Assembly: GCF_009914755.1 (NCBI RefSeq)
Contig: NC_060939.1
Source: the human T2T-CHM13v2.0 reference genome, Homo sapiens
Direction: 5' to 3' (one strand)
Length of the DNA: 64,000 nt
Below are positions 1-64,000 of the stretch, one piece after another (the first letter of the stretch is position 1; every line of letters begins with the position of its first letter). The translations under genes and the position numbers were made by a program. The notes beneath the pieces are model-generated. The model searched no databases. It worked only from the letters and a program-made list of their open reading frames with translations, and was not told where the DNA came from.

Positions 1-600
1 CCTCCCCTTAAGTGAGAGAGGAAGGTTAGAGTGGGCTGAAGTTGTCTAATTGCCCTTCTCCAGCTCAGATAAGGCTTTGGTTAGACATTTTCTTGAGAGC
101 TTACCTTCATTACAGAGAACGGAACGAAGAACAGAACGAAGAACAGAACTCTCTGGGAATATTCCAAAATAGCTATTTCCTTCTCTCCCTGCTGGAAGCA
201 GAAGCGGATTCTCTGATCTTCACAGTGAGAACATGTTGGGGCTCTTGGAGGCAAAACTCACAAAAGTGTGGGACCCTCTAAGATTCTCCTCCCTGCCCCC
301 AAGAATTTTTAACTCTCAAGCTAGTCCACACTGAGCCTCGAGAAATTTGTCAATTAGAGCTGAAGCGTTCTTGTCAGTGTAGGTTCCAACAGCTGACTTC
401 TGCTCTCAGGCTTCTGCTCCCTGCAAGCTGTGATGCTTTATAATACTCCTCTCTCCAGTTTTCAGGACAGCAGTTTACCCTGTGATCTCAATTCTCTGAT
501 AGATATAAGAAGAGTTGTTTTCATTTAGCTTTTTTCTTGTTGTGAGAATAGGAATGACAACTTCCAAGCTCATTACATGTTGGAGTGAAACTAGAACTCC
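1..600 (-). mobile_element. Old L1M (L1MC/MD-type) 5' region fragment
   Basis: Motifs ctgtgatctcaattctctgat...gacaacttccaagctc..tacatg typical of old L1M 5' ends. Confidence 0.6.
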
Positions 601-1316
601 GTAAGTTGCTTTTTAATGATAATTTTGCAAAAGTGGGTATCACAATAGAATCAAGTTATTGAGTTGTATTGAGTTATTGGTGGGTGAGTTTTGTTAGTCC
701 TAATTATATTGATAATCTTAAAGATCTTGAACTTGCTTTCAAATTAAAAATTTTAAGACATAACATGACACACAAGTACTCATTCTTACAATTTTATTTT
801 TTTTACATTGCTCTCCCATGGAACTATCCACTGCTTAATAAGGAAAATGTTTAACCACCTTTGATATTTAAATCTTTACAACTATATAAAATAGCAGAGA
901 TTTCAAGAATATAAGTATTAATCACTTAGGGACCATCATTTTGTATATATTTAACGTTGGTTATACTGTAATTTGATTTTATTAAACAAAATACAACATT
1001 ATGTATTTTCTTTTACCAAGAATGTTTTATAGTGCAATAATTCTGTCAGTTGTTAATCATATAAACTCAGCCAGAAATAGAGCTTTTTATTCATGCTATA
1101 ATGGTCTTTATCAGACTTGGAAATTCTTATGCTTAATAAAACAACTGCAGTTTTACAGTGGCAAAAATAATAAAGATTGGTTTAATTTATTGTAATTACC
1201 AATAGAATATTTCCTATAAAATATAAGCTTAATTAGGAAGCATTGTTTTAAAATTACAATTTGAAAAGCTTTTAAAATAGCAAATTTGATTTTAAATTCC
1301 ATTTCTTCTTACTTAG

Positions 1317-1434
1317 GTTACTTCCAACTGTAATTGATCAGAAATCATTTATTTTCCCTCAGGAATCTGAGGGTACATTTTGGCAACCCCAAAGACAGCA
1401 CAGTTCATCTCTGCCTGTCTTTCCAAGAGCAAAG
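1317..1434 (+). CDS. IQCH: IQCH internal coding exon (probably exon 4), 118 nt, phase 2 to phase 0
   Basis: Acceptor ttcttcttacttag|G and donor AAG|gtaggt. The frame G TTA CTT CCA... reads (W)[39 protein letters not shown], matching the human IQCH N-terminal region as I recall it. Confidence 0.93.
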
Positions 1435-1440
1435 GTAGGT

Positions 1441-1995
1441 ATAGAGAAATTCATAGAGACAGAAAGTAGTTTAGTGATTGCCAGGGGCTGGGAGGAGCAG
1501 AGACTAGGAGTGACTTTTAATGGGTATGAAGTTTCTTTGGGGGACAATGAACATGTTCTAGAATTATATAGTGGTGATGATTGCACTACTCTGTGAATAT
1601 AGTAAACACCATTGAATTATATACTTTAAAAATGTGAATTTTGGCTGGGTGCAGTGGCTCACGCCTGTAATTCCAGCACTTTGGGAGGCCGAGGTGGGTG
1701 GATCACAAGGTCAGGAGATCAAGACCATCCTGGCTAACATGGTAAAACCCCGTCTCTACTAAAAATACAAAAAATTATCCGGGCGTGGTGGTGGGCGCCT
1801 GGTACTCGCCTGGTACTGGTGGTGGTACTCGGGAGGCTGAGGCAGGAGAATGGCGTGAACCCGGGAGGTGGAACTTTCAGTGAGCCGAGATTGTGCCACT
1901 GCACTCCAGCCAGGGCGACAGAGCGAGACTCCGTCTAAAAAAAAAAAATGTGAATTTTATGGTATATTAATTACATCTCAATGAAGCTGTTAAAA
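1441..1995 (+). mobile_element. L1MB/ME 3' end fragment, interrupted by an Alu
   Basis: catagagacagaaagtag...gtggtgatgattgcac...gtgaattttatggtatattaattacatctcaat. Confidence 0.8.
1643..1948 (+). mobile_element. AluY with 15-bp TSD AAAAATGTGAATTTT
   Basis: gagatcaagaccatcctggctaaca and gaatggcgtgaacccggg diagnostics. TSD at 1628-1642 and 1944-1958. Confidence 0.93.
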
Positions 1996-2265
1996 ACTTT
2001 TTAAAAGAGTAAAGTAAGAAATTTGCTTTGTGTTCTAAGTTAGAAAACATAATGTATAGGTCTGTTTCTAGAATTTCATTTTATAGTTGTTTCAGATATG
2101 TTCATGGCATGGTCAATTTCTACAACAAAAGAGCTTTCTTCAGAAGAAAATAAATCAAGACATAATACCTTCACATTTTTTAACAGAGCCAGGTGGCAAA
2201 GAATAGAGCTCAAGAAGTTTCTGACTTTGCCTCCATTGAGTGTTCTCTCAATTCTGTTTTGTCCC

Positions 2266-2647
2266 TGTCTTAGCTCAGGCTGCTGTAACAGAATACCATA
2301 AACTGAGTGGCTTAAACAACAGAATTCTATTTCTTACAGCTCTAGAGGCTGGAATTCAAAGGTCAAGGTGCCGGCAGATCCGGTGTCTGGTGAGGTCTTT
2401 CTTCCTAGTTTGCAGACAGTTTTCTTCATTTGTTTCTTCACATGGCAGAGAGAGACAGAGAGAAAACCAGCAAGCTCTTGTGTGTCTTTTTATAAGGACA
2501 TTGATCTCATTCATTAGGGTTCTACCCTCATGAGCTAATTATCTCCCAAAAACCTCACCTGCTAATACCATTACATTGGGTTAGGATTTCAACATATGGG
2601 TTTTGGTGGGCGGGGGGAGGCGGGGCACAAACATTCAGTCCATAGCA
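2266..2647 (-). mobile_element. MLT1A-type MaLR solo LTR
   Basis: tgtcttagctcaggctgctgtaacagaataccata ... acaaacattcagtccatagca termini. Confidence 0.85.
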
Positions 2648-2759
2648 TGCCCTGACTTAAAAGTAATACTAGCTCACCTCTTTTGGGTAGCAGGAACTGT
2701 TAGCAGTACTTTGAAAATACTAACTTGTTTGAACTTCAGAACAATCCTAGAAGGAGGTG

Positions 2760-3068
2760 TTATTATTATTATTACTATTATTATTATTAAGATGGAGTTT
2801 CACTCTTGTCACCCAGGCTGGAGTGCAGTGGCACAATCTCGGCTCACTGCAACCTCTGCCCCTCAGGTTCAAGCAATTCTTTGCCTCAGCCTCCCAAGTA
2901 GTTGGGATTATAGGCACCCACCACCACGCCCGGCTAATTTTTATATTTTTAGTAGAGATGGGGTTTCACCATCTTGGCCGGGCTGGTCTTGAACTCCCGA
3001 CCTCTTGATCCACCCGCCTTGGCCTCCCAAAGTGCTGGGATTACAGGCATGAGCCACCGCGCGTGGCC
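2760..3068 (-). mobile_element. AluS with (TAA)n-derived tail, next to a MIR fragment (~2660-2760)
   Basis: Full reverse Alu dimer. Confidence 0.92.
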
Positions 3069-3160
3069 AGTTGTATGACTTTTTAAATGTCTGTCTTCCC
3101 ACTAGATTATAAGCTTAATGAGGGCAGTAACTGTATTAGTTTGTTCATTACTATATTATG

Positions 3161-3728
3161 CGTAGGGTGTGGGCCATAGGCTCTTGACCTCCTAAAAGTT
3201 TGCTCAAAATCACTAACATGAGGCAGATTGATTAATTAGGAGAAAAGGCATACAAGTTTATTTAACATGTATACACAGGAGCCTTCAGTATGAAGACCCA
3301 ACATCCTAATAAGTTACAGAAGCTTATATATCATCTTGAGGTTACAGAAATAATGGGGGTCAGGGCATGGCCAAAACCAGGTTATGTTTATAAATCAGGT
3401 TCAGTGGCAAAACAGGTTATAAGAGGGAGAAAGGAAGAAGCTTGGCTAGCAAAGATGGCCTTGTGTGTAGATGCAGCCTCCTTCAGAGAGAATAGATGGC
3501 AAATGTTTCTTTTCAGTCGTTTAAAGGTATCAGACTCAATCTCTCCCAGATCCAGGAAATGACTGGAAAGGGGAGGCCTTGGCAGCATTGGTGGAGATTC
3601 TCTACAGAAGCAAAATTTCCCCACAAAAGACAGCTTTGCAAGACCACTTCTGTTTGCTGGCCCTGTGGCAACTATTTCAAAATATGTCAAAGTACATATT
3701 TTGGGGTAAAATATTTTTATTTCCTTCA
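3161..3728 (-). mobile_element. ERV1 solo LTR (MER34/MER39 group) inserted in an L2 3' end
   Basis: Ends ...ttttggggtaaaatatttttatttccttca, the reverse of TGAAGGAAAT.AAAATATTTTACCCC. L2 tail sequence lies on both sides (3090-3160, 3729-3765). Confidence 0.75.
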
Positions 3729-5799
3729 CAGAGGATTCTGCATAAATGTTTGTTGAATGGATAAACAAAACCACCACAGTGATCTCTAAGAGTGTGCTCA
3801 TCTGCATGTAAAATATCAGTTCAGGCTCCTGTGAACTCCCAAAGCAGCCCTCTCCTATCTCTGTCCTTGCACTTGTTACATTGGGTCTGTCAGCCACTCT
3901 CTGAGGAGTGCTTACTGTGTGCCCAGGATTATTAGAGGCACGCTGGGCTGAATAAGACAGATCAGATCCCTGACATCAGAGAGCTTATATTCTAGTGGGG
4001 AAAGACAGACCATCAATAAGATACCAGCAGATAATGATAAAAGCTCTGATAAAAATAAAACAGAATGCTGTGATAAAGGGAGCTTAAACTTCTCATCTTC
4101 CTTACTGTTAAATCACTTCTTCAGTCATTTTTTTACCTGTTTGCCAAGAATCTCAGAAGGTCCATAGTTGGTCCCCCAGACCAGAGATTAGATGGAGGTA
4201 TCTGATTTATAAGAGCAATGAAATAAAATATATGAAATTAGGCTATTTTAGAATGTATAATTGCTATTATTGTTGTGGGAAAAAAAAAAAAAACTATGGC
4301 CAGAAATTTATTTGCCCCAAAGAGCTCTGAATCCTGGCTAATGTTCATGAAGATGCACTGTGTTCTTTTAAATGCTATGAGGATGGGTGAGCTTCACTTA
4401 AAAAGTGGCATGGACTATTTCCTACCCTGACTTTGCCTCCAGAGCCTGGATTACTATTGTTGTTGTATATCTAATATGTGTGACGTCTGCTTAAAAATGC
4501 ATATCCTCTGACACAAAAGATAGCCCTAATTTTGCACTGTAAAGTCAAAGACAGACAATGCTGTCTTACCAGCTGTTACACATGCCTACTACACCAACAT
4601 AAAAGCTTATATTATTAAGTAGTTATGAAATCCAACTGGGATATTACTACCTTTAATTGCCCACTTCCAACCTTTTAAACCAGGTAAACCCCAGTCACTT
4701 CTTTAAGCTCTCTCTCACCAAAAGTGGATAGCTGTTTTTGAAATTCACATCAAAAAGCTTAAATGACAAACAGTTAGGAGTTGCTCAATTGTAATTAAGA
4801 ATCGTAATTTAGAATTGTTTATTAAGCCTCTTTTAATTTGAAAAAGCATACTCAGAAACATTTACAATTTAAAAAAGAAAGGTTACACTAACCTTTCACT
4901 TTCTGAGGTTTTCTCTTGAAAAAAATAGAATCAGTGATGAAATATCAGTAAGTAGTATTGGAATATAAAGTCTAATTTTCAGAATTTGCTGATAACTGGC
5001 GAAATCAATATGGACTCCATTTTTGCTTATTAAAATACTAATTTTTAATTTTTTCCTCCAAATTTATCAGTAATACATGCTTGTTGTTGTGACAAACATA
5101 ATATGAAGATGTAAAGGCAAAGCCAGTTGTTTAACCCCCACTCTCTACCAAACTACCCAATCCCATGAGGCAACCAGTGTTAACAGCGGGTTGTATTTGT
5201 CCACTCATTCCCCTTTGTAATAATGTATATACAGTACAAGTACGTATGCAGATATGTAGGGTTTGTGTTGGTTATGAATTTTTTTGCTTTTACTGAAACA
5301 GATAACATTTTGAGTCATACAAATAAAGACCATTTTTGTTCACAAATGCTATATATGAAGTTATGTTCATACAATTATTCACATAAAATATATGCTATTT
5401 TATGTTTATCAAATGGGATAAAAATGTAACATGGTGTGATATTTCTGAGTTTTTTTTTTCTATTGACTATCCGTGACAACAAAAGAGGGAAAGTGGGACC
5501 ATGTACGTTCTGGGGTTGAGTCTAAAGAGTCCAAAGTAAGTGGGAAATATCTTTGATAGCTCATGCTTTGGCATATAAATTATAGCAATTTTTCACTCCA
5601 TTTCATTATATATCCATTTTTGTTTCGATATAAAAGTAATGGATTTTACTTCAAAATATTTAGATAAAACTCATGCCCCAAATAATATATCTCTTGTTTA
5701 TTATGTTCCTATCATACTACCACATACTCCCAGTAGTGCCCCAATTTGAGATGCAGAGGATTGTACAGCATCAGTTTATTCATTTACCAAACATTTTCA

Positions 5800-6369
5800 A
5801 ATTTTTATTTATTTCATTTATTTTATTTTTTATTTTTGTGAGTACATAGTGGGTGTACATATGTATGGGGTACATGAGCTATTCTGGTATAGGCATGCAA
5901 TGCATGATAATCACATCAGGGTAAATGGGGTAGCCATCACCTCAAGATTGCATTTATCCTTTGTGTTACAAACAATCCAATTATACTCTTTAGTTATTTT
6001 TAATGTACAGTAAATTATTACTGACTATAGTTGCTCTGTTTTACTATCAAATACTAGTTCTTATTCATTCTTTCTATTTTTTGTACCCATTAACCATCCC
6101 CACTTCCCCCTAACCCACACTACCCTTCCCAGACTCTAGTAACTATCCTTCTACTTTCCATCTTCATGAGTTCAACTATTTTAATTTTTAGCTCCCACAA
6201 ATAAATAAAAACACGTGAATCATGTCCTTGTTTGCCTGGCTTATTTCACTTAACATAATGAAGTCCAGTTCCATCCCTGTTGTAGTAAATGACAAGATCT
6301 CATTCTTTTTTGTGGCTGAATAGTACTTCACTGTGTATATGTACCACTTTTTCTTTATCCATTCATCTG
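5800..6369 (-). mobile_element. L1MA (L1MA2/3-like) 3' UTR
   Basis: gtacatagtgggtgtacatatgtatggggtacatgag...aatcacatcagggtaaatgggg signature. Confidence 0.85.
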
Positions 6370-6370
6370 G

Positions 6371-7734
6371 GTTTTTTGTTTTCTTGTTTGTTTTAAACTT
6401 TTAAGTTCAGGGGTACATGTGCAGATTTGTTACATAGGTAAACTTGTGTCATGGGGATTTGTTGTGCAGATTATTTCATCACCCAGGTATTAAGCCTAGT
6501 ACCCATTAGTTATTTTTCCTGATCCTCTCCCTTCTTCCACCCTCCTCCCTCCAATAGGACCCAGTGTGTGTTGTTCCTCTCTATGTGTCCATGTGTTCTT
6601 ATCACTTAGCTCCCATTTATAAATGAGAACATGTGGTATTTTCTGTTCCTGCATTAGCTTGCTAAGGATAATGGCCTCCAGCTCCATTCATGTCCCTGCA
6701 AAATACATGGTCTCATTCCTTTTATGGCTGCATAGTATTCCATGGTGTATATCTACCACATTTTCTTTATCCAGTCTATTATTGATGGATATTTGGGTTG
6801 ATTCCATGTCTTTGCTACTGTGAATAGTGCTACAGTGAACATATGTGTGCATGTATCTTTGTAATAGAATGATTTATATTCCTTTGGGCGTATACCCAGT
6901 AGTGGGATTGCTGGGTCAAATGCTATTTCTGGTTCTAGATCTTTGAGGAATTGCCACACTGTCTTCCACAATGGTTGAACTATTTTACATTCCCACCAAC
7001 AGTGTAAAAGCATTCCTATTTCTCTGCAACCTCGCCAGCATCTGTTGTTTCTTCACTTTTAAATAATCACCATTCTGACTGGTGTGAGATGGTATCTCAT
7101 TGTGGTTTTGATTTGCATTTCTCTAATAATCAGTGATGTTGACCTTTTTTTCACATGATCATTGGCCGCATGTATGTCATCTTTTGAAAAGTATCCATTC
7201 ATGTCCTTTGCCCACTTTTTAATGTTTTTTTTTTCTCAGAAATTTGTTTAAGTTCCTTACAGATGCATCCTTTGTCGGTTACATAGTTTGCGAAAATTTT
7301 CTCCCATTCTGTAGGTTGTCTGTTTATTTTGTTGATAGTTTCTTTTGCTGTTCTGGAGCTCTTTAGTTTAATTAGATCCCATTTGTCAATTTTTGTTGAC
7401 AAAAATTTTGTTACAGTTGCTTTTGGCATCTTTGTCATGAAATCTGTGCCCATGCCTATGTCCTGAGTGGTATTGCCTGGGTATTCTTCTAGGGTTTTTA
7501 TAGTTTGGGGTTTTACATTTAAGTCTTTAATCCATCTTGAGTTAATGTTTGTGTGTGGTGTAAGGAAGGGGTCCAGTTTCAATCTTCTGCATATGGCTAA
7601 CCAGTTATCCCAGCATCATTTATTGAATAGGGAATCCTTTCCCTGTTGCCTTTTTTTGTCAGGTTTGTCAAAGATCAGAGAGTTGTAGGTGTGCAGTCTT
7701 ATTTCTGGGTTCTCTATTCTGTTCTGTTGGTCTA
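6371..7734 (-). mobile_element. Older L1PA (PA11-16-like) 3' UTR plus ORF2 end
   Basis: ttttaagttcaggggtacatgtgcag.tttgttacataggtaaac...cccaggtattaagcctagtacc. ORF2 C-terminal peptides appear in ORFs 6753-7013 and 7199-7582. Confidence 0.85.
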
Positions 7735-10686
<2,952 letters not shown>

Positions 10687-10709
10687 AACTACGTTAGGTA
10701 CTCTTCTAA

Positions 10710-11720
10710 GCACTGGAGGACTTGTCTTTGAGAATATGTTGAGGGAGATAGACAAATAAACATCATCTGAGACAGAAAGAAGCACTGTGGGCTACAGAAT
10801 CAAAGAGAAAGGGTGGGCTTATGCAAACTTGGTCAGGGATGCGAGAGGCTTTACAAAGGCAATGATGCCTGGGCTGAGTCTCAGCCAGCTAAGATGAGAG
10901 AGGAGAGGTGCTCACAGTGGAGGAAATATGCAAATACATGGCCATAAACAAGAGCATGGCTTATCTGGGGGGAACCCAATGAGTTCCTCATGGTTAAAAT
11001 GTAGACAGTATTGTTTGAGGACAATCAAGAGATGAGGTTGAAGAAGAGATAAAGGAAGGCTAGATAATGATGCAGCTTGCTAAGATTCTATAATGTGAAA
11101 GAGTTTGAATTTACATTAGTGACAAAGAGAACTATTTATAATTTTTAAATAGTGAATTAGAGAATGACATGATCATAATAGTGATTTGAAAAGATTGTTT
11201 TGTCAGCAGTATGGAAAAAGAGATTGGAGTAGGAGGTAGACTCTGGGAACTTCATCAACCAATTTGTGGTAATCCAGGTAAGAGATGATGAAGGTCTGAA
11301 TTATTGCAGTGATCATGGGCCTAAAGAAAAAAAGACAGTGATTAGTAGTAGAACTAACACGACTTGATCATGGGGGATTAAAAAGAGAATGAGAGAGTGA
11401 GTGATAACCCACAAGTATCCAGCTTGGAGACTGGGTGCTAGTTACACCATTCATTGAGATGGGAGACATAGGAGAAGGAGCAGATATGTTGAGGTGATGA
11501 TTGGAGTAGGCAAATAAGATTAATTCAGTTTCATACAGTGTTGAATCTGAGATGCTTGTGGACCCTTCCAAGAGGAAATGCCTAACAGGCAGCTGAATGT
11601 ACCTACACGTAGTATGGAGGTCAGAAGAAATATCTGAGAATAAGCTATAGATTTGCTCTTATCAACATTTAGGGGTGGTACAAGTCAGAGAAGATGGGAT
11701 CTCTCAAAGAGAACATCAAG
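10710..11720 (-). mobile_element. L2 fragments
   Basis: Purine-rich L2 motifs (gtaatccaggtaagagatgatg, ccattcattgagatggggagacatagg). Confidence 0.65.
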
Positions 11721-12799
11721 TGAAAATGATGAGTAATGTAGTTGAAGTTTCTGTATCACAAATCAGTAAGAGATTTTCAGGTTTAAAAACATAATTTTTA
11801 AAACCAAACAATATATATTACACAAACTTTCATGTAACAAAGTTTGAGTCTAAGCCTTTTTATTCACAGTCTAGATTCTTCCAAATCACTTTTGGCCATT
11901 TGACATCACGTGCAGCATCATGATGACAGACTGTTTTTTAACAACTCTGACTTGTGAAGTTGAATCTTTTGTCTTCATTCGACTGGTAATATAATTCTGG
12001 GGCATAGTGAAAAATAATAGGGTTTCTTTTCATTGTCTTATTTGGTCCACGTCATAATTTCATATTTTCCGTAACTTAATTCCCAGCCCTGAAAGTTAAA
12101 CACCTTCTCCTGAAAATCAGTGGAAGGCTTCTGTCAGAGCTTTTCAGTACCTGAATGATTATATAAATTGGTGACACCAGCTCTCCATAGCTTTGAAAAT
12201 CCTAGAGTCTATTCCATGAGATTTACTATGCTGGTTTATATCATAATTTCTGCATCTGTAATAACTTTTTTATTTTAATGCTGCATCAAAATGTAATCTT
12301 TTAAAAGGTGTTTTAAGCAAAAATCTCTGCTTAAATTTTAAGCACCTCTGGTACTTCTAGGACACAAAATTCAATTGTGGTGATGATGTTATGAACATAT
12401 TCTTATTCATGGCTAGTCTGAGTTGCACAATTGCATCACAGCTTACTCCTGTGGGTAGTGACTGGCAAGATTCTTGGCAAGATTCTTTTGACATCACATG
12501 TAAGAAAGGCTGATTTCAGAAATGTTAAAACTTGAAAACATTTTTTTGAATAGAAGAAATACAGCACATATCATACAAGGCTTTACGCTTAACCTAATAA
12601 TTTCAGTGTTGAAAGAATTCTTGGAGATTTTATTTTGTAATTTTGAAGGCAATTAAATTGTGAAGGCAGTTTGTGAGACAGTTCAGATTATTCAACAAAC
12701 TTTGAGTGTCAAATTTGTGCCATTCACTGTGCCCAGCTCTGGAATGCAGAGATATATAATACAGCATGATCCCTTTCCACGTGGAATTTAATATAGTGG

Positions 12800-12978
12800 C
12801 CTTCCTTGGGAGCCTTGGGGAATGCAGAGAGACTTCTGGGTTTGTTACAATGTTTTTGGAGCACTGCTGGCCTTTAGTGGGCCAGGAACACTAAACTTTC
12901 TATAGTCCATAGGATTTTCTGCACAAGAAGAGCTATATCTCTCGCAGTGTTCATAGAATCCACTCTGGAAAACACTGC
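12800..12978. mobile_element. MER20/MER3-like hAT fragment
   Basis: gcactgctggcctttagtgggccagg...ctggaaaacactg resembles the MER20 core and TIR. Confidence 0.45.
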
Positions 12979-13853
12979 AGAAGACAGAAACACAATCATT
13001 ATTCATGCAAGTCCAACCACTAGGGAAGGGACATACTATCACTGTGTTGTAACTGTCTCATTCTAGACAATACCTATTGTTCAGCTTGGATACCTACCTT
13101 GTTTGCCAGATGTAACTCAGAATAATTTTTGGCAAAAGCAAAAAGGTGAAGCCATTCTAAAGAATGTGATGTAGGCAGTCTAAAAAACGAGTTCCAAAAA
13201 TTGGAATAAATGCATAGTTTCCCAAATAGCACAATACCTGGCACATGGTAAAGTGCTCAATTATGGGTATTATTATGATTATTAACCTAATTCTAGAATT
13301 TCCTGGAATCTCACATTTTGAAGGGACTTCAACAGTCATCTAATTCTAGCCAGGATAAACACCAGCTCACCCCAAGTTCCTTAAAATTGATGCCTTAACA
13401 ATCAAACATAAAAAAAATACTGTGCTCTAGTATGATACAGCAATGTACATTTGTATCTAACCTGGAAAGAATCTTTAATTTTGTGAATTTTGATCTAATT
13501 AAGAAAGGTGATTTTCAAAATTTCACCCAAACGAAAGTTTTGAGGATTTTTGACATTATGTGGCATAATATGGTAAAAGATCAAAAATGGAAAATATCAG
13601 AGCAGGCAAAGGTTCCTTCAGAAATTTTCACTGTAAGTTATACCTCTATCAGGGTAAAAATTTTACTGATGAGATGGCAAGTTGGATTTTATAGAATAGA
13701 TTGGAGAGAAGAGAATGCCTACAAGGATCCACTGTGAGTTCTGCCCTCTCATTAGAATGTAAGCTCCATGAGAGCAGCGACTTTTTGAAAATATTTGTTT
13801 CCTTTTCCATGGCTTCTAAAAACCCTTTTTGTATGAAAATATTCAAATATACT

Positions 13854-14511
<658 letters not shown>

Positions 14512-14524
14512 GTATGAAAAAATA

Positions 14525-14855
14525 ACATAAATAACCACTTCTCCATCACTTAGATTGAACAATTGTTAACCTTTACCATTTTTGCTTCATCTATTTTTAT
14601 TGAAGTGTTTTAAAATAAAATAAAAACCTAATGACATTTCACCCCTTAATGCTTTTAACATGAATCTTCAAAAATGAACTGTTTCTCTTTCACTCACAAT
14701 ATCTTTATCTCACCTAATAAAATCAACAGTAATTCTTGAATATAATAAATTTCCAGTTCATATTTAGATTGCCCCAGTTATTCCCCAAATGACTTTTACT
14801 CCTCTCTTTCCAGTCCTGGATCTGTTATCCATTGCATCTGATTATTTTATTTCTA
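14525..14855 (-). mobile_element. L1MC-type 3' fragment
   Basis: atgacatttcacccc...cacctaataaaatcaacagtaattcttgaa. Confidence 0.6.
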
Positions 14856-14935
14856 AAGCAGAGGGACTCTGCTTAGTTCATTGCTGTAACTAGGGCCTAG
14901 ACAGTGCCTAGCCTGGAGTAGGCTCTCAGTAGATG

Positions 14936-15090
14936 ACAGCATAGTGGTTAGAACTATGGGTTAACATCCTGGCTCTATCACTTACTAGCTATACTTGGGC
15001 AAGTCACTTAACCTCTCCATGCCTCAATTCCTCATCTGCAAAATGGGTTTAATAGTAGTATCTGTTGTACAGTGAGTGTTGTATAAGTAT
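14936..15090 (+). mobile_element. MIR
   Basis: Core ctctatcacttactagct..ttgggcaagtcacttaacctctc...catctgcaaaatggg. Confidence 0.8.
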
Positions 15091-15259
15091 TATTGTTCTT
15101 ATTTGTTGATAAGTACTAATCAACCTCTATTATGTACCTAATACATGTTGGGCCCTATTTTAGGCATCAGCCACATTTCTCTGCTCTCATGGAGCTTACA
15201 TTCTAATTGAGGCTGAGTAGTCATTAGGAAAACAAAAAACAATTTGAAAAGTAAACATC

Positions 15260-15594
15260 CAGTTGTCCCTCACTATTCTTGGGGGATTGGTCCCATGATC
15301 TCCCTTGGATACTAAAATCTGTGTATGCTCAAAACCCTGATATAAAATAGTGTAATATTTGCATATAACCTATGTACATCCTCCTGTACACTTTAAATAA
15401 TCGCTAGATTATTTGTAATACTTAATACCATGTAAATGTTCTGTAAATAGTTTTTATACTGCATTGTTTAGAAAATAATGACAAGAAAAAGAGTCTGTAT
15501 ATGTTTGGTACAGATACATTTTTTAAAAAATATTTCGAATTCACCGTTGATTGAATTCATGAATGCAGAACCCATGGATATGGAGGGCCAGAGT
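15260..15594. mobile_element. MER2 (TcMar-Tigger) inside an L2
   Basis: cagttgtccctcactattc...gaacccatggatatggagggccagagtg TIR-like ends. Confidence 0.85.
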
Positions 15595-16226
15595 GAATAG
15601 CATGTTAGTTGGTGAGAGAAAAGCTGGGAAAGGAACATAGGGACTATTGGGATGGTCTAACTTGTAAGGTGACATGTGAGCACAAATTTGATGGCTCTGA
15701 AGGAGCAAGTCATGTGCCTCCTTGGAGGAAATGCATCCTAGACAGAAGAAAGACCCTAAATTATGAGTGTGAATAGCAAAGAAGGGGAGGGTGCAAGGAA
15801 GAGTGAAGTGGGAAAAGTAGGAGGGGCCAGATCTTGTAGACCATTGTGAGACTTTGGATATTACCGAGGGAGATCGAAAGTTATTGGAGGCTTTCACCAG
15901 AGAATATGACTTGCAATTTGAAAGGTCCCCTATAGATACAGTAGTGAATGGTATAATAGAGTTTTGGAAAACATGCTCTTGTAGAGCCAGAGGGTATGCC
16001 TAATGCCTGGGCTTTGATGTAACCATTAAGGGCATCATCTTGAAAATCTTTTTCAAGCACAGCAGTGTGACCTCTGCATCCTAGACTGCCAGCTCACATA
16101 TAGTATGTTCTTCCAACAATTTTTCAACACTATGAGGACCTTCAACCCATTGACCTCTCATTATTTCACTATTTATCACTTTTGTCTTATTGTCTTTTCC
16201 TTCTCAGCTAGATTAGATGCCATGGT

Positions 16227-16743
16227 TGTGGCAGAAATTGTTAGTTCTCTGCCCAATATCTATTTCCTTGCCTATATTACTAACAACTGATTTTGCTCAG
16301 GATGGCGTTATATCATAAGGAATAAGATTCCTCATTTCTGAGCCTTCCTCAAAGCAAAATATTTCCACGTGTCCCAGTTCTGTCCAGTTAGTACCAAGCA
16401 GCAGTCTACTGGGGGTTAGTTCCAGGGAATATTTTGCTTTTCTAATAAAGGGGATAGTCACAGCTGGCATGTTCCTTTGCCCCTATTTCCCTTTCTCCTT
16501 TCTTCCTCCCTTAAACACAGATATGACATCTGGAGCTGCAGCAATCATCTTGCAACCATGGGATGACAAGCATGGACAAAAGGCAACACCCTGATGATTG
16601 TAGAGCAGAAAGAGAGAAAGGAACTGGGCCCCCAGTGGCTTCTCTGAGCAGCTGAACTAATGCTAGCAATTGACTACCTCTGCCATGTGAGAATAGACCC
16701 CAGTAGGGTTTTCTGTTATAGAATGTCAGATCTAACTGATTCA
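16227..16743 (+). mobile_element. Old MLT1 (H-K group) LTR inside an L2
   Basis: tgtggcagaaattgttagtt...gagctgcagcaatcatcttgcaaccatg...ctaactgattca. Confidence 0.7.
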
Positions 16744-17144
16744 GTGGTTCAGCACCATGGTCTCTTTCTTGCAAACATCCTTATCCATCTTCCCCTCCAT
16801 CATGCCTGGGAGACAAAACACAAGTCTGGTTAAACCTAACCAACTGCTCTGTGTTTGCATCTGAGTAGCTAAATATAGCTGCAGTACATCTCACAATGGT
16901 GCTTAGGGGTCTGACTTTAATTTTATGACCCCAAATTTCAGGTGGGCACTAAACTCAGCCGATAAGTGCTATCACTTTTCTGTAGCAAAATCACTTTCTT
17001 ATCCCTTGAGACGGCTATTTTAAACTTTCTCCTCTTTCTTCATACCTCCAGCACCCTTGTCTCCCCTTACTTTCAGCTGATGATCTCTCTTCATACTCGC
17101 TGAAAAAAATAAATGAAATCAGATGAGTGCCACCTCATTTTTTG

Positions 17145-17662
17145 TGTCAGAGTCTGCTAGTATCCCCAGTATTCCTCTCCCTCTTTCTTTGTAATAACAC
17201 CTTTGATCTTTTTAGCTAGAAATATGGCTGTCTCATGTAAAGACCATATTTTCCAGCTTCCTTTGCAGTTGATTATAGCTATATGGCCAAGTACTGGCTA
17301 ATGAAATGTAAGGGGGAGTATTATGAGTAGCTTTCAGGAAATGTTCTAAAAACATAGAACTGGCTTGTGCCCTTTGATCGTTTTCTTCTCCCTCCTCTCT
17401 TTTGCTATGTGGGATGAGTCTATGATGCTGGAACTCTATCTAGCAGCCATCTTAGACCAGGAAGGGTAGGTCCACATATTGGGATAGAAGAGTACTGAGC
17501 TAGGAGGCGTCTGCTCCTTAAGAATTTTATGACTTCCAAATCAACCCTGAACAACCTACCTCTGGACTTCAGGTACATGAGAGGACTAAATTCTGTCTTA
17601 TTTAAACAATATTCTTCTAGTTTTTGGTCACATATAGACAAATGAATCCTAACTAAATGCAT
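17145..17662 (+). mobile_element. Old MLT1 (H-K group) LTR
   Basis: ccagcttcctttgcagtt..ggccaagtactggctaatgaaatgtaag...atcctaactaaatgca. Confidence 0.65.
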
Positions 17663-17679
17663 CAGTCTTTCTAGGTCAA

Positions 17680-18620
17680 GATGTATATTCTGTGCCTTCT
17701 CTCTAATCATAATGGAAGTGTCCCTTTCCTATTAAGGCCAGCCTCTTATTAAGGCCTTAGTTTCTACAGTTATTTCCTCTCATGAATCGTCAGTTTCTCA
17801 CTCCTCAGTCATTTAGAGATCTTTGCATAACTAGCTCAGTTTCATCACTCTGGTCTTAGTCTAATTGTTGTCTCCTCAGAGAGGCTGTTCTTGACCACCA
17901 TATCTAAGGTAGTTTCCTCTTATTCTCTATCCCATTATCCTAGTGTATTTTATTTAGAGCATTTAGGGCAATCTGAAATTAATTTTATATCTGTTTATGT
18001 GCTTATTGTCTGATTCCTCACATACCTTCAAGAAAGTAAGATCCACATGGGCAGGGACTTCGTCTGTCCTGTTTCTAAAACCTACTAGGCTCTCAAGAAA
18101 TGTTTGAATGAATGAATGAATTCTGTTAAAGAAAGAGAGATAGAGGTTGGAGGAGACCTCCCAGAGTAATTTGGGCCTGACTGAAGTTCAAGTTTGAATA
18201 AAAGTGTGACCAGAAGACACTGAAGAGGGAAGAGGAAGACATTCGCAGAAGAGGGAACAGCATGCTCACTTGCAGAGGTGGAGAGAGCGTGTTGTATGTG
18301 GTCATTGGTCATTCAGCATGAAAAGTCCACAGAGCTGTTAGGAAGGAATGGCAGGAGGCGGAGCTGGAAGGAATGGGTCAGATTACGCCACCCTAAGGGA
18401 AACTGGTGGAGGATTTTAAAGGTGAGAGACGTATTGGATTCAGTGATTAGAGGCAGGCCATCATGCAGAAGATGGATTGGAAGCAAAGAGACCCATCTGA
18501 GGGACCATTAAGGAGGTCTGTGTAATAATCAGTGAAGCATGGACCAAGCAGTGCCTGTGGGGACTAGAGAGGGTAAAGAATCTGATAGGATGATAGGAAG
18601 TTGAATCAAGAGTCCATCAC
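17680..18620. mobile_element. L2 fragments in both orientations, followed by MIR (~18640-18880)
   Basis: L2 3' end tgtttgaatgaatgaatgaa at 18101-18120. MIR core tgtgtgaccttgagaagtcacttaacc. Confidence 0.65.
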
Positions 18621-19928
18621 CTAACATTTCTTTATAATGTGGCAGTATGTTGTGATGAAATGAGGCTTTGGATTCAGAGATGTAAATCAAATCCTGTCTC
18701 CTCAATTCCAGATTGTGTGACCTTGAGAAGTCACTTAACCAATTATCCTCACTGGCAAAGTAGTGACAATATCATATACTTCCTCTTGTTATTTTTAGGA
18801 CTCAAATCAGTTGACTGTGACCACACTCACCTGTTCTGGTGCTTGGCACAAAATGGGACCTGAATAAATGTTAGCTCTCTCCCCTAACCCTTCTCTTATT
18901 CTCCAATTCAACTCCTGTAGGAATGAGAAAACGGATTGGCCACATCTGAATAGAAGTAGGTAAGCCTTTAGGTTTTGTGAACCTGAGGCAGTTAGGCAGC
19001 AGCTGGGCTGTTTAGAAGCAGCATGGAGTTAAGTGATGCTGTGATTGTGGAGGGCTTCTACTTTGTTGATCCTTCTAGCCCTAACAGGGAGATAAGAGGG
19101 GAGGTAATAGAGCATAGAATGTTAGAGCTGAATTAATAATAAAATAATGAACAATTACATTTTAATTACCTCTTAATTTTAGTTGACATTTTATTAAGAA
19201 AATGTATTTTTGAATAGACGCAAAAATCCATATAGCCATCTCCCAGCTTTAGCAGTTAACATAATTTTTCCATTCTAATTTCATCTATTCCCTCTACTAT
19301 TTTTGGCAAAGTCTTTGAAAGCAAATCCCAGACATCATATCATTTCACTTTATCGTATATTATTTGGTAAAGATTTTTTAAAATAACCATTATCACCTGT
19401 AACTAGTGAGAATAGACCCCAGTAGCATTTTCTGTTATATAATCTCAAATCTCTTCTGATTCAATGGTTCAGCACCATAGTCTTTCTCTTGCAAACATCC
19501 TTGTCCATCTTTCCCTCCATCATGCCGAAAACTTAACAACAATTCACTAATATTGTATAATTCCCAGTCCATGCGCAATTTTCCCCAATTGTCTTTAAAT
19601 TGTCATTCTACTATTGTTTGCATGAAACAGGATGCAAACAAGGTCCACACATTATAATTGTATTTCATTTTACCTAAACAGTTTCCCTCGTTTAAAAAAT
19701 GTCATTTAAAGATTTCTTGAGTAATACCCTACAAGCACAGGCAAACAAAGCAAAAATGGACAAATGGGATCACATCAAGTTAAAAAGCTTCTGCACAGCA
19801 AAAAGAAACCATCAACAAAGAGACAACCCACAGAATGGGAGAAAATATTTGCAAACTACCCATCTGACAAGGGATTAATAACCAGAATATATTAGGAGCT
19901 CAAGCTACTCTAGGAAAAAAAAATTCTA

Positions 19929-20252
<324 letters not shown>

Positions 20253-20381
20253 GATCTGAATTGGCATTTCTCAAAATAAGACATACAAATGACAAACAGG
20301 TGGCTTAACATCACTGATCATCAGAGAAAGGCAAATCAAAACTACAATGAGATATCATCTGACCCACTAAAATGACTTTTA

Positions 20382-20875
<494 letters not shown>

Positions 20876-23288
20876 TCAAAGAGGTAGCTGCACTCCCATG
20901 TTTATTGTAGCACTATTCCCAATAGCCAAGATTTAGAAGCAACCTAAGTGTCCATCAACAGATGAATAAAGAAAATGTGGCACTTACACACAATGGAATA
21001 TATTCAGCCAAAAAAAAAAAAAAACAATGAGATCCTGTCATTTGCAACAACATGGATAGAACTGGAGATCATTATGTTAAGTGAAATAAGCCAGGCATAG
21101 AAGGGCAGGATTCACATGTTCTCACTTATTTGTGGAAGCTAAAAATTAAAACAATTGAATTCACTGAGATAGAGAGTAGAAGGATGGTTACCAGAGGCTG
21201 GGAAGGGTAGTGCGGGGCTTGGGGAGAAGGGGGGATAGTTAATGAGCACAAAAATATAGTTAAATAGAATGAATAAGATCTAGTATATCACAACAAGGTG
21301 ACGCTGGCTGGTCACTCTGTTATACTCAACAATAATTTATTGTACATTTAAAAATAAAAGTGTATAACTGGATTGTTTGTAATACAAAGAAAGGATAAAT
21401 GCTTGAGGTGATGGATATCCCATTTCCCCTGATGTGATGTAATTATTACTCATTATATGCTTGTATGAAAATAGCTCATATACCTCATAAATATATATAC
21501 CTACTAGGTATCCACAAAAATTAAAAATAAAAAAATTTTAATGTCAATTATTTGTTGAAGAAACCAGGTCATTTGTCATATAGGTTCTTCCCACAGTCTG
21601 GATTTATCTGATTGCAATCCCATGGTGCCATTTTACATGTTCCTGTCTCCCTAGTAGCTCTTCTAAACTGTTAGTTTTATCTGGAAGCTTGATTGTATTC
21701 AGATTCTGTCTTTTTGGCAGGACTACTTCATATTTTACAATGGTGCTGTACCCAGTGCCTGTGTATTTTCTTTTATAGCATATCAAGACGCAATTTCTTT
21801 TTTTGTCTTTTAATAATATTAAGACTGATAAATGACTCCAAGGATTTTCAGCTGAATTTGTCTTTTATAAAATTCTCTACAACCTTTCACTTAATGATAT
21901 TAGCAACCATTGATGTTTACTTTAATACGTTATTTCATTAGGAATTACAAAGTAGTGATTTTTATATTTCTATCATTCCTTTGCATTTTTTTAGCCTCTA
22001 TGAGGAAGTTTTCCTTAGCAACTCTTTGGTGACTCTGAAAACCAGTTTTAATTACTTACTTTTGCTTAATTCTTTTATTTATCAATTTTTAGGTTAATTT
22101 ATCAATTTTATCAACTAGGTTTTTGAGGGGAAGGGAGTATTATTAAGAACTCATGGATTTTTATATGTTTGAAGTGTTTCAATCCACAGTAATCATTATT
22201 TTGGGGCCAGTGGGAGCCTCTTTCACATTGGCTCCAGAATAGTACTTTATAATTTACAAGATACTTACCATACATTAGTCATTTGAACTTCACAAACAAC
22301 CCTATGAAGCTAAGGGTTACTACCCAGTTTTACAAATGAGAAATCTAGATCATACAGCTCAAATCAGGACTTGACGTCTATTGTTCTTCATATTACCTAA
22401 GACAGTGGTTGAGAGAATGAGTGTTAAAAGTGACTAAATTCTTTGTATTTTTCTTTTCTCTGCATTTGAGACTAAACAGCAGCTGTCTTTAACCAGTGGG
22501 AATATGATATTAAGCAATATCCACTTTAGAAGACACTACTTGCAGGAAACACTGTCGATAATACTGTAACTTAGTAAATAGCCTCTCTCAACTTTGTTTG
22601 TGAAGCATTTCAATTTTGATTACTCTGTGTGGGATCTACTGCTCAGATGTGTGTCATTTTATGGTCTACCCATGTCTGGGGAGCTGGCATTACACGCTGC
22701 CTAGTGTTTTTAATTCAGAAGTTGTTCTAAAAGAAACCTTAGCCTCCTATATTCCAACCCTAGTTTTAATAGCATAAGCTATTTCCTTCTTATATAGCTT
22801 TGTGGGCATAGTAATGAAATAAATACCACAGAATCACTGATGAGATGAAAATTGAGCTCCCTGCTTCTGTGCAGCCATGTAGGTAAAACAGTAATTGGCT
22901 CTGATAATAACTTTTGTTCTTACAAACCAGAGTCTAAATGAGAGTCACATTTGATATATCTGCTTGTAATTACCATCAAAAGGAAAGAATACAAAGTTTA
23001 GATTGTCTAGTGACTCAAGATGGATTACATAAATTGGTATCTTTTCTTGACCAATTTACTAAAAATTTCTGAAATTATTTCTGATATTTATCTTACTGTT
23101 GGTAAAAAATGATCATCTTCCAGAGCATACTTTCCTGCTTAATGGAATGATTAATTTTATTTTTGTTTTTGAAGTCTGTAATTGATTTTCTTGAAAACCT
23201 TATTATTGAGTCTCATAATACAGCTATGCTTATAAGTATTTTCCCATACATCACTATAGATGGTTCGTAAGACAAATTTAGGTTTTGA

Positions 23289-23646
<358 letters not shown>

Positions 23647-24506
23647 TGAATATTCTTTAAACATAGATTCCTTTTAAGTGTTTTTGAAAAGAGCAATTAA
23701 ATCATGTGTGCTACATATTACTATTTTGGTATACACATGCATTGGGACCAAAATAGTAAATATGAGAATATTAATATTTTAAAATTATCTTTTAACCTCA
23801 AATGATTGCTTTCGAACCCAACAATAAAGAATTGATAGTACACCTATCATTTCTGTTGGATTTCTATTTACATACTGATTTCTTTTCAGAAATAACTATG
23901 TGTAGTGCTACAGAATTTAACAATAGGCAGAACACTACAGGATTTTAAGGCCAGTTTTAACAGTGATTCTGTATTTGGCCATTTCCTCCCTACACCAGAC
24001 CTATAACCACACAAACTTGATGGAGCATGATAAAACTAAGAAAACTGCTATGAGCCAATAATCCCATAATTAAAATGTTCTAACAAAGCTTAGACGTGAT
24101 AGATGAAGCTATTACCATCAATTCTGTATCCAGAATACACACATTTTAAAAACACCCTAATTACAGAAACCCACATCCAGTCAATACAATACATATTAGC
24201 AATTTCCCAATCCTTGGTAGAATAGAAATTATTCTGAAAGTTTAAGAAGGAAAAAATTATGTTCAGGTATTAATTTCAATAGAAGAGGCAATCTGCTTCC
24301 ATGCAAAAACCCTGGAGTAGTGCTGTGAGTGTTACCCACAGAAGAAAAGCCATTTATAATTAGGTACGACATTACTTTTGTGACCACGTGTACCTCAAGG
24401 AGAAGGAAATAGACATGCCTTGTTTGCATCCTGTATCCTTGCCCAGATTAAATAAAGTGGACAGTTGAGGGCAGTTATTTGGAGATTTGGTTTAAGAAAT
24501 GCTATT

Positions 24507-24816
24507 GGTCGACTACAGTGGCTCATGCCTGTAATCCCAGCACTTTGGGAGGCTAAGGCAGGTGGATCACGAGGTCAGGAGTTCGAGACCAGCCTGACCA
24601 ACATGGTGAAACCCTGTCTCTACTAAAAATACAAAAATTAGCCGGGTGTGGTAGTGCACACCTGTAATCCCAGCTACTCAGGAGGCTGAGGCAGGAGAAT
24701 CACTTGAACCTGGGAGGCGGAGGTTTCAGTGAACCGAGATTGTGTCACTGCACTCCAGCCTGGGTGACAGAGCGAGACTCCGTCTCAAAACAACAACAAC
24801 AACAACAACAAAAAAC
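24507..24816 (+). mobile_element. AluS (Sg/Sc-like), (CAA)n tail
   Basis: ggatcacgaggtcaggagttcgag. TSD core ATGCTATT on both sides. Confidence 0.92.
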
Positions 24817-25124
24817 CATGCTATTAAAAAGTAAAAGGAAGATTTGGGATATCTGTTAAAGACCTTACCTAAACGTATCTATGCTTATCTAGCATACATT
24901 CTGTAGATATTTTTGTAGCCTTCTTCACTTTGACCTTAGGCACAGACCCTTTATAAATGCTTATGTCAAAGAAATAGATGGATCATGAACAAATCTGTCC
25001 AATTCCTACAACATTTTAACAACTGCATCAGATCACCCTCAAAACTAAGACACTTAATTGAAAGGAAAACAGTTAGGTTGCTCACAATACTTCTAACCTC
25101 CTTTTTAAAAAGTTGCGAAGCCTA

Positions 25125-25385
25125 CATATTTTGACTCCATTTTTATGAAATGTCCAGAATAGATACATCAGGAGAGACAGAAAGTAGATTACTGGTTGCC
25201 TGGAACTAGTGGGAAGAGGGAATGGGGAGCAATTGCTAATGGGTATGAGGTCTCATTTTCGGGGGATGCACATGTTCTGGAATTAGATAGTGGTGATGGT
25301 TGTGAATATACTGAAAACCACTGAATTGTACACTTTAAAGGGGTGAATTTTATGGTATATGCATTATATTACAATTTTTAAAATC
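25125..25385 (+). mobile_element. L1MB/ME 3' end, then MIR (~25450-25640, -)
   Basis: tgaaatgtccagaatag...gagacagaaagtagatt...ccactgaattgtacactttaa. Confidence 0.78.
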
Positions 25386-26268
25386 ACAAAAGACTAGAAA
25401 TTATTAGTAATACCATATTCCCTACGTGCCAAATTATTTTTTAGCCTCAAATCATAGAATCCCAAAGCTTGGGCATGGTTCCTCAAGAGACCATTAAGTC
25501 TAACATGCATTTTGTGAATAGAGAAACTGACTTCCATAGAGGTGAAGTGACTTACCCAAGGTCACACACAGCAGTCGAGAGGAGAGCTGGCACCTAGGTG
25601 TCCTGACAACTATCTAGTGCCCCTTGCCACCACCACTATGTGGCCCACTCTCATGGTTTATCAAGCATGTCAACAATAACTAATTTGAATTATTTAAAAT
25701 GAGGAATAAGTGGTTCAGACAAGAGGCTTTTATTTTTTTCTAATGAAAGCATAAATTATTCTTACAGATAAGAGAATCTCTGTGAAGGAGTAGATAAATT
25801 TGTTGTAGTAAATTTACCAGGCCCAAACTGAGATTTACCTGTAAATGTCCCTAGAGGAAAGTGGCCACATTAACAGACCAAGGGAGCCCTCTACCTGTGT
25901 ATTTGTAGTATAGATTTCATTGACAAAATCCTTGACCTGGAAAGCTAAAAAGAAATTAAGACCAGGTATTCTATCTAGTCCTTTGCCCACCTTGGTTGGC
26001 TTCCAGCATTATTTTTAAGAAAATGTGTCTGAGGATGTATTTGTGGGAGCAATGGGATACACGGAGGAAAATCTACACAAAGTTCCTTTTCTGTGAATAA
26101 AAGGGACTGATTAGCAGCCTAAATAAAAGATCCAAATATATTTTTTTCCAGTGAGAATTTCATTAAAATAATTATTTCCAAAGAACTTTAAACTCCTTTG
26201 AGGATATAAAATGTTAGTAAGCATTTTTGTTCATCCAGCATGAAAGTTTCATTGTTTCTTTGTTTCAG

Positions 26269-26385
26269 CGAAAGATAGGGTTGAATGTAAAAATCTTGCA
26301 GGATCCTGAAAACATCCACCACAGAGCTGCTGTAAATGCGAACTATGGAATCAGTTTGCCATATATTAATCAGAGAAAAGCATGT
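26269..26385 (+). CDS. IQCH: IQCH alternative exon, 117 nt, phase 0/0: RKIGLNVKILQDPENIHHRAAVNANYGISLPYINQRKAC
   Basis: Strong acceptor ttgtttctttgtttcag|CGA and donor TGT|gtaagt. 39 codons without a stop, in frame with the upstream exon, in repeat-free DNA. Confidence 0.85.
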
Positions 26386-28758
26386 GTAAGTAATGAGTTG
26401 TTTTAAGGAGCTCTTATTTTTTTAAGAAATAAAAGTCATTTATTAGTAGTGTAAGATGTAATGTAGATGTTAAGTAAAGATTGTGATCCTTTTGTCTTTG
26501 GAATTTTTTGGAGATGAAATGGCTCTCATTCTGTTTATAATTAGCAATGATTAAGAAAATGTAAGCCTGTTTTTGAAGACTTATTTGTAGCTCATTCAGA
26601 TTTCTCTATTTTATTTGATATTCCTAAATAATCTAGTACCATAATTTTAACGAGGAAATAATTTACCAGCAAAAAGAATTAATAGAGAAATTTTAAATAT
26701 TGTATTTCTTTGATAGTAGGCTTACCACTAGAAAAATCCAAATAAAACAACAGCACAGAATCCTCTTCCATTGTGTATACTGTCATAATATGCAAATATT
26801 TGAGAATATTATTCTAAATCTGAGGCAAGCAGGGACTAAGCCTTTATGTCAGCAAAATAGTGAGAGGGAAAAATAGTCAAATGTAGATCTGCAGTAAGAG
26901 ATCTCAGAGTCAATGCCATTTTTGCCATTGACTAGATGCTACCTTGTCCTAAAGCAAGGATTGTACTCTATGTTGTGGAGTTTTCTTAGGAGAATTAAGA
27001 GTAGTGCTTCATTTTAGCTGGGAAATTATTTAATTTGAGATCATTTCTAACACTGAAAACAATTACTGAGGTAACATCTCTATTTTTTTAAATACATTTT
27101 TAACCTTTGGCTTCTTTCAAAAGCTCTTAAATGTATGCCTTGGTGAAATCAAAACTAAAAACAAGATTAATGTTAGGATTAAATTGCAAAGCCATTTCTA
27201 ACTAGCATAATAGTCTCTTAGGTTAATCTTCCAAATTTCCTACACAGACATTTTCAACTGCCTACTTCATTCGTGTAACCCTGAAATATATTTTCAGTTT
27301 CTTTATATGTGCTTTATGTTATTCTAACAGGTTTGGTTTAAGAGCACTTTATCTTACAAATACTTCTATAGCCTAAGAAATAACCAGAAAGTTAGATATT
27401 TTTATTCCTGCTGAAACTTTATTTAAAATGTCACTGTGAATAATGTGAAAGGGTTTTTATCTGCTTCCCATGAGCCCAAAGCCCCTGAAATACAAATATT
27501 ATTTCTCTGGCAACACAGACAGAAGCAGATTTCTCTTTTGTTGTTGGTTTTCCTCTTCCATCTAGAATTAATATTGGCTTAGCTGGAGGAGTACTGAGGC
27601 TTTGTAGCCCAAGGCAACTGCTGTGTTTCATGTGAACTTTTTCTGATGAGTACTGGAGTTTTAAAAGGCATACCTCTAGATTTAAAAAGGATTATGCTTT
27701 GCTTTATGAATCTGAATGAAGATTCAGACTTAAGCAAATAGAGATTTCAAAATTATATCCAAAACTTGGGGCAGATTCTTAGTCATTAATTGTGTATTTT
27801 TCCAATTTCCAAATAGAATGAGTGCCTTGGATGTTGTATCTACATACTTTGAGCAAAGAGAATTTGGGAAAGCACTTCCCTTTTATGACATATAGCTAAT
27901 AGATATTCATTTACTGTATTAAATCTCCTTTTTCCATCAAACTTGATGCCATAAAAATCTACACCAGAGCAATTTAAAATTGGATATACATTGTGTATAT
28001 TTTTTTCAAACTGTTGGCCTTTTGATCAAATAGTTAGTTGACCCTATCATTTTATGTTGATATAGTTGTATGGTAATACTAACTGAAAAACAGTATTTTC
28101 ATTTTGGATTTATAAAACAGAAGCATTGTGCAAAAAGTACTGTGAGAGAAGTGTGTTCAGGTATTTGGTTTTAAACAGTCATATAAAGCATTTGGGGATA
28201 AATGCAGTTGTGATTTACCACTTATAAAAATCGTTTCAAAAGCACTTACCCAAACTAGAGTAATGTGTCTAGCATTGGGATGTATAGTTAATTAGAAAGG
28301 CATCATCAAAGCTAATCATTTTAGAACTAAACACTCAAACGGGATTATTATTTGGCTGCCGAGGGCCATGTGTTTCGTTACTTCTTATGAAACTTGATCA
28401 GCTTGTCAAAAGCTTGTAAATAACCTTAGACATTTTTGACAGAGCAAATGTGAATATGTAGCCAATTTCCATTATTTGTTCCTAGAAGCTGGTATCTTCT
28501 CCATCTTATGAAGTGGTGTATTCCTCCTGATAATAAGAGGCTGATGCCAGGATTTTAGTGCATTGAAAACACATATACCCCCTGCCACACACACATACTC
28601 ATATTGCAAAACTATCTTCAGAATTTTATATCCTGTGACTCTGTTATGTAAAATCAATTTACCAAAAACATATTAAAAGTGAGACTCACTGGTGATTTTT
28701 TCAATATCTTCAATCTGCCAAATAGTAACAAACAACCTTCTAACATTTTTTCTAGTAG

Positions 28759-28836
28759 GTCCTCAAAGGTATGTGGAAACAAGAAGAAATCCCTGGTACT
28801 GTTCATGTTCCCTCACTGACATCCAGTTCCAGTTAG
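28759..28836 (+). CDS. IQCH: IQCH short-isoform terminal coding exon: VLKGMWKQEEIPGTVHVPSLTSSSS*
   Basis: Acceptor ttttttctagtag|GTC. In frame with the 117-nt exon, ends at TAG 28834-28836 and is followed by AATAAA at 28898. The peptide matches my recollection of a short IQCH isoform C-terminus. Confidence 0.75.
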   Translation, partial: VLKGMWKQEEIPGTVHVPSLTSSSS

Positions 28837-28897
28837 ACTTTATAATACAACACATTAAGAAATCTACAGAAAATTTGACTTTGATTTATTCCTTTTA

Positions 28898-28903
28898 AAT
28901 AAA
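28898..28903 (+). terminator. Candidate poly(A) signal of the short isoform (further AATAAA at 29127-29132)
   Basis: AATAAA about 60 nt after the stop codon, followed by GT/T-rich sequence. Confidence 0.45.
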
Positions 28904-30610
28904 AAGTGTTTCTTAAAAGGCTTGAAACATGTATCTGTTAACATGAATTTTAAAAGAACAATTATGAATGCATAACAAAATAGCCAAACCAAACATTGCT
29001 TTGAATTGCTGCACAAATAACTGATTATAACTGTTATGACCTAGAAAAAAATCATAAAAACATTTTTCTTTTTGGCAAGATGTGAGTTGCTGTAGAATTA
29101 TACCAGTTCTTTGGTTCTACTTTCCAAATAAATATATATATAATGCAATGTAAACTTAGAATCTTTTATTTATTCATGAGGTTGAATTTAATACTATTAT
29201 GATTTCTAGATTTTATGAGTCATATGTTATGCAGTGTTTTCCACTAACTTAGTTGGGTAGCAACCACACTTCACAAATCATAGTTTCATTCTTTACTGTT
29301 TCACTTGGGGTGTACATAGTAATCTCTCTCTCACTGAAAGCATATTCATTTCTGAAATGATAAAGTAATAGAAAGTGAGGCAATTGTGTTAATGTCAAAT
29401 GATTAGAAGAAGCACTAGAAGTAAGGGGTGGGGTGGGGGTGGGGGTAGGGAGTGGGAGTGGAGAAAGAAGGGCGATTTCAAAACATGATTGTGTTTTAAG
29501 CCCATGCATATGGCCACAATTACAGTCACAACATAATTTGGCAACGGTAGCAGAATTAGATTTAAACAAATTGATGTTACACTGCAGTAATTCAGAATGA
29601 GCTTGTTGCATTTATAAACCATAACAAGAAGCAGAGTGAATTAATAAACCTTTCTTGTCACTAAAAATAAAAAAAGGGAATAATTGCTGAGATGGAGTTA
29701 ACTTAACAGATGACTATAGTCAGCATCCTTTCAGGCTAGATATGGGAAAGTGAAGGTCACCCCCATCTCAGATGACAAAGAGGGAACATTTTGTTGGTAA
29801 ACAAATTAATCTTTTGAAAGGTCGCCATTTGTTTTAAGTTTTTATCCAGTTCTTGTCATCTGGAATCAGAGATTGACTGTCATTTCACCAGGTAGGGGTG
29901 CAGTTGAGGCAGACAAAGCTGCTTCTGTACGTATCAGCATTCCTTGACAAAACTCAGTGCCTGATTGTGATGCTATGGGCTGCTGGTTTACAGCTGTCTC
30001 CGGACAAGAATGGAGGCCCACCCTTGAATTCCAATAAGATGGGCCTGCATATTCCGCCTGCTGTAAGCTGGCCCTCTGCCCACAAGTAAAATGTATTGTA
30101 GTTCAAGCCAGCAATTATCTCTTTTACTTCCTTCTGTGCTGCTTCTGTTCTCTTTTTCCAAAAACAGATGTGGGTATTCACTCAAGTTCTGCATCTATTC
30201 TTTCTCACACCTGCTGGGGCAGAATTTTGACAGAGGTAGAGTTTGAGGGAGCCAGCAGACAACAATCAGATGCAATTTCTTTGAGAGCAGTTTAAAAAGA
30301 AAATGTTGATTTTTCAGGAAATGTGGAGTCAGCATCTTGGTCCCCCTCCCTTTTCCCAGGAGCATTTGGTAAATTAAATTAGTTGAACAAAAGGAAATAG
30401 CTTTAAAGACATTCTGAAATGCCATATCCTATTTATGACACAAAGTCATCACCCAAGGACTGTGGTGGCATGCACAACATCCCACTCCTATCATTTAAAG
30501 TGAGCTTTCTCTTCAGGTTGCTTAGAAAGAGTTTTTGACAAAGGAATGACTTTTCATGTCCTTCCTGATTCACAGCCTATAAAATATATTCCACTAATAT
30601 GGCAGTGAAG

Positions 30611-30641
30611 GTGGTGGTGGTGGTGGTGGAGGTGGTAGTGT
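30611..30641 (+). repeat. (GGT)n microsatellite
   Basis: gtggtggtggtggtggtggaggtggtagtg. Confidence 0.9.
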
Positions 30642-30944
30642 ATTGCCTTTGTATGTTGTTGCTATTCAGAATGTCAATTCTGCATTGGTTTGGAATAATG
30701 GGAAAGCTGAGGAAAGTGATGGAATGTTGGCTGGTGGATGGCTGTCTCACTAAAGCCCATTGCTCTGGGAGCAGGGAGAGGCAATGAGAGGCTATAGCCT
30801 TGTCAGATAACATTCATAAAAAAAAATCTAGCTGTAGTGAGTTCTTTTAATTTATTTATAGTGGTATGTTTCTTGAGCTTCTCTGCCATGATCCTGTATG
30901 CATTCCCAAACCAACCCTATGCTGAACTGAAACCACTTTTTAGC

Positions 30945-31920
30945 TCTTAGAATAGTGATTCTGGGTCAGACTGCCTGGTGTGAATCCTTACTAGACCGGG
31001 ATCTCCCAGAAACAGTCTCCCTTTCCTCATGTAAAATGTCCACAATAAAAGTATCTATCTCATAGGATTGTATTGAGTTTTTAATGAGATAATTCAAAGC
31101 ACTTAACAAAGGTCCTGGTACAAAGAAGTGTTCTGAAAAATATTAGTTATTACTATTGGCAAGTCTCATATATTGTATTGTGCCATTGTTTTATACTGTC
31201 ATTTAAAACATATTATTGTAGGGGTCCAGGGAGGGAACCAGAATATTGCTGAGGTCTCCTCCAGGGATGCTATTTAATATTTTACATGATTATGCTTTCT
31301 TTCCCACACAGATATGAGGACAGGGACCTTGTTGTCTGTTCTGTTTGTCTGTTTTTCAAATCCTCCCCTGCACCAAGCAGTGTTTTACACATATTAGGTA
31401 TTAAGGACAGGACTGATTTGTCCCCTCCTCTGTCTAGTCTCTGCTCTGAAGCTATATAGACTGATGTTGAGTTTTGAAGTGAAGTAATGATTTTGCTGGC
31501 TCCTAGTAGGCCTAGTTGCACAGGATACCCTCTCCATGGGCCATCTGATAGGATTTACCTAGTGAAATGCTGGTACTACTGGATTCCTGTTGCAGCCTTG
31601 CCACTAACTAACTAGTGTTTCCAAGAGCAGGTTACTCTGTCTCACTCATTCTCATTTTTCTGTTTTATGAATGGGGGAAGCAAGATGGAGAGGCAATCTG
31701 GTGTGCTGGGAGGGGCTTGGAGCTGAGTAGATCAAAGTTTGGGTCCTATCTGCTATTTTGCAGTTACTGAACCCTAGGTAAGCAAATTACATTTCAGATC
31801 CGGTGTTCCCTCTTTTGTCAAGTCAAGATAATGATGCCTACTAGATAAGGGTGCTATGGAGAATACAGATAATATATTAACATTGCTGGCACATAATGGG
31901 TACCTAATAAGGTTCTTACC
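30945..31920 (+). mobile_element. Cluster of MIR and L2 fragments
   Basis: MIR cores at ~30950-31155, ~31560-31680 and ~31690-31920; L2 tail at ~31300-31400. Confidence 0.6.
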
Positions 31921-32599
31921 TTCCTGAAAAATGAATTAGTGTTAAAAATCTCTCATTTCCTTCTTCACACTTATGCTTTTAGAAAAGAATCTGATTTGGC
32001 TCCTTTTACATCCTAGTGTAAGTGAGTAATAGGATTTAATGTTCATTTTCAAATTGTTAGAGAACTCCAGTGAGTTTCAGAGGGGTTCTAAGCATTTAAT
32101 TTGCATTTGATTTTTAATGATAAATATTTAAGCATTTTAAGTATAATAAAGAAGAATACCTACATATTTCAATTGATGCCAAATTTTAATGCATTTGATC
32201 ATTTGATCGTCAGTGGGTTAATTTGTGCTTTCAGGCTTACTCTGAGTGTGTGTGTGTACATTTGAATTTCCCATAAAGGTGTTTTTTATTAGATAGGGTG
32301 TAGCTTTGTACTAGTCATATTTTGAAATTCAGATCTGCTCATATACACTCCTGTAATAATCATACAAATAAATAAGCAAAGATTAAATAAGCTAATATGT
32401 GTGAAGGTCATAAAGCAGTGCCTGACTCCTCGTAATCATTCAAGAAACATTAATTGGTATTAGTATTAGAACACATGTGTGCTACTATCAATTAAAAGCC
32501 AGGAAAGTTCTCTGGTGCATACTTTTGGCACAGCATAATAGTCAAGTATACAATTACAATAATATAGCCATATCATGATAGTGTAGCATCACAGATTGT

Positions 32600-33445
32600 T
32601 TCACTGCTCGATTTAAGTTTGGGTTGGTTCTTACATGATTTGAAATGAGCTATACAATCTTTGACAGTGCAAGGTTGCAATGTTATTCTGTTTACAACTG
32701 CAGATAAAAGTCAACAATGAAGCATAATGTCAAAATTTGGACTCAACATGCAAAACAAAATTAGATTTTTTTGAAACTCAGTGACTGTCTGAAAGAGAAG
32801 GGTGGCGAGATATCTGAAAAGAAATTTAAATGGGATGTGATAGAACATCCTAAAATGTTACATGACACATTTGAAAAATATTTTTGGTAATTTAGCTCTT
32901 CAATTGTAGTAGCATTTATTAAGTTTGCCAGACACAGTGTTTTATGTACACTATCTTATTTAACCCTTACACCTCTAAGTAGGTGCCATTTTTATAATCA
33001 TTTTATAGATAAGGAAACTGAGACTAAGATTAAGCTACTTGCCTGAGGTTGTGTGGTAAGCAAGGGGAGTCAGGATTCAAATTAATTATGAAATCTATTT
33101 GTCAAATATCCCCCAATTGACTACTTACCAACTAATCCTTAATTATTAAGGAATGTAAGCAGTTGGTAGATATTGTTAGTCATTCTATTTTGAAACAAAA
33201 AATTTCTACTATTTTAAAGTTTCTGGATCATTTTAATTGAACTAAATTCTGAGATTATAACTACCATAACAAATTGTTAGCTATTTGAAATTACTTATTT
33301 GTTAACATCTGGATTTTCTACATCTTGTGCAGGCAAAATAAAATATATAAACAAATTGTATTCTGTGATAGATGTAAGACTGCAGTTATTTATAACTCTT
33401 GATTTCATAATTTGTCTTCATCAAAACAGCCTTATTGTTTCCAGT
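32600..33445 (+). mobile_element. Degenerate hAT-Charlie transposase C-terminus, split by a MIR (~32905-33080, -)
   Basis: Conceptual peptides QGCNVILFTTADK, IEHPKMLHDTFEKYF, QLVDIV and TYLLTSGFSTSCAGKIKYINKL..DVRLQL resemble the Charlie/ZBED5 hATC motif TYLCExGFS...KTKYRxxL..xMRxxLS. Confidence 0.7.
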
Positions 33446-33469
33446 GTTGGTTTATATTGCTATAACCAG

Positions 33470-33640
33470 AAATATATAATATAAATACATATATAGTAAA
33501 TATATAATATAAATATTTATATAATATATAATGTAAGCACATACTATATTTAAGTAACAATTATATACATATAGGTACATAATACTATATGCAATTGTTA
33601 CTTATATATGTTTTGACATACACAATTATACTAAATTCTT
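33470..33640. repeat. AT-rich low-complexity tract
   Basis: (TA)/(TAA)-rich run. Confidence 0.8.
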
Positions 33641-34081
33641 ATAAAATTTGCATTTACTTATTTATCAGCATCTATTTAAGGTTGCATTTGAAAAACTTGT
33701 TCTACTGCTGAAAATAAATTTGCAAATCTTTGGCATCAAGTATTACCTCTCCCATGGGTATTTATTTTTTAACAAGAGCAAATCCGCTACTTAATTAAAA
33801 CAAAGGAGTTAGGCTCTATTAAGGGATTTCAAGCATGAGTGGACAGAGAGAAGAGGGATTTGGGGGAATCCAGGAAGAGAGCCTTTGCACTGCTCTGAAA
33901 TCATTCCAGGTCAGCAGCCACCTGCTAACAGGACTAGGCCTGCTCCCCTATGATATACTTTTACTTTGTGCCTTTTCACTTTATGACTTGGGCCTTGAAC
34001 TTGAGTATTTGTTTGATTACATACTGAGAGATAGTGTTTCTAACCTCAAAATTAATTCCACTTTGAAAAGCCAAATTTAGG

Positions 34082-34227
34082 TAGACACAGAGACCTGTGT
34101 CACATCTATGGTAGGTTTAGGGTACAGGGGTCCATGGGTAGAACTGTATTTCAATAGACAGAGGGAACTGTGTCACACCTATGATAGGTTTAGGGTACAG
34201 GGGTCTATGGGTAGAACTGTATTTCAG
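34082..34227 (+). repeat. 73-bp tandem duplication (2 copies)
   Basis: 34082-34154 versus 34155-34227, both tagaca...ctgtgtcaca.ctatg.taggtttagggtacaggggtc.atgggtagaactgtatttca. Confidence 0.9.
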
Positions 34228-34346
34228 TATAATAGGTTCCCATGTATTTTATTTAATCCATTTATAAAACATTATTCTGAGAAGGGGTCTGTAGGCTTCA
34301 CCAGATTGCCAAAGGGGTTCACGACGTCCCAAAAGTTAGAGCCGTG
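34197..34346 (+). mobile_element. Charlie4z-like hAT element
   Basis: aaaacattattctgagaaggggtctgtaggcttcaccagattgccaaaggggttcac. Confidence 0.75.
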
Positions 34347-36574
34347 ATAGATCTTTTCTTTCACGCAAAAATCCAGTGTGGGACAAAGTATGCATCAGAA
34401 CAGAGAAATATCCTAAAAACCCTGTATTCTTTATGGGTGAAATATCCACTTCTCTTAGTTGATGGTGCCAAAAATCTATGGAAAAGTGGATACGTCTAGA
34501 CTACCAGCCCAGATTTTTATAAGAATTACATCTTCTTGAGTTAAAATATAAAATTTATGCTTTTGCCTAATTACTGTTGCTTTTCTGTTGCAAGGAGGAA
34601 AATAGAGCAGCTACGAAAGTGGTAATGCTTGCAATAATATAGTAAGTGTTCTGTTTAAAACGAAGCAAAGGAAAAATACTTCAGCAAGTAGTGTGATAGC
34701 ATTAGCCACAAGAGAAATGGGACTAATAGGATTGTTTTTATCATGGTCCAGGTTAATTATCTACTGAGAGGTTCTTGAGATGAATAAATACTATTGCTGT
34801 GTTCTCCAGTATTCTAACCCATTGTACCTTAAACTGTACTTGAATTCAAGTATACATTCCTAGACTTTTAAAACCTCCTTGGTAGAATAGAAGTAAGTAC
34901 CCATAGACTAGAGTGATTCGCCCTACATTTTCTTTAAAAGCATTGCCTCTGAATTATACTACAGAATGTGTAAAGTAAACCCAGAAGATACTTACTTAGA
35001 GGAGATTCCTCTCATTAGGCCATAAAGTTTGGGCAATATGACCTGAAAATACCAGATTTATATAATTGATTATTTATATTAAAAGATTATATAATCTTCA
35101 CAATAGCCTGAAAAATAAATCAGTTTATGGTTGGCAACTAAGAGGTCTGAAAACAGCCATGCATGCTTTAGTAGAAAGAGCCGTAGATGGAGAATCAGAG
35201 GACTTGGGTTTTCAATCCTGCTCTCAATTCTGGTGCTGTAAACCAAGTTAACATAGGTATAACACTTAGTCTCTAAAGACAAATTCTTTATCTACATACT
35301 GAAAAGATAAATTGGCTACTTCAGAATCATCGTCAGGGCCACAGTCCTGGTTATGTGACTCCCAGATTAATGCTCATTTGGTTCCTTGTGGAACCACTAG
35401 TCTCTCAAGGATCAATGTAATTGATGGATGGAGGCAAGCCTTAAGATAGGCCTTAGAGGAACTGATGGGCAAGACTAAAGGAGAGGTGTTGTGCATTTTA
35501 AGTACCAGAAGCAATACAAGCAAAGGCAGAGGTAGAGAATAGTGAGAGTAACGGAGGATGGCTTAGAGCTTTGCCTAATCAAGTTGTAGAAACCAAAAGA
35601 TGTGGTTGGCTGTGGAGGCCAGTTGATGGATGGCCTTGAATGGGCCACTGAAATCCAACTGTGTGATTTTCAGTCAGGATCATAGAAGGCAGGGCTTAAT
35701 GCAGACAGCTTCTGAAATTAGATCACTTCTCCAGCTGCTTTAACTGAAGGGCAACTTTAGAATTCTTTAGAATGATCTCTATCCCTTGATGTCCTCATTA
35801 GTTATTAAACTTTATTTCCTCTCCCTTTGGCTATAAAGCAATAGTACTTTTTTGAATAACATTATCTCCTGAACTTGTTAGATGATCATAAAACTGCCTA
35901 AGTAGAGTTCTGCAGGCAGCACCTTCCCCTGACCATTTACATACAACTCTCTGTCCCTTTCATATAAATGGCCACTCAGAACTGGCCAATCTAACTGGAT
36001 GGCTGGGATTTCCTCTCAGTCGCTCTTACTTTCTGTCCTAATGCTGTATGCCCCACTACTACTTACAATTCTGCCTGTAACCTCATCCCTGATCCCTACT
36101 TCTCACCCCTCTCTCCAACATTAGATAAAAGCAGGACTTGTTGGGCAAGAGAAGTGGTGGCAAGAGAAAAGGATAGAGAGTAGGAATGGTTGATTCCTCA
36201 CACTTTCTGACCCCCATCCCCCACCCAACTCTCCTATTGCCACTTCCCAGCCTCAGCACTGGACAGTATGAGCCTCCTCTCCCACTCTCACCCTCTCCCC
36301 AACTCCCTTGTCTTCCCAATCTAATAATGCACAGAAATGCCCAAGAGACTATCTTAATCCAAATGTTTTCTGAAAGATGGGTGTGTTTCCAAACTTATCA
36401 TCTCTTTGTGCTAAATGAAAAAAAAAAAAAAAAGGAAAAGTGGTGTTCATGGAACAGGCTTTTTACTTCCTGACATTTTTTTCTTTTATATAAGCAGTAA
36501 AAACCCTTAGAAAATGTCCAAATTGTTCTTATTTAAAATAGGAGTCACAACATAGTTGTATTGGGTCAGGCAGA

Positions 36575-36848
36575 TAATAAGTTACTGAAATGACTGAGTG
36601 TAAAGGCTAGGTCCACATTACTGGAGTGCTGAACTGAGGACACAGGCCTTCCCTCCAGGAGGTAGCCACCTTAGCTCTAGCCTTTTGTGGCTGGGTTTCC
36701 AAAAGAAGCTGGAAAGTCATGCTTATATTTTTTGTGAAATCTAATTTTTAAATGTGTGATCAGATAATTTTCTTAAACCCTGTGTAGTTCGAAGAAAATA
36801 TTCTTTAGGCTATTCCTGTCTTGCAAGTCAACAATTTAAATCCTCTGG
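36575..36848. mobile_element. MER102-like hAT element
   Basis: ccaaaagaagctggaaag...tttttgtgaaatct...tttttaaatgt motif order. Confidence 0.5.
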
Positions 36849-37384
36849 TTCAGAAACAGGAAGAGGTATGGTTTTAGGTATGATAATATTGATGTCTTAT
36901 AGGCAGCTGGCTGTCAACTTAGAGCCCATTAGTCTGCTAATACCTTAGTGAAGCCCAAGATCTAACCCTTGACTTTATAGGATTAGAGATTTGATTTTGT
37001 TAGAGTCAGTCAATCTCTTGGGTACAGCTGAACTCATAAGAGACTGATGTACAAACTGAAATGCCACTTTATGTATTCTGAGGAGAGCTATCATGGTCAA
37101 ACAGACCTGAATGTTCAAATCAGCCTGATCTGATGAGCATATTTTCTCCTTATTAGAAAGCTACACAGAATCCAGTTAGAAGGCTGCTTAGTGAACAGGG
37201 AAACCGACTAAGGTAATTAGTTGGACAGTCTTCTTGGTGAGCAGCAGAATCACACTTTTATAGTCTGATGCACCCATATGTGAAGCTACATTTGCCAAAA
37301 GGATATGAATACATCCCTGTAAAGTGAGTGTTTTATGGATACTGAGAAATTCTGACTCTCCAATTCAACTTTTTATAATAAATA

Positions 37385-37600
37385 TTAATAGCTACTATCT
37401 GCTTGGGGTTGACTATGTGCATTATGTTATATCACATTAATCCCCGTGGAATGAGTGATATTATCTCCATCTTACTGGTAACGAAACTTCAGTATAGAGA
37501 AATTAAGTTACTTTCTCCAGTCATTCAATTAGTAAGTGATAGAACTCAGAATCAGGCTCTATCTGATATTAGAGCCTGTGTTCTTAATCATTGCCTTCCT
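37385..37600 (-). mobile_element. MIR
   Basis: gaaacttcagtatagagaaattaagttactttctccagtcattcaattagtaagtg. Confidence 0.7.
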
Positions 37601-38504
37601 TTTTACTACTTTCCTGCTATGAAATACCACTCGCCTTCAGCTGATGTCTTATGTCTTTGATAACACCAATTAGACTACATTCCCTTTTTGAATCTTTTAA
37701 GTCAGCTTCTGCATGGATCTGTCCACATTGATCATGTATCTGTTTTTCTAGTTTAACACTCCCATTTGGGGTAAGGGGTGGCACATCTCCTTGTCACTAG
37801 TTTATACGTCCTATCTGAGTAATTATACTATCCAGAGGATGAGAGAAACCCTGCCTGGAACAAACAGAATGTATCAGGAGGAGAAAGAGAAAAATAAGGA
37901 GATTCCTTATCTCCTCATCTTCCCAAAGCCACCAGGAGTTACTTTTAGAGAAAAATAATTCTCCTTTCTCCTTGTGTAGCTGGTGAGAGGCCCAGATACG
38001 TCTAATGGTTGGGCTCAGATGTACTAATACGTTATATGAGCTTGCCTGGGGACCTAACCACTTTAAGATTGTTCCTAAGAAAACTCAATTTTCTGAGTTC
38101 CAAAATGCCCTTTTCCATTTCTCACTTAAGATGGGGCTGACCCTTATAGAAGATTATCAGGAGGAGTTGTATAGTGAAAACAGTGACCCAAGAGAGCACT
38201 AGCATTGTCTTCTCCACTCATTTAAAAGTTTACTCCATATCTAATACTGGGTTAGTTTAACATAACCATAATTTTGGGCAGGAGGTTTTACTTTTTAAGA
38301 TAAGGATTTTCAAACTGTAACCATTTTACTTGTGGAATTATGTCATCTAATTTATGGAATTAGCATTTAATCTAAACATTTACATCCCAGGGAAAGTACC
38401 TATCACCAACTTTCTACCATCTTGGGTTTAGTATTCCATTTATCCATAGTTTAAAGTGTAGATACTGGACTTTAATAGAAGGGAATATAAATTAAAATTT
38501 AGCT

Positions 38505-38775
38505 ATAAAGCAATAGCTAACATTTCTGAGGGCTTCTCTGAGTTGGGCATGGTGTTAAGTACACTTTACATGGATCATCTCATGTAATCTTCACAGTAAC
38601 CCTAAGAGGTAAGTACTATTCCTACTTTCATTTTACATTTGGGGAAACTGAGGCAAAAAAGCAGTTAAATAAAATTCACCCAAAGTCATACAAGCTAAAA
38701 GTCAAAGGATCATAATTCAAACTCAACCAGTCGGACTTTCAACGTAGCATTCTTTATCCTTTTCTATACTACCTT
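38505..38775 (-). mobile_element. MIRb
   Basis: aatcttcacagtaaccctaagaggtaagtactatt...ggaaactgaggc. Confidence 0.8.
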
Positions 38776-39130
38776 CCAGGTAGCTTTGAGGGTGGTGATT
38801 TTGACCTGCATTTGAGGGACAGATCTGGGCCCAGTCAAAGATTGCTTTCTTAATGACCAAGGAATTCAATGAGGAAATTTCTCTGCCCCAATCTGAGGCA
38901 GAAGTAAAAGATCAGAGTATTTAATAAAAGGCTGTGTTAACTCAAGGACTAGAACAAGAAGATGAGCTAGTACTTTTAAGATGAAAACTTCCCCAACTAC
39001 GTTCATATCTCTAACTTCAGATGTAATGTCCAACCTTGTCAGAATGCCATATAAATTTGCATTTATTTGTGTGTGACTTTGAATAATACCTTGTTAAAGA
39101 CCTGTATAATTGAGTGAGAACTATGTTAAG

Positions 39131-39435
39131 TTTTTCTTTTTCTTTTTTATTTTTATTTTTTTGAGATGGAGTCTCACTCTGTAGCCCAGGCTGGCGTGAT
39201 CTCAGCTTGCTGCAACCTCCACCTCCTAGGTTCAAGTGATTCTGCTGCCTCAGCCTCCCGGGTAGCTGGGATTACAGGTGCACACCACCATGCCCAGCTA
39301 ATTTCTGTATTTTTTAAGTAGAGATAGGGTTTCACCATGTTGGCCAGGCTGGTCTCGAACTCCTGACCTCAAATGATCTGCCTGCCTCAGCCTCCCAAAG
39401 TGCTGGTATTACAAGTGTGACCATCACACCTGGCC
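39131..39435 (-). mobile_element. AluS with ~10-bp deletion (AGTGCAGTGG missing)
   Basis: cccaggctgg|cgtgatctc. Confidence 0.9.
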
Positions 39436-40239
39436 AGCCCTCTTTTTGTCCATGATAATGTCTATCCAGCTCTTTTAAGGTAGAATTAATTTTCTCTTGC
39501 CTAGGCCATCATAGCATGCTTTTAAAGCATTCATATGGTATACCTTGAATTGAAAAGGGACTTCGTATCTTTTCCTCTTGTTAGATCTCCTGGAAGGCAA
39601 GAGCCATATTTTTTTCACTTAAATATCTTCTAGGGTACCTTACAAAATGCATTATGCATAGAAGGTACTCAATAAATGATTAATTTAATTCAATAAAATG
39701 TAATTGAATGAAGAGGAAGGATTCTGTAGAGAAGTGACAGGGCAGGGAGGGTCTGTCTAGTTTCATGGGCATGGTTTTGAGCCATATTTCTCTCATCTCT
39801 CCATCTCCTTCTTCCCACCCCCAAGCCCTACACACGGCTTCCCTTAGGTGATTGTAGCACAATCCTAGGACTTATGTTTTGGAAGTGAACCCAAGGCCCA
39901 GGTAGTCAACATAGCAGCTGGCTTTAGGAAGCAAACATGAAGCTTTGTTCACCCCCATGCCCAATTTTCTGATTGTAACACTTTTTTCACATTCTCATTG
40001 AAGAAAACTTGGAAAATACAAGGGTTGAAAGATAAAAAATTATGTAACCTCAGTCCCTCCACCTAGAGATAATTATTATGAACTTTTAAATGGATTTGTT
40101 TTCCATGTTTGGATGTATGATCTTTCTCCCTTCGTCCTTCTTGCCTTCCTTTCCTTCCTTCTCCCTTCCCTCCTTTTTGTTTCTCTCTTTCTCTTTCTTT
40201 CTCTTCTCCCTCTCCACAGTCCCCTCTCTAATGAGGAAC

Positions 40240-40870
40240 ACATGTACCTAGTAATAATCTTCACATAAAAAATGGGGGACCTATGTGAAGAAAACTCCAA
40301 AACTTTAATGAACAACATCAGAGAACACTTGAATAAATGGAAAGACATATCATATTCCTGAGAAGGAAAATGTTTATAAGTATGCCAGTTCTTCCCACAT
40401 TAATCTTTATGTCCAATGTAATTCCAATCAAAATTCCTATGGGTTTTATTTGGTTTGCATGGAATATTAATTTTTTCAACTTGCTAGTATTCATCATCTT
40501 GAAGAATAGGCAAAAGGCCTCTTTTTTTCCCCCTAAAGAAGATTAATGAAGGTGAACTTTTCATACCACTTATTAAAACATATAATAAAATTACAATAAT
40601 TATTTCCATGGGTAGAAAAATTGATAGATCAATGGAATAAAAAACTCAGCGTAGATATTGCCCTTAGTGTAAGAAATAACTTGGAATGTAATAAAGGTGA
40701 CACTGTAAGTCAATGGGAAAGGGAGGACTTGTTAGATGAATGGTGCCAAGTCACTTGGCTAATGATTTAGGGGAAGAAAATTAGATTAAATCCTATCCTT
40801 GCACTCTATACAAAGAAAACTCCGGATGGGTTAGGCTGAAGTAAGATGTTTGAAAAAGAAGAAATAAAGA
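40240..40870 (+). mobile_element. Very old L1ME ORF2 fragment after a CT-rich tract (40120-40230)
   Basis: ttgaataaatggaaagacatatcatattc...aatgtaattccaatcaaaattcc. Confidence 0.65.
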
Positions 40871-40875
40871 AATTA

Positions 40876-41202
<327 letters not shown>

Positions 41203-42696
41203 TCATATAATATTGACAATCCTCATTACAAGAAAAGTCCATGTTTATATTACGCTCCAATCCTAGATCTGGCACTAATTCCTAGGTGATATTCTTGGGG
41301 CAAATCACTTATATTTCATGGGCTTCAGTGTGTTTATTTGCCAATTTGAGATACTGGATCAAATCATCTCTAAGATCTCTTCTAGTTCTCACCATCCATA
41401 ATTCTGATCGAAGTCTGTTTCCTTTGGTTTCCTTCCTTCCTCATTTATGAACACCAACACGTGACATGTGAGACTGAAAAGTAGACCAGGTGAAACTGTT
41501 TTCTGTACTGATTGTGGAAATAAAGTTCACAGAAGGTATTGTTTTTTCAATTTATGCATTCAACAGAGCATTTGTTGAGTGCTTTCTATATATGCAACAA
41601 AATATGCAACCTGTCCTCATCACTTTTACTTGTTACTACTTTTAATACTCAGAGCATATTAGAGACATTGTCACTCCCAATTTCCGAGTCATATAATTTA
41701 CATATGGCTCTTTCAGAATTTGAAGATATATTTTATTTTGACAATCTGATTCAGAATCTAGAAAAATTATTTGAAGAGAAATTGTGAAAAAGGATAAACT
41801 CTTACACACATACATACACATACAATATTTAAATGATCGAATGAATATTCCTTAAAAATTGGCTTCATTACTAAATGAGTTAAATTTTTTTAATGGACCG
41901 TATTTGAGGTTAATCTCTTCATTGACTTCGGCAAAAATACCTGAACTGTAAGCGCTCCTAGCCTCCTTTCAGGTTTGCTTAGGCATCTCTTCCACAGACT
42001 TTACTGATACAGCATAGAAATTATGGCAAAGCCCAGTGGAGTCATTGAAGTAAAAGTCTCAATACTGCTCAGGAAGGGATGCCAAATTAAATAAAAAGAG
42101 CCCCAGCAGTTCTGCAGCTGCCTGCCAACCCAACTGCTGGGATGAGGTAAATGAGGACCAAACTTTATTTCACTTATGACCCCAGCCAGTATTTAAACAA
42201 AAATGCCTAGAGACTGGCACACTGCTCTGTAATAAGGAATAAAAAGCAATAGCAAAAATAATTATAATAAATGATAAACTCATTCCCAAAGTCTTTCTTA
42301 GATCTTAACTGAAACGACTACCATTTAAACTCATTTCTTCTCATGTGGTATCAAGTATACACATTTTTTCTTATGAAATGTAATAGTCATGTAAGTGAAA
42401 TGGACAGTACTTTATTCTCTAGTAATTACTTTTCCAGATTAAAATTTCTGTTGGAATGCCACAAATAAATATTATTAAATATAGTGAGAAAAAATAGCAA
42501 CAAAGAATCATTACATTTTTGTCAACCTGAATTCCTCAGAAAATTCTGGGTCCAGTGTGTCTCAAGCTCCTTCGAAGAAAAGTTTTATGTAAAATCAAGT
42601 TATCATTTGTCTTTTATTAATAGCTTTACAGAATGGGCTCCTATTAACAAATTATAGCTATATCATTGTTAGCTATGTGTTAATCCTTGGATCATT

Positions 42697-42986
42697 TTTT
42701 TCCCTAAAATGTAGCCCAAAGAATGCTGGTTCTTTGGAATGTTAATAGGTATTCCATGCAAAAAGAGTATTGTGGTCCCATAAAATTGGGAAACATGAGG
42801 TTAAAGATAGTCAGACTGATTTTTATACCATTAAGCCACCTGGAGTCACTAACACGCTGATGTGCCTTATGAATCTTTAAGAAGGGGGAATGCAGTTAGC
42901 AATGTTTCCCAAACTTCCTCAGAACCCCTTTCTGCAGAATAGCTCACAGAACTATATTCGGAGGAACACACTTTAGGAAATTTTGC
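42697..42986. mobile_element. MER112 (hAT-Charlie)
   Basis: atgttaataggtattcc...gtggtcccataaaattgggaaaca...tgtttcccaaactt...ggaacacactttaggaaa. Confidence 0.7.
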
Positions 42987-43346
42987 TTAAGTGCTGGATT
43001 TCATAACAATTTTAATGGAAAATTTTCTAGACTATATTACATACTTTCCTTCATTAGTCACATTTTACCATAAGTTACTGTTTTTTGGGGGGGATTGGGA
43101 CATCATAATAGCTCTACTTTATGTGATGCGCTGTATGGGGTCTGTGAGACATGCAGATGCCCACGCTTCAGATAGCTGCTATGTGTTCAAAATAGTATTT
43201 CTGCTGCAGTTTCCTCCAGTCATTTCTATTCACCACATTCTTTAAGTCTGTGTTCACAATCCCCCTTGTCACTGCTGCTGCTAGAACTACCCTTTTATCA
43301 TCCTAAAACCCCTTCCAGCTCTGCAAATTATGATCCCATGTATGCC

Positions 43347-43585
43347 TTTTCTTCCTTCCTTCCTTCTTTTCTTTTCTTTCTTTCCTTCCTTTCCTTCCTT
43401 CCTTCCTTTCTTTCTTTCTTTTTCTTTCTTTTTTCTTTCTTTCTTTTTCTTTCTTTCTTTCTTTCCTTCCTTCCTTCCTTTCTTTCCTTTCTTTCTCTCC
43501 CTTTCTTCCTCTCCCTTTCTTCCCCTCTCTCTCTTTCCTTTCCCTCTCTTCTCTTTCTTTTTCTTCTGTGTTCTCTCTTTTTCCT
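43347..43585 (+). repeat. (TTTC/TTCC)n polypyrimidine tract, ~240 bp
   Basis: Almost pure C/T run. Confidence 0.95.
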
Positions 43586-44441
43586 TAGGCCCTGCCTGTC
43601 CTGAGCTTTGGCAGCAGGGTGCCTTGGCTTTTATCAGAAGCCAAATGGCTACACTGTTTTCTCCAGGTTATTGAATCAACCAATCCCAGCTTTGCTTCCA
43701 CTCACACTTGGAAACTTTTCATTTAGTTCCCTTTCCATATTCATATCTGTCCTGTACAATATACTCTGTACCGTTTCAATCTTTTGAAATTGATTGAAAC
43801 TTATTTTATGGCCTAGGACATCATTTATGTTGGTGAATGTTACATGTGCATTTGAAAAGAATGTATATCCTACAATTGTTGGTTTGTGGTGTTCTATAAA
43901 TGTTAGGCCCAGGTAGCGGATGATGATTTTCAGCACATACTGATTTTTTAAAAATTAATTGTTCTACCAATTACTGAGAAGAGGCTTTTAAAATCATCAA
44001 CTCTAATTGAAGATTTGTCTATTTTTTCCTTTAGTTCTGACAATTTTTGTTTTACATATTTTGTGTTAATATTATTAGAGACATTCACATTTATTATTGT
44101 TGTGTTTTCCTGGTTATAAGAAACTTTCATCTGTTTAAGACTCTTTCATCAGTTTCATCTGTTTAAGAAAAATCTCTTTTCCTCTCTCATAGTTCTTTTT
44201 GTCTTAAAGTCTACTTTGATATTAATATAATTACTTCATCTCTATTTTGCTTACTGTTTGCATGGTATATCAGTCTTTTCTGTTGTTACTTTCAACCTGT
44301 GTCTTTAAAATTAAAATGCATTTCTTAGAGTAGCATTTAGTCATGTCCTGTTTTTTAAGTTCAGTCTGATAATCTCCGCTTTTTGAGTGTTTAGTTCATT
44401 TCCATTTAATGAAATTTAGATATGGTTTGATTTAGAACAAC

Positions 44442-45094
44442 TGACACAGGACTTTCCTTGTCTACTTTGCCAACTGGGGACCTCCACAACTGGCGACATA
44501 CACCCTGGGCCTTGCTCAGCCCTGGGCCCTGACGCTGGAGGTGCCCTGCCCACTCAGCCCGCCTAGGTTACATACAGCTTTTGCCTGTGTTCAGTTGTTC
44601 CTGAGCTCTTGTCCTGCGTCCAAGAAGAATGAGATCATGCTAACAATTTGAAGGTTGAGGAGGGCAGAGAAGAATTTTATTGAGCAACAGAACAGCTCTC
44701 AGTGGACAGGGGATGTGGGGGGTGGTTCCCCACCCCCACAGTTGGGTGGTTTATCTTCCAGTCTTGCTGGGTCTAGGGCTTTTTATGGACTCAGAATGGG
44801 GAGTGTGTGCTGATTGGTTTGTGATTATGCAAAAGAGGTTAAAGGGAAAACACCACTCAAAGGTGGGCATGACAATGTAAAAAACCAATTAGGAAAGGGT
44901 AGGTGTATGTAAAATAGGTGAACAGTGGGTTCAATCAGAGGAAAGCACACCAAATGGGAAGAAAGGTTCTCAATCTGGTCCAAGGATTTACCTGAGACTT
45001 GTAGCTAGGCTTTAAATTGTCTCAGCCTTCGTCAGTTTTCACTGGGGACCTGCCCCTATCTGCCTAATTATTTATCTGCCTCCTGCCACTATCA
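44442..45094 (-). mobile_element. ERV1 solo LTR (MER52-like), 4-bp TSD CAAC
   Basis: TG...CA termini. CAAC at 44438-44441 and 45095-45098. tcttgtcctgcgtccaagaagaatgag motif. Confidence 0.8.
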
Positions 45095-45161
45095 CAACTA
45101 TCTTTCTATTTGTTTTCTATTTATCCCATCCATTTTTTGTTCCTTATTCTTTGTTTTCTGA

Positions 45162-45474
<313 letters not shown>

Positions 45475-45830
45475 AGGGTTACATATTTTAAAATAATTTT
45501 TAACATTCCATTTTAAATCTTTTATGGCTTTTAAACTATACCTCTTCATATTATTTTTAGTGGTTGCTCTAGGAATTACAATATTCATCCTTAAGTTACC
45601 AGAGTTTCTTTGGAGTTAATATTGCACCAGTTCACATAAAATGTAAGGAATTTGCAACTATTGACCTCCCAATTTTTTGTGCTATCGTTATCATCTACTT
45701 TACATATATTATAAAATGCACACTGTATAATAATTTTTGTTTTAAATAGCCAATTGTCTTTGAGAGAAATTAAGAGAAGAAAAAGATATTATCTTTTATA
45801 TTTGCCATATATATCTGAGTTGTCATCTGA

Positions 45831-46175
<345 letters not shown>

Positions 46176-46260
46176 TCAAGCATTTCTTAAAAGAAAGCTC
46201 ATGCCTGCTGGTAACACTTGCCTGTCTTTTGTCCAAAAAAAAAAAAAAAGTCTTTAGATT

Positions 46261-46581
<321 letters not shown>

Positions 46582-47281
46582 TCACCTTTATTTTGAAAGA
46601 TTTTTCACTGGGTATAGAATTTGGGGTAGCCATGTTTTTTGTTTTTTGTTTTTTCCTTATTCAGTGCTTTAAAGTTCCATTGTTTCTGATGAGAAGTCAA
46701 CCATTATTCACATAATTGATCCTCTGTGGGTATAATGGATCTTTTTTTCTTTTCTGGCTGCTTTCAAGATTTTCTTGCCTTTGACTTCCAGGGGTTTGAT
46801 TATCATATGCTTGAATGTAGTTTTCTTTGTGTTTATTCTGCTTGGGGTTCATCGTATGAGTTTCTAGGATCTGTAAGCTTCTGTTTTTTTAACAAATTGA
46901 GCAAGATTTTGGCCATTGTTTCTTTAAATATTTTTCTCTATGATTCTCTCCCTCCTCTCCTTCTGGGGCTTCAATTACATGCAGATTATACCACCTGACT
47001 TTGTCCTACAGGTCACTGAAGAACCATTATGTAAAATTTTTTTTCTTGTTATTCGGATTAGGTAATAGCTATTGATTGCTCTTCAAGTTCCCTACCCTTT
47101 CTTCTGCCTACTCAAATTTGCTGTCAAACCTATTTGATTAATTTTTTATTTGAAATATTTTACTTTCAGTTTTAGAATTTCCATTTAGTCCTCTTTTATA
47201 TACATTTAATTTCTCTGCCAAGATTTTCCACGTGTTCATTTAGTATTATTATTTTTTAAGGTCCTTAAAATATGTATAACA

Positions 47282-49373
47282 CATATATCTAAACATCATC
47301 TTGTATGCTTTAAATATATGCAATTTTCATTTGTCAATTATGCCTTAATAAAGTTGGGGAAAAAGCTACCTTTGTCAATTGTTTATGTATAGCATTAATA
47401 ATACAGAGGTTAAAAGAATAGTACAATGGATAACAATATAACTATTATCTAAAATGAAAATACACTCACTTTTGAAGTATGTACATATAATTATTTATAA
47501 TCATATATGTATTGTTTGCTAAGTGTCTGCAAGTACATTATACTTACGATACTTTATCCTAAATAGTGCATCATGAGTCTCTTCAAAACAAGAAATATTC
47601 TGCATAACCAAAATGCCATTATAACACCTAAGAAAATAAACAATAACTTACTAATATAATCAAATAGCAACTTAATATTTAATATGTTTATATTTTATTT
47701 TTGATTTAAAATTATAATTTTCATTTGATGCTTTATTACAGAATGTCCTTTGATAATCTGGGTTTTATAAATTCTAAGTATGTGCCATAGACTTTTATCA
47801 TTTTTGGCATAAAATCTCTTCAAAATTTCTTTCCTCAAAATATTTAATATTAATTAGAGATTTAGAATATTTTAGAAATAGGAGGTTGTTTACATTAATC
47901 TTTTTTTTATTATTACACTTTAAGTTCTAGGGTACATGTGCACAACGTGCAGGTTTGTTGCATGTGTGTGCGTGTGCCATGTTGGTGTGCTGCACCCATT
48001 AACTCGTCATTTACATTGGGTGTATCTCCTAATGCTGTCCCTCCCCACTACCCCCACCCCACAACAGGCCCTGGTGTGTGATGTTCCCCTTCCTGTGTCC
48101 AAGTGTTCTCATTGTTCAATTCCCACCTGTGAGTGAGAACATGTGGTGTTTGGTTTTTTTGTCCTTGCGATAGTTTGCTCAGAATCATGATTTCCAGCTT
48201 CATCCATGTCCCTACAAAGGACATGAGCTCATCCTTTTTATGGATGCATAGTATTCCATGGTATATATGTGCCTCATTTTCTTAATCCAGTCTATCATTG
48301 ATGGACATTTGGGTTGGTTCCAAGTCTTTGCTATTGTGAATAGTGCCGCAATAAACATATGTGTGCATGTGTCTTTATAGCAACATGATTTATAATCCTT
48401 TGGGTATACACCCAGTAATGGGATGGCTGGGTCAAATGGTATTTCTAGTTCTGGATCCTTCAGGAGTCGCCACACTGTCTTCCACAATGGTTGAACTAGT
48501 TTGCTGTCCCACCAGCGGTGTAAGGGTGTTCCTATTTCTCCACATCCTCTCCAGCCCCTGTTGTTTCCTGACTTTTTAATGATCGTCATTCTAACTGGTG
48601 TGAAGTTTTCAATTAAAAAAATCCCCTGAAATCCACAGGGAAACATTTTTTATTAATTCTACAAGCAGCTTATAGAAAACAACAATTTTCAGATGAATAT
48701 ATAAACATATTTCAATATCAAATCAGCCTATTATTTTAATTAACCTAAATTGTTAATATGCACTGAGTTTCACTACAATATTTTAATGCTTTCTATATTT
48801 CAGTAAATTGATTTCAGATTTTAGTTTACCTTGCAAGCATTGTTTTTGAACATCGTTGTCAAAATGTGAAGATTTACTAAAGGTTTCTGTTAATTTTAAG
48901 GACTGATCAATATGAATATATTTACTTAAAGCATTGAAAATTTTACTTAAAATATAAACAGAAATTCTTAATCTAGAATATCCTATGTATTTTTCAGATT
49001 TCTATTTACATTTGTTAAATGGAGGCTCGCTGTAGGAAAGAGAAGTATAATTCAATTTATAATTTAGGTATATTGTATTAGCAGAGAGTATATTAGAAGT
49101 GGTTATATTAGAAGTGAGTACAAGTCATAAGGAAATTCAGAGACAAAATCAAGTAAATATGATTTCTTTTTTCAATTACAAGCTTTCTGAGTTTGTGAAT
49201 CACCATAGCTTAAGTGTTACCCATTATGCAAAATTATTGGTATTTCTTTTGGTCATCTATTTAAAAACCTAAAATATTTAGAAGCATGGACATGCAATGT
49301 CTGAATATTTTGATACTCCATGATTTGATGATACATTGCTGCATAATAAATCACATCAAATCTTAAAAAAAAA
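47282..49373 (+). mobile_element. L1-mediated composite retro-insertion (3' transduction or processed RNA copy)
   Basis: EN site cctt|aaaa at 47265-47270. TSD AAAATATGTATAACA 47267-47281 versus AAAAAATGTATAACA 49368-49382. AATAAA 49345-49350 then A9 at 49365-49373. The host L1M reads through when the insert is removed. Confidence 0.8.
47901..48603 (-). mobile_element. L1PA (PA4-6-like) 3' fragment with clustered A>G changes
   Basis: ttaagttctagggtacatgtgcacaacgtgcagg... ORF 48212-48646 is the ORF2 C-terminus. Confidence 0.93.
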
Positions 49374-50644
49374 TGTATAACAGCAGCTCTAGAGTCCTTA
49401 TCTGCTCATTCTGATATCAGAGTCATCTTAGGATCTGTTTTTATTGCCTACTTTTTCTTTTTACTGTGGACTACATCTTCCTATTTCTTTGTATGTACAA
49501 GAACTTTTATTGTTATGAACATTATAAATGATACGTTCTAGAGACTTGGAATTGTTATCTTGCTTCCTAAAGTGCTGATTCTTATTCAAGTAGGCAGTTA
49601 ATTTGGCTAGATTCAAACTCCAGACTCTATGCTTGCTGTGGTTGGTAGCAGCTGAAATCTCTGCTCAGCTTTTAAAAATCTTTAACAGTTCCATCCTGGC
49701 TGGGCTCCTTTAAAACCTCTTTCAGATACATGGAGCTCAGAGGTCAGCCAAGGATTTATATGTCATTTATTTGCAAATTTTGGAATCTCCTGTCCTTCTT
49801 GCAATTTCCTCATTTCTATTATTTCCCCCTATTTTCAGCTTTTATGACAGCACTAAACTCCATCCTCTGACTTTCAAGCCAGTAAGACTGTGTTTTTCTT
49901 CTTGAATTATAGCCACTCTGCCTCTCATAGTCTGAGAAGTACTTCCAGGCCAGAAATTACACACACATAAATCTCAACTGTTGAAGTTCCCTTCTTTCAA
50001 GATCAGCTACCCTCTAGCTTCTGCCTGCTTTCATTCTCAGTGCCTTCAAATAGTTGGAGTTTTGTGGGGGTTTTTTGTTTGTTTGTTTTTAGTTTTTTTT
50101 TACATTTTGTCCAGAGTTTGTTATTATTGTCTTCAGGAGAGAGAGTCTTTTATAAGCTGCTCCACCATTACCATAAAAGTAATACTTGCTATTATATTAC
50201 CTTTATCAAAATAGAAAATATTTGCTACTAATATGTTCATTTTAAGTGCTCCTTCCCGGAAAGTCTTAAGTGATTATTTTTTAAAACATTCTTTGCTCTT
50301 TTTCTTCTTCAGTTGAGATAATAAGACAGAATTAAATGAGTTTTGAATTGCATAATGCCTTCAGAATAGTATACAAATAATTACAATATATGTTATAAAT
50401 GTAACAAGATAAGTAAAAAGAAAAACTATAGAAAATCAGAGGAAGAAGAGATCAGAAGTGATTTCCTACAGGAGATTACGTTTTAGCTAGTTGTTAAAGG
50501 GTGACAAGAATTTAATAGCAGAGCCTAGAGGAGGAGAATATTCTAGAAGGAACATTGTAAGAAATGCAAAAAAGTGCTAGGTGAGGCTCAAGTCTTACTG
50601 ATAATATGTATAATTTATGACTTAAAATCAATACTTAAAAGTTC

Positions 50645-51325
<681 letters not shown>

Positions 51326-51420
51326 TTAATTCATTAATTCCTCACAATAGCCTTATGGAAGAACAGTGATGGTGAATTTTATGTAAAATAGGATTTTATA
51401 AATTCAAAGTATCATGATAT

Positions 51421-51698
51421 AGAAACCAGGTCTGTCTGTCACTCAGGCTGGAATGTAGTGGCATAATCATAGCTCACTGTAGCCTTAAACTCCTGGGCTC
51501 AAGCAATCCTCTCACCTCACTCAGCCTCCCAAGTAGCTGAGATTACAGGTGCATGCCCAGATAATTTTTTTTATTTTTTGTGGAGCCTGGATCTCACTAT
51601 GTGGCTTAGTCTGGTCTCGAACTCCTGGCCTTAAGCAATCCTCCCACATCACCCTCCCAAAGCACTGGGATTGCAGGCATGAGCCGCTGCACCTAGCC
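51421..51698 (-). mobile_element. AluJ without a clear tail
   Basis: atcatagctcactgtagcc..ctcctgggctcaagcaatcctc. Confidence 0.88.
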
Positions 51699-51751
51699 AA
51701 ATTCTGGCTTTATACATAAAGTTTGAAATAATTCAAATTTGAGTGAATTAT

Positions 51752-51786
<35 letters not shown>

Positions 51787-51819
51787 TATATAGTGAATTA
51801 TATATGTGTGTGTGTGTGT
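51752..51819. repeat. (CA)n ... (TG)n compound microsatellite
   Basis: Direct reading. Confidence 0.9.
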
Positions 51820-53199
51820 CCTGTATTATTTAGGATATGAGCTCTGAAAATGTAGAAAATAACAATAGATTAAATACAACCATAATTAACAGTTTGAGCA
51901 TAGAAGTTTGTGGCTCGTCTGGCAGTTCCACAATGTCAGGTCCATACACACTTTCCATCTGACTGCTCTGACCTCCTGGACAGGCATCTTGTGATCTCCG
52001 GTGGCTACTCGGCTCCCACCATCATGTCTTTATTTCAGTCAGTAGAGTCAGTAGGTTCCTATACCACTGGCCAGAACCTTGTCTGAAAGCCACAGAAAGC
52101 TGCAAGGCAGTCTGGGAGATGTAATTTCTGGATGTCAGCCAGCAGTCTTTGCCATACCTGCCATTCTTTGCCTGTCTTGAATTATGTGAGTTCAGAATTA
52201 TGAAATGCTTCCAGAAGCAGATCCTTTACATAAAAATTACTTGCCCTGTGGATAAGAGGATTCCTATTTTACAGAAGATAAAACTGAGACTCAGAGAAGT
52301 TAAATAACATACACTCTGCACATTGCTAATTAAGTGACAGAGCTAGGAATCCAGTCCAGTGCTCCAAGCCCAAGATTCTTGCCTTTATTATAGATGCCTC
52401 CCCAGGGAATTTTCTTCTGTCTCCAAGAATGCTGGTAAACCTGACCAAGAGGAAGTGAGACTCCTACTGTATTTAAGTGGCACCAAGAAAGACCTGAGAA
52501 AGCTGGCAGAGTGGTAGGACATAGGGTAGAGCCGGTGACCTAAGCTGTGCTTGGTGAAAGCATCAGAAACTAAGAAAGTGCAGTAAAAAAACAACAAAAA
52601 ACAAACAAAAAAGCCCCACTGGGCCATGAAGCAGTGACATGCATTTTTCATTCTGCCTCTGAAATTGATAAACTGTATGCTTTGGCTATTTTTCCTTTCT
52701 GCTTCTTAGTTTTCCTCTTCCATAACATGGAGTTGAAGGTAGGGAGGGATGGCCTTATCTTCAACTAAGTAAGCAAGCCCTGATGGAGGATATTTCTCAA
52801 GATCTCAAGACAGGCAGGAGAGCCTAAAAACTTTAACAAGGACTGCATACCTCAACAGAGGCTTACCCCCATCCAAGCCCTCAGGTAACAGAAAGGTAGA
52901 AAAAAACCCAGAATGCCCAGTTCTCACATGTTGCTGGGAGAGATCACACACTGGTACCAGATAATGGGAGAGGAGATTCTACATCACAGCAAGTAGAATG
53001 TCTGGACAGAGCTACCCAAGTATGCACAAGAGAAAAAGAAATGATATGGTCACTATATGGATTTCCTGTGGTCTTTGTATTTTCTCCAAGTCAGTATTTC
53101 ACCCACAGCTAACGAAAGCAAGGGAGGGGAAATGGAAGGGAGAATTAGGGGCTGCAAAAGACAAAGCCTAACCTAGAAAAAACATAAATGAAGGAGCAG

Positions 53200-54740
53200 A
53201 AGGAATTTTCTCACAATTACTTCACATTATACTACAACTTAAAGAGAACATAAATTAATTTAAACTAGAGCTCAAACATGAGATGATAAAATAGAAGAAT
53301 AAAAAAGGGATATAAGGGATATATATCCTTGCAGATATAAGGAAACAAATTGAATACCAGAATACTTTATGGAACTCATAAATAAACTATAAATACAATG
53401 AACATAACAAACACTGCTGAATATTAAAATACTGACATAGAGAAAAGACTTTAAGTACAGTAAATGCAGAAGAAAAAGACAAAGGAGGTTAATTAGAAGC
53501 TAATAGATATACCTATTAGTTTGGTACAAACTATAAGAAAGAAATCCAAAAATATAATGACTTAAATAAATTAGTGTATTTCTCATTCTCAAAACAGTCC
53601 ACAAGTGAGAAGTCCAAGGCTGGCAGGACAGCTCTGCTCTACACAGTCATTCAAGATACGATTTCTTTCATCTTGATCTCCATCAGCTCCTCATTACAGT
53701 AGTTACAGGACATTCTAATCCCAGTGGTGGAAGCTGGCTCCTCTCCACACCCACATTTCAGCCCTTAGGAAGGATGATGATAGTACTGCCAAGCACTCTG
53801 AGGACATGACCCAGAGGTTACACAGATCACTTCTGCTTACAACTTATTGGCTGGAATTTGGTCACTGGTCCACATTTAGCCACAGAGGATGCTGGGAAAT
53901 GTATTCTGTAAGTGGACAGACATGTACTCAGCTAAAACTCAGGATGTCCTATTCTAAAAGGAACCAAGTACCACAATATGAAAGATAAGGATGAGCCAAC
54001 ATTTAAGGATATTTGGTGTCCCTAAACCAGAGAACCCAGAAAATGAAAGAGAAAGGGTATTCGATAATATAATGTAAGAAAATTTTCTCAAAGTCAAGGA
54101 AGAACTGAGTCTACAGGTAAAAAGAAAACATCAAATCCCAGGAAAATTTGATTTTGAATATTTAACATACAAATATATTTTAGTTAAATATTTGGATTTC
54201 AAAGACAAAGAATGCTTCAGACATCCAGATGAGAAGAAAGTAAATCACCAACCAGGGGTGGAAAAGCAGATGGCTGTCAGACTTCACAATAATTATCATT
54301 GTGGAAGAAAATGGTGCAATGTCTACAAAATTTGGAGAAAAGAAAGGATGACCCCAGATGTAATTCAAGTATGACTTGCTTTAATTCTAGTAAAGTACAC
54401 ATGAACACTTGTTGGGAAAAACTACTTGATAACCAAAGCTAGCCAATTAAGAGATCAATAAAAGAGCTCAAGCAGAGAAGCCATGACAAATGAACTATAT
54501 GTGAGCACTGGACCCATTTATATGTAGAGCTAATACTAAACAATTATAGAATCATGGTACCAAAACAGAATGTGAACATTATAAATCTGGATGGTGCAAA
54601 AATTAAGATACAATCAAGATTGGGGAGGTGAGGGAGTGGAGATCAGGGCATCAAGAGAGTTCTAATTTTCTCACCATTTGAAGCTAAGATATAGTATTCA
54701 AAATAAAATCGTGGTAAATAGATCTAAACATTTTTCAGAG
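53200..54740 (+). mobile_element. HAL1/old L1M ORF1-like element, interrupted by an old MLT1 LTR (~53512-53960, -)
   Basis: gagccaacatttaaggatatttggtgtccct (xSNIxIxGVP-like), aagaaaattttctcaaa. MLT motif ggtcacatttagcc..ggatgctgggaaatgta. Confidence 0.55.
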
Positions 54741-54758
54741 TCAACTTTAACTCTAGAG

Positions 54759-55292
54759 CAGGGGTACACAAACTACTGCTTGAGGGCAGGCCACCTGTTT
54801 TTGTAAATAAAGTTTTTGTCCATTTGGGCTGCTATAACAAAAATACGATAAACTGGGTGGTTTATAAATAACAGAAATTTATTTCTCACAGTTTTGGAAG
54901 CTGAGAAGTCCAAAATCAAGCTGCTGGCAGATTTGGTGTCTGGTGAGGACCTGTTTCCTGGTTCATAGATGGCGCCTTTTCTCTGTGTCCTCACATGGTG
55001 GAGGGGACATAGCAGCTCTCTGGGGTCTCTTTTTATAATCCCATTCATGACGATTCCATCCTCATGATCAAACCACCTTCCAAAGGCCCCATCTCTTAAA
55101 AGTATCACATTGGTGATTAAGTTTCAACATGTGAATTTAGGAGGGACACTAACTTTCAGACCACAGCTTCACTCATTTATTTACAAATTGTCTGCCTGCT
55201 GCTTTTAACTACAAAACAACAAATCTGAACAGAGCCTTCATGCCTAAAATGTTTGTTATTTGGCCCTTTAAGGAAAAATTTGCCAGCCCTTG
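54759..55292 (+). mobile_element. MER58A interrupted by an MLT1A0 LTR
   Basis: caggggtacacaaactac...ccacctgtttttgtaaataaagtttt and atttggccctttaaggaaaaatttgccagcccttg. Confidence 0.8.
54817..55146 (-). mobile_element. MLT1A0-type MaLR LTR
   Basis: gtccatttgggctgctataacaaaa ... ctttcagaccacagc. Confidence 0.85.
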
Positions 55293-55706
55293 CAGAGGAA
55301 TCATTTTTAATTCAGAGAAATCTTGTGGTAAAGAAATATTTATTTGAAGTTTAATAATGTGTTAGGTTTAATTCAGCCTTTTTTCCTCATGTAAAATTAA
55401 TAACATAAGTCCTATTTTTTATACAAGGATATATCATTCTAAAGATGTCAGGGACGATGGATCACCTGATGATATTTGGCATGATCTCTTAAACTTTTGT
55501 CTTTTGTATTTCTACACTGCTTGAAATCTTTATAATGGGCATACATCATTTTTACCAAAATAATAAAATAGAATGGTTTTTCTATTTGAAAACACTGGAA
55601 GCAAATATGCCAAAATATTAACAATAGTTAATTCTGGCTGATGGGAATATGATTGCTGTTTTCTTCTTTAAGCTTTTCTATATTTTTTACATTTTCAAAA
55701 ATTTTT

Positions 55707-56019
<313 letters not shown>

Positions 56020-56488
56020 TTAGCATCAAGTGATAAAGTTCTGAATTCCAGTTGAGGAAATAATAATGAGAAACTAGCTAGAAGGGACATTGTTCTATTT
56101 ATAATATGATTTATATTATATCATATTATACAAACTACAAAGTGTGGTTGCAGAATAAAATATAATAAAAAACATGACAAAAAGAAGAAGCCACAGCAGA
56201 TGATATTTGAATCCTTTCAGGCGATCAGCACATTCATAAAGCTGGTTTCTTTAATTTGCATCAGTCTCAATCTACCTTTCCAGTCTCATTCCCCCATCCT
56301 ACCCTCCTTCTCATACCCATACCCTATACTCCAGTCACATAGAGCTCCTTCTCGTCAGTGAAATCTTCATGCATGAAATATGCTGTTTTGCACCATTGCT
56401 ACCACTTTTACTACCTATAACTGCATCCTCTTCTCCACCTGATATAATTTAGTGCTTTATTTAAGATGCAATTTAAATGTCACTTACT

Positions 56489-56680
56489 GCAGTACATCTT
56501 AACTTTGGCTACGCATCAGAATCACCTGGGGAGCTTTCTAGAAATACTGAGGCCCAGGCCCCAGCCTACCTATTCTGAGTTAATTGCCCAGGGTTGGGTC
56601 CCAGGGTTGGGGCCCAGGCGGCAGTATTTTTAAAAAGCTCCCTGAGCGATTCTAATATACAGCCAGGGCTGAGAGTCGCT
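56489..56680. mobile_element. MER5A-type hAT element within an L2
   Basis: gcatcagaatcacctggggagcttt...aagctccctgagcgattctaat...cagggctgagagtcgctg. Confidence 0.8.
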
Positions 56681-56980
56681 GCAAAGCCTTCTGCAATACA
56701 AGCAGGCAGAGTTAATTACTCCCTCTTCTATACTCCTACAGCCCTTAGCTTTTCCATTGCTCATGAAATTTAATGCTCAGCGTGTTAAAGTTAGTGTTAT
56801 ATAGTAAGTGCTCAGTAAATGCTGAAGGTTGTTTCATTCCTTCACCCTCCAACCAAGCATACGCAGAAGTGATTATCCTTACCATGGAAGAGGACAGCAG
56901 AGTGGACAGATGTTTCCTATCCAGTGACACTATCTGAGGGATTTATTTCTGTCAACGAAAACACCACCTTCCATTCTCCA

Positions 56981-57026
56981 ACACATACACACACACACAC
57001 GTGCACACACACACACTACACACACA
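56981..57026 (+). repeat. Interrupted (CA)n
   Basis: Direct reading. Confidence 0.85.
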
Positions 57027-58906
57027 GTCACCTCACTGCCTTTTCAGCATAGTTCTTCGGTCTGGTTTTTACATTGTTTAGATTGATGCAATTGAAAGAA
57101 TTAAAGCAGTGTGATGAATGTGCTGATTGCCTGACAGAGTCTGAACATCACTTGCCTACTGTCCTCTCCTTTGTGTCATCCTTTATGTTGTGTTTTATGT
57201 TCGATCCTGCTACTTTAGCTTGTCAGAGCAGGTTGTCAGGTGTTCTTTGTCAAAGGCTTTGAGAAAATCCGGATAAATTATCCTCTTTGTCCTGAAACTG
57301 CCAAACCTATATTTTACATCATCACAGTGCTTGACAGTTTTATTTAAGTTGAATCTTTCTCTCTTCCTCCGATTTACCTTTGTCTCACTGACCTTTATAT
57401 CAATCAGACAAGTGGAGACCCTGCCGCTTTTGATATTGAATATTCTCAGCTATGTACATGCCTGCTAGAGCACAGTGCATTGGATATCTCAGCCTTACTG
57501 ATTAGGAGGAGATCCTGGAAGCTACTCATGTCTGGAGATGAGGTGGGGAGAGGAGAGCTGAGGATAAGGGCAAGAAACCAATGTGGATCAGGAAGACCAG
57601 AGTCTCATAATAAATAAATCTTCTTATGAGTCCTGCACTCTCATTAAGGCGAGGCTGGTAGCACCTCCCTTTCCCCTTCTGACTCACCTGGGGAGAAACA
57701 GATTGCACTAACAGTCTACTCTTTCCTATTCAAAATACTATTTTTATTTATTTACCAAACATCATCAAAGTGTTTGATGTTCATGGTGTTACCACATCCT
57801 GGCAGTGGGGGCCCGAACCCTTTGTCCAGACATTTCTCAGCTAATAGATACTTATTTTGTAAAGTGATTTTCTCCCTCTGGTCTTGATGAAGCTTTCCCT
57901 TTCTTTTTCCTTAAAGTCACTATGACCTTAATGGCAATAAGGTATTGTGCAACCGAGTCCAATGGCAAATTTTACCAATGTAAAATCAGATTAATTTCAG
58001 AATTGAATAATCTGTGCATATCTAGTATACTGCATGGCCTGAAACAAATTTCTAATCTTTCTGTCTTGAGTTCTTTATTAGTTAAATAGCAAACTGTTAC
58101 CTAGTTCCCTTGGAAGTTATGTAAATTAATTAATGTTTGGAAAATGACTTGAAAATTCAGTCTATAAATACCAAACTATAAATACCAAAGTTGCATTTTC
58201 CCTGCTGAGAGAACCCAGGTAATTCATAAACTCCTACGATAAAGGTAAAAATAGTATAGTTGGACTATACAATCAAATGTGATTTATATGCAATATATGT
58301 AATCTTTAAAATCTAGAAACCATTTAATAGAAACAATTCATATTTTGTAACTGTAATAAAAGCATTTTATGACTTTAGGAAAAGTAATTATCTTCTCTAA
58401 CTGATCTAGATATTGTGTCTTTGTAACCATCTCTGAGATCTGCAAAAGAATCTACCCAGAATTAATATTGATTGACATGTTTATCTTTTAAGTCTTCCAG
58501 GTTTTTTGTTTTAACATTAACACTCTAACATTTATTTCCTGGGAAATTTTTTGGTACAAAACTTTGCTGTATTCAAAACCTCCTCTGTCAAGATTTAGCA
58601 TTTGTATATTGTAGTCATTAAAATTGAACAAAATCTTAATAGTTCTTTTATTAACTACTATGTTGACTTTATATAGTGGAAATCACAACTTGTTAATTGG
58701 ATTTAATTAACTATTTTAAATTACACAAACTCCTGATGGTAGTAGACAATAGCACAGGGTATTCATGAACAATAAAATTGGAGCTGATATTGCTACTTTA
58801 TTAAAACTTAATGCAACTATTCATAACTTTATTTATTGTTTACAAGAAGAAAACTGTTCACTGTGAAGGCAAAAATGTTTGCTGAAACAAATTTTTTATT
58901 ATCTAG

Positions 58907-59027
58907 ATAAAGGTTTCGAAGTTAATCAAAGGGTCTAACATATCCAGCCTCACGGTTCTGCCATCTTCTCATTGCACAGATCCCTATTTCACTCCTATAC
59001 CAGTCTTACAAGCAGATGCCCACAAAG
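58907..59027 (+). CDS. IQCH: IQCH internal coding exon (probably exon 5), 121 nt, phase 0 to phase 1
   Basis: Acceptor ttttttattatctag|ATA and donor AAAG|gttagt. Reads [40 protein letters not shown](G). Confidence 0.93.
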
Positions 59028-60130
59028 GTTAGTGATTCAATAGCCATTTTACGTGTTTAGGAACGGAAAAGAAAGAGCATTGAGGTAGGATCGGAGGCCT
59101 GAATTTGGACTCTGGCTCAGCCACTAATTCTCCTGGGTGGCCTCAGACAAGTCAGGTCCTCACTCTGGTCTGAGTTTCCTGCTCTGTAAATTAAAAGGTT
59201 GGACAAGACGATCACTAGAGTCCCTTCCACCTGTAAAATTCATCATTCTATGGATTTAATATTGATTTAGATGGTGTTATTACCTATTAAAATGATCATT
59301 GTGTTTATGTGATAGCATTAGAATTTATTAAGTTTCTGAGCAGATCATTTTTGATATATTATTCTGGTAGCATTTTAAAAATTTATTTCAATACCCTATT
59401 ATAAGGAAATATGAAGCCAGAATTAATGTAATTAGTGTTTAAACTATGCATGTTTTAGTCTAAACTCTAGTCTTGTGAAACCAGTGGATTTTGTTTTTAA
59501 GCAAAGGATTTCATCTTTATCTCAGTATCTCTAGCACCTAGAACCATATCCAGCATTTTGTAGATACTAAGTGTAGATTGAGTGAATAAGAAAATGAAAG
59601 AATAAGCAAGCGAGTGACCAAATACTGAATGTCCTAAGTGTAACCATCTCTACTGTTCCCTGCTATTTAATTTAATTGACCAAAGTGTTAAAAAATGCCT
59701 AAGTGGATCCCTTTCCTATCTCAAATATAACTTAGTGAGACGGTCTTTAATTATTCCTTATCTCGCCTTCTATCTGTTGTCTGGAATTTTTAGGACCCAA
59801 AGCTGGTTCCCAAAGGTTCTTCTGCCACCTGGAAATTCAAAGTCCTCCAGCTTCTAGCTACTGCATCTTCTGTCTGCTGGTGGTAGATAACCTGAGATCA
59901 TTATAAATCTCTGGATTTGTTAAGCTTCTCACAACTTTCCTGGTTATAAACCATTGTTCAGCAATCTTTGTGACATATGCTTTCTAGTTAGCTTATGTAA
60001 TATTTACTTCCTGGGAATACTGAATAACACCAGCAGAGTGTTCCCATTTCTTGCTTTAATACCATCTTATATTCTTCCTGAACCAAATTAGGATGAATGA
60101 AATAGTGAATGAATGAATGAATCGATATAT

Positions 60131-60137
60131 CTGTCTG

Positions 60138-60178
<41 letters not shown>

Positions 60179-60197
60179 TTATCTATCTATCTGTCTG
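60131..60197 (+). repeat. (TCTA)n/(TCTG)n tetranucleotide STR preceded by (GAAT)n
   Basis: About 12 TCTA units with one TTTA interruption. Confidence 0.92.
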
Positions 60198-62090
60198 CTC
60201 TGCTTTAGCAATAGAGACAATAAAAAAATGCCACAAAATAAAAGTAAATGTAGAATTTTGGCAACTTCATCCAGAAAAAAAATCACATTTTCATTTCTAA
60301 ATTATCTTCATGAGAACACATGGCCTACTGTCATATTAGGGATTAATAAATTAATCGGCATATATTTATTGAGTACTTGCAATATGTCTGGTATTGTGCA
60401 AGATACTATGAATGTCAGGAAGCCACAAGCCACAGAAATATAAATACAGTGTCTATATTTTTTTAGGTGTTTCTGATGCCCTTAAATGTTGTTTTAGCCT
60501 CACCCCAGATCTACACAGGTCCAGAATGAGGTGAAAGACTAATAACATGCAGAAGAGAGAATCATTTTGAAAAATGAACTTCAAACTTTCCTACTTTTTC
60601 TTGAATACCTGGCTAAATCCAAAAAAGAAAGCTTTGCCCCACCCCTCCAAATGGTTAAGAATACAAGTTTTACATTACATAGACCAAATTTCAGTTTGGC
60701 TCTGTGACTTGAGGCAAATTGCTCTCTGATCTTAGAAGAAACTCTGAACTCTATGAACAAGGTGTGCTTGATCTGGCCCTCACCTACATCTCCATTTCTC
60801 ATCTCACTCAGCTCTCTCTATACTTAGCCACCTAGGCCTTCGCTCTCATCTCTCATCTTTATCAGGCCAAGCACATTTGCAGATCAGGCTTTCACAAGTG
60901 CCTTTTCCTCTGCCAGTAAAGGTCACTTCCTCAAGCACCTGTCCTTTTCCTTCAGAGATTATCACAATTTATCATAATATATTTATTTTAAATCTATTTA
61001 ATATCTTCTTTACCACTTGAGGCTCCATGAGGTCTTTTTGGTTCACCACTGCATCCCCAGCCCCCAGAATAGTTGTTGACACATAATAGGCACTTTATTA
61101 GTTAAACGAATGACAGAATGAATGAACTTCCAATTCTTAATCTATTCAACAGGAAAGTAAGGGTGGATTTAATAAAACATGGTGTTTTATTAAACATGGA
61201 TGAGGATTTAATAAAACAATGGTGTTAAAGGATAACTTTCAAAAACAGCTAAAATCATGACTCTCATACAAACATAAAATGAACACAGGTCAAAGATTTT
61301 TATTTAATTCATCAGTTAACAACCAGTTCAAAAGAAAATCCAAAGAATGGACACATTTGTAGATCAAGAATACTGAAGTAAATTTGCAAATAAATGCAAA
61401 ATTGGATTTCCCATGAGGAGAATTCCCCTTCACCAGACAGAATTTATTTTCATGTCTATAGATAAGAATTATTTGCATTATGATCAGTTATTTACAAAGT
61501 AACCTCAATATCTACAGAGTTGTAAGTAGCCTAATCAAAGGCTAGGCTCAGATATTCACTGGAGACTTCAGGACTCTATTAAAAGGATATCCAGTGATCC
61601 CATTTGCTTATTCTAAAACTTAAAAAAATTCTTACAATCTTCTCCCCTTTTGACGAAAACAATCTCAAAAACCAAAAATTCACAGAATAAGGCTGGTCTC
61701 AGTAGGTTTGGCCTGATAATTTACATAGGTGGGGCAAGAATGTTCATTTACCATATAAGCCACCTTACATTTGCTTTGTTGGAAGTTTTTGTAGAGAATC
61801 TCAGCCTGAATAAAATCCCCTATTATTTGCTATCCCAAGACTAGAAAATCAAGCCCAAGAAACTCTGTTCATCAGATTTCAACTGCAGGACCTATAAATT
61901 TGGGTAAATTTCTCTCTTCTAGAAGTCCTCCAAATATCCTAAAGTTCTTAGGGCTATAGCATGTGACCTTCCTTACCACCTATAAGGCTGAAAATCATGT
62001 AAGCCATATACCAGGCTAGTTTTTCTGGGAGGACTTTGTAAGCATTGGCTCTATAACGCATCAACCTTGATTCTTTAAAAGTGACTCGTC

Positions 62091-62400
62091 GGCCAGCACA
62101 TTGGTTCACACCTGTAATCCCAGCACTTTGGGAGGCCAAGGCGAGCAGATCACCTGAGGTGAGGAGTTCAAAACCAGCCTGGCCAACATGGCAAAACCTC
62201 ATCTCTACTAAAAATACAAAAATTAGCCAGGTGTGATGGCGGGCACCTGTAATCCCAGCTACTCTGGAGGCTGAGGCATGAGAATTGCTTGAACCCGGGA
62301 GGCAGAGGTACAGTGAATCAAGATCGTGACACTGCACTCCAGCCTGGGCAACAGAGAGATACTCCATCTCAAAAAAAAAAAAAAACAAAAAAAAAAAAAA
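62091..62400 (+). mobile_element. AluSx inside the ERV internal region
   Basis: Full dimer. Confidence 0.92.
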
Positions 62401-62862
62401 CAGTAACTTGTCATACCTGATTAAATAAACATTATTCTCAAATATAAAATTCTAGGCAAGGCCTTGGTTGAATAGTGATTTTTCTAGTTATGTCTTAGTA
62501 CAAAGAGAGCAGCACTGAAACTACATAAATTACTATATTGCCATGAAAAGTAGAGACTCAATCAGAGTTTCTGAATTTGGGAGGTCCAGGGAGCACATTC
62601 AAAGTATTACAAGTTTGATTTCTTTATTTTCTGGTAATTTTATGAATATTCAATTTATATAAACACTTATTTATCTCTACAAGCCAATCAGAACAGAATT
62701 CCTTTATGATCTAATTTATTAATGCCATCTGGAGACAGGAAAACATTCTGCACTCACAATGGGAGATAAGGAACTTCCTGAATTACAGATACAAAGACAT
62801 ACAGATAGAGTGTATATCCTCAATTCTACCATTTCAGCCGCAGATAGAGAATAAACACAAGT

Positions 62863-63165
<303 letters not shown>

Positions 63166-63914
63166 AAAAAGAGAGAGAAAATAAACACAGAAACACAAAA
63201 AAGCTTACCAGTCCAGATATCAAAGAGTTGTTCTCCTTCCTTGTGAACAAGAAATTCCTAATTTGAGCTCAAAATAGACAGATGGACAAAAACTAACAAA
63301 CTGTATTCTCTATAAGACATTAGATCATTTCCAGAGATCACCAAATTCCCAATCATGGCAGCTGCCAACAGGGAATAACTTGCCATCCATAAATGAACTA
63401 AAAAGAAAAACAAATTAATAGAGAGTAAAATTAAAATTAGAAAAACAAGAAACTTTAAATTAACCTGTGGGGGCCAAGAAAAATCATGCCTGGGCTTGGC
63501 TTCCTGTGAGATACATCATTTCTGATTACTTCAGGTGACCGTTTTGCTCATCTCAGTGGGATCTCCAAAATGTTAAAGGATGATTTTTTTTAAAAGTAAA
63601 GTTATGACTCTTATATAAATATAAAATGAACACATGTCAAAGATTTTATTAGCTTATTAATTAAGTGAGGGAGCTAGTAAGATGTTACAGTAAATTCAAA
63701 GGACAATCCAAATAGACACATTTATAAATCGAGAATATTTAAATAAATTTGCAAATGGATGCAAAACTGGCTTTTCAGGGAGTGGTCCTTCCATGTGTAA
63801 GAATTTAAATTTGCATGTGTATAAACAATAATTAGTGACATTCTTATCAGATTTCTACAAATGAACCTTAATCTTTACAGAATTATAAAATGGACAATTA
63901 AAAACAAAGATGCA

Positions 63915-64000
63915 GAGTGGCTCACACCTGGCACAGTGGCTCACACCTATAATCTCAGCACCTTGGGAGGCCAAGGCAGGAAGATTGCTTGAAACCGGGA
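63915..64000 (+). mobile_element. Start of an Alu, cut by the window edge
   Basis: gcacagtggctcacacctataatctcagcaccttgggaggccaaggc, with a duplicated 5' motif. Confidence 0.8.

What the first reader, a model, noticed from the sequence alone, without database searches (positions are those of the whole stretch)
47901..48603. Strand-specific A>G hypermutation fixed in an L1PA fragment (ADAR- or Pol-eta-like signature in germline DNA)
Seen: against the L1PA4-6 consensus as I recall it, 17 + strand A>G changes at 47960, 47964, 47968, 47970, 47972, 48018, 48022, 48037, 48129, 48227, 48453, 48466, 48503, 48515, 48517, 48524 and 48525. Examples: tgttAcatAtgtAtAcAtgtg becomes tgttGcatGtgtGtGcGtgtg, and ccaAcAgtgtaaAAgt becomes ccaGcGgtgtaaGGgt. 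Only ~2 T>C changes are visible. They form two dense clusters, and the 5' neighbours are T x10, A x5, C x2, G x0. The same-orientation L1PA at 6371-7090 keeps A at homologous sites (ttctagatc, ccaacagtgtaaaag). Established: ADAR disfavours a 5' G, Pol eta makes A>G at WA, gBGC is strand-symmetric, and APOBEC3 gives G>A instead. Inference: a single event during retrotransposition. Options are (a) an A-to-I hyper-edited RNA reverse-transcribed into the genome, (b) deamination or G-misincorporation in the cDNA strand of the RNA:DNA intermediate, or (c) error-prone fill-in by Pol eta.
Basis: partly seen in the sequence, partly recalled or inferred. Interest (0 to 1): 0.88.

Follow-up and report, generated by a model that had tools for sequence, protein, structure and literature searches.

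The report
RNA edits fossilised in a retrocopy
A 2.1-kb stretch in an IQCH intron is a copy of chromosome 1 sequence with the hallmarks of RNA-based insertion, and its 16 A-to-G changes, concentrated in an embedded L1 repeat, are likely ADAR RNA edits that reverse transcription froze into heritable DNA.

Summary
In detail: 17 + strand A>G at the stated positions, against 2 T>C; 29 paralogues carry a mean of 2.5 A>G, at most 6. The L1 piece is a passenger in a 2.08-kb retrocopy (47282-49364) of a unique chr1 locus. The copy has a 15-nt target-site duplication, a TT/AAAA site, AATAAA and a short A tail. The chr1 source keeps A at 16 of the 17 sites, so the G's arose at or after this second copying, on the RNA's sense strand. 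They stop at the L1 edges: the flanks show 9 A>G against 10 G>A on 501 A. The 5' neighbour order is U>A>C>G. Best reading (0.85): ADAR edited the antisense L1 arm of a double-stranded RNA, and L1 reverse transcriptase then wrote the edits into the germline, roughly 20 million years ago (inferred). The partner arm was not found. The same outcome is reported for new pseudogene insertions in cultured cells (PMC11702581). Nine searches found no fixed germline L1 case.

The parts
47265..47270 (+). L1-endonuclease-type target site, TT/AAAA
   Evidence: Read directly; the consensus label is established knowledge
47267..47281 (+). Left target-site duplication (15 nt)
   Evidence: 14 of 15 identical to 49368-49382; 0 of 3000 random draws gave such a match
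47282..49364 (+). Retrocopy of G000:C1 about 102,306,190-102,308,269 (- strand), 94.7% identical, 5'-truncated
   Evidence: each unique flank has one full-length match elsewhere, on chr1
47282..47900 (+). 5' non-L1PA flank of the retrocopy; internal control with no A>G excess
   Evidence: A>G 2, G>A 5 on 224 A
47901..48604 (-). Antisense L1PA 3' fragment (about 700 nt), already present in the chr1 source
   Evidence: subfamily (about L1PA4-6) is recalled and not tested
47960..48037 (+). Edited patch 1: 8 of 20 A read G (47960, 47964, 47968, 47970, 47972, 48018, 48022, 48037)
48227..48227 (+). Lone chr15-specific A>G between the patches (may be background)
   Evidence: 1 of 88 A in 48038-48452
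48453..48525 (+). Edited patch 2: 7 of 23 A read G (48453, 48466, 48503, 48515, 48517, 48524, 48525)
48605..49364 (+). 3' unique flank of the retrocopy; internal control
   Evidence: A>G 7, G>A 5 on 277 A, both branches pooled
49345..49350 (+). AATAAA polyadenylation signal, 14 nt before the end of homology; present in the chr1 source too
49365..49373 (+). Run of 9 A, a poly(A) remnant merging with the A's of the duplication; absent from chr1
49368..49382 (+). Right target-site duplication

Best explanation
The L1 piece sits inside a 2.08-kb copy of a chr1 locus that bears the marks of L1-driven retrotransposition, and its 16 copy-specific A>G changes are likely ADAR A-to-I edits made on the RNA and fixed by reverse transcription. 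Step 1 (shown): an L1PA 3' fragment lay on chr1, antisense to the strand later copied. Step 2 (inferred from the AATAAA and A tail): a polyadenylated RNA ran through it. Step 3 (inferred): the antisense L1 arm paired with a sense L1 sequence, most likely the 3' end of an active L1 upstream in the same read-through RNA, which would make this an orphan 3' transduction; another inverted L1 in a host transcript, or L1 mRNA in trans, would also serve. Step 4 (inferred): ADAR deaminated about 13 of the arm's 157 adenosines, in two patches. Step 5 (hallmarks shown, enzyme inferred): ORF2p primed at TT/AAAA in the IQCH intron, read inosine as G, and stopped about 620 nt upstream of the arm, so the partner arm was not copied. 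Step 6 (inferred): this happened in the germline or early embryo about 20 million years ago, and the copy became fixed or common.
For: Direction and mechanism of copying: TSD 14/15, TT/AAAA, AATAAA and A tail on chr15 only, while chr1 continues past both ends. Only two copies of the unique flanks were found. Polarity: 16 of 30 chr15-branch changes in the L1 are A>G on the RNA sense strand, against 3 T>C (P = 4e-5). Confinement: A>G 21 of 159 A in the L1 against 9 of 501 A in the flanks, unpolarised, P = 6e-8; flanks are symmetric at A>G 9, G>A 10. Other change types run at a normal 2.0% on that branch, against 2.3% on chr1 and 2.1% in the flanks. Context: 5' U 9/47, A 5/32, C 2/55, G 0/23, and 3' G 4/29, C 5/35, U 6/61, A 1/32, in line with the 5'-G depletion and 3'-G enrichment stated in PMC4365171. 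No held L1 copy shares more than 3 of the 16 G's (87 copies). Eighteen Alus in the same intron region show no strand bias: A>G 38/1022, T>C 34/957. Precedent: 3 of 235 new pseudogene insertions carried ADAR-type clusters confined to the repeat or palindrome arm, one with the partner arm not copied (PMC11702581).
Against: No partner arm was seen. The 3.7 kb of chr1 held has no inverted match longer than about 26 nt, and local folds are ordinary (z -0.63 and -0.91; edited A are no more paired than others, P = 0.90). The absence of 5' G alone is not significant (P = 0.069), and the significant part, 5' U or A (P = 0.0014), is also the Pol eta motif. The chr1 branch itself has 4 A>G of 16 changes, so the share of A>G on the two branches does not differ significantly (16/30 against 4/16, P = 0.12). 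The middle 415 nt are almost unedited, which a plain 700-bp duplex does not explain. One A>T (48505) lies inside patch 2. The + strand is also the IQCH RNA strand, so polarity alone cannot date the changes, and no ape orthologue could be read.
Confidence: 0.85

Rival explanations
1. An error-prone polymerase (Pol eta type) laid down + strand patches, during second-strand synthesis of the retrocopy or in later repair, putting G opposite T at WA sites.
For: 14 of 16 sites are WA (P = 0.0014); the clusters are tight; one A>T sits in patch 2; second-strand synthesis makes the + strand. The Pol eta signature is recalled.
Against: The flanks of the same insert hold 360 WA sites with 7 A>G (both branches pooled), against 14 of 79 in the L1 (P = 5e-7). 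Two patches 415 nt apart both fall inside the one part able to form dsRNA. Other changes at A (A>T 2, A>C 1) are near background (1.1 and 0.5).
Confidence: 0.06
2. The retrocopy inserted unedited; later, ADAR-edited IQCH pre-mRNA, or ADAR acting on an R-loop, templated the changes into the chr15 DNA.
For: The + strand is the IQCH sense strand (annotation given with the finding), so the polarity fits, and this route would also be confined to the repeat.
Against: Within the window the only opposite-strand match to this L1 is 106 nt at 71%. Eighteen Alus, several in close inverted pairs, show no A>G excess on +. It needs an extra, unproven step when reverse transcription of this very RNA is already indicated. 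The rest of the IQCH gene was not examined.
Confidence: 0.04
3. Ordinary mutation, transcription-linked A>G bias, or gene conversion from another L1 built the G's up over time.
For: About 3 A>G are expected anyway; very many L1 copies exist, so outliers occur; the genome search scores only the best 40 candidates, so a donor could be missed.
Against: P(>=16) is 5e-8 at the flank or paralogue rate and 5e-6 at the chr1-branch rate. Flanks and Alus are symmetric. The best other matches to the two patches are 94% and 93%, with at most 3 shared G's. chr15 and chr1 share rare derived bases at 48050, 48129 and 48586, which argues against wholesale conversion.
Confidence: 0.03
4. The changes were made in the cDNA of an RNA:DNA intermediate (deamination, or reverse-transcriptase misincorporation), as in the first reader's option (b).
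For: For the original L1 insertion the + strand would be the cDNA, which fits A>G.
Against: The chr1 copy of that insertion keeps A at 16 of 17 sites. For the second event the cDNA is the - strand, so adenosine deamination there would give + T>C. Misincorporation would spread over the whole 2.08 kb.
Confidence: 0.02

Closest known systems
Retrocopied pseudogene insertions with ADAR-type substitutions in L1-induced cell clones (PMC11702581, bioRxiv 2024; main-text passage and Fig. S8 legend read)
   Same: Clustered A>G-type changes confined to the duplex-forming repeat of a retrotransposed RNA; their panel C has a single edited arm whose partner was not copied, the layout seen here.
   Different: Theirs are new somatic events in culture (3 of 235), in Alus or a palindrome of mRNAs. 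This one is in the reference genome, about 2% per branch old, in an L1PA arm, from a locus with no gene assigned here.
Orphan 3' transduction by L1 or SVA (examples tabulated in PMC4859970; passages read)
   Same: Unique flanking DNA moved with TSD, A tail and endonuclease site, with no sense L1PA body in the copy.
   Different: The upstream source element is not shown here; the passages seen mention no editing.
ADAR hyper-edited RNA (PMC4365171; passages read)
   Same: One mismatch type, clustered, G depleted 5' of the site, located in a repeat.
   Different: Seen there in RNA reads, mostly Alu; here it is in genomic DNA.
A-to-G hypermutated avian retroviruses and HTLV-2/STLV-3 (reviewed in PMC12925331; passages read)
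   Same: ADAR-type edits carried through reverse transcription, including in an inverted-repeat region.
   Different: Exogenous retroviruses, not L1-driven copying of host RNA into the germline.
APOBEC3 DNA editing of genomic retroelements (PMC2873906, PMC4866542; passages read)
   Same: Clustered single-type changes fixed at insertion and found by comparing related copies.
   Different: G>A made on the cDNA by a DNA deaminase; here A>G on the RNA strand, with only 3 G>A on the branch.

Membership tests
L1-mediated (TPRT) retrocopy | Target-site duplication | tested here: met
   47267-47281 and 49368-49382, 14 of 15; 0 of 3000 random draws
L1-mediated (TPRT) retrocopy | Endonuclease site TT/AAAA | tested here: met
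   47265-47270
L1-mediated (TPRT) retrocopy | Non-templated A tail after a polyadenylation signal | tested here: met
   AATAAA at 49345-49350, then 9 A absent from chr1; the tail is short and overlaps the duplication
L1-mediated (TPRT) retrocopy | Source locus that continues past both ends | tested here: met
   L002; two copies only
L1-mediated (TPRT) retrocopy | Empty site in an outgroup species | not testable with these tools
   No primate genomes are held (no relatives)
ADAR hyper-edited sequence | A>G excess on the transcribed (sense) strand, single type | tested here: met
   16 A>G against 3 T>C on the chr15 branch
ADAR hyper-edited sequence | Clustering | tested here: met
   P = 6e-4 for short gaps, 1e-4 for median gap
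ADAR hyper-edited sequence | G depleted 5' of the site, G favoured 3' | tested here: inconclusive
   Order is right (5' U 19%, A 16%, C 4%, G 0%), but 0 of 23 at 5' G has P = 0.069 and 3' G is 4 of 29
ADAR hyper-edited sequence | Confined to a repeat able to form dsRNA | tested here: met
   L1 against flanks, P = 6e-8
ADAR hyper-edited sequence | Complementary partner arm identified | tested here: inconclusive
   None in the 3.7 kb held; chr1 sequence more than 880 nt upstream was not read
Orphan L1 3' transduction | No sense L1PA body in the copy | tested here: met
   The copy starts in non-L1PA sequence
Orphan L1 3' transduction | Same-strand source L1 upstream of the donor sequence | tested here: inconclusive
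   Not within 880 nt; none of the 39 other best matches lies near it; further upstream not read
Pol eta mutation patch | A>G at WA | tested here: met
   14 of 16; motif recalled
Pol eta mutation patch | Indifferent to repeat boundaries | tested here: not met
   7 of 360 flank WA against 14 of 79
APOBEC3-edited retroelement | G>A clusters on the sense strand | tested here: not met
   3 G>A and 2 C>T on the chr15 branch
L1PA subfamily variant | G alleles shared by other copies | tested here: not met
   At most 3 of 16 among 87 copies, 58 of them picked for likeness to the patches

The most novel reading that the evidence does not exclude
This is one member of an uncatalogued class: L1 read-through RNAs that run into an antisense L1, fold back on their own source element, are hyper-edited by ADAR and still retrotranspose as orphan transductions. 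Primate genomes would then hold a dated fossil editome, showing ADAR activity and specificity in ancient germ cells, a standing route from RNA edits to inherited DNA, and proof that ORF2p reads through inosine-rich L1 duplexes in vivo.
Probability: 0.35. Interest if true: 0.75.

Novelty: new variant of a known kind. Interest (0 to 1): 0.6.

Why it matters
It is a clean natural experiment: the unedited source, the edited copy and 1.4 kb of unedited control flank all lie in one genome. If right, A-to-I edits made in a germline or early-embryo RNA about 20 million years ago became heritable DNA, extending a result so far seen here only in cultured cells (PMC11702581) to the germline and to L1 duplexes. 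It also gives a simple genome-wide test: compare retrocopies and transductions with their sources and count sense-strand A>G inside repeat arms. That would measure how often edited RNAs retrotranspose and what ADAR preferred in the past. No function is claimed for the insert, which lies outside the annotated IQCH exons.

Tried and rejected
Subfamily allele or daughter copies: rejected; searches with each patch gave best matches of 94% and 93% and at most 3 shared G's. A target-site duplication around the L1 itself: none convincing; the duplication belongs to the larger insert. Sibling retrocopies: none found (the six other hits are short, 45-121 nt). Self-folding of the L1 arm as the ADAR substrate: not supported. 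A partner in the held chr1 sequence: none. A chr1 neighbour among the 40 best matches to the chr1 L1: none. Transcription-linked bias in IQCH: not seen in the flanks or in 18 Alus (Alus scored against a 57-copy pool without subfamily sorting). Joining of the two insertion-site flanks in another held sequence: no match. A recalled lead that PMC10191854 reports ADAR edits in transductions failed: 0 occurrences of ADAR, editing or A-to-I in the main text. PMC5199112 has 0 occurrences of editing or ADAR, and PMC4866542 has 0 of ADAR; their supplements were not searched. Ten short paralogue hits were left out of the 77-copy alignment and checked separately for shared G's.

Full report
Observation. 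Against the column majority of the 29 other copies the window has 17 A>G, at exactly those positions, and 14 other changes, of which 2 are T>C. The paralogues average 2.5 A>G (max 6) and 2.6 T>C. Poisson P is 1.7e-9 and the strand contrast has P = 3e-6. With 77 copies and a stricter rule the count is 15 against a max of 7. The pattern is real.

Strand problem. The + strand reads as the reverse complement of an L1 3' end, starting with a T run (orientation from established knowledge). Editing of the L1's own RNA would therefore show as + strand T>C. Either the cDNA was changed, or the RNA that mattered carried the L1 antisense.

The larger unit. The best paralogue, L002 on chr1, aligned through both flanks. 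The match spans window 47272-49367 at 94.7%. The chr15 copy is bounded by a 15-nt direct repeat (47267-47281 and 49368-49382, 14 of 15 identical; 0 of 3000 random draws), follows TT/AAAA, and ends with AATAAA (49345-49350), 14 more bases and 9 A. On chr1 the sequence runs on at both ends and has the AATAAA but no A run. Each unique flank has one full-length match in the genome, the chr1 locus. So chr1 is the source and chr15 is a 5'-truncated retrocopy of a polyadenylated RNA whose sense strand is the window's + strand, with the L1 arm antisense.

When the G's arose. chr1 keeps A at 16 of the 17 sites; 48129 is shared. Polarised with the family majority, the chr15 branch has 30 changes in the L1, 16 of them A>G and 3 T>C; the chr1 branch has 16 changes, 4 of them A>G. 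Non-A>G divergence on chr15 is 2.0%, the chr1 branch 2.3% and the flanks 2.1% per branch. The excess is thus about 12-13 A>G on top of a normal clock. By recalled primate divergences, 2% per branch is about 20 million years; this date is inference. Few rare derived bases are shared by both copies (48050, 48129, 48586), so the copy was probably made soon after the L1 landed on chr1, while its subfamily was active.

Where the G's are. Unpolarised, A>G is 21 of 159 A in the L1 and 9 of 501 A in the 1,376 nt of flank (P = 6e-8), and the flanks are symmetric at 9 A>G and 10 G>A. At WA sites the figures are 14 of 79 and 7 of 360. Eighteen Alus in the window show A>G 38/1022 and T>C 34/957 on + (P = 0.90). 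This removes regional transcription bias and any polymerase error spread over the insert. No copy among 87 shares more than 3 of the 16 G's, which argues against a subfamily allele or conversion, with the limit that each search scores only 40 candidates.

Signature. The 5' neighbour rates are U 9/47, A 5/32, C 2/55 and G 0/23; the 3' rates are G 4/29, C 5/35, U 6/61 and A 1/32. Depletion of G upstream and enrichment downstream is the ADAR pattern stated in PMC4365171 (passages). Context alone is weak: the 5' G gap has P = 0.069, and 5' U or A (P = 0.0014) is also the recalled Pol eta motif. What discriminates is polarity plus confinement to the one segment that has many near-complementary partners; the chr1 arm is 95-96% identical to its best relatives.

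Mechanism. An RNA ran through the chr1 locus on the - strand and was polyadenylated at the AATAAA (inferred). Its antisense L1 arm paired with a sense L1 (inferred). ADAR edited two patches, 8 of 20 and 7 of 23 A, leaving 87 of 88 A between them untouched (patches shown; enzyme inferred). ORF2p copied the RNA into the IQCH intron, reading inosine as G, and stopped about 620 nt 5' of the arm (hallmarks shown, enzyme inferred). The partner is the open point. It is not in the copy, nor in the 880 nt upstream or 740 nt downstream that were held, and local folding is ordinary. One hypothesis explains both why this sequence was mobilised and why it was double-stranded: an active L1PA upstream on the same strand, whose read-through RNA folded back, giving an orphan 3' transduction. 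My judgement within the ADAR reading is about 0.55 for that, 0.3 for another inverted L1 in a host transcript and 0.15 for pairing in trans. The chr1 sequence further upstream was not read, so this is untested.

Results against. The share of A>G on the two branches is not significantly different (16/30 against 4/16, P = 0.12). Two of the chr1 A>G (48462, 48523) fall inside patch 2. One chr15 A>T lies in patch 2. The unedited middle is unexplained. The + strand is also the IQCH RNA strand, and no ape sequence was available to show that the G's came at once.

Comparison with what is known. PMC11702581 reports 3 of 235 new pseudogene insertions in L1-induced clones with clustered substitutions attributed to ADAR (main-text passage). 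Its Fig. S8 legend describes one case confined to a single Alu whose inverted partner was not retrocopied (supplement passage). That is the same layout. ADAR-type A>G in avian retroviruses, including an inverted-repeat region, is reviewed in PMC12925331 (passages). Fixed genomic editing of retroelements is described for APOBEC G>A (PMC2873906 and PMC4866542, passages). Orphan 3' transductions are tabulated in PMC4859970 (passages). Nine searches (listings seen, and only the papers named in this report opened) turned up no fixed germline retrocopy with ADAR edits in an L1 arm. The library lacks most subscription papers, and supplements other than those of PMC11702581 were not searched, so this is not proof of absence.

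Verdict. The feature is real and is best read as an ADAR-edited RNA fixed as a germline retrocopy (0.85). It works like the cell-culture cases and meets every retrocopy test that could be run. For ADAR membership the partner arm and the neighbour test stay inconclusive. New variant of a known kind; interest 0.6.

Noticed in passing
window 49345-49373: The retrocopy brings a sense-strand AATAAA and A run into an IQCH intron, a possible premature polyadenylation site.
   Followed up: no
L002 positions matching window 48462 and 48523: Two of the four chr1-branch A>G changes fall inside edited patch 2, one next to 48524-48525. Probably chance; unexplained.
   Followed up: partly
window 48037-48070: Patch 1 ends just before the C-rich tract, the complement of the G-rich tract of the L1 3' UTR. 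A G-quadruplex in a sense partner could have broken the duplex there (speculation).
   Followed up: no
L002:2822-3711 (chr1 upstream of the 5' breakpoint): The 880 nt upstream match old repeats at 66-75% and read like an old same-strand L1M piece (label recalled); the retrocopy starts inside it, next to a 7-nt stretch resembling the duplication's end.
   Followed up: partly
L050:57-759 and 1462-2161: Two near-complete L1PA 3' fragments in opposite orientation about 700 nt apart; the one scored shows no comparable excess (T>C 6, A>G at most 5). 7 of 87 held loci had opposite-strand L1 matches.
   Followed up: partly
window 47100-47266 and 49383-49600: The two sides of the insertion site read like one interrupted old L1 (recalled impression); no held sequence joined them.
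   Followed up: partly
window 16687-16806 and 19406-19526; 34082-34229: A 121-nt direct repeat at 88% identity, 2.7 kb apart, and a tandem pair of about 74 nt at 91%.
   Followed up: no
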